64,000 bases of DNA from contig CAVXZB010000019.1 in the NCBI GenBank assembly GCA_963765895.1, positions 224,001 to 288,000 on the forward strand, written 5' to 3'. The position numbers and the translations under genes were made by a program. Numbering within the stretch: the stretch's first letter is position 1; every line of letters begins with the position of its first letter. This DNA comes from an uncultured Nitrososphaeraceae archaeon. Lineage in GTDB: Archaea > Thermoproteota > Nitrososphaeria > Nitrososphaerales > Nitrososphaeraceae. The notes beneath the pieces are model-generated. The model saw only the letters and a program-made list of their open reading frames with translations. It had not been told where the DNA came from and made no database searches. Below are positions 1 through 64,000 of this stretch, in pieces.

Positions 1-18
1 GGCTAGCTCTCTAGGCAC
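1..18 (-). CDS. spt4: Transcription elongation factor Spt4 (RpoE''), 5' fragment running off the window
   Basis: GTG CCT AGA GAG CTA GCC (MPRELA) starts immediately after the rpoE1 stop; rpoE1-spt4 is the usual archaeal order. Only 6 codons are visible. Confidence 0.55.
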
Positions 19-621
19 CTATTTAGTACCTCCGCCCTTTTTCTCCTTCCCAGGAGGTATGGTTTGAGCCTGTCTCGCTTTCTTTACTTCCTGTTCAATC
101 CATTCATTTGATCCCAAGAACGGTTGTCTGCAGGTGATTCCGATTTTTCCCATACCCGTACCTTTTCCAAGGCTAATCGCAGTGACTCTTGCTCTAATCT
201 TTGAACCAATTTTCAAGGATTTTGCGGTCTGATTAGCAATAATTATACCTTGTTTAACGTCGCTCTTTAGATAGTCATCTGTAATTTGAGATAAATGCAG
301 AAGTGCATCTGTGGGACCAACTCTAACAAAGGCGCCAAAATCAGTTATTTCAACTATCTCTCCCTCTACGACTTCCTGTAATTTGGGATAAAAGGTAAGA
401 GCTTTAAATTGGACCTTATGGTACGTTGAGCCGTCGCCAGCCACCAGCTTGCCAACAGCATTTGCTGAAGCGTCGACTATCATAATGACGTATCCCAATT
501 CCGGACTAATCATACTCTCATATTTCTCCTTCAAAATAGTAATAGCAGTATTTTTTAAGGAACTTGTCAATCTGTTAGGAGGAATCCTGACAACATCATT
601 CATATGGATTATGAGAAACAT
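19..621 (-). CDS. rpoE1: DNA-directed RNA polymerase subunit E' (Rpo7)
   Basis: 200 aa; DVVRIPP, GDGSTYH, S1 domain EITDFGAFVRVGPTDALLHLSQI, C-terminal RQPFLG. Confidence 0.96.
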   Translation of the reverse strand: MFLIIHMNDVVRIPPNRLTSSLKNTAITILKEKYESMISPELGYVIMIVDASANAVGKLVAGDGSTYHKVQFKALTFYPKLQEVVEGEIVEITDFGAFVRVGPTDALLHLSQITDDYLKSDVKQGIIIANQTAKSLKIGSKIRARVTAISLGKGTGMGKIGITCRQPFLGSNEWIEQEVKKARQAQTIPPGKEKKGGGTK

Positions 622-701
622 CTGTAGGAATTGTCACCAAATATGAATTTATTAACCTTTGGCCGATTTGAAAGAATTCTGCTCACAGTTGATTATAGCA
701 T

Positions 702-1250
702 TTAATATACAATTTCAAGCTTTATTGATGCGTCTGTCAATTCAAAGTTAGAATCCATATCGATTGTAGTCCTGAACATGGAGCGGAAAAAGCTTTCAAA
801 GAATTTTGAGCCTTTTCTCCCCAGTCTATGTCTTACTACAATCGTTCTTCCAGTTGGCCGTTTCACTTCGTCATACGTACCAAGATGGCCATAACGACAC
901 ATTATTTTCTCAACATATTCAAATACATTCTCGTTAGTTAAGTCCTTCCTCCAAAAAACAATGGTATCTCTGGGTACAGAACCTCCTAACTTGGCTCCTA
1001 ACACAGAGATAGTATCTTCATCTAATGAATCTATTAATGTGGTCAACAGCTCTCTGTTAACTATTACCATGTCGATTTTAGACAGGAATCTCGTAAATTC
1101 TGCAAATCTTCTTAGTATTATTCCTACAACGGAGTTTACTGAAACACCCATGCGTTCTGCCTCCTCGTCTAAAACCTTAGATAACTCCTGGTCAAACCTA
1201 AATGACCGCGTTATTGTATCGGACCTAGCATCAGAAGATTTATGAGACAA
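702..1250 (-). CDS. Hypothetical protein with N-terminal ribbon-helix-helix-like DNA-binding motif
   Basis: 182 aa; TITRSFRFDQELSKVLDEEAERMGVSVNSVVGIILRRF fits the RHH pattern. Confidence 0.75.
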   Translation of the reverse strand: MSHKSSDARSDTITRSFRFDQELSKVLDEEAERMGVSVNSVVGIILRRFAEFTRFLSKIDMVIVNRELLTTLIDSLDEDTISVLGAKLGGSVPRDTIVFWRKDLTNENVFEYVEKIMCRYGHLGTYDEVKRPTGRTIVVRHRLGRKGSKFFESFFRSMFRTTIDMDSNFELTDASIKLEIVY

Positions 1251-1504
1251 GTGCTGAATAGATAGGCTTTCAAGGAGCCTGATAATAAACTAGATCATAA
1301 TATCTCAGTCCTCATGTCGGGCAATCTCGGCTGGCCGAAGAGATTCAAATGCTTCCTACCAAATAGACAAAAAATCTGGAATTTTGTCTGCACATAAAAT
1401 GTCAAAGTGTAAGTGCCATTCATCAAAATTACACTTATACAAGTGGGATCATTGAATAACCTACACCATTTAAATATCGCTAGGCCGAATTTTTGATGGT
1501 TAAG

Positions 1505-2599
1505 ATGGTTCATGTGGATCAAGTTATGTCAACACTGAGGCAAGTTGTTGATCCTGAACTTCACAGGGATATTGTCTCCATGGGGATGATCAAAGATCTC
1601 TCAATTGAAGGCGGAAAAGTAGCTTTTACTTTAGAATTGACGACGCCTGCTTGTCCGTTTAATAGCGAGATCGAAGAGGATGTTCGTAATCGTATGGCTG
1701 ATATAGGGATAAAAGATTTAGACTTAAGAGTCACAGCCCGAGTCACAGAAGGTAGAGCAGTATCTATGGATGAACTTTTGCCCGGAGTCAAAAATATTAT
1801 TGCTGTCGCAAGCGGCAAAGGCGGAGTAGGCAAAACTACTGTGGCTGTTAATCTTGCCGTAGCACTTTCTAAAACTGGCGCAAAAGTAGGACTCTTGGAT
1901 GCCGACATTTATGGCCCTAGTGTCCCTCTGTTTATGGGCATTAAGGAAACGCCAGAAGTCATTGATGGGAAAATTCAACCGGTAATTACCAATGGGGTAA
2001 AAGTGATCTCTATGGGATTTTTCTATGAGCAATCCCAACAAGCTGGTATTTATAGAGGGCCCATCGTTTCAGGCATTGTTAAACAATTTATCACCGATGT
2101 AAATTGGGCTGAGCTCGATTATTTAATAATAGATCTACCGCCGGGAACAGGTGATGCACCTTTAACAATGGCACAAACTATTCCAATTACAGGCATTTTA
2201 ATTGTTACAACCCCTCAAGATGTTGCCATGAATGTCGCTATTAAAGCCATTGGAATGTTCAACAAATTGAATATACCAATTGTCGGTGTTATAGAGAATA
2301 TGAGTTATCTGGAATGTCCTAAATGCAAGGAACACATAACCATATTTGGGAGTGGTGGTGGCAAGAAAGTTAGTGAAAAATTCGGCATACCTTTTGTCGG
2401 TTCTATTCCACTTAACCCTGATATAATGGCAAATAGTGACAGTGGCAATCCGATTCCCTTGATAAGTCCAAAGTCAGATCAGGCGCAGAATATTGACAAG
2501 ATTGCAAGACAGACGGCTGGCAGAATAAGCATAATTGCGAACGAATTGAAATCCCAACAAGAGGCAGAAACAGCCGGAAAGGTATCCGCGACCACATAG
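1505..2599 (+). CDS. mrp: Mrp/NBP35 (ApbC) Fe-S cluster carrier ATPase
   Basis: N-terminal DUF59-like domain (VVDPELHRDIV, TTPACP), P-loop GKGGVGKTT, DLPPGTGD, CPKC; start placed at ATG 1505. Confidence 0.94.
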   Translation: MVHVDQVMSTLRQVVDPELHRDIVSMGMIKDLSIEGGKVAFTLELTTPACPFNSEIEEDVRNRMADIGIKDLDLRVTARVTEGRAVSMDELLPGVKNIIAVASGKGGVGKTTVAVNLAVALSKTGAKVGLLDADIYGPSVPLFMGIKETPEVIDGKIQPVITNGVKVISMGFFYEQSQQAGIYRGPIVSGIVKQFITDVNWAELDYLIIDLPPGTGDAPLTMAQTIPITGILIVTTPQDVAMNVAIKAIGMFNKLNIPIVGVIENMSYLECPKCKEHITIFGSGGGKKVSEKFGIPFVGSIPLNPDIMANSDSGNPIPLISPKSDQAQNIDKIARQTAGRISIIANELKSQQEAETAGKVSATT

Positions 2600-2616
2600 A
2601 GCAGTACTCTAGTATA

Positions 2617-3156
2617 ATGCGTTTCACCGAAACTGAGAGAAATGCATTAAAGAAGCCATTTGGCGAACTTGTACCGCAAGCTAAGATTACAAGAAGCAGT
2701 ATCGTTAAATTCCTAGGAAATTGCCGATCCGTTGCTTCGGTAGGAGATGAAACAACGAATGTATTATTGACTTTTGGAATAGTTCCAACTATTTCTATTA
2801 CCGACGGTAAAACAATGCGCAAAATGATTAGAACATCCAAAAATCGAAAATACGACTCACTGATAAATTACTTACGTGATGATCGGATTGCTGAATTACG
2901 ATGCAAAAATCCGGCTGGATCCATTTCTGACGAAGCCTATGGGCTAATTATAAGATCCATTCAAAGTGGAATTCGTGTCAAGATACTAGTCGATGGGGAA
3001 GAAGATCTCCTAGCAATCCCATTATTTGCCTTTCTTCCGAAAAGATCCGTTCTTGCATACGGTCAACCTAATGAGGGCTTGGTTTTGACCAGGATAGGCC
3101 CAAAGATTCAGACTGTGGCCAAAGATTTATTGACCCGATTTGACATTACTATCTAA
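2617..3156 (+). CDS. GTP-dependent dephospho-CoA kinase (DUF359 family)
   Basis: LKKPFG, SVGD, DGKTMR, NPAGSI, VDGEEDLLAIP, YGQPNEG motifs. Confidence 0.88.
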   Translation: MRFTETERNALKKPFGELVPQAKITRSSIVKFLGNCRSVASVGDETTNVLLTFGIVPTISITDGKTMRKMIRTSKNRKYDSLINYLRDDRIAELRCKNPAGSISDEAYGLIIRSIQSGIRVKILVDGEEDLLAIPLFAFLPKRSVLAYGQPNEGLVLTRIGPKIQTVAKDLLTRFDITI

Positions 3157-3160
3157 TGGC

Positions 3161-3226
3161 GGAAATGATGATACGGTGGCTAGATGACAAGGAAAAACTC
3201 ATGATTAATCCTCATATGTCTGATCC
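3161..3226 (+). ncRNA. Candidate C/D box sRNA (2'-O-methylation guide)
   Basis: C box ATGATGA 3165-3171, 12-nt guide, D' ATGA 3184-3187, C' ATGATTA 3201-3207, 12-nt guide, D CTGA 3220-3223, terminal GGA/TCC stem. Confidence 0.7.
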
Positions 3227-3664
3227 AAAACTCCCTGTTTGAAATTTTTCGTTAGCAGAATTGAATTGGAGATTGAATTGGCTAAAGAAAATTTCTTGGC
3301 ATAAAATCCCATTTCCTTATATAATTAATTCGCCGCAAGTCACATACAAAAGTGATTTGACATGAGAACATAATCTAGATTAAAGCCTATTGCAATTTGC
3401 AAATTTCTAAAATCTATTGGGTAATTGGAAATGAGAAAGCCAATAACTGCTTATTGCTCAAGGTGTGTGACATTCACAGGTACATTTTACCAAAACGACG
3501 TCAAACGAACAATCGTGGGTAGCACCTCCATAGCCTTCAACGGGCCAATCTATGGGACATTCTGAATGTCTTCCCCGTTTACAAAAAAAAGTCAGATGCA
3601 ATTCTAAAATTACATTAGACTTTGTACTATAAATTCCTTAATGGGTATTGCTTTTATGCTATCG

Positions 3665-3925
3665 CTATATGTTGATATTAAAGAGCTGTGGAGCATATAT
3701 CGAACCGTCTCTGACATGTTTAACCCTGGCCACAGAAAGGTAATGCGGCCATATTGTTACCAAAATGCTACCTTCGGGAACACCTTCAGGAACATCAATT
3801 ATTTGAATATCATCAGAATTTACACCGTATTCATTGAGCTTTTGCTTGCTTAAAATAACCATCTCCTGAGAGAGACCACTATTATAAACATACACTTTTC
3901 CAGTATAGTCGATGTGATCAATCAA
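3665..3925 (-). CDS. Small hypothetical protein
   Basis: 86-aa ORF with globular alpha/beta composition in an otherwise non-coding region; no family recognised. Confidence 0.6.
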   Translation of the reverse strand: MIDHIDYTGKVYVYNSGLSQEMVILSKQKLNEYGVNSDDIQIIDVPEGVPEGSILVTIWPHYLSVARVKHVRDGSIYAPQLFNINI

Positions 3926-4400
3926 TCTGTATACTGTCCTGATAGCGAATACTAAAAATGTACCGGTTCCTCTCTAGTCTATTGAGTTATAAATAATCTT
4001 TTGTAAGTGGTTAAAGATAATGTGTCACTGGTCAGATTGCCAAGCTTTCGCGAGGGCGATTCAATTTTGATGCCAAAAAAAGTTAGCGCATAGCAATGGA
4101 AAATGACTTAAGGCTTTTTAGCAAAGTTGAAAAGTGTGAATTGAGATATATTTTCTCGAATATACTGAGCAGATTAGAATTTTATCATTTCCGACATTAA
4201 GAATTAATTACTGCATATGCTTATATTAATTCAGCAGTTAGAGTTCTGTCAGTCAATTGCTTCAAATGCTTTCAGTTATGACATTGAAAAGGTATTCAAA
4301 TCTTCCAAAGGTTCAATCATAAAGTTCTTACAGTTGTCCTCATCAGACACTAATTGGAATGCAGAATCTGCCATACCGTTTAAATGGTAGAGAATTCACC

Positions 4401-4629
4401 CTAATGCCTTTGTAAAGACTTCTTTCGGAATTTTTTTAGCTCCCAAAATCCCAAAACAAGAAAAGCTACACCTAATGCAATAAGAAGAAAATCTGCAGGC
4501 AGAATCATTTTCCAAAGGCTATTCACTGCTGGCAGCAGATATAAAGAGCAAAGCAAGAAAGATTAGCGCAATGCCCGTGATAATTTCGCCATTAATTTTT
4601 GTCATAGCTGATTTATTTACTTCATTCAT
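4401..4629 (-). CDS. Small two-TM membrane protein (apparent +1 frameshift near 4530)
   Basis: Not in the ORF track. MNEVNKSAMTKINGEIITGIALIFLALLFISAA continues, after removing one base, as AVNSLWKMILPADFLLIALGVAFLVLGFWELKKFRKKSLQRH*; span is 228+1 nt. Confidence 0.6.
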
Positions 4630-5042
4630 TGCGTAAAAAAGTTTGCATATATAACGGGATGCATCCGATACTCTATTGTCATAAATTTCCGTATACAAAT
4701 TAACCGAGTACTAATCTTATAATATATGCTAGACTGATAATTCTTTGATGCGGCTGTCTTGAAGTCATTTATACATCAGCAAAATTATTTAGAACTAAGG
4801 ATTTCTTTTAAACTACTAGGAGTATTGTAGAACAACTAATCTGCATATTCTAAATGATTATACTAACTACTCAGCAGAGTACTGCAAAAACCTCTATCAA
4901 GCCAAACTGTTCTGCGGAGATAGTAATCAGATAACGATTAGAGTGCAGTTTGTAACTGACATTGAGATTGAATTGATTTTCGGCATTCATATTGATAGCA
5001 AAAATCTAAAAATATTAGTCAGATATAGATTCTAATTGTTTT

Positions 5043-6072
5043 TCAAGTATAAAGGCCTGCAGAAACTAGACTGGTAAACTGCTGAGTTGATATCTCTCCT
5101 CCAAGATCTTTAGTTTTCCTATTTGAAATCAACAATTTAACAATTGAGTTTTCGATCAACTGACCAGCGATATGAGTTTCCCTATCGTGATACCTTTCAG
5201 ACAGCCAGTCTAGCATTAGTTTTGTTGAAAGCAGAATAGAAGATGGATTTGCGATATTTTTTCCTGCAATATCAAAGGCGGCTCCGTGAACTGGTTCGAA
5301 TAGACCATAATTATATCCAATATTTGCTGCAGGTCCCATACCTAAGCCTCCGACCAATTGAGCGGCTTCGTCTGACAAAATGTCACCATAAAGATTTGTT
5401 GTCAAGACAATATCATGTGAAGCCGGATTTCTTATCAAATCCATTGCAAAAGCATCTACGTATGATTCTTTGTAATCTATGTCTGGATTTTTGGCGAGCG
5501 ATTGCTCTGCACGCAGTAAGGAATAGGCCATCTGTCTTACGCATGACATTCGCCTTATGTACTGCAACAACCTGATTACTTTTGCGTCTTGTTCTACAGA
5601 GCCTAAACGCGTAATCCGCAATTCTCAGAGATGCTTTCTCAGTGATCAATCTAATTGCCACCGCTGTCTTATCATCAGTGTTAAACTCCCATCCAACATA
5701 CAGATCTTCAGTGTTCTCCCGTACTGTGACCAAATCAATTTGATGCGAAAAACAATCGATATTTGGATAAGATTTTGCTGGTCGGATATTTGCATATAGA
5801 TCAAGGGTCCTTCTTAAGACTATTATGACATCGGCGGCGCATTCGCCAACTGGACCCTTTAAACAGGCATCCGTACTCTTAACTGTCTGTATCGTAGATT
5901 CCGGGAGTGGACTCCCAAGTTCATTTTTAGCATAATCACCTGCTTCGCATTCAATCAAGGTGAATTTTACTTTAGAATGATCATTAATGGTCTCAAGTAC
6001 AGTTCTAGCAGAATCGATAAGATCTGGTCCTATACCATCTCCCTTTATAAGCGCAATTTTATACCTACCCAT
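5043..6072 (-). CDS. leuB: 3-isopropylmalate dehydrogenase family protein (apparent frameshift near 5490)
   Basis: GDGIGP, RENTEDLY, HKANV in ORF 5413-6072; TTNLYGDILSD, FEPVHGAAFDIAGK in ORF 5043-5621; joined by deleting one base of a homopolymer. Confidence 0.88.
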
Positions 6073-6342
6073 ATTACAATCTCACATCATCGAATGTTAC
6101 TCCCTTCTCAAAAAGTCTTCCTGAATATACAGGAAAGCCAGAGCAAAATATTTCGTGTCACAAAAAGTCAACCAACACATCTCGATTGGATCTAACCAAT
6201 AATTCTTTTAATCAAAGTCTTGTTTGGTAATGAATGATCCTATATCTTCGTAGTCCAAAAGATATCAGTTGGCGCTTTCGTACTAGGACATCGAGCGCTC
6301 CGCAAAAATTTTTGATCTTAAATTATCGAAATTTCAAACTGT

Positions 6343-6864
6343 TTACGCACCTCTTGGCAAAGCAGATACACCTGTCCTTGCAATCTGCGTAATCCCGTAA
6401 TGAGCTACCAAGTTCTTGAAAGCATCGATTTTATCCGGGGTTCCTATGATTTCGACTATAATGTTCTCTTTTGCTATATCCAGTACATTAGCCCTAAAAA
6501 TAGATGCATAATTTATTATTTCCATTCTTATCGCAGGTTCAATGGCCTTCATTTTTATCAAAGCAAGCTCGCGATAAACTGTCCTGTCCTTGTCCAGAAC
6601 CGTGACTTCTACAACATCAATTAATTTTCTCAGTTGTTTGACGAGCTGGTCCACTGTTCTCTCATCGCTTTTGGTTGTAATGGTCATTCTGGACAGATCA
6701 GGCATTTCAGTGGATCCAACAGTTATACTCTCGATATTAAAATTGCGAGCGCGAAATAGATTTGTTACCCTAAAGAGTACTCCAGGTTTGTTTTCCACTA
6801 GCGAGGAGAGAATATAAAGTGGAACAGCCTTATCAGCTGATTCAATTTCACTACTTATTGTCAT
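6343..6864 (-). CDS. ilvN: Acetolactate synthase small (regulatory) subunit
   Basis: ACT domain VENKPGVLFRVTNLFRARNFNIESI; ARTG motif; directly follows ilvB. Confidence 0.95.
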   Translation of the reverse strand: MTISSEIESADKAVPLYILSSLVENKPGVLFRVTNLFRARNFNIESITVGSTEMPDLSRMTITTKSDERTVDQLVKQLRKLIDVVEVTVLDKDRTVYRELALIKMKAIEPAIRMEIINYASIFRANVLDIAKENIIVEIIGTPDKIDAFKNLVAHYGITQIARTGVSALPRGA

Positions 6865-6868
6865 TTGA

Positions 6869-8557
6869 TCAAGCGCCTGTAATCATATCTTTTAAGCTAG
6901 TTCCCGGAGCCACAAATGGATAAACGTCCTCTTCAGGATCTATAGTAATATCTATGACTGTAGCCACATCGCTCTTCAATCCAATTCTGATGGCCTTTTC
7001 AAGTTCCTGAATGGATTGCGCTTTTATGCCCTGCGCACCATATGCTTCTGCAATTTTTGAGTAATCGGGACAGCTATTCTGGTGTACTCCCATATACCTT
7101 CTATTATAGAAAGTTCTCTGCCATTGTGCGACCATTCCTAACATATAGTTATTCATCAAAAAGACAATTACCGGCAAATTATCGAGAACTGATACTGCCA
7201 ACGAATTCTCGGTCATATTGAACGAACCATCGCCAGCAATATCTACAACTGGCACTGATGGCCTGGCAGCCTTAGCTCCTATCGAGGCTGGAAATCCAAA
7301 TCCCATAGGACCTAAGCCTGTAGAGCTGAAAAATGTGCCCGGAGACGTCACATCAAAATGAAGTGACGCCCACATCTGGCATTGACCTACCTCTGTTGTT
7401 GTTATTGCTTCATTTGGTAGTATTTCTCTTAACTTCTTCAATGCCTTTTTTGCAGTCAAGTCTCTTGCATAATCTTTAATTGTTTCCGAAAAATAGTCGA
7501 TCAGTTCCTTTCTTCTTCTTAGCCAGGGGTTGTCCTTCTCCCTCCTAATCACCTCATTCGAAAGCATCTTCACAAGAGTCTTTAGCGATGCTTTAACGTC
7601 TCCGACTACCGCAACATCGACTAACTTGTTTTTGCCTATTTCAGCGGGATCTATGTCCATGTGAATGATGTTCATTCCCTTCCCGAACTCATCAAATCTA
7701 CCAACCGATCTATCTGAAAATCTAGCACCCACTGCCAATATACAATCTGCTTCTACAATTATCTTATTAGCCTCAGCATGGCCGTGCATACCAATCGGAC
7801 CCATTGCGAGGGGATGATTCTCAGGGAAGGCTCCCTTTCCTTTGAATGTCGTTACGACCGGGATCAAAAGCAATTCTGCCAAAGCTTGCAGTTCTGAAAA
7901 CGCTCCAGATAATATGACACCGCCTCCGGCCATTATTATTGGCCTTTCTGAATTCATTAAAAGCCGAACGGTCTTTCCTAGTTGGGATAAATCCGCGTCG
8001 AACAACGGATTATAACCCCTCACTTTTATAAGGTCTGGAAAGGGAATGTCGTCGTTAGCTTGCTGCACATCCTTGGGTATGTCAATGAGGACTGGCCCTG
8101 GTCTGCCACTTTCCGAAATATAAATAGCTTTCTTGACGGTTTCGGGTATTTCTGTAGGCGTTCGAGGTTGGAACGCGTATTTTGTGCATGGATTAGATAC
8201 ACCTATAATGTCGGTTTCTTGGAATGCATCTTTTCCTATCATCGCTAACGCAACCTGACCAGTAACGGCTAGAACTGGCGATGAATCAGCATAAGCAGTT
8301 GCTATTCCGGTTATCAAATTCGTCGCGCCAGGGCCGGAAGTAGCAAAGCAGACACCGACTTTCCTTTTAATCCTTGCATATCCGTCAGCCATATGAGCAG
8401 CAGACTGTTCATGGCGGACCAATATGTGTCGTAATTTTGAATCTACCAATGCGTCATATATAGGGAGATTCGCCCCACCAGGAAGACCAAATACGATTTC
8501 TACCCCATCCTTTTCTAAAGCAGTAAGCAAAGCTTTTGCTCCATTCATTTCTACCAT
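6869..8557 (-). CDS. ilvB: Acetolactate synthase large subunit
   Basis: 562 aa; FGLPGGA, RHEQSAAHMADGYAR, TSGPGATN, TPP motif GDGSFNM...NN. Confidence 0.97.
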   Translation of the reverse strand: MVEMNGAKALLTALEKDGVEIVFGLPGGANLPIYDALVDSKLRHILVRHEQSAAHMADGYARIKRKVGVCFATSGPGATNLITGIATAYADSSPVLAVTGQVALAMIGKDAFQETDIIGVSNPCTKYAFQPRTPTEIPETVKKAIYISESGRPGPVLIDIPKDVQQANDDIPFPDLIKVRGYNPLFDADLSQLGKTVRLLMNSERPIIMAGGGVILSGAFSELQALAELLLIPVVTTFKGKGAFPENHPLAMGPIGMHGHAEANKIIVEADCILAVGARFSDRSVGRFDEFGKGMNIIHMDIDPAEIGKNKLVDVAVVGDVKASLKTLVKMLSNEVIRREKDNPWLRRRKELIDYFSETIKDYARDLTAKKALKKLREILPNEAITTTEVGQCQMWASLHFDVTSPGTFFSSTGLGPMGFGFPASIGAKAARPSVPVVDIAGDGSFNMTENSLAVSVLDNLPVIVFLMNNYMLGMVAQWQRTFYNRRYMGVHQNSCPDYSKIAEAYGAQGIKAQSIQELEKAIRIGLKSDVATVIDITIDPEEDVYPFVAPGTSLKDMITGA

Positions 8558-8660
8558 TTATATACACTCCATTTAGAACAAGACAATCAATTCCTCATTC
8601 CGACAATCACGTTGCTATGACATTCCCGGCATAGAATTTGAGTTAATAGTTTTATATATT
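8558..8660 (-). promoter_or_regulatory. ilvB promoter and ~75-nt leader with mini-ORFs and SD-like GGAGTG
   Basis: TATATAAA box near 8651-8658; ATG at 8632; uORFs MPGMS*, (V)IVGMRN* and (L)IVLF*; GGAGTG upstream of the ilvB ATG. Confidence 0.45.
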
Positions 8661-8803
8661 AATGAATAAGAATGTAAACATACTGCCTGACTATTGGTGG
8701 TCATTTTAGTACCTCTGATATTGATAATAATTAATAAATTTTGTGTCGCCCCAGTTGTGGGAGGTTACACTGGATTAGTTACCTATCAAACCGCATCTGC
8801 TGC

Positions 8804-9604
8804 TTAGGCCTTTATCTCGGTTGATGCTTTCTCATCTCTAAAGACTTTATAAGCTTCATCCGCAGAGTAATTGTCGTGTACTATTGTCCTCACTGCCTTA
8901 GCCATTGGAACTGGAAATTCTGACTGCCAAATGTTCCTTCCCATATCAACACCAACTGCACCATCTCTGATGGCATTGTAGGCTAGATTCAATGCGTCCA
9001 TCTCTGTAGACTTCTTTCCCCCAGCGATAACGATAGGAACAGGACAACCTGTAACAACACTTCCAAAGTTATCACAGTAATATGTCTTAACAATATGTGC
9101 TCCTAATTCTGCTGCCACTCGGCATGCCAAACTCAGATACCTTGCATCCCTTACCATTTCCTTCCCAACTGCTGTTACCGCAAGGACAGGAATTCCATAC
9201 TTTTCGCCCTCGTCAACAAGTCTAGCCAGATTTGATAGAGATTGGTGCTCATATTTGCTACCTACAAATATTGACAAGGCTAAACAAGAGGCATTAACTC
9301 GAATCGCTTCTTCAATTGAAGTCGTAATTTCTTCATTAGAAAGGTCTTCGCCAATAATGGTCGAGCCACCAGAGACTCTTAATACAATGGGTACATCTAG
9401 CGCGGGATTTACAGACGTTCTCAGAATACCTCGAGTAAGCATTATAGAATCCACGAACTGTGCTAGTGGCCCGATAGTAGTCGATGGCACTTCAAGTTTA
9501 TCAGTGGGACCTAAGAAATACCCATGATCAACAGCTAACATTAAACATCTAGAATCGTCTGGTTTAATAATCTTGGATAATCGATTTCGCATTCCCCAAT
9601 CCAT
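8804..9604 (-). CDS. lsrF: LsrF-like DeoC/FbaB-family aldolase/thiolase
   Basis: MDWGMRNRLSKI, LAVDHGYFLGP, Schiff-base VKTYY, IAGGKK, GVDMGRNIWQS. Confidence 0.85.
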   Translation of the reverse strand: MDWGMRNRLSKIIKPDDSRCLMLAVDHGYFLGPTDKLEVPSTTIGPLAQFVDSIMLTRGILRTSVNPALDVPIVLRVSGGSTIIGEDLSNEEITTSIEEAIRVNASCLALSIFVGSKYEHQSLSNLARLVDEGEKYGIPVLAVTAVGKEMVRDARYLSLACRVAAELGAHIVKTYYCDNFGSVVTGCPVPIVIAGGKKSTEMDALNLAYNAIRDGAVGVDMGRNIWQSEFPVPMAKAVRTIVHDNYSADEAYKVFRDEKASTEIKA

Positions 9605-9673
9605 TTATCTTCCTACCATTCTATTTGAAATCGATATTTAAATATTGAAATTGTGTCTTGCGTCTGTTGAATT

Positions 9674-10702
9674 CTAATTTGTGATTATTATTTTCATTGT
9701 ATCCGTTGCTTTATGTGCTTCTCTAACGGCTTCAGCAGTACGCTCGATTGCGTATCGATGAGTTATCAAGCTTCCAATATTTAATCGACCGTTTGCTATA
9801 ATCTTTAGCGATAAGTTAGTCTCTATCTCAGACGCCGCATAACTGGGCACAATATAGTGTTCATTAGCGTAGATGCTTGACAAGTCTAGAGGAATTTCCT
9901 CATCCTTTGACGGAACTCCGAATAGAACAACTATCCCACCTCTTCGAGTGACTTGTAATCCATTTCGGATAGCTGCTGAATTGCCGGTTGCTACAATGGA
10001 TACATCCGCACCTCTCTTTTCTGTTAAATCATTAATTGAATCCTTTAATGACCCATCTTCTGTATTCAGAGCCTCGAAATCACCAAATTTCTTTGCAAAA
10101 TCTAGTCGAAATTGATTGTAATCAATAAGTACTACACTATTAGCCCCAGAAGACCGAGCCAAGGCAGCAAGCATCACTCCTGTTGGTCCTGCCCCGAATA
10201 TGGCAACATTATCGCCATACTGAAATCTGCTCTTCCTGATAGCTCTAAGACAGCACGCTAGGGGTTCAATCAAAGAAGCAGCCTCGAAGGTAACATTATT
10301 TGGCAGCTTTAAAATACCTCCACGTTCGATATTCTCCTGCGGCACTAGGAATTGTTCAGAAAGGCCACAAGGGTCAATGTTACTTTGTTGGTACATGGAA
10401 CACATCGTAGAATCTCCGTGTAGACAGAAATAGCATGAAGAACAGCTGACATGGTGGTGCACAAATACCCTGTCGCCCTCTCGAAAATCGTTGGTTTGTC
10501 TCGCCATGCTCACAATCTCTCCGGCGGGTTCATGTCCAAGCCTACCTGATCTCATTCCATACTTTCCATAAATTTTCTCAAGGTCAGAACCACATAGGCC
10601 GCATGCACGCATCTGTACAAGTATGGCTCCTGGCCTTAATGCAGGTACGGGTATATCTTTAAGCACAACACTAGATTGACTTCCTACAAATGCAGCTTTC
10701 AT
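9674..10702 (-). CDS. Zn-dependent alcohol/polyol dehydrogenase (MDR family)
   Basis: CGLCGSD, GHE, CxxCxxC...C structural Zn site, GAGPTG Rossmann motif. Confidence 0.92.
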   Translation of the reverse strand: MKAAFVGSQSSVVLKDIPVPALRPGAILVQMRACGLCGSDLEKIYGKYGMRSGRLGHEPAGEIVSMARQTNDFREGDRVFVHHHVSCSSCYFCLHGDSTMCSMYQQSNIDPCGLSEQFLVPQENIERGGILKLPNNVTFEAASLIEPLACCLRAIRKSRFQYGDNVAIFGAGPTGVMLAALARSSGANSVVLIDYNQFRLDFAKKFGDFEALNTEDGSLKDSINDLTEKRGADVSIVATGNSAAIRNGLQVTRRGGIVVLFGVPSKDEEIPLDLSSIYANEHYIVPSYAASEIETNLSLKIIANGRLNIGSLITHRYAIERTAEAVREAHKATDTMKIIITN

Positions 10703-10867
10703 ACTTTAATGCAGTTTTTTGGTATTATTAAGTTGTATCAACTCACGTCTAGTAATTCCATTTCGCCAATTATTGAAAGTCTTGATACTATATTCAGTTC
10801 TAACTTTACAAAATGTTATATCTTTACTTGAAGTTTTTACTTAAAGGCAGCTAAAATAGTCTGATAT

Positions 10868-11020
10868 TTACATAGGTCTTTTTTTTGCATATCTCTTGGG
10901 TTTTCTGATGAAGATTCCTTTACATCCTTCACAACAGAAGAAGTATGATTTACCGTTGTGAATCAAAGAAACTGCCATTTCCTCTTCTAATTCTATTCCA
11001 CAGACTGGGTCTACTGGCAT
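10868..11020 (-). CDS. YHS/TRASH-domain small metal-binding protein (50 aa)
   Basis: Not in the ORF track. MPVDPVCGIELEEEMAVSLIHNGKSYFFCCEGCKGIFIRKPKRYAKKRPM*; DPVCG...YFFCC..C signature. Confidence 0.88.
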   Translation of the reverse strand: MPVDPVCGIELEEEMAVSLIHNGKSYFFCCEGCKGIFIRKPKRYAKKRPM

Positions 11021-11212
11021 CAGCAAGATCATTCTAAAAGTACTATATGTATTTCTAACTAATTCTGATAAAGTATTATCATCGGGTTACATTAAAACTT
11101 AATTCATACACCTAGAATTATAAATAGTCTAATTACGACTCAGAATTGTGCCCGTAGGTAATGACTAATAAAACACGTATTGGTCAAGTTATTCTGATGG
11201 AATAACTCAAAT

Positions 11213-11407
11213 GTGATGTTTATGCAGATTTCCATGATGTCCTATCCTTGCATTGAAGTGACCTGCGGGAAATGCGGTAGTTTAATAAGCAGGATTATAC
11301 AGTTGAAGGCCATAAGAGATCTTCTTCGTCCACACAATGGAAGATGCAAATTCTGTGGAAACTCCCTGAGCTCGACCGATTTTATTATAAATATGAATGA
11401 ACAGTAA
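11213..11407 (+). CDS. Small zinc-ribbon protein
   Basis: Two CxxC pairs (CGKCG, CKFCG); true start probably 11234 or 11237. Confidence 0.7.
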   Translation: MMFMQISMMSYPCIEVTCGKCGSLISRIIQLKAIRDLLRPHNGRCKFCGNSLSSTDFIINMNEQ

Positions 11408-11575
11408 TCTATCCAGAGGCTTGCTGACGAAATACCTAGCCTTATACCCAGGAATTAAACATGGGGCAATGATTTAAGATTGTATAAAAAATACATTGTA
11501 ATTTCAAAACCATGACGATCCAATTCTTAGTTATCGGCATTGCTCCAGTGGTACATGAGATCATATCCAATCTTC

Positions 11576-12955
11576 TCATTTTCTAGATCTTTTCATGGCA
11601 AGCAACAGGGCTTGCAATTTATGCTGGGTTTCATTCCATTCATTTTTAGCAACGGAGTCGAAAACAATTCCGGCACCAGCCTGAAGATATGCTCCTTTGG
11701 AGTCTAGGAATAATGATCTGATAGTGATTGAAAAATCGCACGATCCATTACACGAAAAATAACCTACGGCACCAGCATACGGCCCACGTCGTCCAGGTTC
11801 AAGTTCATTTATTATCTGCATTGCCCTAACTTTTGGAGCGCCAGACACAGTTCCAGCTGGAAAAATTGCCTTGAATGCATCAAAGGCATCGAGGTTTTCA
11901 TCTAAATCACCACAAACGTGTGAAACGATGTGTTGAACATGACTAAATCTTTTTACGGACATTAAATCTAGGACCTTCACGGAACCAAATTTTGACACCT
12001 TTCCGATATCGTTCCTAGCCAAGTCAACAAGCATTGTGTGTTCGGATATCTCCTTCTTATCTTTCAGAAGTTCTTGGCGTAGTCGCCTATTTTCATCGCT
12101 ATTTTTGGCTGCTGCTCTAGTTCCGGCAATAGGGAACGTTTCCAGACGATCATTGGTAATCCTTAAGAGCATTTCTGGACTTGAACCAACGATAAAACGC
12201 TTGCCCATTTTTAAAAAATACATATAGGGAGAAGGATTTATCTTTCTCAAATTTTGATAAAACGCTAATGGATCCCCTTTTAGATTAAACCTTAATTTTC
12301 GAGATAAAACAACTTGAAAAACGTCACCCTTATATACATATCTTTTGGCTTCGTTTACCATTTTTATAAACTCATTCCGAGTCAGGTTTGATCTAGGTCT
12401 AGAGTAGGAGAATTTTTTTTCACTGTCTGGAAGCCTTTGGTCCTCGACTACTCTTTTAACTAGATCTTGCCTGCCTTTGTCTCCAACGTAAAAGTAGTAA
12501 ACACTGTTGTCACTGTGATTGAAAATTATCCCGTCCATGTACATTCCAAAATCAAGGATAGGGAATTCAGAATCCATTTGACCAGAATCGGAAGTGACAT
12601 TTTCCCATAACTCGATTGCCTCGTAGCTGACATAACCGACAGCACCGCCACAATATCTAAATTTCTTATTAGTTACATGAGGCAAAAGCAATCGCAACTT
12701 GGAAAATGGCTCGGCGATATCGCTTTCATAAACTTTCTTTTTATTACGATTTGTTACGGTGAGTTTTTTGCCACTCATGTTAATAACGTATATTGGATCG
12801 AAACCAATGATGGATGACTCGGAGAGCTCTTTAGGTCCAACTAACGATTCGAAAATAAACGCCCTTTCATAATGATGGTATAATTTCTTGAATAGATCGA
12901 ATTGATCGCAATCACAGTTTAATTTTATTATATTAAATTTACTTTTCCTAGTCAA
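11576..12955 (-). CDS. trpE: Anthranilate synthase component I family protein
   Basis: FESLVG, GGAVGYVSY, NPSPYMY, SSPE, PIAGT, EHTMLVDLARND, GAPKVRAM, AGAGIV. Confidence 0.9.
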   Translation of the reverse strand: MTRKSKFNIIKLNCDCDQFDLFKKLYHHYERAFIFESLVGPKELSESSIIGFDPIYVINMSGKKLTVTNRNKKKVYESDIAEPFSKLRLLLPHVTNKKFRYCGGAVGYVSYEAIELWENVTSDSGQMDSEFPILDFGMYMDGIIFNHSDNSVYYFYVGDKGRQDLVKRVVEDQRLPDSEKKFSYSRPRSNLTRNEFIKMVNEAKRYVYKGDVFQVVLSRKLRFNLKGDPLAFYQNLRKINPSPYMYFLKMGKRFIVGSSPEMLLRITNDRLETFPIAGTRAAAKNSDENRRLRQELLKDKKEISEHTMLVDLARNDIGKVSKFGSVKVLDLMSVKRFSHVQHIVSHVCGDLDENLDAFDAFKAIFPAGTVSGAPKVRAMQIINELEPGRRGPYAGAVGYFSCNGSCDFSITIRSLFLDSKGAYLQAGAGIVFDSVAKNEWNETQHKLQALLLAMKRSRK

Positions 12956-13927
12956 TCCCTCTTATCAGTAAATTGGGGATGCAATAAATATTATTACTTA
13001 GCCGGTTAAGTAATTTGGATCATGACAACCATTAGGAAAGAATAATATCTTTTTAGCTAAATTAAGTTTAATGGTCACAACTGAATGGAACTTAATATAT
13101 TAGTAGTGTTATCATGGTATCTGACTTGGGTCATGATTTGTGTATTTAAGAAAGAAAAAAGTAAAATTTACTCTTCATATTTGTACGATAAGGGGCTCAG
13201 ATGACGATTTTTGCCTTAAATAAGATTTCTAAACTTGTTTTATGACAATAACTGCTATATTACACACAGTAACTGAAGGTTATTCTATAGCGAAGCGCTC
13301 TTTATTCCACTGATGAATGTGTACATGATAGGGTTAAGTACGGACACATCCTGACCTAGCTTATCGGTTACTATTTGTTAGAATAGTTTATTTCATTCGA
13401 TGTTTGTACTTATCGCATATTCTCGGCAAGAAATGACTGAACGTCTAACTCCGTATTCCATTACAATTGACATTCTCCAAAAATTGATGTGTAAGAAATT
13501 TTCTAGTATTGTAGATGTTGACGCTAGGAGGCATTTAAACTTAGAAGCATATCATGTGCAGACAATGGACACAATTTTTCTCTTTGTGTTTCTACGTCTT
13601 ATAGCATATCGCGGGTAATTGTTAATTGAATTCGTAGGGGCTTAAGTTTCATGAAGCACGCATTATAGCGTGTTTGCCAATCGAGAAGATCAGGATATGA
13701 TGGATTGCCAATTCATCTTGATGGCCCTGATCTAAAATGGTATACAAGTTTCTCAAACATAGTTTACTTATAAAGAACAGCTTATTGATAATGCGTAGGC
13801 TTAATGTATTACTCGATAACATTATTAGCTCACAGAAAGTATTATTCGATTATCTAGAGATTCTAAGAACCAATTATTAGATATGTATTTACGGGTAGTT
13901 AAGTTTATAATAATTCAGTAACTAGTT

Positions 13928-15322
13928 TTGCCAGCAATTTTGAATCGAGGCGATCTCGAAATTACAAACAAAAATTTAGAATCCTTTCATTTTGCACTCG
14001 CTGCTGTAGAAGCTGCAATAAAATCGGTTGATCCTTATCGTCTAATCAAAAAGCATATGAAAGTAAAAGGACACAATCTACTAATTACAGATATCTTTGG
14101 TAATGCTACTAAAATCAATTTATCTAGAATTCAGCAAACTTACATTGTTGGTGCTGGTAAAGCATCAGGGAAGATGGCTCTAGCAGTTCACAGTGTTCTA
14201 GGTCATAGGAAGATCAAGGGAGCTGTAAATATACCGTACGATTCTGGTCTAACATCTGACCTGATATCACTAAACGAAGCTGGGCATCCAATACCAGACG
14301 AAAATGGTATAGCTGGAGTAAAAAAAATACTTGACCTCTTGAAACAGGCGGGTAGGTCAGATCTTGTCATTGTTCTAATCTCTGGTGGTGGATCCGCGCT
14401 GTTACCTATGCCAATAAGGGGTATTTCCTTGCCTATCAAAAAATTAGTTACTCGCTCTTTATTGCTTTCTGGAGCTTCGATAGATGAAGTTAATGCTGTA
14501 AGAAAGCATTTATCGAAAGTCAAGGGTGGTAAGCTTCTTAACTATGTTAATACAGGATCCAGAGTTGTATCCCTAATTATCTCCGATGTTATCGGCGATG
14601 ATCTGAGTATAATTGCCTCTGGTCCGACTTACTATGATATCTCCACGTTTCTGCAGGCTAAAGAAATTCTCAAGAAATATATTCTCTGGGAAAGCAAAGA
14701 CTTCGTTCTCGTTAGGAGGATCATAGAAAATGGTATTAATGGAAAAATTCAAGAGACCATTAAGCCTGGTGATCAGCTATTGACCAATGTCAGTAATATC
14801 CTAATTGGAAATAACGAAATGGCGTGCAAAGCAGCTCATGAGACGCTGAAAAAAATGAGAGTGAATACGTTGTATCTGGGTTCGGCGTTCGGAGGCTTAG
14901 CCATCGATCATGGAAAGTACATTGCCACTCTGGCAAACCAACTATCATCTTATTGTCTCCCGTCAGCATTAGTTTTGGGAGGTGAAACAGTCGTAAAAGT
15001 TAGTGAGTGTCACCAAAATGGCATAGGAGGAAGAAATCAAGAGGCGGCATTGAGTTCAGCAATGAGTTTAGGATATAAGAAAAATATGGATCTTTCAATT
15101 TGCTGTATAGGAACAGATGGAATCGATGGCAACTCTACTTGCGCTGGAGCGTTTGTGACGTCGAGGATTTTACCATTAATTTTGACCAATAGAATAAAAT
15201 ATAAAGCATATTTATCTAAACATGATAGCAGCAGGGCATTTAAAGAACTTGAATCTGTGGTCATCACAGGGAGGACTGGTACAAACGTTAATGATATTTC
15301 TATAATTGTTAGGTTTCGGTAG
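13928..15322 (+). CDS. Glycerate 2-kinase (MOFRL family)
   Basis: GAGKAS, EAGHPIPD, ISGGGSAL, ISDVIGD, GGRNQE, TDGIDGNS, TGTNVND. Confidence 0.93.
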   Translation: MPAILNRGDLEITNKNLESFHFALAAVEAAIKSVDPYRLIKKHMKVKGHNLLITDIFGNATKINLSRIQQTYIVGAGKASGKMALAVHSVLGHRKIKGAVNIPYDSGLTSDLISLNEAGHPIPDENGIAGVKKILDLLKQAGRSDLVIVLISGGGSALLPMPIRGISLPIKKLVTRSLLLSGASIDEVNAVRKHLSKVKGGKLLNYVNTGSRVVSLIISDVIGDDLSIIASGPTYYDISTFLQAKEILKKYILWESKDFVLVRRIIENGINGKIQETIKPGDQLLTNVSNILIGNNEMACKAAHETLKKMRVNTLYLGSAFGGLAIDHGKYIATLANQLSSYCLPSALVLGGETVVKVSECHQNGIGGRNQEAALSSAMSLGYKKNMDLSICCIGTDGIDGNSTCAGAFVTSRILPLILTNRIKYKAYLSKHDSSRAFKELESVVITGRTGTNVNDISIIVRFR

Positions 15323-15383
15323 CGGGTATCATCCATGTGTTCTCCGATGTGATATACATTGCTCTTCTTAAGATTGGCCGTAT

Positions 15384-16209
15384 TTAGATGGCTGTTGTGC
15401 ATATTGTCGCCTGACTATCTGCTACTCGGATGGAAGTCCCATTTGTGGCTCTTACTATCAATGTACCGTCAAGATCAATATCCAGTACACGACCTTCAAA
15501 GCACGTATGATCCTTGTTCACAACGCGGACATATTTATTAAATGTCTCACATCTAACTTTCCAATCATTTAGAACCGATAGTTCATCGGTACTGAAGTTG
15601 TTCAAGGTAATAATCTAATTTTTGTAAGGTTTGCACTATAAGGCCTCCGCAATCTATATCTCTCCCAGAAAGTTCTTGCCTCAAAGACGTAATCTCGTAG
15701 GCAGCCCCTATAGTTTTATTGATCAAGTGTAACGATGTGTTGTCAAGGTCTGAGTTTATTCCGATTCCAAATACTAGATACTTTAATACCTCTTTTTCAG
15801 CTCCGATCGAGATCAAGATACCAGAAACCTTCTTTGAATTTATGACTATGTCATTTGGCCATTTTATCTTTGATTCCAATCCAGTTTCGACTCGGATAGC
15901 CTCGCATACCGATAGTGATGCAACAGAAGATAGAAACGATGCCTTGTTCACTGAGATGCGCGGTCGAAGTATTAATGAAAGCCAGATTCCGCCTTTGGGA
16001 GATATCCATCTTTTACCGTCTCTCCCCTTCCCTTCGCTCTGTTCATTTGCAATGATTAATGTTCTCTCCAGTTTCGAATTTGTTTCTGCGAGAGATATTG
16101 CTATGTCTTGTGTCGATTCGGCTTTGTCATAAAAAAATATATTTTTGCATATAAAGTTCTGATCTGTCGTTGAGAGGAACCTCAAAATGTTACAATATTT
16201 ACTATTCAT
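15384..16209 (-). CDS. birA: Biotin--protein ligase, no N-terminal HTH (apparent frameshift near 15605)
   Basis: STQ, GKGRDGKRWISP, KWPND, KVSGIL, GIGIN; C-terminal SH3-like GRVLDIDLDGTLIV in the next frame. Confidence 0.88.
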
Positions 16210-17003
16210 AATTTTGAATCGGTAGGTGTTAGTCTTCTGTCAAGGATATAATAACGATTAATTACTGAGGTATAAACGAGAAGAGTTCAAAGTCAGGAAC
16301 CAAAATGAGCGCTGCTCAAAACGTCGAAAAGTTGAGCGTTGAATTAACTCCCAGTCCAAGCCTATTTTCTAAAATCATGGATGATACCTAATCGACCGAG
16401 TCCGTACAGTTTAAAGCGAAAATTTATGTTTCTATGGCGTGCGACTAAATCGTTTGATTAGCTCCATTGAAAACTATCTGGAGATTCTAATTATGCCTCC
16501 GTGTTTGTTAAATGGGCATGTACTTACGTCACCGTCTTATACTTAGGAGGCCAAAAATACCGAGTCGCATGAGCAGATATTGGACCTGGCAAAATATCGT
16601 ACTAGATTAGAAACGAATCATATGAATCAACTAAACTTCAGGAGTGCTTCGGTCAATTGATGGGCCAATTTGCGGCCCAATATCTTATCCAATCCGTTGG
16701 CAACGTGCAGGGCTATTATGCTTGATTTTGGGTTTTCGAAGAATAGGATGTCTGACGGGGTAAATGGTCCATTATTCAAGCATGGTATTAGATATTGTTT
16801 ATGTAATACTGGTACTGAACCCTGAACCCTAACTGTTAATCACCTTAGATTCAATGTGCCTGTATTTTAATCCAGTACCAAAAAAGCATAGGTGATGGAT
16901 AGATCAATGGATTGTGACCATATACTTTTGAATTGTAATTTGTCAAGTCTTCATTTCATTATGCGGTGTGAATCAGTAGGGTCAAATATGGTAATTAGAT
17001 TGT

Positions 17004-17900
17004 TTGACTAGAGATCAGAATATGATAACAGATTGGCTTCGCGCCATAAGAGTCAAGTTTATTCTTGCCTCGATAATAGCTGTATTAGTTGGTTTGTCCG
17101 TAGCCTATTGGAAAACGGGCCATATTAATTATATTTATTCAATTCTTACTGTCCTCGGCGTCGTATCTTTACATGCGAGCATAGATCTGCTAAATGATTA
17201 TTGGGATTACGTTCGAGGGATCGATAAGCACACAAAGAGAACCAGGTTTAGCGGGGGCACTGGAGTACTTCCAGAGAATATATTGAGTCCAAGGAGCGTT
17301 TACATCGCGGGTATAGTATTCTTATGTGTGGGGGCTATTATTGGGATTTATTTTGTAACAATCAGAGGCGTAGTAATAGCACTCATACTTGTTTTCGCAA
17401 TTATTTCTATTTATTTCTATTCAACTAAGATCGTGAACATGGGACTCGGTGAGGTGCTGATTGTCCTCAAAGGCATGCTAATCGTCCAAGGGGCATACTA
17501 CGTACAGACCCCAGAACTGAGTACTGGAGCAGTCTACAATGGATTAATAGTTGGTATACTTTCGGCTACAGTTCTTTTCGCAAACTCATTTCCAGATTTT
17601 GAAGCAGATAAACGTCATGGCAGACATACGCTTGTTATATTACTTGGAAGAAAATACGGCGCGAAATTTTTCACTATATTTATTTTGGTCCCATATGCCC
17701 TGATTGTTGTTGGAACGTTTGATGGTTATACTAAAGTTTATACTCTAGTTTGTCTAACGACTTTACCTTTAGCCATTAGAGCGATTGTACTTCTAAACAA
17801 AGATTTCATCGGGGAGACAAGCCTACTTATTGTCATGTCAAACACAATCTGGTGTTCTCGTCTCACAGGTAGTCTACTTGCTATAAGTCTCATCATGTGA
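17004..17900 (+). CDS. menA: UbiA-family prenyltransferase, MenA-like (1,4-dihydroxy-2-naphthoate polyprenyltransferase)
   Basis: WLRAIR, NDYWDYVRGID, NSFPDFEADKRHGRHTL; multiple TM segments. Confidence 0.82.
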   Translation: MTRDQNMITDWLRAIRVKFILASIIAVLVGLSVAYWKTGHINYIYSILTVLGVVSLHASIDLLNDYWDYVRGIDKHTKRTRFSGGTGVLPENILSPRSVYIAGIVFLCVGAIIGIYFVTIRGVVIALILVFAIISIYFYSTKIVNMGLGEVLIVLKGMLIVQGAYYVQTPELSTGAVYNGLIVGILSATVLFANSFPDFEADKRHGRHTLVILLGRKYGAKFFTIFILVPYALIVVGTFDGYTKVYTLVCLTTLPLAIRAIVLLNKDFIGETSLLIVMSNTIWCSRLTGSLLAISLIM

Positions 17901-17982
17901 GAGAATGTAAATAGAATAGTATTCCTGCTAGCCCTTACTAAATGGTGGCGTAGGGGCAAATATTTAGGCCAAAATAAGGATT

Positions 17983-19321
17983 TTATGCCCTGCAAGGGGG
18001 ATTGGCGAACCTATTGTTCGAATTTAGATGGTAATCCACAATGAGCTGCGGGTCCTTCTGTCTCCCTGTAAGAATCCCTACTACAACATCATCTTTTTTT
18101 ATCACTTCTTTTTGTCTAAGCTTTTTAACTGCCGCAGGTACTGCACCTGATGCCATTTCACAATCGAAGCCATTCAGACCTACAACCGACATACCGTCTG
18201 CCATCTCCTTATCATTTACTTGAACAACTAAGCCATTCGTAAAATCTAATGCTCGAAGTGCTTTTATAATATTGGCAGGCTTACCTATCTGAATTGCAGT
18301 GGCCTGAGTCTTTGGAACTTTCCCTTTCGCATCATTGAACTCATAGTATCGATTTATCATTGTCAAGTCCGGTCTTCCATTGTTCCAGGAAAGATTTTTC
18401 CCCTCGAAAACCCCATTTACTAATTCGTAAAAAGTATTAGCTCCTTGAGAATTGACAACCACTAATCGAGGGATTTTTTTTATCCAGCCCCATTCGTATA
18501 ACTCCATGAGACACTTACCACAGCTAGCAGTATTACCTAGAGCACCTCCAGGATAAAATATCCAGTCTGGAGGAGACCAGTCAAAACTTTCCAATGCTCT
18601 ATAAATCATAGTCTTTTGGCCCTCAATTCGAAATGGATTGACAGAATTTACTGTGTATCCATCCATTCTCTCGGGCTGCTTTCAGCGAGGTAGAGAGTGC
18701 GACATCAAAATTTCCATTAACTTCGATCACTTGAGCTCCAAACTGAAATGCCTGACCTAGCTTACCCGGTGCAACCTCTCCCTTCGGAATATATACACTA
18801 CATCCAATCCTCTCATTAGCGGCATACATCGCAGCGGATGCAGAGGTATTCCCAGTTGATGCGCAAATTAGGTTTTTAATCTTCAACATTTTGGCATGCG
18901 TGACCGCTGTAGACATCCCATTATCCTTGAATGATCCGCTCGGATTATACCCTTCCGGCTGCAATAAAAGAGAGTCTGCATTAATATTGGCATATTCAGC
19001 CACTTTGGTCATCCTATAGGGCTTAGAAAGCCGACCCTCTGATCCGTCAAGGGACACAAGATACGAAGCGCATTGTGCAAAGTCTTCACAATCTATGTTT
19101 ACAAAATTTATGAGATCTCGGAATCTCCACACTCCACTTTCGTTATAAATATTTCCTCCATGATCTCTCCTCTCATAAAATCTATCAATGAGTTCTCGCT
19201 TTGGTGGATTATGATATTGGACATCTAACAAATACCCACATGTACATAAATAATTACCAGTGGAGATATCAAATGTCAGTCCACAATCCGGATTAATGCA
19301 TTTTTTATTGGCTGTCTGCAT
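17983..19321 (-). CDS. thrC: Threonine synthase (apparent frameshift near 18667)
   Basis: N-terminal Zn ribbon, PLP motif NPSGSFKD, ASTGNTSAS, NSVNPFRIEGQKT, PGGALGN, ATAIQIG. Confidence 0.9.
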
Positions 19322-19524
19322 CTATTAGGATAGAGCCGATGTAATACTAGTCTATATTTATAGATAGGTCGTGGAATAGACGCTCAGGTAAGCTATTGCA
19401 ACAGCCCAGAAGCAAACTATGTTGAAAAATTCGAGAAATCAAAATAGTCTCATTGTTTCAAATATGGGGCCAAACCAAAATCCTTATCATATGTGTTCAA
19501 TAAATCATCTGGCCTCTGTTTATA

Positions 19525-19789
19525 TTACTTTGACCTTCTTTTTTCTGTTTTTTGGATAGGTTTATCAAGTATCTTCAAAACTTGCTGAATAACTCCATCC
19601 ATATCTTCCTCCTTGACATCTGGGAATACCGCATGATTAAGCAAATTGGTTACCGTTGTTGACGTTTCTGAACTCACCTCATCAAAGCTATCCATGTCGG
19701 TATATGTCTGCTGATAGAGTGTACGAAGACGAGGCAGCATACATCTGTGTTCGTTCGTTCACGGTTACTTTGTATGAACGTGAGTTCAC
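19525..19789 (-). CDS. Small hypothetical protein (apparent frameshift near 19733)
   Basis: GTG start at 19789 (MNSRSYKVTVNERTQMYA) joins RLRTLYQQTY...DKPIQKTEKRRSK* after removing one base; span is 264+1 nt. Confidence 0.65.
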
Positions 19790-20093
19790 CTTAATATTTT
19801 GCTCTATCATCCTTTTTATAACTTCGATTTTGTATATTAAATACTTGCCGAATTACCAGAACACCTATTTAAGGATATAAACCCTTTGATCATGAAAGTA
19901 TTTGCAATTAACTATATTTCTAACTCCGTCCTTGATTATGGCCATCGAGAATGAAGACATCGTTAAATATCATCCACTTTTTCTTATTATACTAATGTCA
20001 GGAATAATATTACACGTTGTCGTTCTATTTTGTCTAATGACCTTTTATGTATAGCCTGAAGACGTAGAGAAAGAGGGCGGTGCGATATATAGA

Positions 20094-20429
20094 TTGAAGA
20101 ATCGTTCAGATATAGAAGTTATGGCTTCAATTTTGCGGTCTGCTACAAAGAGCTGGGAATATAAAACTACAATAATGAATAATGCTGTAGTATCGCATTC
20201 TCAATTAATCAGATATCTAGCAATAGCCGTAGAAAAAGAGTTAATGGAATATTCAGAAACCACGGGCCTTTACAGGACAACTGCAGCAGGCGTAAAATAT
20301 TTGGCTAAATACGAACAGCTGCTAGTCTTATTACCTACGATACCTGAGCTTCCAGACTTGGATAACGTTCCGGACGCATCAAAACAGGATCATCTAAATG
20401 AACCCATAAAGGATCGTCTCCTATCCTGA
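20094..20429 (+). CDS. Winged-helix transcriptional regulator (archaeal HTH_45-like)
   Basis: RSDIEVMASIL...KTTIM...SHSQLIRYL...YRTTAAGVKYL pattern. Confidence 0.8.
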   Translation: MKNRSDIEVMASILRSATKSWEYKTTIMNNAVVSHSQLIRYLAIAVEKELMEYSETTGLYRTTAAGVKYLAKYEQLLVLLPTIPELPDLDNVPDASKQDHLNEPIKDRLLS

Positions 20430-20555
20430 TCACATATTCGACTTAGAGTAGATTAGTCAATTTTACACAAGTACTCGTCTCATATACTGTTGAATAGCTT
20501 TGGTAATAATTGAAGAGATCATTACGGTACATCAAACACTTAAATAATAAAGTAC

Positions 20556-21544
20556 ATGCCTATTCAAGACAAAGTGATTAAAAATAAACTTCAGATATGT
20601 ACAGAGCTGAAAGCGCTCTTGATGGAAAGCATAGCTCGTAATTATTCAGATAATTTGTTACTTTCTGGAGGACTCGATAGCAGTATTATCTCGTCCATAT
20701 CGCATCCGAAGAAGACGATCACAGTTGCCTCATCGATTAGAGCACCGGACCTGCGTTATGCAAGACTAATAGCTCACAAATTTAGTAAAAAGCATAACGA
20801 ATTAATACTTCCCTTAAAAGAATTATTTCGAGTTATAGAAAATGTTATTTATATCCTCAAAACTTTTGACCCTATTGAGATAAGGAATTCTAGTGTGGCG
20901 TTTGCAGCAATCGATCTGGTAAGGAAAGAGGGAGATAGAAGCATAATGACCGGTGACGGAGCTGACGAACTATTTGCAGGCTATAACTATTTGTTAAGGT
21001 ACTTTGACGACCATACTAGGCTAGATGACGAACTTGCTAGACTCTGGAATTTGATGAAGCTTCTCATCAGTTAAAATAGGAAGGAAGTTGGGAATAATGG
21101 TCTTCGCTCCTTTTCTAGATAAACAGTTCATGCGATTTGCTAAATCAGTTGATGTTGAGACAAAGGTAGGAGTACGAAATGGCAAGAAATGGGGAAAATT
21201 TATTTTGAGAGAATGTTTCGAGTCTGACCTTGGGGCGCTTGTAGTCTGGAGAAGAAAATATGCCCAAGAGGAAGGATCAGGATTTACGTCAGTAAGAAAT
21301 ATCTTATTACAAGGATACAAGTACGACACGTTAGCTGAACAGAGAGAGCGGACGCAATCCAGGGGTCAGAATTAGGGACATGGAACATCTATACTATTTT
21401 CATATCTACCGAAAGTATTTTCCACTACCAATTGAAGAGGCTTGTGTCGGCGAAAGATGTCCTGATTGCTGTGGTTGTCTTACCGAAAATTCGAATTATT
21501 GTCATACATGTGGATGTTATCCTACGAAGATCCCATTGAAATGA
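20556..21544 (+). CDS. Asparagine-synthase C-terminal (PP-loop) domain protein with C-terminal Zn ribbon (two apparent frameshifts, near 21057 and 21360)
   Basis: LSGGLDSS, TGDGADELFAGY, APFLD, GKFILRECF, WRRKYAQEEGSG; last frame reads IRDMEHLYY...CPDC...CHTCGCYP*. Confidence 0.8.
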
Positions 21545-21920
21545 CATTCTGAACCTCTATCATCATTATACTAAGATTGCCAGTCTTAGATTTATTGCGA
21601 CTACGAAAAAATAAATTGTTGAAAGCAATCAATTAAGTTCTGTTCGATGGAACTAAAGTGGTTCCATCTGATAAAATCTACAATCAGAGCGCAGCCATAA
21701 CTGATATATTTAAAATTCATCCTTGTTCGGAGTCGAGCACATACTTTGATTTCCATCATAGTCTAGGGTAAAGATTTAAGTAGAATTTATCAGAATTAGG
21801 AAATATCAACTTTTATGAAAGCGACAGCAGAAAATATGGCTTTCATTGCTCCACAATAATTGGATGTCCAATGATTAGACACGATAGCGTAGACAAGACT
21901 CTGATTGCCCTTGTGTGGGC

Positions 21921-22121
21921 TTAGTTCTTGTTTTTCTTTGATTTGCCTTCTGTTAAAGATATGTGTTTTATTGTCTTCTTAATTCTCGATATTGTAGGAT
22001 AGCTGTAGCCCATACGTCGATAATTACGGATCATAGTTTTCCAATTTGAAAGCCTCCAGGCAGCCTGCTCTGATGTTAATAGCATAGTTTCTCTTTTCAC
22101 CTTGCTTTTTCTTCCAGGCAT
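21921..22121 (-). CDS. Small basic hypothetical protein
   Basis: 66 aa from ATG 22121: MPGRKSKVKRETMLLTSEQAAWRLSNWKTMIRNYRRMGYSYPTISRIKK; Lys/Arg-rich. Confidence 0.65.
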   Translation of the reverse strand: MPGRKSKVKRETMLLTSEQAAWRLSNWKTMIRNYRRMGYSYPTISRIKKTIKHISLTEGKSKKNKN

Positions 22122-22423
22122 CAGATATCCACCAGACTGGGCTTTGACTCGATGATATGAAAACTTTAGTCCAAATATTATCATATCAGTTGTAAGCGAG
22201 CTAAAATAGAACCCAAGTTCTTTCCCCTGTTGCTCCGTGGCTCTTATCTTGTAGATATATTGTTTCAACAATTTGATACGCGAGTTGCTATGTTTAATAT
22301 CTTTCTAAATCCGAGTTCTGAAAGATTTCCTCCGCCTCCTGGACCACGAAAAAATAAAGATTATGTAGACACAAGACCTCATGAGTAACAATTCCGGATT
22401 CAAAGGATTCTGATTCGAACCAA

Positions 22424-23638
22424 CTATATAATATTGAGTCTCTTACCGATAGTTTCAATTTTTTCTAAGGCGATTTTTAATTGTTTTAATTGCAATGAGG
22501 TTGTGATTGATGCCCTTAGCCTTGCTTTGCCCAGTGGGACGGTAGGGTAACGTACTGGCTGCATAAAAATACCGTCTGAAAGGAGAGCCTTTGAGAACTG
22601 CATGGTCAGTTTCTCATCGCCTATAATAAGTGGAATAATTTGGCTTCTGAATCTGGATCTACAACTCTTAGCATTGAAACCATTATGCTCTATCTTTGAA
22701 GAAAAAAAGGTAACATTCCTCTTTAGTTGTTCTTGCAAATTACCCTTGGTCGCTATTGGAATAGCTGCCAATGCAGAAGAACACAGATGGGAAGGTAGCC
22801 CAGAGGAGTACATAAATGACCGTGATCTATTTATTAATAATTCTATTATCTGCTCCGAGGCGGCAACGTAACCCCCAAAACATCCTAAGGCCTTACTTAA
22901 ACTGCTAATATATACATCAACTAAATGTCGTCTCTCTAACGCCACTCCGAATTCAGGGACTTGATCATAAATAAAATCGCCGTGTGAATCATCAACTATA
23001 GTTATAACGTTGTGACGAAGCGCAATATTATGAATCTCCTGTAGGTCAGAACGATCGCCATCCATACTAAAAATAGTTTCTGTCAAAATTATCTTTCTAT
23101 CTGACTTCCCCTTTCGAATAATCTGTTCAAGATGCTCCAGATCGTTATGTTTGAAAATTTCAATTCGAGCCCCGCTAAGCTTGCATCCATCTATTAAACT
23201 AGCATGATTATACTCGTCACTATAAATTGTTGTAAATTTATTTGCTAGGGTTGATATAACGCCAATATTTGCCATGTAACCACTTGGATAAATCAATGCT
23301 CTATCTGTCTTGCGATGGTCAGAAAGCTTCTCTTCAAGTTGCATTAACTCGTTACTATTTCCTGCTAGTAGTCTAGAACTACATTGTGATATTTGATTCA
23401 AATTTTCGATGGTCATCTTCAATACCGTTCTATTTTGAGATAACCCAAGATAGTCGTTAGAGCATAGGTTTATGCTCTCCACTCCGTTAACCAGAACAAT
23501 TGTTGTATTCTTATTGGTGGATACTAGATTGAGCCTTCGATACAAATTTGCTTTATTTAGACGACATAATTCGTCTTTCACAAAACTGAATTTGTCATGC
23601 TTAGGTCTTTTTCGCCTTAAACTATGCCTTAAGACCAA
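22424..23638 (-). CDS. bioF: 8-amino-7-oxononanoate synthase
   Basis: SNDYLGL, SRLLAG, NHASLIDG, FSMDGD, DDSH, SLSKALG (PLP Lys), PTVP. Confidence 0.94.
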   Translation of the reverse strand: MVLRHSLRRKRPKHDKFSFVKDELCRLNKANLYRRLNLVSTNKNTTIVLVNGVESINLCSNDYLGLSQNRTVLKMTIENLNQISQCSSRLLAGNSNELMQLEEKLSDHRKTDRALIYPSGYMANIGVISTLANKFTTIYSDEYNHASLIDGCKLSGARIEIFKHNDLEHLEQIIRKGKSDRKIILTETIFSMDGDRSDLQEIHNIALRHNVITIVDDSHGDFIYDQVPEFGVALERRHLVDVYISSLSKALGCFGGYVAASEQIIELLINRSRSFMYSSGLPSHLCSSALAAIPIATKGNLQEQLKRNVTFFSSKIEHNGFNAKSCRSRFRSQIIPLIIGDEKLTMQFSKALLSDGIFMQPVRYPTVPLGKARLRASITTSLQLKQLKIALEKIETIGKRLNII

Positions 23639-24608
23639 TCTCCCTAATCATTGCAATATCCTTTGCTGCACTGTTCCCATCTGTAGTCAAGTATCCTCCA
23701 GTTATTACGCCATTTGCACCGGCCTTTAGCGCGGTTTTCTCTTCATCTTTAAGGTTTACTTCTCTTCCACCGGCAATTTTTATAATCCCTCTTGGAATAA
23801 TGAATCGCCAGACAGCAATAGTTCTGATAGCGTCTATTGGATCCATTTTTGCTTGGCTTGCTAATGGCGTGCCAACTCTTCCCATTAGAATATTAAGCGG
23901 AATCTCATCGGGTTCAAGAGATTTGATGGAAAACGCAAGTTCTATCCTTTGTTTTGTGTTTTCACCCATGCCTATAATTCCGCCGCAGCATAATTCAAGA
24001 CCCTCTTCCTTTACTATTTTGGCGGTAAAGAACCTATCGCGAAATTCATGAGTTTTACAAATATTGGAAAAATAGCTCTCAGAGGTCTCAAGATTATGGT
24101 TGTATCTTTTCACCCCTACTTTTTTAAGTCTTCTTGCCTGTTCTCTGGAAATGGAGCCCAACGACGCGTTGACGTCTATTTCTAGACTTTTCTTAATTTC
24201 AATGATCGTTTCGCAGATTCTTTCGAAATCCTTATCTGGAGGTGATTTATAGGCACATACTAGACAAAAACTTTGGGAGCCCGATTCCTTAGCTTCTTTT
24301 GCTCTTTCTAAGATCAAATCCATAGGCAAGAGGGGATAAGTCCTTATCCCAGTTACTTTGTAATGTGAGGATTGCGCACAGAAATGACAATCCTCAGGAC
24401 AATTTCCAGATTTTGCATTTATCAAACTTTCTACATCTACTCGGTCTCCATTGAATGTTCGTGTAATAATGTTCGCACATTTGGTCAACGTATCTAGATC
24501 CCTTGTATATATCAGCCTCTCAGCCTCTTCGAAGCTCAAGTCTAATCCTGAAATTACCCTATTCATCGTATCGTAAATAAGCAAGGACTCTCTATCCATT
24601 TTCTTCAT
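23622..24608 (-). CDS. bioB: Biotin synthase (radical SAM)
   Basis: KSGNCPEDCHFCAQS, YNHNLET, GGIIGMGE, AGGRE, GYLTT. Confidence 0.96.
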   Translation of the reverse strand: MKKMDRESLLIYDTMNRVISGLDLSFEEAERLIYTRDLDTLTKCANIITRTFNGDRVDVESLINAKSGNCPEDCHFCAQSSHYKVTGIRTYPLLPMDLILERAKEAKESGSQSFCLVCAYKSPPDKDFERICETIIEIKKSLEIDVNASLGSISREQARRLKKVGVKRYNHNLETSESYFSNICKTHEFRDRFFTAKIVKEEGLELCCGGIIGMGENTKQRIELAFSIKSLEPDEIPLNILMGRVGTPLASQAKMDPIDAIRTIAVWRFIIPRGIIKIAGGREVNLKDEEKTALKAGANGVITGGYLTTDGNSAAKDIAMIREIGLKA

Positions 24609-24859
24609 GCAGGGAAACCGTACGATATATACTTATCTACTATACAAAATAGAGTCTAGTAAATGTAAAGCGAAAGAATTGGTTAGAAGCAAGACCGGTA
24701 GATTATTTCAAGATCGGGATTATTTTGCAATTATTATTTCTTGCCAATTTTTCCCGCGTTAGATATGTATCAATATTTCAAAATCCAAATGTCAAAGGCT
24801 GGCTTTATACATCTGAAATTAACGATCTAGGGCTAGATAAAACATGAACGTTGGAGAAA

Positions 24860-25001
24860 GTATAAAACGAAATCCGGTAAGTTGATCGATCTGGTCGTTA
24901 GACTAAATATGGACCCATTGATATACCGACCAAATAATAGGACCATTTTTATACCCAATACAGCTGGGTATAATTTTATCAAAATGACCCCTTTTTAGAC
25001 T
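24860..25001. repeat. Cluster of imperfect direct and inverted repeats, res-site-like, upstream of the resolvase
   Basis: GACCCATTGATATAC, GACCATTTTTATAC and GACCCCTTTTTAGAC direct repeats; 9-bp inverted repeat TTATACCCA(24949-57)/TGGGTATAA(24965-73); inverted GTATAAAA at 24860. Confidence 0.55.
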
Positions 25002-25058
25002 ATAAATCATATTCAGTTGACACCCGCCTTATTATCTATCAAGAATAAACCTGCTACA

Positions 25059-25659
25059 ATGAAGTTTGCGGTAGCATACGTTAGGGTCAGTACAGGGGAG
25101 CAAACCGGTACTCAACCAACGATTAGCCATTGATAGATGGGCGTTAGAGCATGGTTATCATGTTATCTATTACTTTGAGGATTCAGCAATCAGCGGAAAA
25201 ATACCTGCGATCCTGAGGCAGGCATTTAAAGACATGTTAGAATTATTGAAACAAGACAGAGTTGACGCCGTATTGGTTTATGAACTATCAAGAGTTGGTA
25301 GGACATTCTGGGACACCCTTGACGCAATTAAAGCCATTGAACTATATGCTCCACTGATTTCTTGTTCTCCGAGAGAAACCTTTCTTCAGAGTACTGAGGC
25401 AAGTATTAGAAAGTTAATGCTAGGAATATTGACCTGGGTTGCAGAAAGAGAAAGAGAGATGTTGGTCCAAAGGACAAAGGATGGAATGACCAGGGCCAAG
25501 AATTCTGGAAAACTGATAGGAAGGCCCTCTAAGAAGCTTGACAAAGACAATCTAATAAGGCTATTGGCAAAACAAGTCCCCCGCACCGAAATAGCGAGGA
25601 ATCTGGGTGTTTGCAAGGCCACTTTATACAAGGAACTTAGAAAACACGAGATTAAATAG
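25059..25659 (+). CDS. Small serine recombinase (resolvase/invertase family) with C-terminal HTH (apparent frameshift near 25107)
   Basis: MKFAVAYVRVSTGEQT with catalytic Ser; then VLNQRLAI...EDSAISG, ELSRVGR, AEREREMLVQRTKDGM, GRP, HTH IARNLGVCKATLY; span is 600+1 nt. Confidence 0.9.
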
Positions 25660-25660
25660 G

Positions 25661-26995
25661 CTACGTAGACTTTTCGATTTTATTTACAAGGCTATATATT
25701 GTATCAAGCAGAAATTTTAGGTCTCGTCTTCCTATCGCTAATGGAGGGATTATTACTACTGTATTTCCCAAACTTCTTAGGAATACTCCCATATTAAGCG
25801 ATTCCCTGGCGATGTAAGAACTGATCGTAACTCCATTTCCTAATTTCAAAATGGGCTTTTTTGTTTTGCCGAGGTCTATGCCACCGAGTAAACCTTTTGA
25901 TCTTATATTCTCTGCAATTGGAAAATGCTTGATCTCGCGTAATCTTCGACTTATGTATACGCTGTTTTGTCTTATTTTCCGCAATAATTTATATTTTTTA
26001 TACATTCGGATATTAGCTATTGCTGCAGCGCAGCCTATAGGATGACCAGTAAAAGTATGCCCATGGTAAAGTTGTTTAGATTCTGTGTGTTTTCCCAAAA
26101 ACGAACTAAAAACTGAGTCATTGGTTAGGGTAACAGCCAACGGAGAATATCCACCAGTGAGGGCCTTCCCTAGGCACACGATATCCGGATAAGATTTTTG
26201 TTCCACATATTCTAGCATATTGCCTAATCTTCCGAACCCTGTGGCGATCTCATCAAGTATAAGCAAGACATCATATTTTCTACACAATTCTTCTATCTTT
26301 TTTTGATAATATCTTGGGTAGATCGACACGCCACCTGCTATCTGAGCACCGCTTTCCATGACGAGAGCGCAGCAAGCAGAGCTATTATTCGCTAAAATGG
26401 CTTCGGTTTTTTCAAGACAGAGATTCTCGTAATCTTGGCAATCGCTATAAGCCGATCTGCAAACCGGCGAAGGGATTTTGATTGCTCTCCGGAGCAGAGG
26501 TAAGTATGGCGCAAAATACTTTGGAAGATAACCCAAGCTCATTGCTCCTATTGTATCACCATGATATCCATTTTCCATAGAAATGAATTTAGTTTTACCT
26601 TCTTTTCCTCTGTTTTTCCAGTATTGCACAGCCATCTTCATAGCGACTTCTATTGCTGTTGATCCATTGTCTGAATAGAAAACATGACTCATTCCTTTCG
26701 CTAGACGGATAAGCATTTCCGCCAGCTCAGATGAGGGAGCGCTAGCCAAACCGAATAGTGTAGAATGTTGAATTGTTTGAATCTGTCTGATCATGGCCCT
26801 CGTTATCTCATTATTCCCATGTCCCCAGACATTACACCACATACTAGCAATCCCGTCCAGAAATCTCCTGCCGTGTTCATCAATTAGGTAGAAGCCATCG
26901 CCACGTACAATTACCGGCCTAATTGAATTGCCCCATTCTTGCATTTGCGTGAATGGATGCCAAACATACTTCCTATCAGCAAACGATAAGTTCAA
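25661..26995 (-). CDS. bioA: Adenosylmethionine--8-amino-7-oxononanoate aminotransferase
   Basis: VWHPFTQM, DGIASMWCNVWGH, SDNGSTAIEVAMKMA, YHGDT, DEIATGFGR, GKALTGG, HGHTFTG. Confidence 0.96.
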   Translation of the reverse strand: MNLSFADRKYVWHPFTQMQEWGNSIRPVIVRGDGFYLIDEHGRRFLDGIASMWCNVWGHGNNEITRAMIRQIQTIQHSTLFGLASAPSSELAEMLIRLAKGMSHVFYSDNGSTAIEVAMKMAVQYWKNRGKEGKTKFISMENGYHGDTIGAMSLGYLPKYFAPYLPLLRRAIKIPSPVCRSAYSDCQDYENLCLEKTEAILANNSSACCALVMESGAQIAGGVSIYPRYYQKKIEELCRKYDVLLILDEIATGFGRLGNMLEYVEQKSYPDIVCLGKALTGGYSPLAVTLTNDSVFSSFLGKHTESKQLYHGHTFTGHPIGCAAAIANIRMYKKYKLLRKIRQNSVYISRRLREIKHFPIAENIRSKGLLGGIDLGKTKKPILKLGNGVTISSYIARESLNMGVFLRSLGNTVVIIPPLAIGRRDLKFLLDTIYSLVNKIEKST

Positions 26996-27035
26996 CTAAG
27001 ATAAAAAGAACCCTTCATCTATTATTACTATTCTA

Positions 27036-27738
27036 ATGCGTGGATTATTTGTGACTGGAACAGATACAGGAATAGGAAAAACCACAATTTCTACGGGTTT
27101 AATCTGGTCCTTGCGCAATCAAAATATTGATGTTGGAGTAATGAAGCCGTTTGCTGCTGCTGAAAAGACTTTCTCTCGCAGTTACAAATCTGAAGATACT
27201 TACAGATTAGCAATGGCTGCTGGATCAGAATCTACTGATAAACAAATCAATCCATTTTTTTATAAGGTACCAGCATCACCTCTTGTTGCTTCTAGAATAA
27301 CGCATCAAAAAATACCGGCCTTGAAAAATGTCGTAAGGCTCGTGTTAGATGAATCCAAAAAATACAAATATATGATTATTGAAGGCATCGGCGGAATTAT
27401 GGTTCCGATATCTAGGACCTATACCATTGCAGACTTTGCAAGGTATCTTGGTTTTCCTATAGTCGTTGTAGCCAGTGCTAGGCTGGGTAGTTTAAATCAC
27501 ATATTGCTTACATTAGAGGCTTGTTCTAATCTTCATTTGGATGTGGTTGCGATAGTTATCAATCGAATGCCAAAAAGGCCGAGCAAGTCTCAAAGGCTAG
27601 TTGCAAGTACCCGTACGTCAGCTTACCGGTGTAAGAACAATTTTTTCCATCCCGGAATTTCGGAAGCAGCCAGAGCCGGTTTCGATAGGATCTATACTCG
27701 ATGACAAGTGGCAAATTTCGGACTCGCTTCGGCTCTGA
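27036..27738 (+). CDS. bioD: Dethiobiotin synthase (probable frameshift near 27611 affecting the C-terminus)
   Basis: FVTGTDTGIGKT, MKP, IEGIGG, LGSLNH; removing one C gives a more plausible tail VRQLTGVRTIFSIPE...* ending at 27738. Confidence 0.9.
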
Positions 27739-27993
27739 ATTCCTTCTTCAGCTGTACCAACTTCAGACTTTTAGTGGAACGACTTCTGAAAACTAATTCA
27801 AGACGATTCAAAGACTCCACTTTCATACTTTTTGGATACCATCCAATTGAATTTGTGAATTGGTCCTCCGTCATCATAAACAATTAATGTTTAGTGTTTA
27901 CTACTAGACCTTGTTATAGCCTATCAACAATATTAAAAGTAATTAATACTCATTATAATAGATTTATAAAATCTTGTTGTATACTGCTTAATT

Positions 27994-28425
27994 ATGCTCA
28001 CGGTAAAGATCGGTACTAGTTTATTGCTAGTCTCGCTGGCGCTGTTGATAATTTATGGGGCTGACGTGATTGTGGCCATGTCTAAGAACGGACAAGATGG
28101 GCCTAAGAGTCCAAGAGGTTTCCTACCTTTAAATGATGCAGCAAGGGGAATTGCTTTTGGAGGTACAGCGGTTGTAATGTCTATTGTTGCATTTATAATA
28201 ACCAGAAAGACGCCTTCTCGCAACGTTGTAATATTGTTAATCATAAACGGTGGAGTAATTTTAGCTGGAATGTTTTCCATTATGGCTCAGGCTGCTCCAA
28301 CTCCAAATTCCGCCAAAACTATAGGATCGACAATCCTAATGGGCATACTTCTAATAGCCTTGGGTCTAGTAAAGTCACATTATGACAAAAGACATGTGGC
28401 GCAGAAGAGGGAGTATCTTCGGTAA
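27994..28425 (+). CDS. Hypothetical four-TM membrane protein
   Basis: 143 aa with four hydrophobic segments; TTTATAAA box about 25 nt upstream. Confidence 0.75.
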   Translation: MLTVKIGTSLLLVSLALLIIYGADVIVAMSKNGQDGPKSPRGFLPLNDAARGIAFGGTAVVMSIVAFIITRKTPSRNVVILLIINGGVILAGMFSIMAQAAPTPNSAKTIGSTILMGILLIALGLVKSHYDKRHVAQKREYLR

Positions 28426-28577
28426 CGACTGTTACCATATCTATATTAGTAAACAGTTTCATGCTAAGCCCGAAGCTGTTCAATAATCGAAGTTGCTCTA
28501 TAGACCGGAGCAATTTCAGAGGATTAGTCTAGTATAATTCCTTATATGTTATACTGCAATCAACCCTTTGTATCTTA

Positions 28578-29273
28578 ATGAAGGCAGTAATATTGGCCGG
28601 GGGCCTAGGCAAGAGACTACGACCTCTGACTGATGATAAGCCAAAACCTATGATTGAAGTTTTGAATGTTCCTATTATTGAATGGCAGATCAGATGGTTT
28701 AGGAAATATTCTATCAACGAAATCGTAATTTGTGTTGGTTATCTTAAAGAGCATATAATAGACTATATCGGAAGTGGCACGAAATTTGGCGTAAAGGTAG
28801 GCTATGCGGTAGAAGAAGAACCACTTGGAACTGGTGGAGCCTTAAAAAACGCCGAGAGCCTATTAGGAGACGGTTTACGGGAGGGTTTCTTCATGGTGAA
28901 CGGTGACATACTGACCGATCTAAATCCAGTAGATTTAAGGACTAAAGACTTACCATCATTGGCACTGGTTCCACTCAGGAGTCCATATGGAATGGTAGAA
29001 GTTGACACCGACTCATACGTTATGGGCTTTGTTGAGAAACCTCAGATACACGATAGATGGATAAATGCTGGTGTTTATTATTTAACCAAGGATGTTTTCG
29101 ATTACTTACCTGATTCTGGGAATATTGAAACTACTGCGCTTCCTCTTATGGCAAAGGAAAGAAAACTTAAGGCACGAAATTTTAGAACGTCCTTCTGGAG
29201 ATCAATTGATTCACACAAGGATATTGAAGAAGCATCTAAGGAAATAAGGCTAGCCTTTAATGAAAAATTTTAA
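28578..29273 (+). CDS. Sugar-phosphate nucleotidyltransferase family protein
   Basis: MKAVILAGGLGKRLRPLT, PKPM, EPLGTGGAL, NGD, FVEKP, INAGVY. Confidence 0.92.
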   Translation: MKAVILAGGLGKRLRPLTDDKPKPMIEVLNVPIIEWQIRWFRKYSINEIVICVGYLKEHIIDYIGSGTKFGVKVGYAVEEEPLGTGGALKNAESLLGDGLREGFFMVNGDILTDLNPVDLRTKDLPSLALVPLRSPYGMVEVDTDSYVMGFVEKPQIHDRWINAGVYYLTKDVFDYLPDSGNIETTALPLMAKERKLKARNFRTSFWRSIDSHKDIEEASKEIRLAFNEKF

Positions 29274-30264
29274 AATTGGCTACAGTCTAGGACCATTGCT
29301 CTCGATGGATGAGGTCCTAGCAATTGCTAAACATGCTGACGAGGCTGGCGGGGTAGACTCAATCTGGATTCCGGAATCTTGGGGCCGAGAGACCTTTTCA
29401 ACTCTAGGCGCTGTGTCACAGGTGACTCGAAAATTAAAACTTGGGAGCTCAATTGTGAATGTATACTCCAGAAGTCCAGCAACTATTGCTATGGGTGCGG
29501 TAACCCTCGACAAGCTTTCAAACCGGAGGACAATCTTAGGGATTGGGACAAGCACACCAGAATTAGTGACGGGTTGGCATGGTATGGAGTTTAGAAAACC
29601 ACTTGAGAGGATGAAGGAATGTATAGAATGTCTTCGGATTATCTTAAGCGGAGCGAGGGCGAAATATAATGGAAGAAATTTTAAGATAACTAACTTCAAA
29701 ATTTTAGAGCCTCTAGCCAGAAAGACCATACCTATCTATATAGGTGCAGTCAACCAAAAGATGATTGAGCTTGCAGATGCTCTTGCTGACGGAATTATTT
29801 TCTATTTAAGGCCATTTGATGAATTAAAAAAGATTGTGGACATACTCAACTCTAGGACGAGAAACAGTCAAAGAAATCCAGAGTTCGAAATCGCTTGTTC
29901 AATTATATGCGCAATATCAAAGAAAAGTCCAGAAAAAGCGAGAGAAAGGGCTTCAAAGACGCTAGCATATTATATATCAACTGGAAGATACTATAGTAAA
30001 TTCTTGACCGATAGTGGCTTTGAGGCGGAGGTGATATCAATTAACGAACGATACAAGAGTGGTGGATTGGAGTCTGCAGCAAAGGCAATCACCGATAAGT
30101 TATTGGATTCCCTGACTATATGCGGAAGTATTGATCAGTGTTCTGAAACATTTGAACGATTCCTGTCAACAGGAATTTCTCTACCGATCATCCAGATTAA
30201 TCCGGTTGATGATTCAGTACTTTCGTTTAAGGAGATGCTTTCTGCATTTCAATGCATAAGGTAA
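29260..30264 (+). CDS. LLM-class flavin/F420-dependent oxidoreductase
   Basis: DSIWIPESWGRE, LGSSIVNVYSRSPA, LGIGT, IYIGA, ADG. Confidence 0.9.
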   Translation: MKNFKIGYSLGPLLSMDEVLAIAKHADEAGGVDSIWIPESWGRETFSTLGAVSQVTRKLKLGSSIVNVYSRSPATIAMGAVTLDKLSNRRTILGIGTSTPELVTGWHGMEFRKPLERMKECIECLRIILSGARAKYNGRNFKITNFKILEPLARKTIPIYIGAVNQKMIELADALADGIIFYLRPFDELKKIVDILNSRTRNSQRNPEFEIACSIICAISKKSPEKARERASKTLAYYISTGRYYSKFLTDSGFEAEVISINERYKSGGLESAAKAITDKLLDSLTICGSIDQCSETFERFLSTGISLPIIQINPVDDSVLSFKEMLSAFQCIR

Positions 30265-31355
30265 TAGTTGGCGATTATGCAACCTCGACATTTCGAAAGG
30301 AAGCACCAGAATCAGTTTTTGATATAGCTTACGAAGCGGGTTCTATACTTCTAAGCCATCATAAGGTGTCCCCGACTGAGATTGATGCTGTTCTATTTTC
30401 TAGTTGTTCCTCAGATCAATATTCTGCAAGTATAATAGCTGAAATGCTTGGAATAAAGCCAAAGATTGCGCAGAGAATCGACAATTTATGCAACTCAGGA
30501 ACAGCCGCAGTTATTTCAGCATACGGCTTGATTGCTTCGGGCCTTTGCAAATCTGCTTTAATCGTCGGAGCAGAATCACGAAATTCACCTGGTAGATCTC
30601 TCAGTTGGGATGTTGCCCGAGGGTCGTTCACACTTCCCATTTACTGGGCTACAATGTATGCGAGAAATCATATGCGTACTTATGGCACGACCGAGGAACA
30701 AATGGCAATGGTCACTGTAAAAAATCGTAGAAACGCATCAAAAAATCCTAATGCTTTGCACCGTAAGCAAGTTACAATGGACGAGGTAATGGCTTCTAAA
30801 CGAATCACCTATCCTTTAAAACTACTGGATTGCTCCTCATTGTGTACCGGAGCGTCTGCAGTTCTGTTATTATCGGAGGTAATGTCGTCGTGTAGAGTCG
30901 AAAATCCTGTGTACGTAACTGGTATTGGTGCGCAGACAAATTCTGCCAGTTTAAGTAAAGTGATAAGTGATATGAACGGTACAGGCACTTCTAGAATAGC
31001 CGCGATGGAGGCGTATCATATGGCTAAGAAAACCCCCAAAGATATCGATGTGGCAGAATTGCATGATGCATTTTCTATTATGGAGATAATGGCTTATGAA
31101 GATCTTGGATTTGTAGATAGAGGAATGGGAGGAAGATTTGTCGAACACGAGATGGTTGCGACAAATACCCGGGGAGGCATATTAGGTTGTGGTCACCCAC
31201 TCGGAGCTACTGGCGTTTCGCAGGTCGTCGAAATAGCTGCTCAACTGAGTGGAAAGGCAGGCAGAAGGCAGGTTAAAGGATGCAAAAACGGTTTAATTCA
31301 CAACCTCTCAGCAGGAGGTACTGCTGCCACGATAATCATCTTAGGGGTTGACTGA
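30252..31355 (+). CDS. Thiolase (acetyl-CoA acetyltransferase, archaeal/SCP-x type)
   Basis: Catalytic DNLCNSG, KNRRNASKNPNA, ELHDAF, GHPLGATG. Confidence 0.92.
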   Translation: MHKVIVGDYATSTFRKEAPESVFDIAYEAGSILLSHHKVSPTEIDAVLFSSCSSDQYSASIIAEMLGIKPKIAQRIDNLCNSGTAAVISAYGLIASGLCKSALIVGAESRNSPGRSLSWDVARGSFTLPIYWATMYARNHMRTYGTTEEQMAMVTVKNRRNASKNPNALHRKQVTMDEVMASKRITYPLKLLDCSSLCTGASAVLLLSEVMSSCRVENPVYVTGIGAQTNSASLSKVISDMNGTGTSRIAAMEAYHMAKKTPKDIDVAELHDAFSIMEIMAYEDLGFVDRGMGGRFVEHEMVATNTRGGILGCGHPLGATGVSQVVEIAAQLSGKAGRRQVKGCKNGLIHNLSAGGTAATIIILGVD

Positions 31356-31691
31356 TTGCTCAGATTTAAGCAATTCTTAATGAAAGGAGACTTTCGTGTT
31401 CCATTTTGCAGGACTTGCCGAGCCAATGTATGGCCTCCGTTCGAACACTGTCCAATTTGCCTGTCAAAAACAATACTTAAAAGAATCTCACGGAGAGGGA
31501 TCTTATTAGAATATAGCACATCCTTCATCTCCGGACGTGCTCAGGATTATGGGATTGTGGATCTTGAAGGTGTACACCTATTAGGATCTGTCCAGGGAAA
31601 TAATATATTTCCTGGACGTAAAGTTGTTATGTATGACTGCGGCATTGATGAGAGTAATACTCCATTTTATAAATTTGGAATAGATACCTGA
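31356..31691 (+). CDS. DUF35 Zn-ribbon/OB-fold protein (thiolase partner)
   Basis: CRTC...WPP...CPIC, then OB-fold strands; adjacent to the thiolase. Confidence 0.82.
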   Translation: MLRFKQFLMKGDFRVPFCRTCRANVWPPFEHCPICLSKTILKRISRRGILLEYSTSFISGRAQDYGIVDLEGVHLLGSVQGNNIFPGRKVVMYDCGIDESNTPFYKFGIDT

Positions 31692-31757
31692 AATTGATGC
31701 AAGATCTGAATTACGAGAGCTTGATTATTATATTTCATAAACTATTTAATATACGCC

Positions 31758-32117
31758 ATGAGTTATGACAGGTTTATTGACGATCGCCTTCTCACGAGCA
31801 GAGATGCTCTCAATAAGATCCAGATTAAAGTCAAAATGATAGAATATGATGAGAACGCAAGGGATTTTTCTCAGAGATTTGGAAGCAGAATTCTAGTCAA
31901 AAAAATTTTGCTGACTATCAGACACTTGGATACAGAGGAAATTGAGGAACGTGAACTGGATGTAGAAGGAATAGAAACCAGAATGAAAAAGGAAAGATTG
32001 TTTTCTTCCTCAAACCGTTGGGTTTCGCCTAGTGAAATAAAAAATGGTTACGTGGTTGCTAGTCGCCATCTAGATCTCTTGGCTGATGCAGTCGCATTAG
32101 ATATTTTTGTGTTCTAG
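31758..32117 (+). CDS. Hypothetical protein
   Basis: 119-aa ORF with an upstream TATA-like box; no family assigned. Confidence 0.75.
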   Translation: MSYDRFIDDRLLTSRDALNKIQIKVKMIEYDENARDFSQRFGSRILVKKILLTIRHLDTEEIEERELDVEGIETRMKKERLFSSSNRWVSPSEIKNGYVVASRHLDLLADAVALDIFVF

Positions 32118-32280
32118 TCTGATTGAATTAACCTAACTTAATTCTCCCTCACCGATTTACTAATACGCCACAATTTGTGCATACTATTACCAGAATTGAA
32201 TAGATCCTACTAAAATTTCCAATAAAATCTGGTTAGAATTTAAACACTACAAAAATATATTACTGTCCGAAAATCATAAG

Positions 32281-32385
32281 CGCCGCTGATCAGACTCGAA
32301 CTGATGACCCACTGGTTAACAGCCAGCTGAGCTAAAGAGGCTCATAATCCTCCAAATTTGCTCTACCATGCTGAGCTACAGCGGC
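32281..32385 (-). tRNA. tRNA-Asn(GTT) with a 31-nt non-canonical intron at position 27/28 (intron 32327-32357)
   Basis: Acceptor GCCGCTG/CAGCGGC; D arm GCTC/GAGC; T loop TTCGAGT; splicing gives anticodon stem ACTGG/CCAGT with loop CT-GTT-AA. Confidence 0.92.
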
Positions 32386-32564
32386 GCAATTATAGTGCAA
32401 TTTTAAGCACAAAATAAATGTTATGCTGTCAGCAGAAAGATACTCGGATTTACAAATATTATTTCTAAATTCGAATTAAGAAAGAAAACAACAGTTTCCG
32501 AAGATGTACATACATATACTTCCTGCGTCTAACTAACCGATCAATAGGTAAAGGAGTTTTGGTT

Positions 32565-33119
32565 TCAGCCCTGATAAATGTAAAGTCCGTCTAAAAATAC
32601 CCTTTGATCTTTTTGCTTAACCTTAGTAGAAGACTCGATATTTGCGGCAGTCTGAGAAACATTTTCGAGGCTGGGTCCCTGTACGATTACATCCTCGCCA
32701 CTAACACTAACCTTGGTTAATTCACCAACAATCTGCGAGACCCTTGATGACCTCTCACCGAAGAAGTTGTCCACGTGAACCTCCCTGTCCTTTACTTTGA
32801 CTGAGATAGGAAAGTGTGCATATACTATTTTTAACTTGTATGTATACCCATTTTCAACGCCTTTTATCATGTTTGTGATCAGGCTTTTGCAGGTATTGGA
32901 AATAGCGCGATCCTTTTTTCTTGAACCATATGGCCTTATTACAACTCGATTCCCTTTGATCATAATATCCACAGGTAATTTTGTAATATCTTTTTTAATC
33001 GTGCCCAGTTTGCCCTGAATACTGAGCATGTTGTCTTCGAGAGCTGCAGTAACACCTGAAGGGATATCGACTTCAAATGCTAACTCTTCCTTTGAGTTTT
33101 CGCTAGAAGACAAATCCAA
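32565..33119 (-). CDS. rpl6: 50S ribosomal protein L6 (uL6)
   Basis: NMIKGVENGYTYKLKIVYAHFP, NFFGER, DQRVFLDGLYI. Confidence 0.95.
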   Translation of the reverse strand: MDLSSSENSKEELAFEVDIPSGVTAALEDNMLSIQGKLGTIKKDITKLPVDIMIKGNRVVIRPYGSRKKDRAISNTCKSLITNMIKGVENGYTYKLKIVYAHFPISVKVKDREVHVDNFFGERSSRVSQIVGELTKVSVSGEDVIVQGPSLENVSQTAANIESSTKVKQKDQRVFLDGLYIYQG

Positions 33120-33495
33120 TTAGCACTCCTCCTAAACCCTTGCCTTGCGCGTCATGGTGTGACATAATTCCGCTACTAGTGGATACAATTATCATTCCCA
33201 TACTGTATGCTGGCAGGTACTGTCTCTCCCAATCGAGGTAGCCATCCTTTTTTACACTAAATCTTGGGGTAATTACTCCGCATTTATTTATCCTAGCCAA
33301 GAGCTGAATTCTGAATTTTCCACTTTTGCCATCATCAACCTGTTCAAACTCGCCAATGTATCCTTGCTTCTGCAATACTCTCAATATATCACTTGTAAAT
33401 CGAGATGAAGGTATTGCAATACATTCCTTCTTCCTTCTTGCCTCGTTATTGTACAACGTTGTAAAAAGATTAGAGAGTACATTTAATGCTGGCAA
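33103..33495 (-). CDS. rps8: 30S ribosomal protein S8 (uS8)
   Basis: GYIGEFE, INKCGVITPRF, STSSGIMSH. Confidence 0.96.
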   Translation of the reverse strand: MPALNVLSNLFTTLYNNEARRKKECIAIPSSRFTSDILRVLQKQGYIGEFEQVDDGKSGKFRIQLLARINKCGVITPRFSVKKDGYLDWERQYLPAYSMGMIIVSTSSGIMSHHDAQGKGLGGVLIGFVF

Positions 33496-33510
33496 TACTC
33501 TGCAACCTCC

Positions 33511-33690
33511 TTACTCATATTTTCTGAACCCCAGACTGGCAGCTACTTCTCTAAAACATTGCCTGCAAAGCATTAGGTTATACTGGTGTATTAATCCAGT
33601 ATATGAACCACATCTTTTACACCATCTTGTTCCTCTACCGTGGGCAAGCTGCTTTCTTCCAGTTTCAGCATATTCTCGGGGTTTTGGCAT
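33511..33690 (-). CDS. rps14: 30S ribosomal protein S14 (uS14)
   Basis: Not in the ORF track. 59 aa MPKPREY...[11 protein letters not shown]...[19 protein letters not shown]. Confidence 0.95.
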
Positions 33691-34214
33691 TAGGATACTA
33701 CAACCCCGTATTCTTTCTGGAAAAAGGCTATTGAATCATCCTTGGTGATTCGATGTTTTTTGCCAACCTTGCCCTTATTTCTTTTCCTAGCAATTCTGTA
33801 TCCCGGTCTCACTAATGCAACACTGACATTCATTCCAACTATACCTATTTCTGGATTATATTTTGTGCCAGGTATATCAATGTGTTCATGAATACCAACT
33901 GAAATATTGCCCATATTATCGAAAGACGAAGCTGGAAACGTGTTTGCTTTTGCAGCAATAATCCTCTTCAGGAAGTCTTGCGCAATTTCTCTTCTTAAGG
34001 TCACAATCGCAGCTATCGGCTCTCCTTTGTGAATGCCAAAATCACGGTAGTTTTTCTTTGCTCCTCTAACGCTTGGAACCTGACCAGTTAGCTCTTGAAG
34101 CGCTCGTTTAGCTCTCTCAAGAGGTTCTCCAGATTTACCAACAGCAATGTTTATCACAACCTTATCTACTGAAATCTTTTTCATTCGATGCGAAATCTCT
34201 AGTTGTTGACTCAT
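33690..34214 (-). CDS. rpl5: 50S ribosomal protein L5 (uL5)
   Basis: [36 protein letters not shown]. Confidence 0.96.
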
Positions 34215-34218
34215 ATGT

Positions 34219-34935
34219 TTAGCTCACCTTGATGATTGGGGTATCGTTTCCTACAACCATCACTTTATCGACTGGGAGTTCGACTAGTCTTTCACCCAGT
34301 CCAACTACCACCCTCTTTGGCAATGAGAATAGTCCGTCCTTTATATCCTCAATTTTTCCCAGACCTCCTGCATTCTCTCCACCTATGATTAATCCCGTGT
34401 ATCCCTTTTCAAATTTGATATGCTCTTTTATCTCTGACTGTGGCAGACCTAAGCGACATGAATCCCCTACTGCCATTTTAATATCACTTATAATTGTTTT
34501 ACCATCGTGAAAGCCATACTGCAACCTGTTCTTTCTTATCGTGCTTTTACTCGTTACCATAACCAGTTTCGATGTTTTTTCCTGACTATCAGTTGGTAGG
34601 GGAACCAACAGTCTAGAATTCTTTGGAACAAGACGAAAACTTTGACCAGTCTTAACAAGTTCAATGACGTCCATCAATCCTACTGCCCTGGAATCATCAT
34701 GTACGATTTTCCCATCCACCTTTATCATTCCCTCATTAAGTAGCTTCTGTGCTTCCAGTAATGTACTTGTTACCTTCAGTACGTCGCGCAAAAGTACCGC
34801 CAAAGCGTAAGATTTTTGTCTTTGATGTGGACCTGGACTGCTTCGTACTACAAATCTACTTTCTTTTCGTTTTATTTGCCAGAACGAAGGAGCCATTTGC
34901 CTCTTAAGTCTGTTGCTACCTCCCTTTCTTCCCAT
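34219..34935 (-). CDS. rps4e: 30S ribosomal protein S4e
   Basis: LKRQMAPSFW, SPGPH, VDGK, GLMDVI, HDG. Confidence 0.96.
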   Translation of the reverse strand: MGRKGGSNRLKRQMAPSFWQIKRKESRFVVRSSPGPHQRQKSYALAVLLRDVLKVTSTLLEAQKLLNEGMIKVDGKIVHDDSRAVGLMDVIELVKTGQSFRLVPKNSRLLVPLPTDSQEKTSKLVMVTSKSTIRKNRLQYGFHDGKTIISDIKMAVGDSCRLGLPQSEIKEHIKFEKGYTGLIIGGENAGGLGKIEDIKDGLFSLPKRVVVGLGERLVELPVDKVMVVGNDTPIIKVS

Positions 34936-35357
34936 TAAGCAGCACTCTTTCTCCTTGTTTTCTTATTTTGGCTTTGTGATTTTTTATCTCTTTTCGAGTT
35001 TTTCTCTCCGCTAGTAACTTTAGGTTTTGAAATCGATTGTAAATGAGTTTGTCGTCGTTTGTCATCCAGATGTAACGATATTACAATCACATTGGATGCA
35101 TGAATTTGAACCTTGACATTTCCGCCCCTAACCTTTTCTCTCTGTATCCCCTCTATTGATAACGTGCCCCTCTTTGTATCAACCTTCTCGACTTTACCTT
35201 CCACACCAGCATACTCTCCTCTCATTACCTTTACACTATCTCCCTTGACTACCCTTACGCTCCTGATCTTGTACTGTTGACGTAAGTTATCCTTTAGCGA
35301 TGAGCAAACACTTGAATCTCTGACGTGCTTACTTTCGTGAGCAAGATTATAATTCAA
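34935..35357 (-). CDS. rpl24: 50S ribosomal protein L24 (uL24)
   Basis: KOW motif KGDSVKVMRGEY, IHASNV. Confidence 0.94.
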   Translation of the reverse strand: MNYNLAHESKHVRDSSVCSSLKDNLRQQYKIRSVRVVKGDSVKVMRGEYAGVEGKVEKVDTKRGTLSIEGIQREKVRGGNVKVQIHASNVIVISLHLDDKRRQTHLQSISKPKVTSGEKNSKRDKKSQSQNKKTRRKSAA

Positions 35358-35385
35358 CTTTTAGACCTCCCAACATCAGCCACAC

Positions 35386-35820
35386 CTAAATTATCATTGA
35401 CGCCAGATTTGCAATTCTGGGCCATCTTTCAGCAACTTCTGCTGCTACCGGACCTTTGATATCAGTTCCTTTTATTTCGCCTTCTTGTGTTACTAGAACT
35501 GCTGCATTATCCTCGAAGATTAGACGTGTTCCATTGAGTCTTCGAACAGGATATTTCTGTCTAATTATGACTGCCCCATAGATCTGTTTTCGCAATTCCG
35601 CAGGTCCTTTCTTGACAGTTACTGTGACAAAATCACCTATGGCTCCCGACGGAAGTCTTGAGTGTCGACCTTTGTATTTGGTGACCTGTACGATTCTTAG
35701 AACTTTGGCTCCTGTGTTGTCGGCACACACCAATTTTGCTGTAACAGGGAGGGCCCTTGTGACGTAGGGCCGGAATTCTTCTACGCCTTTGGCAGAAACA
35801 GCCCTTGTCTTAGACGCCAT
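35386..35820 (-). CDS. rpl14: 50S ribosomal protein L14 (uL14)
   Basis: CADNTGAK, FEDNAAV, KGPVA, WPRIA. Confidence 0.97.
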   Translation of the reverse strand: MASKTRAVSAKGVEEFRPYVTRALPVTAKLVCADNTGAKVLRIVQVTKYKGRHSRLPSGAIGDFVTVTVKKGPAELRKQIYGAVIIRQKYPVRRLNGTRLIFEDNAAVLVTQEGEIKGTDIKGPVAAEVAERWPRIANLASMII

Positions 35821-36145
35821 TTCCTGAATTTACCTCGATGACAACAAATGAAACCGTCTTAGACAGTGGTCTGCACTCCGCAATTTTGACCTCGTCTCCC
35901 TCGTTTACATCAATACACTCCGCTGCATATGCATGCACTCGAGATCTACTCCTTTCATATCTCTTATATTTTAGAACAGGACGCGAGTAACTTCTCTCTA
36001 CAACAACCATATTTTTGGCTTTATGGCTTGCAACAAATCCCGTTATCAATTTTCCTCTTATCGAGAGCCTCCCATGGAAGGGACATTGGTCATCTTCGCA
36101 GGACTTTCTGGGAGGCGTAACAGTAATACCTATATTTCTAACCAT
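35810..36145 (-). CDS. rps17: 30S ribosomal protein S17 (uS17)
   Basis: CPFHG, KYKRYER, ECRPLSKT. Confidence 0.96.
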   Translation of the reverse strand: MVRNIGITVTPPRKSCEDDQCPFHGRLSIRGKLITGFVASHKAKNMVVVERSYSRPVLKYKRYERSRSRVHAYAAECIDVNEGDEVKIAECRPLSKTVSFVVIEVNSGNGV

Positions 36146-36150
36146 CAAAA

Positions 36151-36420
36151 TCAACTCATTCGTAATATACGATCCTCTGGTCTTGCTATCAAACTAGAAC
36201 CACTTATAAAGCAAACGCCAGACGGAAGCTCTAGCTTCATCACCTGTATTGTCGTTTTAGGTATGGCCTTTACTCCCTTATCATCCTCCATTATGAGCAT
36301 TTTTTTCGTTTCATAAATGATTTTTCCACAAATATTCCTTAAAGAGGCCATAGATGAGGACTTTATCGTCACTCTCAGGCCGATCAATTCGTGGTTATGT
36401 ATATTATTGCTTGTAATCAT
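36151..36420 (-). CDS. rnp1: Ribonuclease P protein component 1 (Rpp29)
   Basis: HELIGLRV, GKIIYETK, IPK, RPEDR; usual position between rpl29 and rps17. Confidence 0.92.
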   Translation of the reverse strand: MITSNNIHNHELIGLRVTIKSSSMASLRNICGKIIYETKKMLIMEDDKGVKAIPKTTIQVMKLELPSGVCFISGSSLIARPEDRILRMS

Positions 36421-36422
36421 GT

Positions 36423-36626
36423 CTATCCGACTTTCCTTTCATTTTGCAATGTCATTATCCTTGCAATATCTCGCCTAAGCCACTTGATATTCCCGGTCTG
36501 TTTCTTTAGCGTACCTTTAGCACCTTCAGATCTCATTTTAGCCAATTCTGTGTTCAATTCAAAAAGCTTATCCGATAGGTCATTACCATTCATTTCTCTG
36601 AGCGTCTTTAACTTAACTCTGCCCAT
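36423..36626 (-). CDS. rpl29: 50S ribosomal protein L29 (uL29)
   Basis: LREM...LRRDIARIMT. Confidence 0.94.
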   Translation of the reverse strand: MGRVKLKTLREMNGNDLSDKLFELNTELAKMRSEGAKGTLKKQTGNIKWLRRDIARIMTLQNERKVG

Positions 36627-36655
36627 TAGTCTTTACCTCCGTTGGTACTCTTGTC

Positions 36656-37343
36656 TCAGTCTTCTCTGTCTTCAGCTGTCTCTTCATGAGGAACTATGGA
36701 ACTGGTATCATCCACAGCTGGCAAGATATCTGAATTTTGTTGTTGAACAAGTGACTCTGAAAGTTCAAATTCTTGTGGGACTTCGTTCTTTATTGCTATT
36801 CGTACTTGGATTCCCATTAGTCCCATTTTTGTTGAAACATGCGAGATACTGGATTTTACTATTCTTTCTGCCATATCTCCACTCTTTGGTACTACTCCAG
36901 ACGAATGTTTCTCAAAATGAGCACGCTCGCTTCTTAATTTGCCAGCAATCGAGACTTCAACACCCAAGGCTCCTGCACCATTAATCGTATTAATGGTCCA
37001 AAGAGCTGCCCTTCGAAAGGCAGTTCCACGCTCAATTAACTGGGCAATTCTGTTGCACATAATTTTGGGATTTAGCTCAGGAATAGAAACTTCTTGAACG
37101 GAAATCTGAGGATTACTCAGCCCAAATTTCTCCTCAATTTTGGCTGTTAGGTCCTTTATGCCACTACCCTTCCTACCTATTACAAGACCAGGCCTGGTCA
37201 CATATAGCGTAATTCTAGTTCCTATCGGAGTTCTTTGCATTTCAACATCACCGTATCCAGCATCTTTAAGCGTAGTTGACAAGAACTCGTCAAGCTCTAG
37301 ATTTCTGAAATTATTTTTGACTAGGTTTCTAGCTGCCGCTCAT
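36656..37343 (-). CDS. rps3: 30S ribosomal protein S3 (uS3) (apparent frameshift near 37337)
   Basis: KH motif RPGLVIGRKG, FRRA, GKLRSER; N-terminus MSAARNLVKNNFRNLELDEFL is restored by deleting one base. Confidence 0.94.
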
Positions 37344-37817
37344 TATTGTATTCTACCTTCCATAGCGACTAGTTCAAAATGTACTAGTGTATTGAACTTA
37401 GGACTTGCTCTTCCCATTGCTCGAGGAGTGAATCTCTCTATTTTTGTTCCCTTATGCACAACTGCACTAATTATTTTCAAAGAATCTAAATCCATTCCTT
37501 TATATTCAGCATTTGATTCTAGATTGTCGATTAGTTTTAATACTTCTTTTGCAGTTTTCTGTGGAAACCTTCCTGAACAATAGCCGTCTCGAATATTCGA
37601 TCGATGTGCGACTTCATTATTATATCTCCTGTACGGAACTGCTATCTTTCTGGCAATTACGTCCTCCAAAAAAACGCGTGCTCGTTCGATAGACATTCCC
37701 TTTATGGCCACCGCAACCTCACGTGCATGTTTGTGAGATATAGACTTTTCCCGAAGGGCAGCTCTCACGTGTTTTGATCTGTCAAAGTTTTGAAATGAGT
37801 ACCTGAAAATCGCCCAT
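37343..37817 (-). CDS. rpl22: 50S ribosomal protein L22 (uL22) (apparent frameshift near 37807)
   Basis: ISHKHAREV, GRFPQK, NAEYKG, PRAMGRA; ATG 37817 gives MGDFRYSFQNFD after one-base deletion. Confidence 0.94.
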
Positions 37818-37822
37818 TCAAA

Positions 37823-38230
37823 TCACTTGAGAGGAACATACAAGCTAGACCTAGACGAGCCCACACCTGGCGCACCATGCTGAACACGTTTATTTGTTAT
37901 AGAATATTCACCTAAATAATGCCCTATCATTTCTGGCCTTATTGTAATAAGAACAAAATCCTTTCCATTATGTACATTCATACTCAGCCCTACCATATCA
38001 GGCAGAATGATCATATCTCTAACGTGTGTCTTCAACTGACCCTTCAACTTTCCGTCTCGTAGCAACTTAATTTCTTCACGCAGTTTTCGTTTATCGTCAC
38101 TCATGTATTTTCCGACCCTCTTATCAAGAGATCTCCTTTGCCTTGAATTTAACAGCGGCAGGAGTGCTTCAATAGAAAGAGTAGGCAATTGTTGAGAGGC
38201 ATACCCCTTGAATTTGAATTCGCGAACCAA
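37823..38230 (-). CDS. rps19: 30S ribosomal protein S19 (uS19)
   Basis: KTHVRDMIILPDMVG, EMIGHYLGEYS, HGAPGVG. Confidence 0.96.
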   Translation of the reverse strand: MVREFKFKGYASQQLPTLSIEALLPLLNSRQRRSLDKRVGKYMSDDKRKLREEIKLLRDGKLKGQLKTHVRDMIILPDMVGLSMNVHNGKDFVLITIRPEMIGHYLGEYSITNKRVQHGAPGVGSSRSSLYVPLK

Positions 38231-38295
38231 TTATGTCAATTACTCCAACCAAATGCTACTTTTAAACCTAACCAAGGAGAACTTGATCATATAAT

Positions 38296-38589
38296 TTAAA
38301 CCAGACCTAGCGTAGTAGCAAGATTTCTCGCCCCTTCAGTCTCTTTAAATCTCAACAACGCCTTTTTCCCATGAATTGTTCTGTATGTGTTTACTTCCGC
38401 AGCTTCGACTTCATACAATATCATAAGCGCGCTTATAATATCCATTTTAGATGCTCGATCAGAGACAATAAATGTTAGCTTATTCTCTTTTTCAATTAGG
38501 TTGAACGTTTTTTCAGTAATATACGGCTTTAGGAGTATCGACTTTGCCTGATTTATTGTCATTTCGTTCTTTTTATCTGCATTATTCAT
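38296..38589 (-). CDS. rpl23: 50S ribosomal protein L23 (uL23)
   Basis: PYITEK, ENKLTFIV, VNT, GKKA. Confidence 0.94.
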   Translation of the reverse strand: MNNADKKNEMTINQAKSILLKPYITEKTFNLIEKENKLTFIVSDRASKMDIISALMILYEVEAAEVNTYRTIHGKKALLRFKETEGARNLATTLGLV

Positions 38590-39402
38590 TTACTACTGCC
38601 AACCTCTCTCTTATAATGAAGCGCCAGTTTCAAGAGCTTTAATTTTTCGATGGCACCGAGCGAAAATATAGTTAATCGCGCAGGCCTAGAGCCTGGAGCA
38701 GTATCTAATACACTGATACCTTTGACGGACTTTACATCGACTCCCCTTAAAGAGCCAGAAAGATCTAACACTTTTTTGTTCTCATCTACAACTATTAGCA
38801 CACTTTTCCCGGACCTACCTTTCCGTCCCCTTCGTCTCCTCGTCCCTGATGAACTCTTAGAGTTTTCGACCCTTTGTAAATCTTCGCCAATACCCAAGTT
38901 AACTAGTGCATTCTTCAAATCCTTGGCCTTGGCAATAGATTCAATATCATTCGATGCTATTATTGGAAGACCACCTATTTTTCCTAGCTTGTGGCCACGT
39001 CTTTCAACTAGTTCTTTATTACTGGTAGCGAGCAATAGAAGAGCACAAGCCGTATTTGTTCTCTTTTTTATTTATTTTCTTGTAAGTGTTTTTCCACGAT
39101 TCTGGAGGGTGCGCTACTCTTCCATGTCTGACGCCTGCGACTCCCGCGGCCTGTCCTGCCCTTGGAAAGCCTTCGCCACGTGCTCTAGCGATTCTGGCGA
39201 TTCCTTGTCCGGTATTTCGAGATTCAGCACTTACGACCTCTCCAGCCATGGGATACCGGCCTTGTTTTTGAAAATTATGTGACAGTAAATTAACGTAAGA
39301 CTTGTGAATAATATCCTCCCTAACTGGTGTATCAAAAACTATAGGAAGCTCCATCTCTCCTGATAAAGTCCCATCGATTTCAGATACTCGAGCTTTCATC
39401 AT
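38586..39402 (-). CDS. rpl4: 50S ribosomal protein L4 (uL4) (apparent frameshift near 39031)
   Basis: VREDII, SAES.NTGQGIARIAR, GRVAHPP, KKINKKE; C-half RGH...APGSRPARLTIFS. Confidence 0.93.
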
Positions 39403-40402
39403 TGCTGTGTCATAACCTCCAAGATTTTTGGTTCTGTTATTTTCCGATGGGAATACCTGAGCGGCTTGCCTCATCTTCACTAACCTCTTTGGTACTCCTG
39501 GTATCGATCCTCTCACGACCACATAATCGCTAGTTATTACTCCATAATGCTTGAAACCACCTTTAGGATTGATTCCCTTCAACTTGTCATGTTCAGGATT
39601 CGAGATTAATAATATACGCTTATTATACTCTGTCCTTTGGTGAAAACCCCTTTGACCTTGTCGTGGTACAGTATACATTACGACAGCCGGGGAGATAGGA
39701 CCCAAAGTTCCAACTGCTCTAACACTTTTCCTGGACTTGTGCTGCTTCCTCTTCACGCCGAATCTGGTGATTGGTCCTTCAACTCCTTTTCCCCGAGTGA
39801 TTGCTGAAACGTCAATGTATTGCCCAGGTTTAAATACATCATTAATCTTGACCTCTTTTCCTAACCTCTCCTTCAAAAATTCGTAAGCCCTCTTTGTTTC
39901 CTGGCTGGAAACTGGAATTTCAAAAATAAATGGTCTTTTCTGGGATATACCAATCTCATGCGGAACCACACATGCCAAAGCTGACGATTTCTTTGGCCGA
40001 ATCAAGAGTCGATTCCGCTTTACTGAATTGCTCCTCGCTATATTTTATTTTTAATTTGCGAGACAGGTATTTCACCGTATCTTTTCCGTACACGTCAAAA
40101 ATCACATGTTTTACATATTCCTGATAAGCATAACCTCGGATGCCAATGATTCTGATCGGAGGAACAGCAATAACAGTCGAAGGGTTCAGGAGTTGCTTTC
40201 CGAAATTGGGAGTTTTCTCGCGATCATCTACCGTCAAAACCTCGATACCTCCGACTTTAAATCCCGCGAACCCAAGAAGATTGGCCCCGTCAGATCGCTC
40301 TGTTGGATAAGTCCTCATTCTAGCCTCTAAACTTTTGGCTCGTGCACGAGGCCTGAAAGCAATGCTCCCTCTTCTAGGAGCGCTATATTTACGATGACCC
40401 AT
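39399..40402 (-). CDS. rpl3: 50S ribosomal protein L3 (uL3) (apparent frameshifts near 39982 and 39466)
   Basis: APRRGS.AFRPR, FAGFKVG, TRGKGVEGP, GQRGFHQRTEYNKRI, GGFKHYG, GSIPG; corrected tail PLRYSHRKITEPKILEVMTQQ*. Confidence 0.94.
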
Positions 40403-40488
40403 ACTATTACAAAAGAACGCTCTTGTTAGCCTTTAATAAATTTATTACTTTAGATTAGGTGCTTAGTGTTAGAGTTAGTAATGCTCAC

Positions 40489-41349
40489 TCATTCAGTTCG
40501 AGGGGATGAGAGAATATAGTTTACTACGGCTAGAGTGCCCAAAATCGCTTCTTCAAGTCTTACGGTTTTTGTACCCTGCATTGGAAATGAATTTACGACA
40601 AATTCAAAGGACTTGATGTCTGTTTTTTCATTTTTGAGAATTTCCGCAAGGCCGCTCTTTGGAGAACCAAATACTATCAGCAAGCTTTGTGCAGATCTAA
40701 GACGCCCAATGAGACGTCCTTCGATCTTCCTGAGCTCCGCTCCGGCCCTTGAGGTTAACAATAATACCGCGTTAAGTTGATTTCTCATCAGGGAGGTCAA
40801 ATCAACCGTCTCTAACACTTTGTATCCCCAGTACTTATCCCCAATATCTTCTGCCGTTGCCTCCACCACATAGTGGTGCGGGTAACCAGCCATAAATTTT
40901 AAATTTAAAATGCTATCTACTCGGGCATTTCCCTTAAACCTTACTAGTTCCTTCAAACCAACGTTAGCATAAAGAACACCGCCTCTTTGAACAATCAATC
41001 CAACTCGCACCTCACCTTCATTAATCTGATGTAGGTTCTGAAACGGCTTGTGATGAGGAGCAATAATCGGATGAAGTAGCCCGGAAAACTGAAGCTGATC
41101 CACGATTGGGTACACCAATTTTCGAAGGTAAGGAGGGGTATTGAGAAATTTCAATATGATTTTGAGCAAGTTTAAGTCGACTTTTGTAAATCGAGCGGTT
41201 TTATCATGGTAGATGTAAATCCTCGTGACTCGAAATATTGAACAAGCTCTAGCAATCTGGGAAACCATCATACTCTTGTCACGCTTAGTTCCCTGATCGG
41301 AAAGTGAAGAATCTGGAACTGCTACCCACAGCTCGGAACTTCGGAACAT
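40489..41349 (-). CDS. SPOUT-family RNA methyltransferase (DUF171)
   Basis: VAVPDSSL, IARACSIFRV, TPPYLRK, YWGY, VFGSP, QGTKTVRLEEA; usual position before rpl3. Confidence 0.9.
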   Translation of the reverse strand: MFRSSELWVAVPDSSLSDQGTKRDKSMMVSQIARACSIFRVTRIYIYHDKTARFTKVDLNLLKIILKFLNTPPYLRKLVYPIVDQLQFSGLLHPIIAPHHKPFQNLHQINEGEVRVGLIVQRGGVLYANVGLKELVRFKGNARVDSILNLKFMAGYPHHYVVEATAEDIGDKYWGYKVLETVDLTSLMRNQLNAVLLLTSRAGAELRKIEGRLIGRLRSAQSLLIVFGSPKSGLAEILKNEKTDIKSFEFVVNSFPMQGTKTVRLEEAILGTLAVVNYILSSPRTE

Positions 41350-42012
41350 TTAACCCATCAATAGTTGCTCAATAAGATACTCTAAGGAATTGCTAGATCC
41401 AAAACTTATGTCGTGCACATGGCCCCTCTTATCTATTAGAATACTTGAGGGTGTTCCCTTCAATCCATACTCTTCAAAAGTTTTCGCAGCATAAATTTTT
41501 GTTTTAAGATATCGCTTTACGTTTGCAATAATTCTCTGTCTTTCTTCCTCTGGATATGATCTAAAGTTTTCAATATTAATTTCAATGAAATCCATGACTC
41601 TATTCTCGGTGGGGTTTGTATCAAGTCGTTGTAAATCATCCATTGCAACGGGATAAGGAATCCGATAGGTTAGCTTATTTGCATCCCTTAGCTTACCATA
41701 TTGTGATAGTACTCTCTGTGTCTCACCTATTACTTCTCCGTTTTCTACCAGTTTTCTCAAATTCTCTAAATTGTTCTTATCATAATCCTCAAATGCTGTT
41801 GCCAACCCCAATACCTTAAAATTACTATTTCCGAATCGGTTATACAGCCTAATACTTTCAGGGATTCCATAAATAAAGCAACCAGGACAATTAACTTGGA
41901 ATACCTCGACTAGAATTACATTATCTCTTTCCTTATCAATATTAGTTGGCTTTCCTTGAATCCACTCTGAAATCTTTAGATTAGGCGCTCTCTTACCAAT
42001 TATATTGTTCAT
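41350..42012 (-). CDS. Redoxin/TlpA-like thioredoxin-fold protein
   Basis: APNL, FQVNCPGC (CxxC), GTPSSILIDK. Confidence 0.85.
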   Translation of the reverse strand: MNNIIGKRAPNLKISEWIQGKPTNIDKERDNVILVEVFQVNCPGCFIYGIPESIRLYNRFGNSNFKVLGLATAFEDYDKNNLENLRKLVENGEVIGETQRVLSQYGKLRDANKLTYRIPYPVAMDDLQRLDTNPTENRVMDFIEINIENFRSYPEEERQRIIANVKRYLKTKIYAAKTFEEYGLKGTPSSILIDKRGHVHDISFGSSNSLEYLIEQLLMG

Positions 42013-42078
42013 GTGATGAATACTGAATATAAAACTGCGCTAATATATCTCGCTTGTTTCATAAAGGATAGAACAAGC

Positions 42079-42817
42079 TCACGGTTCACCCTTGGTCTGC
42101 CGATCCTTTGAGATTGCAGCATACTTTTCGATTTCTTGCTCTTCTATCTTCCTCATGATTTTGTCTTCGTTACTTATCATTGCCATTTTGATGTGTCGGG
42201 TACCCGTTTTCTCCTCACTGACAAGATAAATGGATTCCATAGCTAATGCTGCCTCCTTCATCCATGGATGAGTCATTTTTATAATTCTTCTCTAGGAACT
42301 CGGTTACTTGGTCGCTACCGGCACCTATGGCAACAGCATCATAGCCAATATAAGTACCACTTGGATCTGTAAGATACAGCGAAGCCCCGTTCGCATCCAC
42401 ACCAGCAAGTATAAGCGCTACGCCAAACGGTCGCACACCTGCATATTGCGTGAACTGTTGGGCCATATCTGCAATATTTTTAGCAACCCCTTCCACATCA
42501 ACTGGTTCGTCGTAGATTAAGCGATTGCTTTGAGCAAAAAATCTGGCATGATCAATCTGGGTTCGAGCATCTGGAATATATCCAGCCGCTGCTACACCTA
42601 TGTGATCGTCAACTTGAAAAATCTTTTGAGTCACGTTCGAGATTTGCAATTTCCTTGCCTTTTCCTCTACTGCTAGAATCACCCCACCTTTAGTTTTTAT
42701 GCCAATGGCTAAAGTGCCTCTCCTAACAGTCTCAATTGCATATTCAACTTGATAAAGTCTGCCATCGGGAGAAAATACAGTAATCGCTCTATCATATCCT
42801 GCTGCTGCTGGTAACAA
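42079..42817 (-). CDS. psmA: Proteasome alpha subunit (apparent frameshift near 42257)
   Basis: YDRAITVFSPDGRLYQVEYA, RPFGVAL, TDPSG; C-terminus continues in ORF 42079-42276. Confidence 0.95.
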
Positions 42818-42905
42818 TACATTTTCTACTACTTTGTGGAGTTTAATTTAAATTTACCTTAGTTATATTTATATCCCATAATAACATCCGCGTCTTACTT
42901 TCGAT

Positions 42906-43325
42906 ATGCCTGAGGATGAAATTGTCTTTTACGGTCATCATAATGTTAGATGTCTACATCCGAGGACTATTGAAGTCACAACTGACTCACATCTGACACT
43001 AAGAGGCGACTGCATTATAGGCGTAAGAGCAAGCAAGGCTTGCAACGATTTGAATGATCGTTTGAAAAGCAGCATTCAGGATGATCTCGCAGTGATCAGG
43101 ATGGAGATCTCGGTCGGAAACGCCATAATGCAGATTAATGGAAGAGGTGATAAGCATTTGTCTTTGTCTAGCCAAACCGAAGTTGTCATAAGGAAATCAA
43201 ATTTTATTTCCTCCAGAACTCTCTGTATCAATTGTGACAAGGGGTCAGCAGACATGCCAAAAGTGATGATAAGACTATTACAAGACCCTTCATCAAAAGG
43301 AACTCTGAAGATAACATCTGAATAA
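42906..43325 (+). CDS. DUF371 domain protein
   Basis: GHHNVRCLHPRTIEVTTD.HLTLRGDCIIGV, VIRKS, RTL. Confidence 0.88.
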   Translation: MPEDEIVFYGHHNVRCLHPRTIEVTTDSHLTLRGDCIIGVRASKACNDLNDRLKSSIQDDLAVIRMEISVGNAIMQINGRGDKHLSLSSQTEVVIRKSNFISSRTLCINCDKGSADMPKVMIRLLQDPSSKGTLKITSE

Positions 43326-43355
43326 AATGCTAAAAGGATTGTTCGAATATTGGGA

Positions 43356-44204
43356 TTAATGAGCTTGTCTAGATATTTCCTTGAATGCAAAATTGTATCT
43401 CTTTGTTAATTCATAAGTAATTTCAGATGGAATTACAAGCGACTCCTTTTTAATCTTATTATCAAGAATCTGTTGCATAAGTCCTGATTTTTTTAGCCAA
43501 TCCCTCAGGAGCTGTTTATCATAGCTGATTTGATCACTTCCAGGAAGATAACTGGACTTCAGCCACAGTCGAAATTCGTCAGGACCTATAGAATCAGCCA
43601 GAATTAGTCTATTATCAGAATCCCTACCGAATTCAAACTTCACGTCAGCAATAATGAACTTGGCCTTCTCGGCAAGAGCACTCATTTTGTTGTATAACGA
43701 TATCGATGCCTGTTCGAGAAATTCGTATTCATTTGCGGATAGCACTTCTGACTCTAATATTTTTCTTTTAGTAGTTGGTAGATCGTGTAGGTCAGATTTC
43801 GTTGAAGGATCCAAAATCGGAAAAGGTAATTTTGCGGCCTTTAACGGCCTGAAGGATTCACCAGATAGCCTTCCAGTATTTTCATTGTTTGTGAACCTCT
43901 CGAATAAACTTCCGTACAAATATCCTCTTACGACAAATTCTAGTGGGATAACCCTTAGCCCCCGTACTTCCATCATGTCTTTTTTCGGAACGGCTATCAT
44001 ATGATTCGGAAAATCAAGGAAGTCGAACCAAAATTTAGCGAAGCTGCATAAAATCTCTCCTTTGTGTGGCACCAAAGTTGCCATTTTGATATCAAATGCA
44101 GAAATGCGATCGGAAAAATGGAATAACAAATGGCCATTGTCCAATTCATAAATGTCTTTCACCTTGCCTTGTCGCACGAGTTTCAAGCATTCACTCCTGA
44201 ACAT
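43356..44204 (-). CDS. purC: SAICAR synthetase
   Basis: GKVKDIY, SDRISAFD, EFVVRGYLYGS, DVKFEFG, PDEFRLW, DKQLLRDW; start uncertain. Confidence 0.94.
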   Translation of the reverse strand: MFRSECLKLVRQGKVKDIYELDNGHLLFHFSDRISAFDIKMATLVPHKGEILCSFAKFWFDFLDFPNHMIAVPKKDMMEVRGLRVIPLEFVVRGYLYGSLFERFTNNENTGRLSGESFRPLKAAKLPFPILDPSTKSDLHDLPTTKRKILESEVLSANEYEFLEQASISLYNKMSALAEKAKFIIADVKFEFGRDSDNRLILADSIGPDEFRLWLKSSYLPGSDQISYDKQLLRDWLKKSGLMQQILDNKIKKESLVIPSEITYELTKRYNFAFKEISRQAH

Positions 44205-44331
44205 GCCGCTGATAAATACTTCTTCCTCAGAAGATTCAGATAGCTGCATGATAATTTTCACGTCGCTTAATCGTGGCGATAGTCCGAATCAGAACTTCTA
44301 AATTGCAGTTGTGAAAATGAATGAAAACCAA

Positions 44332-44406
44332 AGGTCATGGTGGGATTCGAACCCACGACCTAAGGTTTACAAAACCTTCGCTCTAACCAGGCTGAGCTAC
44401 ATGACC
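44332..44406 (-). tRNA. tRNA-Thr(TGT)
   Basis: 75-nt cloverleaf GGTCATG/CATGACC-T; anticodon stem AAGGT/ACCTT with loop TT-TGT-AA; T loop TTCGAAT. Confidence 0.9.
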
Positions 44407-44499
44407 GCGACTTTGGTGGTTATCGAGTTCATCTGACGTAATTAATACTTTGTTGGCCCTAAATTTCCTTTAATTATAACCCTATTTTATACAAATGTT

Positions 44500-44793
44500 A
44501 TGAAAAACAATGGATCCACAGAGTCGAGATTTATAGTGCTTGTTAATATAGAAAATAAACCCTATATTAGTGATCCCGAAGGCGACACAATTCTTCGAGA
44601 CTTGGTTTTGAAGGAGGGATATTCAATAGTCGAATCCATTCGATCAGCAAAGGCCCTAAAAATGAAAGTAAGGGCTAGAAATCCCAAACATGCAGAGAAA
44701 ATCGTTAGGAAGATTTGTGAGGAATTAAGAATTTTCAATCCAATATTAAGTAACTGCACAGTGAAAGTAATCGGAACCATTTCAAAGGAGTAA
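44500..44793 (+). CDS. purS: FGAM synthase subunit PurS
   Basis: DPEGDTI, IRSAK, NP; upstream of purQ and purL. Confidence 0.9.
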   Translation: MKNNGSTESRFIVLVNIENKPYISDPEGDTILRDLVLKEGYSIVESIRSAKALKMKVRARNPKHAEKIVRKICEELRIFNPILSNCTVKVIGTISKE

Positions 44794-45028
44794 CAAACCA
44801 CTTAGTAGCGTTGCTCAATATGCAAAATTGCTACTATATCAATTAGGAGTGAGAACGCCAATAAATACACTTCCGACATGACTAAAGAAGTATTTACTGA
44901 CCACCTCGAGATGAGTTTGATACCGTGGCATGTGATTTTCCAATAACTTTCAAGTATCTTTCTAAGTTTTTGCGTCAGAACGAACCAGAAAGAAATCAAT
45001 AAATCCAGTTTAACTGTACTATCGCTCC

Positions 45029-45716
45029 GTGGTTCGAGTTGGTATATTAGTTTTTCCAGGTAGCAATTGTGAAAGGGACGTCCATACTGTCCTTATACAA
45101 TATGCCGGGATAGAACCAGAGCTTATATGGCACACTAAAAGTGATCTAGGGAAATACGATGCGTTTGTCGTTCCTGGCGGATTTTCATATGGCGATAGCT
45201 TACGTGCAGGTGCTATAGCTCGCCCACAGCCCTGTAATTGAACAATTGAAAAAGATGGCCAAGCAGAATGTTCCGATTTTGGGAATTTGCAATGGTTTTC
45301 AGATTCTAGTTGAATCAGGTTTGCTTCCTGGCGCACTGACAACTAACTCATCTCTTAAATTTGTATGCAAGCGAGCAAATCTTGTGGTAGAAAATAACAC
45401 CACCCCCTTTACAAGCCTGTTGAAGAGAGGAGAGGTTATATCTATTCCTGTTGCGCATGGTCAAGGTCGTTACATTATCGATGTCCAATCATTTAGAAAA
45501 CTCAAAAGGAATAAACAGATACTATTTAGATATATTGACGAAAACATTAATGGATCAATGAATGACGTTGCAGCAGTCTGTAATGAGCAAGGTAACGTAG
45601 TGGGTATGATGCCTCATCCGGAGAGAGCAGTGGCACCTCGGGGGAGACTAGAAGTGCATAATTCTAGGGAACATCTGATATTCGAGTCTCTCCGCGCCAG
45701 TCTCTCTCACCATTGA
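45029..45716 (+). CDS. purQ: FGAM synthase subunit PurQ (apparent frameshift near 45221)
   Basis: FPGSNCERD, PGGFSYGD, GICNGFQIL, AHGQG, GMMPHPER. Confidence 0.94.
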
Positions 45717-45738
45717 AATTCTGTGAGGTAGGAAGACC

Positions 45739-47941
45739 ATGTCTAGCATCACGAAGGCCGAAAATGAATACTTGCGAAAAAAATTACGTCGTAAACCGAG
45801 CAAATTTGAGCTTGATGTCATCAGCGCCGAATGGTCGGAGCATTGTTCGTACAAATCATCAAAAAAGTTCATTAGGAAATTTCCCAATCAGAGTAAATAC
45901 GTCCTGCAAGGTGTTTCGTCTGACGCTGCCCTGTTAGATATTGGTCGAGGTTACGTGCTCGCTGTTCACATTGAAAGTCATAATCATCCATCCGCAGTTG
46001 AACCATACGGGGGCTCAGCCACCGGTGTGGGCGGAGTCATCAGAGATATACTCTCACTAGGGACTCGGCCTATTGCCATCCTAAATGCGCTTCGGTTTGC
46101 CCCAATCGATCATATTTCTAAAAGACAATCGCAGAAGTCCAGATGGCTATTGAGGAATGTAACTAAGGGCATTGCAGATTATGGAAATTGCATAGGCATT
46201 CCTACAGTTGGCGGAGAAATGGAATTTGATAGTGGATTTAGCAATTACTGCCTAGTTGACGTAGCCGCGATTGGAATTAGTAAGCGTAACAAGATTGTTC
46301 CGAATACATCAAACCCAGGCGATGTAGTTCTCTTGGTAGGCGGCGAGACGGGAAGAGATGGCATTCACGGCTCTTCATTTGCCTCAAAGGAGTTAAATTT
46401 AGAAGATCGATCCGCTGTCCAAATACCAGATCCCTTCACCGAGAAGCTGCTGATTGAAGGATTACTTGAAGCAGTTGACAAAGGCTTGATTAAAGCCATG
46501 AAAGACCTTGGTGGTGGAGGACTTTCTTGTTGTCTGTCTGAAATATCCGTAATGTTATCAAAAGGACTTGAAATAGACATTTCAAAAATACACGTCAAGG
46601 AGGATGGAATGTCGCCTTCCGAAATTATGATATCAGAGTCTCAGGAAAGAATGCTGGTCGTCACAAGCCAAAGAAAATCGAAAAATCTAGTAAAGGTTCT
46701 TGAGAAGTATAATTTACGATATTCAATAATTGGATCTGTAAAAGGAAATAAAAACCTAGTCATCAAAGACAGAGGAAAGGTAATCATGAATATGCCGTCA
46801 TTGTTTATTTGTCGGGCCCCACTCATTGATAGAAGATCCGCAGCTCCGAAATCTAGAAGTATTAATCCAGTCCCCCAATTTGGTAAGCGTCCGATAGATA
46901 TAGCTAAAAGAATCCTTCAACTTTTGGGGAATCCTAACATCGCCGGCAAAGAATGGATTTATCAACAATTCGACTACGATGTTGGTATTAGAACTACGTT
47001 GAAGCCAGGAGAGGCTGATTCGAGTGTTATTAGTTTAGAGAACGGAAAATTCTTAGCTATTAAACTCGATGGAAATTCTAAGCAGTGTAATTTGGATCCA
47101 TATCAGGGTACTTTAAACGTCCTGTCAGAGGTCTGTAGAAATATTGTCTCTACTGGTGGTAATCCAGTTGCAATCTTTGATCATCTCCAATTCGGTAGCC
47201 CAGAAAGACCCGAGATTTTCTGGGCTTTTAAACAATCAGTCCAAGCAATTATTGATTATTGTACTTTTATGGATCTCCCAGTAGTCGGTGGAAAGGTTAG
47301 CTTTTATAACGAAACATCAGAAGGCCCTATCAAGCATTCGCCTGTGATTGGTGCAATTGGGCTAATTGATCGGTCAGAGCTGGATAATGCAACCCGGCCT
47401 TAGTTCAGATGAATCTATATTTATAATTGGTAATACGAAAGATGAAATGGGTGGTTCAGAATTTTATGAAGCTACTGGCAACAAAGAAAATGGAAGAATA
47501 CCGACTGTAGATCTGAATGTAGATAGACTTAATTCAAAAGCTGTCTTAAAGCTAATTCGTGGCAATGTTGTAAGATCTCTTCATGATTGCTCAAAAGGAG
47601 GTCTAGGAATATCACTGTGTGAAATGGCAATGGCTGGTGAAAATGGCTTCCAAGTATATTTAGATAGGGTACCTAACACCTGTTCTACTATATACGATCT
47701 TATATTTTCTGAATCCCCTTCTCGATATGTAGTAGGTACCGATGACAGAGATGGGGTTCACAGGATACTTTCCGCTATAGGTGGCCTAAAATATTCTGAA
47801 ATAGGAACAGCAACTAGCAAGGGATCAGACGCTATCTTATATCATAGAAAAATTGGAGGCCCGGTGACGCTATCGCGCAAGAGTATCGTGAGAAGCTATG
47901 GAAGATTAGGAACCATCATGGAACAGAATTCCGTAAGCTGA
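45739..47941 (+). CDS. purL: FGAM synthase subunit PurL (apparent frameshift near 47371)
   Basis: WSEHCSYKSS, ESHNHPS, TGRDGIHG, DLGGGG, SESQERM, GKVSFYNE; HDCSKGG and FSES in the second frame. Confidence 0.95.
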
Positions 47942-47944
47942 CCA

Positions 47945-47979
47945 GACTGGGAGGGAAAATCGAACCTGCTACCCCAGTC
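47945..47979. other. GC-rich hairpin immediately after the purL stop
   Basis: GACTGGG...CCCAGTC 7-bp stem. Confidence 0.35.
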
Positions 47980-48161
47980 GCTATCATTGTGCTATACCTT
48001 TGTGATAATATTGTAAATTATTGACTGCGACACATTTTTTAGTCGATTATGAGAGTTTAATGTACATTTGGATCCTAGTCGATCACACATCTTTATGCTC
48101 ATGAATGGTATACAATTTCGAATACCTGTCATAAAGGAAATAAATTTATGTGGTTATAGTA

Positions 48162-49598
48162 ATGGTACATGAGAATTGCGGCGTATTTGGCGCATTTTCA
48201 ATTAACGGTGATAATGTCACTCCACTTGTAATTGATTGTCTGAGAGCCCTACAGCATCGGGGTCAGGAAGCATGGGGGATCGCTGTTCCAAATAAACTGC
48301 CATTCAAAAGACTGGGTTTAGTCTCTGCATCAGCTTCTGAATTTAAAAGTATTTCCAAAAAATATAAATCTAATATAGCAATTGGACATGTTCGATATTC
48401 CACTTTTGGTAAAAGTACGCTAAGCAACGCTCAACCTATAAAAGTAAAGGATCTGTGTGTAGCTCATAACGGTACCATAGCGAATGTGGAAGAAATGTCT
48501 GGCATGGTAGGAGGCTGTACGTTCACTCCTCATACGATGAGTGATACGCTCGTAGCTGCTCAACGACTAATCATGCATTTGGAAAAAAATCCTAGCATGA
48601 CTGATTCTATTTCCATCCTAAAAAGTGAGATAGTCGGCTCATTTTGCTTCATGTTCTTGACAGATAATTCTTCTGTTTATGCCGCAAGGGACCCCAGGGG
48701 ATTCAGGCCATTAGTACCTGGAAATCATACAGAAACCAACACATACATGATCGCATCAGAATCTTGTGCTTTTTCAGCAGTTGGGGCGAAACTACTGAGA
48801 GACGTAGAACCAGGCGAAATCATAAAACTAGACAAAGAAGGCATCAAAAGCGAACGTTTTGCAAAGGAGCCTCACGCCCACTGCGCTTTTGAATTTACAT
48901 ATTTTGCTCACCCAACTAGTATAATGGAAGGAGTAAACGTATATGCGGCTCGAAAACGAATTGGACAACTCCTTGCTAAAAAATATCCGATTGTCGATGC
49001 TGATTTAGTGATTCCTGTGCCAGATTCAGCTAGACCTGCAGCTCTCGGCTATTCAGAAGCACTAGGATTACCGTTTGAGGAAGGGTTGTTAAAAAATAGA
49101 TATAGTAAAAAGGGTTCGATGCGCAGTTTTATAGAACCATATGGAGAAACAAGAGTAGAAATTAACAAGGGAATTATACCTATTAGAGACGTTATAGAGA
49201 AGAAAAAGGTCGTTGTTATCGACGATAGTATAGTTAGAGGTACCAGCTCTCACTCCATCGTAAAAATGCTGCGTGCTTCTGGTGCTAAAGAAATTAGCAT
49301 GATAGTTACTTATCCACCAATTCGATTCCCGTGTTATGCTGGTATAGATTTCCCTTCGCAGGAAGAGCTTATCGCATATCAAGAGACAAGGAATGAAACT
49401 TCCATCGAAAAAATTGGCTCCAACATATCAAAAATAATTGGTGCCGATTTTACAGGATATAATGATACCTCTACCTTGGCTGAGGCTATTGGAATTTCGG
49501 AAGACCAACTTTGCTTTACTTGTTCTACGGGCGACTATTCTTCACTCGGAATCACGCCAATTTTTAAAACTAGGAAAGAAATGAAGGGCGAAGATTAG
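48162..49598 (+). CDS. purF: Amidophosphoribosyltransferase
   Basis: ENCGVFG (Ntn Cys), LQHRGQE, GHVRYST, HNG, VIDDSIVRGT, YAGID. Confidence 0.97.
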   Translation: MVHENCGVFGAFSINGDNVTPLVIDCLRALQHRGQEAWGIAVPNKLPFKRLGLVSASASEFKSISKKYKSNIAIGHVRYSTFGKSTLSNAQPIKVKDLCVAHNGTIANVEEMSGMVGGCTFTPHTMSDTLVAAQRLIMHLEKNPSMTDSISILKSEIVGSFCFMFLTDNSSVYAARDPRGFRPLVPGNHTETNTYMIASESCAFSAVGAKLLRDVEPGEIIKLDKEGIKSERFAKEPHAHCAFEFTYFAHPTSIMEGVNVYAARKRIGQLLAKKYPIVDADLVIPVPDSARPAALGYSEALGLPFEEGLLKNRYSKKGSMRSFIEPYGETRVEINKGIIPIRDVIEKKKVVVIDDSIVRGTSSHSIVKMLRASGAKEISMIVTYPPIRFPCYAGIDFPSQEELIAYQETRNETSIEKIGSNISKIIGADFTGYNDTSTLAEAIGISEDQLCFTCSTGDYSSLGITPIFKTRKEMKGED

Positions 49599-49687
49599 AA
49601 TGTCAACCAATTTGACCTTGCGATAACAAAAAAAAGTATTAGCCATTACCGGAGTAGGTTAAATTTAGCCGCATCGAAAGTGCTAAA

Positions 49688-50158
49688 TCAATTCAACTTG
49701 CCTTCTACGTCTTCAGCACTTTGCAATACCCGTTGCTCCATCTCCTTTCTATATTTATAAAGCTTGTTTGATAACTCCTCATTTTCGAGTGCGAGGATCT
49801 GACAGGCCAAGAGTCCCGCATTTTTCGAACCGTTCACTGCTACAGTAGCCACTGGCACTCCAAATGGCATTTGTACGATTGAGAGCAGGGAATCTACGCC
49901 ATCAAACGAAATTCTTATTGGGACTCCGATGACTGGGAGAGTGGTTAGCGAAGCTAGCATCCCTGGTAGATGAGCTGCACCGCCAGCTCCGGCGATAATA
50001 ACCCTTATTCCGCGGCTCCTACAGGTCCGTGCGTAATCAATCATTTTATCCACGGTTCTATGGGCAGAAACAATCCTGATTTCGTATTTTACATCAAAGA
50101 GCTTTAATATCTCGGCGGCTTCTAGCATAACACTTAGATCAGATTCACTTCCCATCAA
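49688..50158 (-). CDS. purE: N5-CAIR mutase
   Basis: [36 protein letters not shown]; true start unclear (see findings). Confidence 0.95.
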
Positions 50159-50194
50159 AATACCTACGCTACTGTGCGATAACTCTACTCGCCT

Positions 50195-51364
50195 CTAACT
50201 TGCCTCAATTATCCTTAACGATCGACTAGCGAGTTCTGCCCTTCGCATGGATTGTCTTAAGGAATTTGCAACTGCAGTAATGTGACCAAGTTTTCTACGA
50301 GGTTTGGTTATCGACTTCCCATATAGATGAAGTTTTACTCCTGGTATGGCAAAGAGCGGTTTTATTCCTTCCAATTTATAGGAACCTTGAAATTCGTTTG
50401 GTCCTAAAATATTGTACATTGTAGCAGGGGACAATAATTCCGGCTTAGAGAGTGGGAGGTCCAACACAGCTCTTAAATGTTGCTCAAATTGTGAAACTGA
50501 AGAGGCCTCGATAGTGTAATGGCCGGAATTGTGTGGGCGCGGGGCAATTTCATTTAACACTACCTTGTCATCGGCTGTTACAAACATCTCTATTCCAAAG
50601 ATGCCAGCAGTCTTAAAAGCATGCATAATATTACATGCAATTTTTCTCGCTTTTTTCTTGACAACATTTGAAACCCTGCCTGGAACAATACTACGATCCA
50701 AGATCCCCTGCTTATGACGATTTTCTGCTACAGGAAAACATTCAATCTGACCACTCATGTTTCTTGCAACCATAATTGATATCTCATTTTCAAACTTGAC
50801 GAACTCTTCAAGCATACATTCTCTGCCAGCAAAGTATCGTAATGCGTCGTGAATTTCACCAGTAGATCTTATGAAATAATTGCCCCTTCCGTCGTAACCA
50901 TTTTCACATGCCTTAAGGATCACTGGAAATCCATAGTCCCTTGCATTCCTCACTAAATCTTCCTCTGAGTTAATGAGAGTAAAATTAGGAACAGGAATCT
51001 TATTTTTCTTCATGAATATTTTTTGTCTATACTTATTCTGTATAATATAAAGCGTTTCAGGTGATGGGCGGATCTCGTAATTTTTCGATCCTAGTTCCTT
51101 TAATGCTGCAGAATTGGTAAACTCGATTTCATATGTAAGCAAATCAGATTTACTAGCTAACAATTTAAGCGAACTATCACTTTTAAAGTCAGAAACAATC
51201 AAATCGTCACAAACCTTTGCCGCCGGACAATTCGGGTCGGGATCTAAAATCAGGACCTTAAGTGACAGTCTTTTTGCCTCTTGTGAAAGCATTTTTCCAA
51301 GCTGACCTCCTCCTATAATTCCGATGCAAAGTGGGTTTCCTGATGCGAATGCTCCTTTTTTCAA
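50195..51364 (-). CDS. purK: N5-CAIR synthetase
   Basis: GIIGGGQLGKM, GYDGRG, NEIAPRPHNSGHYT, SQFEQHLRA, RKLGH. Confidence 0.96.
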   Translation of the reverse strand: MKKGAFASGNPLCIGIIGGGQLGKMLSQEAKRLSLKVLILDPDPNCPAAKVCDDLIVSDFKSDSSLKLLASKSDLLTYEIEFTNSAALKELGSKNYEIRPSPETLYIIQNKYRQKIFMKKNKIPVPNFTLINSEEDLVRNARDYGFPVILKACENGYDGRGNYFIRSTGEIHDALRYFAGRECMLEEFVKFENEISIMVARNMSGQIECFPVAENRHKQGILDRSIVPGRVSNVVKKKARKIACNIMHAFKTAGIFGIEMFVTADDKVVLNEIAPRPHNSGHYTIEASSVSQFEQHLRAVLDLPLSKPELLSPATMYNILGPNEFQGSYKLEGIKPLFAIPGVKLHLYGKSITKPRRKLGHITAVANSLRQSMRRAELASRSLRIIEAS

Positions 51365-51452
51365 CTGAATCCTGTTTTTTATCGTCGGGTTAGATCAAAT
51401 TAAAGTATTTGCCATCTACTAAATGAACATATGAAGAAAACCGCCTTACATA

Positions 51453-51935
51453 TTGGAAGTTTCAGACGGCTCATGGTTTTCTTACCAGATAAACGTTCGT
51501 AAAAATCCAAATATACCTGTCAACGCAATAAATCTATTGAAAGATAATTTCCAAGGATTGTGTGACAGGATTGTACATCTAGATAAGTCTATTCGATTTG
51601 CAGGTCTTGCAAATAGCGAAGGTGTTCTGCTAGGAGTTGCTGAGAGAGAGGGTCTGAAACCTCTTTTGACACCGGAACAGAGAGCGCAATATGCTATCAC
51701 AGCAGCAACTAGACAGTACACAAGACTAAGATGGCAGTACCATCTTGGAAAGATCCATTATGCAAGCTCTCACTATTCGAAACTTGTAAGGGCAACTATT
51801 CCTATAACTGATTCTGATAATACACTGAATTATGTGCTATTGCTATCATTTGATGCTAAGACTGAAAATATTCACGAAATCATAACAGGTAGAATAATAC
51901 CGGAGGTAAAATTATCCAGCAGTAGTCTACCGTAA
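51453..51935 (+). CDS. Hypothetical protein, roadblock/profilin-like (DUF6659-like) family
   Basis: DKSIRFAGLAN..G...REGLKPLL...LGKIHY pattern resembles paralogous AOA proteins. Confidence 0.7.
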   Translation: MEVSDGSWFSYQINVRKNPNIPVNAINLLKDNFQGLCDRIVHLDKSIRFAGLANSEGVLLGVAEREGLKPLLTPEQRAQYAITAATRQYTRLRWQYHLGKIHYASSHYSKLVRATIPITDSDNTLNYVLLLSFDAKTENIHEIITGRIIPEVKLSSSSLP

Positions 51936-51997
51936 TGGATTCATCATACTTAAATTTACATACTAGATAAGTTTCTTGACTTTACCTCAAAGCCGTG

Positions 51998-52756
51998 TCA
52001 TTGTTTAGCAGAGATGCCACCATCGACCGTAATAACCGTTCCTGTGATCCATTTCGCGTCCTCAGAAGACAAGTAACTTACTACCCCCGATATATCCTCC
52101 GGTTCTCCTATGCTGCGTAAGGGAAAAGAGGATTCAAGCATATGCCTTGCATTGTCATCTTGAAGATATGGCTCAATCATGGGACTTTTAATTGTAGAAG
52201 GTGCGATACAATTACATCTTATACCAAATTGACCATATTCAACTGCTATGCTTTTTGTCAGCATTATTACTCCTGCCTTGGTTACACCATAGACAGAAAG
52301 TGGAACGTTTGCTATTGACCTAATTCCCAGTAAAGATGAGATATTTATTATATTCCCAGCATTTTTTTCGATCATTATTGGCAAGACAGATTTGATGAAT
52401 CTGAACGTACCTATCAGATTCACATTGATTAGCAAATTCCACTGGTCGTCGTTCATCAAATGAAAGGGAGTGGGATCGCTAATTACGCCAGCACTGTTTA
52501 CTAAAATATCAACTGTATCAAATTTCGATATAGTCTGGTCAATAGCGCTCAAAACTTCAGCTTCTTTTGTAATATCGGTGCGTACGGCCAAAACATCTCT
52601 TTTGTTGCCAAGGGCAGCATTAATCTCAGATAACTTAGTTCTGTCTCTGCCAATTAATACAACTTTGCATCCCTCTGAAAGCAATCTTTTTGCCGTGACT
52701 TTACCCACTCCTCCGGTTGCTCCGGTAATAATAGCAACCTTCCCATTTAGTTTCAT
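51998..52756 (-). CDS. Short-chain dehydrogenase/reductase (FabG-like)
   Basis: TGATGGVG, VNSAG, NISS, YGVTK, VDGG. Confidence 0.93.
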   Translation of the reverse strand: MKLNGKVAIITGATGGVGKVTAKRLLSEGCKVVLIGRDRTKLSEINAALGNKRDVLAVRTDITKEAEVLSAIDQTISKFDTVDILVNSAGVISDPTPFHLMNDDQWNLLINVNLIGTFRFIKSVLPIMIEKNAGNIINISSLLGIRSIANVPLSVYGVTKAGVIMLTKSIAVEYGQFGIRCNCIAPSTIKSPMIEPYLQDDNARHMLESSFPLRSIGEPEDISGVVSYLSSEDAKWITGTVITVDGGISAKQ

Positions 52757-52993
52757 AGCTGATAAACCAATTTTCTTTTTAAAGTACTTTTCGTATTTTG
52801 TTCTCTCAATATACAACTGGACTGTAAATAGTGAAATCGAGCCGACTTGGCGGGTAGTTGGCTTGCTACCGATTGATTAGCTACGTAATCGTGAGGTAAT
52901 CTCTATGAACTGGCGTAGCAGCTCAGAGCAATCAGCTACTCCGCTAAAGCTGAGAAAAAAAATACTTTAAGATGTAAATCTAATTCTGAATTA

Positions 52994-54818
52994 GTGGATT
53001 CCAAAAAATTCGTGCTAGATACTAGTATTATCATTGATGGGGAAATAACAAGAATGCTAGAGCTCAAGAGGATCAAAACCGGCAGCGAAGTAATCATTCC
53101 TCTGGCCGTTTTAGATGAACTCCAATCACAGGCGTCGGTTAATAAAGAACATGGGTTTGTAGGGTTAGAAGAAGTCAAAAGAATCAGGGATCTGTGTTTA
53201 AAAAATGAGATTCTTCTCAGTTTCGTTGGAGAACGACCTGATCTTGAGGATATTAAACTAGCTAAACGTGGCAGAATTGATGCCATGATCAAGGATGTAG
53301 CTTTAAACGAAAAGGCAACACTTGTAACCGCTGACTTTGTCCAATCATTGGTCGCAGAAGCTCAAGGGGTGGAATCCCTGTATATATCAAATCCTCCTAA
53401 GACGTCAAATCTTTCATTCGAGGATTATTTTGATGATAACACAATGAGTGTACATATAAAGGAAGGTGTCTGCCCATTTGCCAAAAAAGGCATCCCCGAC
53501 AACTTTAAGCTCACCCGTATCAAAGAAGTTGGTACGTCCCATAAAGAAATCTCGTCCATAATAACTGAAATAAGTGAAGCATCGCGAGTCAGCGGCATTG
53601 GAAAGGTTGAAATTAGCAGGAGTGGCGCGACCGTCATACAATATGGAAAGTACCGCATTTCTATCACTAGACCACCTTTCTCGGACGCGATAGAGGTAAC
53701 CATAGTAAAGCCAATAGTGAAGCTCACCCTCGGTGACTATTCTATCTCGAAAAAATTAACTGAGAAGCTTTCAACTGGAGCCGAAGGCATTATTATTTCC
53801 GGCCCTCCAGGGTCTGGAAAAAGCACATTCGCTAGCGAGCTTGGCAGAATTTTATGTGTCAAACGAGAAAATAGTAAAAACCTTCGAATCTCCACGAGAT
53901 TTACAGGTTCCGGATGAAGTAACTCAGTACGCGCCATTGGAAGGAAGTTTTGAGAAGGCAGTTGATATTCTCTTACTAGTAAGACCGGATTATACAATCT
54001 TCGATGAGGTCAGAAGGGCACCCGACTTTGAAGTGTTTGCTGACATGAGACTAGCGGGAGTTGGAATGGTAGGAGTAGTTCATGCCAGTAGCCCGCTTGA
54101 TGCCATTCAAAGGTTTATAGGCAGGGTTGAACTGGGAATGATTCCCCATATTCTAGATACTATAATCTTCATCAAGGGAGGGCGTATACAAAAGGTGTAT
54201 GAAGTAACACTTACAGTGAAGGTACCTAGTGGAATGGCGGAAGCCGACCTCGCCAGACCGTTAGTTGAGGTTAGGGATTTCGAGTCTGGGATGGTTGAAT
54301 ACGAAATATACACCTACGGCGAGGAAAATGTAGTTGTACCGGTTGTCGAAGCAAATTCTCCTATTTCTGATAATCCGATGTTCAAATTGGCAGAGTCAAG
54401 AATTAAGGATGTAATAAGAAGATTTGATCCCGAAGCAGAGATAACCATTTTATCGAACAATCGAGCACAAATTTTGGTCAATAAGAATGTAGTCCCGAGG
54501 ATTATTGGCAAAGGTGGATCTACAGTTTCTGAATTGGAAAAAATTCTCGGAATAAAGCTAGATGTGGATGCGAAAAATTCGGCGAGTCAACGCGAAATTA
54601 ATTTTGAATTTGATGAAAGTGGTTCATCAATCTCGATATACCTGCCGGACTCCCTGGTCGGGAAGATGGTAGATATCCACGTAGATAACGAGTACATATT
54701 TAGCAGCCAGGTTGGTAAAAAAGCTAGAATTAAAATTGACAAGGGAACCGATAATGGTAAACGACTTATGGGAGCCTTTCGCGAAGCGCAAGAAATAAAG
54801 ATATTTTACTCAAGGTAG
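52994..54818 (+). CDS. PIN-domain/PilT-type ATPase with KH domain (PINA-like) (apparent frameshift near 53837)
   Basis: PIN VLDTSIII; P-loop GPPGSGKST; ESPRDL, RPDYTIFDEVR, GVVHA; KH IIGKGG. Confidence 0.9.
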
Positions 54819-54949
54819 TCTGCTATTGGAGTTTAAGATTTTAACCTGTCCTAATTTTTCCTTCCGAATAAAGTCAGAAATGACAACGACGCAGTATAAT
54901 AGACTTGGATGGAACTGATGGCTAAGGATAATTCCGGTGAAATAAATTA

Positions 54950-56284
54950 ATGAAAATTGCATTATCGATTGCGGGCAGTGATTCTTCTGCGGGCGCTGGA
55001 ATTCAGGCTGATCTTAAAACCTTTTCTTCTCTTGGAGTGTATGGCTGCACAGCACTCACGACTATCACTTGTCAAACAGGATCTGGAATTTCAGGAATTC
55101 TACAAGTTTCACCAAAAATGATTGAAAAACAGATTCAGGCAATATTAGATGACATAACCCCCGATGCAGTTAAGATAGGAATGGTGTATGGAAAAAATGC
55201 CATCAGTTCAATCAGAAAAGTCTTGAAAGAGTCAAAAATTCCAATGATACTGGATCCGGTGATGATCGCGGGAACTGGAGAACGACTTTTAAATTCAGAC
55301 GCCATTACAGACCTAATCACTCATCTCCTGCCACTGTCAACTGTAGTTACCCCAAATAAATTCGAGGCAGAAGTACTATCTGGCCTAAAAATTAATTCTG
55401 TGCAATCTGCAATAACTGCTGCCGAGAAGATCAGGAAGAAAGGGGCCAACAACGTGGTCTTGAAAGGCGGACACTTACCCGGTAGATTTTCGACGGATAT
55501 TATTCTGAATTCTAGAAATCACGTATTTGAGTTATCAAACCACAGACTGACGTATGATCGCATGCATGGTGGAGGCTGTACTTTTTCAGCATCTTTGACT
55601 GCATATGTCGCTAAAAACTATGCGATTGTTGACGCATGTAGATGTGCCAATCAGTTTACGCACAGTTCCTTGAAGAATAGGATTGTTATAGGCTCTAAAT
55701 TCATTATCAATAGTCCATTCTTCAAACTTTACGAGCTTGCTGACCGGTACGAGGTCTATAGTAGTCTACAACGTGCCATCGAGATGATTGAGGCAACACC
55801 GAATTTTGGTAAATTGATACCCGAAACTCAGTCGAATTTAGCCTATTCTGTATCAGAGCCCAGTGATATTGATGATATCATGGCTGTCAAGGGAAGAATT
55901 GTTAAAGTAGGAGACAACGCTAAGCCTGTATCGAGTTTAAGGTTTGGTGTCTCAAAACATATTGCAGCCGCAATCCTAGGATACATGAAGTTCAGACCTA
56001 ACATGAGATCCGCGATGAATATAAAGTACAGTTCAAGAATTATCCTAGAAGCTCGTAGGTTTTTTTCAGTTTCAAGTTATGATCGTACAAAAGAACCCAA
56101 ACAATCAAAGAGAAGAGAAGGCCATTCAGTAGCTTGGGGAATTAACCAAGCTCTACTTAAAAATCCTACTGCAGATATTATTTATCATCAGGGGGACTTT
56201 GGGAAGGAGGCGATGACTATTGTATTTGCGCCTACGCCTATTGATGTAGTAAAGAAGTTGAAACACATCTTAAGGTACTACTAG
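54950..56284 (+). CDS. thiDN: Bifunctional HMP/HMP-P kinase and thiamine-phosphate synthase (ThiD-ThiN)
   Basis: IAGSDSSAGAGIQADLKT, KIGM, TPN, HGGGCT; ThiN part LIPETQSN, GRI, FGVSKH, GDFGKE. Confidence 0.93.
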   Translation: MKIALSIAGSDSSAGAGIQADLKTFSSLGVYGCTALTTITCQTGSGISGILQVSPKMIEKQIQAILDDITPDAVKIGMVYGKNAISSIRKVLKESKIPMILDPVMIAGTGERLLNSDAITDLITHLLPLSTVVTPNKFEAEVLSGLKINSVQSAITAAEKIRKKGANNVVLKGGHLPGRFSTDIILNSRNHVFELSNHRLTYDRMHGGGCTFSASLTAYVAKNYAIVDACRCANQFTHSSLKNRIVIGSKFIINSPFFKLYELADRYEVYSSLQRAIEMIEATPNFGKLIPETQSNLAYSVSEPSDIDDIMAVKGRIVKVGDNAKPVSSLRFGVSKHIAAAILGYMKFRPNMRSAMNIKYSSRIILEARRFFSVSSYDRTKEPKQSKRREGHSVAWGINQALLKNPTADIIYHQGDFGKEAMTIVFAPTPIDVVKKLKHILRYY

Positions 56285-56344
56285 GCCGAGCTGGTGAAAG
56301 GTTATTATAAATGGAAGATTTCGAACATCATTGAATTATAGCAA

Positions 56345-57079
56345 ATGAAAGCCGCTATCCTCGCTGGAGGCTTGGGCACCAGATTACAGCCCTACACCTT
56401 TTTCATCCCCAAACCGATGCTGCCTCTTGGTAATAAGCCGCTCTTGGAACTTATAATCGAGTGGCTAAAGAGCAAACGGGGTGGGAAAATCGAGCATATT
56501 ATACTTTGTGTGAGTTACCTGCATAGAGCTATAGAAGAATATTTTGAGAATGGATCTAGATTTGGCGTGAAGATTGAATATGCTAGATCAGATCGTCCTC
56601 TGGCCACTGCAGGTCAGTTAAAGACTGCTGAAAAATATCTTCAGGATGAAAGCTTTGTCTGCGTGTATGGCGATTCTATCTATGAATTTAATCTCGATAA
56701 AATGATAATTGAGCATCACGATTCAAACGCCTTTCTTTCAATGGCCTTATTATCGTATAAGACTAACCTTAAATATGGTTTTATTGACCTCGACGGTGGC
56801 AATAATGCTAATGGCCTCAACGGTAGGGTGACAAGGTGGAGAGAAAAGCCTGAAATCACAGGCCTAATTAACATTGGATGTTACGTAATTGAGCCAGAAT
56901 TCTTTAAACTAATCCCAAAATCAAGTACATTTGGAATGGACGATGCGGTTAGACGAGCACTTGATGAGAAGAGGGTAATTAAGGGCTACAGAACAAAATC
57001 CGGGTTCATCGATATAGGCGATAAGAGGTCTTATCTTCAAGCATATAAGAAATATGCGGAGAAGTTGGGAAGGATATAA
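56345..57079 (+). CDS. Sugar-phosphate nucleotidyltransferase family protein
   Basis: LAGGLGTRLQPYT, PKPMLP, PLATAG, YGD, EKP, DIG. Confidence 0.92.
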   Translation: MKAAILAGGLGTRLQPYTFFIPKPMLPLGNKPLLELIIEWLKSKRGGKIEHIILCVSYLHRAIEEYFENGSRFGVKIEYARSDRPLATAGQLKTAEKYLQDESFVCVYGDSIYEFNLDKMIIEHHDSNAFLSMALLSYKTNLKYGFIDLDGGNNANGLNGRVTRWREKPEITGLINIGCYVIEPEFFKLIPKSSTFGMDDAVRRALDEKRVIKGYRTKSGFIDIGDKRSYLQAYKKYAEKLGRI

Positions 57080-57159
57080 AGACTTCTAATACTTACATGA
57101 GAATTAGTAGAGACCACCTTACGTGGAATTGTGACTAATGACCTATCGAAGGCTATATA

Positions 57160-57606
57160 TCATTCTAGCCTGATTCTATTTCTCCTTTGATCCCTAGGAT
57201 GCAAGAACTGGTATATCCCAATTAGGACTACCCCGAATCCAGCTATAATAAATACGTAGTTTATTGGATCGAAGGATGATATCATCATCTTTTCTGGAAT
57301 CTTTGGGCTAATAAATCTGAGCGATGTTATACCTACAATCAATATAATACCAGCTGCTATGAGAATTGGCCCTGCACCCTTATCGCGAGAACCTCGTGTC
57401 ATTGCGAACACAATTCCACTAACAACGAGTGCAGGAGCGCCAGACATAGAAACTATCTGTACCATGACTGCAATGGGATCCACAACGGTGTTCGGACCGT
57501 TACCACTCGGACCTATCAGAAAAGTATAAAATGATAACAGCAGAGCCACGTACATCGCGCATAGCCCTAACGAGGCGAAACTGAGCCATGTCTCAAGTTT
57601 CGGCAT
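57160..57606 (-). CDS. Hypothetical four-TM membrane protein
   Basis: 148 aa, four hydrophobic segments. Confidence 0.75.
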   Translation of the reverse strand: MPKLETWLSFASLGLCAMYVALLLSFYTFLIGPSGNGPNTVVDPIAVMVQIVSMSGAPALVVSGIVFAMTRGSRDKGAGPILIAAGIILIVGITSLRFISPKIPEKMMISSFDPINYVFIIAGFGVVLIGIYQFLHPRDQRRNRIRLE

Positions 57607-57644
57607 GCAATATCCTTAAGAGCACCATAATAAATAATATCTCT

Positions 57645-58673
57645 TCACGTGATACCAACAAGACTAGCTAGCTCCTTCCTACAGGCGGATCCTAGAAGTT
57701 CCGCAGACTTCTCTGGAGTTACATCATTGACGTAAACCCCAAAACCTCTCTCCAAGCCGGACCATGTATTCATCTGTGGATAAACTTCGATGTGCCAATG
57801 TATCTGCCGGCTATTCTTCTTTTCCGGTGATAGATGGAAGACTAGGTTAAAAGCTGCATCGTTCAATGCCTTAGACATTCCCCCCAGGGTAGCACGTAGC
57901 ATAAGCGCTAGATCGCCTATTTCCTTCTGCGTAATCTTTGAAAAGGCAGTACTATGTCTCTTTGGATAAATCCAAAATTCATATGGATAAGTTGGTGCCC
58001 AAGGCGAAAATGTTAAGAAACTATCAGTCGCTAATATTTGTCTTGGTCCGCTTGACTCAACTCCAAGAATTTGACATGCCGAACAGGTCCCATGATCGTT
58101 CATATATCTATGATAGGCCTCTGCCTCCATTTCTATTGTAGGTGGGATCGCGGAGAACGTAACCATGTTGAAATGAGGATGAAATAAAGAACCTCCGGCA
58201 CCTGCTCCACTATTGACAAAGATCGACACATAAGTCACACTCTTTTGTGAATACAACCATCTCACTCTATCCTGTACAACGAGTAGTACGTTTGCCCATT
58301 GATCAATTGAAATTTGAGACAATGTCTGGTTATGATCTGGGGAAGCAACTACTACTTGGTGATATCCATAGGCGGGTTCACTGTAATGCGGTTTATCTGA
58401 AAACTCCGATGCAGATAGGGTGGATACTGCGGGATTACTGCTCTGAAAGACCCTAACACACCAACCATCGACAAAACTTTCGTCAGAATCGGATAATCTC
58501 TGTAACATGCCCTCTTTAGCAACTAATGCAATTAGTGCAGGTTCAGTCATCGATTCATTTCCAGGACAATAAGGACATTGATCCTTGTTCATGTCATCCC
58601 TATCACGCTTAATACTATCTATCGGAAGAACTACAAACCTATCCAAAACGTAATCTTTTCTGAGATTGCTCAA
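57645..58673 (-). CDS. galT: Galactose-1-phosphate uridylyltransferase (GalT/HIT family)
   Basis: CPYCPGNE, GGSLFHPH, CSAC, PYEFWIYP, HWHIE. Confidence 0.9.
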   Translation of the reverse strand: MSNLRKDYVLDRFVVLPIDSIKRDRDDMNKDQCPYCPGNESMTEPALIALVAKEGMLQRLSDSDESFVDGWCVRVFQSSNPAVSTLSASEFSDKPHYSEPAYGYHQVVVASPDHNQTLSQISIDQWANVLLVVQDRVRWLYSQKSVTYVSIFVNSGAGAGGSLFHPHFNMVTFSAIPPTIEMEAEAYHRYMNDHGTCSACQILGVESSGPRQILATDSFLTFSPWAPTYPYEFWIYPKRHSTAFSKITQKEIGDLALMLRATLGGMSKALNDAAFNLVFHLSPEKKNSRQIHWHIEVYPQMNTWSGLERGFGVYVNDVTPEKSAELLGSACRKELASLVGIT

Positions 58674-59069
58674 CTAGCTTGTCATGCCTCTAAACATCGT
58701 AGGATACCTTTTAATTAAAGGTTCTCCAGCGATTGCTTCCTCGATTAATTGAATTAAGTATTAACAGGTTTCCGTGTGAGCTAACAAAGACTAATGGCTA
58801 GCAATAAAAAATGACAATAAGGCATATACTAATAATAATCTAGGTGATCGCCAGAACTTACTGGTAAGCCATCTAATACTACATTGGATTATTAGTGAAG
58901 AGGTGGTGTAATCTACTTTGTAAGTTATTTAGTAGAATGAGCGAATTATCAAAGACATAATGATGATGTGGATATTCTGAATTGGGCCGCCCTAGATCTA
59001 AAAAGCGCTGACGGCCATCTTGTTGAGCCTCCATTAGAGATAAATTTCTCGCTATTCTCCTGACTTCTA

Positions 59070-60359
59070 ATGAATGAGTATATAAGACCATGCAAGATTG
59101 TCTATGTTCTTCTAGATGGAGTAGGCGATCTAGCCCATCCAGATTATGGCAATATGACACCTCTTGAAGCGGCAAAAACACCAAACTTGGATTTTTTGAC
59201 TAAGAGAGGATGTATGGGCAATGTTTTAAGTGTTGGGACTGGAATAGCCCCTCAATCTGACATTGCGGTCTTTAATATGCTTGGATACAGCTTCCACGAC
59301 GGTAGTTATGTGGGTAGAGGTGTGATCGAGGCAATCGGATCAGGAATTGACTTTAAGAATGGCGACTTGGCGCTAAGGGGAAATTTTGCTACAGTAGACA
59401 ATGAATCTAGAATCATAGATCGGAGAGCAGGAAGGAATGTTAACGAAAGAGAGTCTCGCGACATATGTCTAAGCCTTAATAAATCTGTCAAATTTAACGA
59501 TCCTGATGCCACGGTTAATATCGTCCCTACTATTTCTCACAGAGTTGTCATAAGATTTCGGCATGCAAGGTACGCGCTATCTGAAAAAATCTCCAACACG
59601 GATCCTGCTTATTCTAAAGTAAATGGGATTGGAATTGCCAAGGCATCATCAAACAAGGAAACAATCATGCAAAGTGAGGCCGTAGATACTTCAGAAGCCG
59701 CCGTCACTTCAGCGAAGCTTCTAAATGAGTTCACTAGCCAAGCCACAGAATTACTAAGAAATCATCCAGTTAATTTAGTACGGTCTTCGTCAGGTCTAAA
59801 ACCCATTAACGGGATTTTGGCACGAGATTCTGGTAACAGGTACCCAAACCTGGAATCTATGAGCACCAAATACGGATTGAATATCGGTGCTATCGTGGAT
59901 ATGCCGGTAGAAGTGGGAATTTGTAAGGTTCTTGGAATGAAGATGTTCAAAGCCGGTGATGTTCAAGACTATCGGACTAAGGCAGCTGTCGTTGCCGATA
60001 TATTAGATAATTTAGACGCCGTATATATTCACATCAAAGGACCTGATGAATACGGACACGATGGAGACTGGCAAGGAAAGAAACAAAGTATTGAGATTAT
60101 CGATAATTCCTTTTTCGGCCCACTCTTGCGTAAACTCAATATTCAAAATACACTATTTGTAATTTCTGGAGATCATTCTACTCCTTGCATAAAGAATAGT
60201 CATAGTGATGATCCTGTCCCTTTATTGCTATCAGGATGCAACATGGAAACAGATGGTAGTGAAAGGTTTACAGAGTATTGGGGACAAAAGGGTAGGTTGG
60301 GTCTAATGATGGGTGAACAAATTCTCGGTCAACTACTGAAAGCGCGATTGAAGAACTGA
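59070..60359 (+). CDS. apgM: 2,3-bisphosphoglycerate-independent phosphoglycerate mutase
   Basis: LDGVGD, TPLEAAKTP, PQSD, GRGVIEA, DRRAGR, HIKGPDEYGHDG, GDHSTP, HSDDPVP. Confidence 0.94.
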   Translation: MNEYIRPCKIVYVLLDGVGDLAHPDYGNMTPLEAAKTPNLDFLTKRGCMGNVLSVGTGIAPQSDIAVFNMLGYSFHDGSYVGRGVIEAIGSGIDFKNGDLALRGNFATVDNESRIIDRRAGRNVNERESRDICLSLNKSVKFNDPDATVNIVPTISHRVVIRFRHARYALSEKISNTDPAYSKVNGIGIAKASSNKETIMQSEAVDTSEAAVTSAKLLNEFTSQATELLRNHPVNLVRSSSGLKPINGILARDSGNRYPNLESMSTKYGLNIGAIVDMPVEVGICKVLGMKMFKAGDVQDYRTKAAVVADILDNLDAVYIHIKGPDEYGHDGDWQGKKQSIEIIDNSFFGPLLRKLNIQNTLFVISGDHSTPCIKNSHSDDPVPLLLSGCNMETDGSERFTEYWGQKGRLGLMMGEQILGQLLKARLKN

Positions 60360-60412
60360 ATTAAATAGGCTTGAAGCCGTATTGTTTAATCAAGGCCACT
60401 GGTGTTATCGGT

Positions 60413-60841
60413 TTATAAATGACTAGACAAGTTAATTCGGCTGTTACCAATCATGCTTACTTTACATTGTTCGCACATTTGTTCATCAATATTTGATTCA
60501 ATGTCATGATGAACGTCACAGATAATCATAGTAAATCGCATATAATTGCAGAGTTGTAGGAATTTCGACATGGTAAAAGGAGTATATGCATTATTTCCGG
60601 CAAGATCCCTGGCTATCTCGTCTATCATTCGCATAACTTCCTGAAAGGAAGTAAGCTTGGTAATCAAATCTATGTCTCCCCTGGTGCCTCTAATGTAATT
60701 GCTCACAGCGGCCTGAGTTATGCCTAGTGCCCTTGCAGCAAGTTCTTCCTTCATCTTGTATTCTCTAATTAATTTTACTGCAAGAATTGCCCTTATGGCT
60801 GGAATAAGAGATTTGGCTTCTATTTCTGCCGGCAAGAGCAT
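60413..60841 (-). CDS. HTH transcriptional regulator (COG2522-like)
   Basis: IPAIRA...AARALGITQAAVSNYIRGTRG; C-terminal C/H cluster. Confidence 0.85.
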   Translation of the reverse strand: MLLPAEIEAKSLIPAIRAILAVKLIREYKMKEELAARALGITQAAVSNYIRGTRGDIDLITKLTSFQEVMRMIDEIARDLAGNNAYTPFTMSKFLQLCNYMRFTMIICDVHHDIESNIDEQMCEQCKVSMIGNSRINLSSHL

Positions 60842-61048
60842 AACAAAAAAAGCCTCTGCTTATTATATAAATCTTCTTCATAACCTGCATTAACAAACCT
60901 TAGTATAATTACAGTCATAGTTAGAGATCAGAATCGTTAGCTCATACTTAAATAACTGTTTTCTTAGAATCTACTAACCAATGGAATATCGATCAGAGGG
61001 CGGGCTTGAATCTGTGGTATAACATGAAGGGAGTTTTTACTAACTAGT

Positions 61049-62128
61049 ATGAATATTAAATTTGGATTTACGCAAGGACTTAATGTCGCTCGCTTAGGAT
61101 TAGATGAGACGCAAATTCTGACAGCCTGTCAGATAGCTGACAGGTTAGACTATGATTCAGTGTGGGTTATGGATCACTCTAATGTTCCGCAATGGAAAAA
61201 TGCTGTCGTCAATGATGCTTGGTTGATGCTAGCTCCCATTGGAGCCTCTACTACAAATGTGGAATTGGGGACCTGTGTCACCGACGCTATACGGAGACAC
61301 CCTTCATCTATAGCCCTTTCAACGATCACACTTGATAGGATAACAAAAGGCCGAGCTATTTTAGGTATAGGCGCAGGAGAAGCACAGAATGTCGTCGATT
61401 TTGGCATAGAATTCAATAAGCCAGTCTCGAAGTTTAAGGAGCAGCTAGAGGTCATTGAACGGCTATTTGACTCCGATCCAGATAACCACGTCAGTTATTC
61501 TGGTGAATACTATAAATTGATAAATGCTTGCCTCCAAGCAAAATCTATCCGAAAACCTAGACCACCTGTGTACATAGCAGCAGGAGCACCAAGGACTCTT
61601 GAGTTATGTTCTAAATATGGGGATGGCTGGATCCCCATAGGCTATACTCCAGAATTGTTTAGACATCATGCCGAGTTTATTAGTGAGAAGGCTCGAAGCT
61701 TTGGTAGAGATCTTTCCAATTTTCAATTTGCCAATGATGTTGATATTTACTTTACTGATGATGGAGAGGAAGCTTGGAACAAGATGAAAAATGCAGTTAA
61801 AGTTAGTCTTTATAAACCAGAACTTCTCAAGGTTCATAACATCCAACAAGATTCAGAATTTGACTTTCGGAGATATTTTACAGAGTATGCCATGAATAAA
61901 CCGGAATTGATGGAACAAATGAAGAAAGCCGCTACGCAAATACCAGATTCAGTTGCAAAAACTGCTATTGGAGTCGGAAAACCAGATGATATAATCCAAA
62001 TGTTGGACAGATTCATTAAGGCTGGAACGAATCACTTTATCATTCGATTCTGGGGCTTTGGATATTTCAAGAACATTGAACTCTTTGGTAATAAGGTAAT
62101 ACCTTATTTTAGAGACCAGTACAGATAG
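61049..62128 (+). CDS. LLM-class flavin/F420-dependent oxidoreductase
   Basis: DSVWVMDH, LGTCVTD..RRHP, LGIGAGE, PVYIAA, GDGW. Confidence 0.9.
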   Translation: MNIKFGFTQGLNVARLGLDETQILTACQIADRLDYDSVWVMDHSNVPQWKNAVVNDAWLMLAPIGASTTNVELGTCVTDAIRRHPSSIALSTITLDRITKGRAILGIGAGEAQNVVDFGIEFNKPVSKFKEQLEVIERLFDSDPDNHVSYSGEYYKLINACLQAKSIRKPRPPVYIAAGAPRTLELCSKYGDGWIPIGYTPELFRHHAEFISEKARSFGRDLSNFQFANDVDIYFTDDGEEAWNKMKNAVKVSLYKPELLKVHNIQQDSEFDFRRYFTEYAMNKPELMEQMKKAATQIPDSVAKTAIGVGKPDDIIQMLDRFIKAGTNHFIIRFWGFGYFKNIELFGNKVIPYFRDQYR

Positions 62129-62136
62129 ACAAGTTC

Positions 62137-63177
62137 CTATAGAAAAAAATCAAGCTTTGAATCTCTGAACTGACTAGAGCGAGTCCCTTTTGGATCAGTA
62201 ACCTTTTCTAGAGCGTAGGCTTCAAAGCCCATAGTGTTTAGCGTAGTCGCAAATTCTGAAGCGAATCCATGGAATGTGTAGACCTGTTTAGGTTGGCACT
62301 TCTTAACTACAGCCAGTAACTCAGAGAAATCACAGTGATCACTCATTGGCAGTGCGTAATCTAGTCCCATCATGTACTTGTATCCTTTTTTTACAGCCCA
62401 GCCACTGAAACCGATTGTTATTGCATTATATTTTGTCTTCAGGCTCCGAACAAATTTGCTCTTTCCATGCGTTAACGGGGAAATAAGAATCCATGGTAAC
62501 CCTTTTCTGATTTTACCATTCCTTTCGGCATCTTGGAAATTTTTTCCTTCCTTAAGGTCAACTCCAAGATCCCTATACAGACAATTTATCCTATGAATCG
62601 AATCATATACATACATAGGCTCCCAGTGCTGAAAAAGCTGGGTCAATATCTGCGCCTTACCCACCTGGTAGCCCATTAACACAACTGGAATTCCTCTATC
62701 ATAACAATCTGAAATAATCATATTGGCCATATGCACCAACTCGGTTAAATCCGGAAATATATATTCGGGTCGTCCAAAAGTCGATTCTATAATTAACGTT
62801 TCGATTTGTGGTAATACAGCTCGCCGCATGAAGCTTCTGCTCCTAGTTGAAAGATCGCCTGTGTAATAAATCTCATCATCAATTACCAATCCTTTAGAGC
62901 CCAAGATGTGGCCGCTATTTAATAACAAAAAGCCGGGGTGCTCTTCTACAATGTCGCCTAAGGAATATCCTCTCTCTTTTGCAATGATAGAGGTTTCTTT
63001 AGAGGTCAAAGTGAGTGATGTGAAACAACCACCATTAGTCTTATGAAGGTGGTCGGTATGGGCATGAGACACAAATACAAAGTCAGAGTTAGTTTTTCTG
63101 TGTGGATCTAGTAATATTTTCTTTTGACTATTATGTGCTACAATATTTGTATTTATTAAATCAATAGTCCATCGCAA
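62137..63177 (-). CDS. Metallo-beta-lactamase/beta-CASP-type nuclease
   Basis: SHAHTDH, GHILGS, YTGD, ESTFG, GKAQ, SGWA, SDHCD, HG. Confidence 0.9.
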   Translation of the reverse strand: MRWTIDLINTNIVAHNSQKKILLDPHRKTNSDFVFVSHAHTDHLHKTNGGCFTSLTLTSKETSIIAKERGYSLGDIVEEHPGFLLLNSGHILGSKGLVIDDEIYYTGDLSTRSRSFMRRAVLPQIETLIIESTFGRPEYIFPDLTELVHMANMIISDCYDRGIPVVLMGYQVGKAQILTQLFQHWEPMYVYDSIHRINCLYRDLGVDLKEGKNFQDAERNGKIRKGLPWILISPLTHGKSKFVRSLKTKYNAITIGFSGWAVKKGYKYMMGLDYALPMSDHCDFSELLAVVKKCQPKQVYTFHGFASEFATTLNTMGFEAYALEKVTDPKGTRSSQFRDSKLDFFL

Positions 63178-63463
63178 TACTAGGTCACCAACTTAAGGTT
63201 CTCTCTTTATTTTAACATTGGGTATTTAGAACATATCCCAAAATTATTCTCCTATAGATAACTATACAACAGCCTAAACATATACTACTAATGCAAAATA
63301 GCTTCCTAACTTCTTCTCGTATCTAACTAAAAGTTTTCTGAACCTGTTATGCCAAGAGTTAGTTGTTTCCACAAACCCATCTTCTTTTAGCATGATGACG
63401 ATGATTATTACAACCAATAATCTTTATAACCGATTGTTCTCCTCTATGTCAAATATGTGGTAT

Positions 63464-63553
63464 ATATCCTTTATTGGTTCGTATACTTCGATCTCTTGAA
63501 AGTCATATCCTTTATTGGTTCGTATACTTCGATCTCTTGAAACATATCCTTTA
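63464..63553. repeat. Tandem repeat: two identical 38-nt copies plus a partial third
   Basis: ATATCCTTTATTGGTTCGTATACTTCGATCTCTTGAAA at 63464-63501 and 63505-63542; ATATCCTTTA again at 63544-63553. Confidence 0.9.
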
Positions 63554-63675
63554 CCAAGATAGATAAAGATTCTGTTTTTCTTTATATGTCCTAGACGATC
63601 TTTTAACTACGGTATTATTATCCAGCGTGTTTATAGATGCCTTTCATATCATCATGCGTATTAGCCGCAGTTATA

Positions 63676-63693
63676 AACAACAACAACAACAAC
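63676..63693. repeat. (AAC)n microsatellite
   Basis: Six consecutive AAC units in an AT-rich non-coding tract. Confidence 0.75.
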
Positions 63694-64000
63694 AGATAAT
63701 GGAAATATCTTGTCCATCAGTTATTAATACATGATGACGTTTTGTTCCTAACTATACTTACCTCTGTCTGTAGGATTAGGTCCAATCAGTCATTTCTGCC
63801 TAGAGATGCCTTTATCGATATACTACTACTATCAAGTGATTGTCTCTCTATTGAATTTCTACTTTAGCATCATACACTTTTTTTAGCAAGTCTAGTCCAT
63901 AATCTCTCAAATATCTTATATTGACCATTACAGGAATCTACTATGATAGACGAACCTGAATCATCTCATTTGCCAACATCTATTGTCTTCCATTGACATT

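Follow-up and report, generated by a model that had tools for sequence, protein, structure and literature searches.

A chromosomal serine resolvase with a res-like upstream site in the biotin cluster of Nitrososphaeraceae: a candidate for chromosome dimer resolution

Resolvases of Tn3-type elements act as repressors at res, and the serine recombinases that resolve plasmid multimers, such as ParA of RK2, Sin and beta, combine a gene with an adjacent multi-subsite res at which replicon dimers are converted to monomers. The hix and gix sites of invertases have a 12-2-12 layout, and the arms of hix carry an A-tract beside the core. As for chromosomes, all described dimer-resolution systems are tyrosine recombinases according to the part of PMC5357621 that deals with them, which also describes linked recombinase-site modules and places archaeal dif at 122-180 degrees from oriC. 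Thaumarchaea are without xerA and 'may have recruited another' recombinase, in the words of the passage devoted to them by Cortez et al. (2010, PMC2958812), where the replacement is left open. Archaeal serine recombinases 'were never fully investigated' (PMC8371274). In our literature search, we found no paper on the gene described here or on a serine recombinase that resolves chromosome dimers.

The gene lies in a stretch of 64,000 nucleotides (the window) from an uncultured Nitrososphaeraceae archaeon. It occupies positions 25059..25659 of the + strand and comprises 199 codons if one extra base within 25105-25108 is skipped. From the ATG at 25059 the frame reads MKFAVAYVRVSTGEQT and is then closed by a TGA at 25131, and the +1 frame stays open over 25075-25659; skipping one base of ACCGG (25105-25108) gives a product that matches same-genus orthologues letter for letter over the break. 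The analysis used the +1-frame product and intact orthologues. The protein has an N-terminal catalytic domain with the YVRVST motif (Pfam Resolvase PF00239: 83.7 bits, 1.7e-23, cut-off 23.3) and a C-terminal HTH_7 domain (PF02796: 26.8 bits, 5.5e-6, cut-off 23.8). By its sequence, it is a small serine recombinase of the resolvase/invertase group, with predicted strand-exchange activity. The gene converges on bioA (25661..26995, - strand; Aminotran_3), from which the single base 25660 separates its stop codon, and diverges from bioB (23622..24608, - strand; radical SAM and BATS domains); bioF (22424-23638, - strand) and bioD (27036-27704, + strand) complete the surroundings. There is no transposase or TnpB gene near it, and a repeat search revealed no convincing terminal inverted repeats: the best pair (26 nt, 73%) lies within coding sequences, and the others are short or of low identity. 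A preliminary description had already reported a recombinase of ~199 residues with YVRVST and HTH motifs between bioA and bioB, converging on bioA with a 1-nt gap and free of transposase, TnpB and terminal inverted repeats, and our frame, Pfam and repeat analyses agree with it on all these points.

The extra base at 25107 is either a private change or an error in the assembly. It is missing from all orthologues, and in soil metagenomes it is absent from the one covering contig of each DNA run that covers the position (3/3 runs, from three studies), with support for its absence of 8.28/8.28 in X1, 3.1/3.1 in X2 and 5.5/5.5 in X5; the fourth run, X15, has no coverage at 25107. A similar extra base at 21057 splits an asparagine-synthase gene, and a second split, near 18640, affects the gene of a PALP enzyme. 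Because of these sibling splits, an indel-prone assembly is the likeliest cause; a further extra base is suspected at ~27610. The extra base near 25107 had been proposed to be removable, and this is borne out by the three independent soil metagenomes and by all orthologues; the other eventuality then envisaged, a real frameshift, is not seen in near-identical populations. In X15, a metatranscriptome library, contigs span 25108-25670 and bioB but not 24470-25107, such contigs being no proof of transcription.

Among the closest known systems are the Tn3 and gamma-delta resolvases, whose domain order and length the protein shares, with full-length matches to 1GDT, 1ZR4 and 5CY1 (E ~1e-13). All the catalytic residues listed as essential in the part of PMC2794168 on this subject (Y6, R8, S10, Q14, Q19, D36, R45, R68 and R71) are present in the archaeal enzyme. 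Across 31 orthologues, 71 alignment columns are invariant, among which are the equivalents of Tn3/gamma-delta Y6, R8, S10, Q14, Q19, D36, R45, R68, R71, E118, R119 and R125, and the GRP arm motif is invariant as well. In contrast with Tn3/gamma-delta resolvase, the archaeal enzyme has Ser for D67 and Gln for E124, two residues that the same part of PMC2794168 gives as non-essential. The archaeal unit further differs from those of Tn3 and gamma-delta in being chromosomal, single-copy, mostly vertically inherited and without transposase or terminal repeats.

The resemblance extends to the DNA upstream of the gene. Candidate crossover site R1 (24901..24926, + strand) is a dyad of 26 bp, in which the dinucleotide AC (24913-24914) separates two arms of 12 bp (consensus GTnTAAAAAAGG-AC-CCnTTTTTAnAC); its arms have 7.9/12 matches at their own centre versus 2.0-4.5 at shifted centres, and no within-genome covariation between them was detected (partner-shuffle p 0.30). 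Candidate accessory site R2 (24928..24955, + strand; consensus GTCTAAAAAATAG.ACC.TTTTTTTAC) adjoins R1 and is dyad-like, with a 3-bp centre. A third site, R3 (24975..25000, + strand), is found ~60 bp from the start codon, with a conserved right arm, CC.TTTTTgAAC (24987-25000), an A-rich left arm and a variable spacer. At a fixed distance from R1 on its other side is P, a 13-bp palindrome (24866..24878) that reads AACGAAATCCGGT in the window and has the family consensus aaCGAatTTCGt. Between R3 and the gene, a TTGACA hexamer (25017-25022) and an A/T-rich TATA-like box (25029-25036), the latter ~27 bp ahead of the ATG, make up the predicted promoter elements (25017..25036, + strand), with TTGACaa and tTAa as conserved columns; they would probably form the promoter of a leaderless recombinase mRNA.

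The P-R1-R2 block, of 97 nt, can be aligned nearly free of indels in 29 sequences from 15 genera, with C7, G8, C14 and G15 invariant, near-invariant spacing between its elements and a fixed distance to the start of the recombinase gene. With a covariance model, the block is detected in 113/121 genomes of the family (110/118 without the unpublished G062, G100 and G122). The strong matches (E <= 6.5e-6) occur once per genome, except for a contig-split pair in G030, and the remaining matches either come from R1 matching itself on the reverse strand or have E > 0.003; the eight genomes without a match are 57-97% complete. An Rfam scan of 24400-25200 gave no match at E <= 1. The upstream block is laid out like a resolvase res site, with R1-R3 as candidate binding sites: three conserved dyad-like elements, candidates for res subsites, follow each other at near-fixed spacing. 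As in Tn3 res, dimer-sized dyads lie directly upstream of the recombinase gene and overlap its promoter, and the candidate crossover site is the one furthest from the gene. The subsite spacing is different, since R1 and R2 abut and R2 and R3 are ~60 bp apart here, and the archaeal host and the additional palindrome P also set this site apart from Tn3 res. As for the spacer from the start of bioB to P (24609..24865, - strand), which has a TATA-like box of bioB by 24609-24640, it is conserved within the genus only and is, on sequence evidence, no part of the recombinase module. A palindrome of 22 bp ahead of bioB, TTTCtAAAyTCGArTTTwGAAA, was considered as a bio operator and rejected as generic, since outgroups and many unrelated intergenic regions contain it too.

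A resolvase-like protein on such DNA need not recombine it. It might be a DNA-binding regulator devoid of recombination in vivo, which would repress its own promoter at P and R1-R3 and perhaps also bioB-bioF, as a biotin regulator. In favour of this, most genomes have the gene within the bio cluster, the promoter region of the recombinase gene is overlapped by R3 and TTGACA, all orthologues have Ser in place of D67, and the BirA homologue has no HTH: as the preliminary description had pointed out for the window, the sole BPL-family protein of the genome (15583-16209, 208 aa) consists of the ligase domain alone. Yet the residues essential for catalysis, according to the relevant part of PMC2794168, are all invariant over the 31 orthologues and a pure repressor needs none of them; Ser at D67 is no mark of domestication, because it is common to a wider, non-syntenic clade of relatives with 36-56% identity. 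Moreover, the block goes with the recombinase gene and not with bioB. Its distance to the bioB start ranges from ~70 bp in genus g2 through 210-380 bp in most genera to >1 kb elsewhere; it is still beside the gene in loci where bioB is no neighbour (L041, L047 and L044); gene and block were kept after bioB had moved (genus g8 and G018), and G016 has retained both although they are no longer linked. Elsewhere in the source genome, no gene has an R1- or R2-like site nearby, and outgroups have the same bio cluster without the gene. Likewise, the variable distance to bioB and the lack of further copies of the block in the genome do not fit the biotin-operon repressors of the BirA class II, BioR and BioQ types. 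We therefore regard the regulator as unlikely, and the control of bioB-bioF suggested earlier as poorly supported.

Orthologues with open frames, 61-96% identical, are present in 32/36 other sampled Nitrososphaeraceae genomes, one per genome (G008 has an additional, weak match of 30%), and none of the 32 contains a stop. The other 19 families, represented by 24 genomes, yielded no orthologue, the one match, of 29% in a 640-aa ORF, being unrelated. The source genome has a single gene and a single upstream block. In 27/32 loci bioA is convergent and at most 130 bp away, and in 24/32 bioB is upstream and divergent, 0.27-2.3 kb off; in two outgroup families, bioA-bioB-bioF abut without the recombinase gene, with a gap of ~78 bp. 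No mobile-element genes are found in the variant loci L043, L044 and L055 or around the relocated gene in L040; the adjacent genes encode thiolase, TFIIB, sorbosone dehydrogenase and unknowns. The linked tnpA and terminal inverted repeats that define the Tn3 family are thus missing here: bioB and bioA flank the gene in most genomes, and the variant loci are likewise without mobile genes. In one well-supported case the recombinase and bioB trees disagree: G024 groups with g13/g18 (98/98) in the former. Altogether, these data show that the gene and ~200 bp upstream of it entered the bioA-bioB junction as one unit in an ancestor of the Nitrososphaeraceae and have since been inherited mostly vertically, once per genome.

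Could the unit be a resolution cassette stranded by a plasmid or transposon, with no host function, retained through inertia or because expression of the bio cluster would suffer from its loss? The cassette, gene plus res-like site (~0.9-1.05 kb), does resemble a plasmid or Tn3-type resolution module, and its closest relatives outside the family are scattered metagenomic proteins in clusters named only generically 'DNA invertase'. However, the median dN/dS of the recombinase gene (0.066 over 19 same-genus pairs) is equal to or below those of the neighbouring biosynthetic genes (bioB 0.069, bioA 0.105, bioF 0.109), which indicates purifying selection at a dN/dS of ~0.07. With the 71 invariant columns of the protein, the conservation of the non-coding block at near-fixed spacing over 15 genera, the 32 orthologues without stops and the survival of the unit after relocation away from bioB, inertia fails to explain the pattern at family-level divergence, and we consider this explanation very improbable. 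That the gene is syntenic throughout the family, nearly single-copy, under purifying selection and absent from sister families, in which bioA and bioB abut, strongly supports a chromosomally fixed, that is, domesticated resolvase rather than a recent mobile insertion. In this respect the preliminary description had judged correctly: the gene is not missing from close relatives, and its place in the bio cluster is the usual one in the family. The vertical descent that was to be expected from this reading holds for the most part, the grouping of G024 being the exception.

A fixed enzyme of this group could also be an invertase, or serve programmed rearrangement, if R1 recombined with a cryptic partner so that a segment would be inverted or excised in a manner reminiscent of phase variation. 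Like hix and gix, R1 is a 26-bp 12-2-12 dyad with an A-tract in its arms beside the core, and the PDB matches to Hin/Gin-type enzymes (4M6F, 3UJ3) are as good as those to resolvases (1.3e-13 for Gin invertase, 1.1e-13 for gamma-delta resolvase). There are rearrangements as well. G016 has an inverted bioB and a displaced recombinase gene, with one breakpoint close to R3, and the genus-g2 genomes G007 and G036 have a ~40-bp duplication of an R2-like element, identical within and different between the genomes. Nevertheless, the rearrangement in G016 is no simple site-specific event, since it requires several breakpoints. An invertase switch is made of two inverted crossover sites around a segment, whereas strong block matches are single in the genomes of the family, apart from the pair in G030. 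In the source genome, R1 scores 27.3 bits versus 19.1 for the next best place and R2 31.7 versus 19.5, so that neither has a second copy above 19.5 bits, and unlike for Hin and Gin, no second inverted site, invertible segment or enhancer was found. Contigs of the four runs contain no joints or inverted forms over 20000-28000, a weak argument as contigs drop rare variants. An invertase is thus very improbable.

Our preferred reading is that the unit is a resolvase/res module for the resolution of chromosome dimers, to which we assign a probability of roughly 0.45. A single site per chromosome, as in dimer-resolution systems, is what the covariance model detects across the family. Like XerS/difSL, XerH/difH and XerA/dif, the unit links one recombinase gene to a single, clade-conserved chromosomal site in the putative terminus region. 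The Xer systems are tyrosine recombinases acting at 28-31-bp sites with 6-11-bp spacers, whereas here a serine recombinase would act at a 2-bp core with accessory sites; the enzyme does not have the fold and R-K-H-R-H/W-Y residues of the Xer family, but could work in an Xer-like manner without belonging to it. Chromosome dimer resolution, the function of the Xer systems, is for the archaeal module a candidate role. From ParA of RK2, Sin and beta it would differ in that its replicon is the chromosome and the unit is fixed in an archaeal family.

The position of the site is consistent with dimer resolution. In 6/6 complete genomes, from two genera, it lies 0.397-0.487 genome lengths (143-175 degrees; maximum 0.5) from the best-scoring orc1/cdc6 gene, at a local skew summit, a position comparable to that of archaeal dif. 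The cumulative GC skew, calculated in 10-kb bins over +-200 kb around the site (+-100 kb for G019), peaks 0-3 bins (within 30 kb) from it in all six, and the sign of the skew flips across it; the null probability of a peak within +-3 bins of the centre is 0.22, a rough value from 23 overlapping windows on two contigs. Across the site, long ORFs change their prevailing orientation in the three genomes of genus g2 (Fisher p 0.005-0.024), with G019 marginal (p 0.06); G102 and G130 have a weak skew signal and gave no significant result in the orientation test (p 0.5 and 0.4). As the six genomes come from two genera only, they amount to one or two independent observations. Furthermore, two complete outgroup genomes without the gene have bioB at 0.444 and 0.445 genome lengths from orc1, so that the proximity of the bio cluster to the terminus probably predates the cassette; this confounds the argument from location. 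In genus g14, extra orc1/cdc6 paralogues 48-79 kb from the site could mark further origins. The proximity to the terminus raised in the preliminary description is indicated by the skew switch of the complete genomes but not by the source contig of 441 kb, on which the cumulative GC skew has its maximum ~120 kb from the site (bin 13 versus bin 24.9) and only the ORF-orientation curve peaks near it (bin 22).

None of 61 genomes of the order reaches the model cut-off for canonical XerA, the best score being 198.8 versus 220 bits. A complementary pattern, with XerA where the resolvase is missing, had to be rejected, as no genome of the order attains that cut-off. Lone tyrosine recombinases are patchy across the order, in the manner of integrases, with no conserved substitute among them; those of three small complete outgroup genomes, one in each, were considered as a substitute and turned out not to be mutually orthologous in one of two comparisons. 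A dedicated resolvase is evidently dispensable in the order, as both XerA and this gene are lacking from the other ammonia-oxidiser families. The dimer-resolvase role proposed in the preliminary description gains real, if indirect, support from comparative evidence: a res-like tripartite site present once per genome, its position at the skew switch in the six complete genomes and the lack of canonical XerA.

It is conceivable, at somewhat less than even odds, that the Nitrososphaeraceae resolve chromosome dimers by a serine resolvase at a terminus-located, three-subsite res, whose topological filter replaces Xer and an FtsK-like director. The enzyme would bind R1-R3 as dimers and repress its own promoter via R3. 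When homologous recombination has fused sister chromosomes, it would bring the two copies of the site, which are in direct repeat, into synapsis and cut at the 2-bp centre of R1, thereby restoring monomers. The accessory sites would provide a filter that allows resolution only, as in Tn3 and gamma-delta resolvase, and with such a built-in filter an FtsK-like director would be unnecessary; we know of no such director in archaea. The location in the biotin cluster would be a historical accident, the cassette having landed in a cluster already near the terminus.

What emerges is a concrete candidate, conserved in over 100 genomes of abundant soil nitrifiers: one gene with a mapped site of ~200 bp and a predicted crossover point of 2 bp. 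Even without a role in dimer resolution, it would represent a clear resolvase/res cassette fixed in a cellular lineage under strong selection, which is unusual for this class of enzymes. If the dimer-resolution reading is true, this would be the first serine-recombinase equivalent of dif in any domain, and would answer how Thaumarchaea devoid of xerA handle dimers. As the site lies where chromosome replication appears to end, the enzyme may untangle joined daughter chromosomes in a family of soil ammonia-oxidising archaea that do without the usual enzyme.

The small serine recombinase encoded between bioB and bioA is mostly vertically inherited, single-copy, selected and apparently active, with its own conserved multi-part site; in all six complete genomes studied, this site coincides with the switch in skew. 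Positions 24609-25660, flanked by bioB (23622-24608) and bioA (25661-26995), both on the minus strand, hold the gene and its upstream block. Downstream of bioB is bioF, and bioD is divergent from bioA. The ATG at 25059 starts MKFAVAYVRVSTGEQT and then meets a TGA at 25131, and the +1 frame has no stop between 25075 and a TAG at 25657-25659, with 1 nt between the stop codon and the end of bioA. The product of the +1 frame matches the Pfam families Resolvase (1.7e-23) and HTH_7 (5.5e-6), both over cut-off, and belongs to the small serine recombinases. The sole biotin-protein-ligase homologue of the genome, also in the window (15583-16209), has 208 residues and a ligase domain only. The preliminary description of a lone serine resolvase between bioA and bioB was right in every particular, from frame and domains to the 1-nt gap and the ligase-only BirA. 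As for the 116-aa ORF at 21921-22271 (minus strand), it has no Pfam match and adjoins bioF across the family and the outgroups, with 45-97% identity.

A DNA alignment with three same-genus orthologues places one surplus base of the window in ACCGG, at 25105-25108. Contigs from four public runs, namely three DNA runs from three studies and one RNA-library run, were aligned to 20000-28000. Base 25107 is left out of the single covering contig in all three DNA runs, and the RNA-library contigs do not span it. A second one-base surplus at 21057 breaks an asparagine-synthase gene (20556-21074 and 21088-21375) whose frame is unbroken in the relative G004, a PALP enzyme is broken near 18640 (pieces 17983-18666 and 18623-19321, overlapping at about 18623-18666), and another single-base difference from the metagenome contigs, at 27610, touches the end of bioD. 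The source assembly of the window appears to be indel-prone. All 32 orthologues from relatives have open frames, and the dN/dS of 0.082 between the part of the window copy after the break and its closest relative indicates no relaxation. Because the base is missing from the DNA-run contigs, the orthologues are all open and selection is not relaxed, we attribute it to an error of assembly or to a private change of very recent origin; the frameshift is no trait of the population.

We searched for orthologues in 60 relatives, 36 of the same family and 24 from 19 other families of the order. Thirty-two of the 36 family genomes harbour one orthologue each, with identities of 82-96% within the genus and 61-74% between genera, and the four genomes with no match are 72-90% complete. 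One genome (G008) has an additional weak second match (30% identity). No orthologue was found in the 24 genomes of the other families, where the sole match, at 29% identity inside a 640-aa frame, is unrelated; database copies of the recombinase bear the name Nitrososphaeraceae. bioA is convergent and at most 130 bp away in 27 of the 32 orthologue loci, and bioB is upstream and divergent at 0.27-2.3 kb in 24. In four loci, fewer than 600 bp of contig precede the gene, and bioB is missing upstream in another four (L040, L041, L047, L055). Two outgroup genomes (L066, L068) have the order bioD<>bioA-bioB-bioF; about 78 bp separate bioA from bioB there, and the recombinase is missing. A cassette some 0.9-1.05 kb long was therefore inserted at this junction in an ancestor of the family. 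Present in most close relatives, mostly at the same place in the bio cluster, and single-copy in its own genome, the resolvase is chromosomally fixed, as had been proposed. The recombinase tree recovers seven of the 11 multi-member genera with strong support; one supported conflict with the bioB tree places G024 with genera g13/g18. The three loci of this group have longer flanks but no mobile-element genes. By the features examined, the recombinase is not part of a Tn3-type transposon.

Within the genus, the dN/dS of the recombinase is 0.022-0.089 (median 0.066, 19 pairs), at or under the values of its neighbours bioB (0.069), bioA (0.105) and bioF (0.109). It is most improbable that the cassette is a functionless remnant. 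Residues described as key for catalysis are Y6, R8, S10, D36, R68 and R71, then Q14, Q19 and R45 (Olorunniji and Stark, PMC2794168). Across 31 orthologues, 71 columns are invariant, and they include the equivalents of all these residues, as aligned with HMMER to gamma-delta resolvase, as well as those of S39, D59, E118, R119, R125 and the GRP arm. There are two departures from gamma-delta resolvase, Ser at D67 and Gln at E124; E124Q is probably an activating change, and neither position is essential according to PMC2794168. Since Ser at the D67 position is common to a wider clade of metagenomic relatives (36-56% identity), it is a clade trait rather than a sign of decay. Judged by its residues, the recombinase has every appearance of an active enzyme.

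About 200 bp ahead of the start codon are conserved between genera. From distal to proximal, this region comprises P (24866-24878), a 13-bp palindrome of consensus aaCGAatTTCGt; R1 (24901-24926), in which a 2-bp centre separates two arms of 12 bp, GTnTAAAAAAGG-AC-CCnTTTTTAnAC; the adjoining R2 (24928-24955), whose centre is 3 bp long; a stretch of about 20-45 bp that varies; R3 (24975-25000), whose right arm CC.TTTTTgAAC is conserved; a conserved TTGACA (25017-25022); and, about 27 bp ahead of the ATG, an A/T box. The 97 nt of P-R1-R2 align nearly without indels in 29 sequences of 15 genera. Between the arms of R1, 7.9 of 12 positions agree, versus 2.0-4.5 with the centre shifted by 1-6 bp; within genomes, the arms do not covary more than the consensus accounts for (p 0.30 by partner shuffle). 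Serine recombinases are described as making a 2-bp staggered cut (PMC5357621). The 12-2-12 dyad of R1 has the geometry for such a cut, making it a candidate crossover site. In Tn3-type res sites, the crossover site is farthest from the recombinase gene and the accessory sites extend into the promoter of that gene. The order of the block is alike, with the crossover-like R1 most distal of the dyads and accessory-like sites reaching into the recombinase promoter.

The recombinase might act at such a site as a repressor only, which we regard as unlikely. The spacing between block and recombinase start is maintained, whereas the bioB start may lie as near as about 70 bp (genus g2), 210-380 bp away or farther than 1 kb. 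The block accompanies the recombinase where bioB is elsewhere (L041, L047, L044). In G016, P-R1-R2 and a degenerate R3 lie between bioA and an inverted bioB (L069, G016:C1, 4747-4876), and the recombinase, the R3 right arm and the promoter are on another contig (L040, G016:C12), between sorbosone-dehydrogenase and TFIIB genes; block and gene are separated, yet both are retained.

In two complete g2 genomes (L064, L065), the 215 bp that precede the recombinase start contain a stretch of about 40 bp twice. It consists of an R2-like element, 27 bp and ATGAA, and its second copy ends at the start codon. [quoted passage not shown] A separate 22-bp palindrome, TTTCtAAAyTCGArTTTwGAAA, occurs at many intergenic places near promoters (bioB, the 116-aa ORF and others), in outgroup families too (e.g., L042:1668 and 4565, L066:456, L035:2206), and is a widespread ammonia-oxidiser motif. 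It was not found upstream of the window's own bioB.

In its own genome, the 215-bp block has one place only (nhmmer), and position-weight scans give 27.3 bits for R1 versus 19.1 for the next best, and 31.7 versus 19.5 for R2. A sequence-only covariance model found P-R1-R2 in 113 of 121 family genomes (110 of 118 leaving out the unpublished G062, G100 and G122) and in 77 of the 81 high-quality ones. Each genome with the block has a single strong match (E at most 6.5e-6), except G030, with a full and a partial copy on two contigs (C75 and C43); every other match either has E > 0.003 or is the palindromic R1 matched again, in place, on the reverse strand. One full site per genome speaks against a two-site inversion switch, and by the features examined the recombinase is not an invertase switch. 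A cryptic inversion or excision system could be imagined for such a recombinase, but with no two full sites we hold it to be very unlikely.

Thaumarchaea are reported to be without xerA and may have recruited another recombinase (Cortez et al. 2010). With the curated archaeal XerA model, none of the 61 genomes of the order passes the cut-off (best 198.8 versus 220 bits), a model that four of 14 control genomes pass. Because the outgroup families have neither XerA nor the recombinase gene, and their single tyrosine recombinases, patchily distributed, are not orthologous to one another, a dedicated resolution system is not universal in the order, and there is no neat complementary pattern. Tyrosine recombinases of the order are patchy and numerous in large soil genomes, with 21 matches in the window's own genome.

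In six complete genomes, the site was compared with the orc1/cdc6 gene of highest score (373-379 bits). The shorter arc between the two measures, in genome lengths, 0.466 (G007), 0.397 (G036) and 0.447 (G070) in g2, and 0.482 (G019), 0.473 (G102) and 0.487 (G130) in g14, i.e., 143-175 degrees; the six genomes, belonging to two genera, amount to one or two independent observations. Cumulative GC skew was computed in 10-kb bins over +-200 kb round the site (+-100 kb for G019). Site bin, peak bin and skew left/right are 20.1, 20 and +0.034/-0.022 in G070; 20.0, 18 and +0.014/-0.030 in G007; 20.1, 18 and +0.025/-0.032 in G036; 20.0, 21 and +0.002/-0.019 in G102; 20.0, 17 and +0.001/-0.017 in G130; and 10.1, 9 and +0.014/-0.015 in G019. 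A rough null for a peak within +-3 bins of the centre is 0.22 (23 overlapping windows, two contigs of the window's own genome). Long-ORF orientation flips at the site in G070 (Fisher p 0.005), G007 (0.009), G036 (0.024) and G019 (0.06), and the switch is not significant in G102 (0.5) and G130 (0.4). The skew switches at the site in all six complete genomes. On the window's own 441-kb contig, GC skew reaches its maximum near 130 kb, with the site at 249 kb, which weakens the terminus argument; only the ORF-orientation curve peaks near the site (bin 22 versus 24.9). The argument is further weakened by two complete outgroups without the recombinase (G044, G048), in which bioB is 0.444 and 0.445 genome lengths from orc1, so that the bio cluster was probably near the terminus before the cassette landed there. 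Another weakness is the presence, in the three g14 genomes, of additional orc1/cdc6 paralogues (209-212 bits) at 48-79 kb from the site; they could mark integrated elements, or else additional origins close to the presumed terminus.

The nearest functional likeness is to XerS/difSL, XerH/difH and some XerA/dif systems, in which the recombinase is linked to its own site (PMC5357621), but those enzymes belong to another recombinase superfamily. Archaeal serine recombinases are described, in a review (PMC8371274), as seen in transposons and never fully investigated. Our full-text literature searches turned up no account of this gene, nor of any chromosome dimer resolvase that is a serine recombinase; the supplementary tables of a study on the thaumarchaeal mobilome (PMC6563490) may list the gene. 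Our leading reading, with a probability of roughly 0.45, is that recombinase and site form a chromosome dimer resolution module; what is left over beside this and the three rival readings is unassigned. Enzyme dimers would bind R1-R3, with autoregulation through R3. A chromosome dimer would be the only state with two directly repeated copies of the site, which would be synapsed, with strands exchanged within R1 at its AC core. The accessory sites might supply a resolution-only bias, as they do for Tn3 and gamma-delta resolvase. If this is true, such a bias would account for directionality without FtsK.
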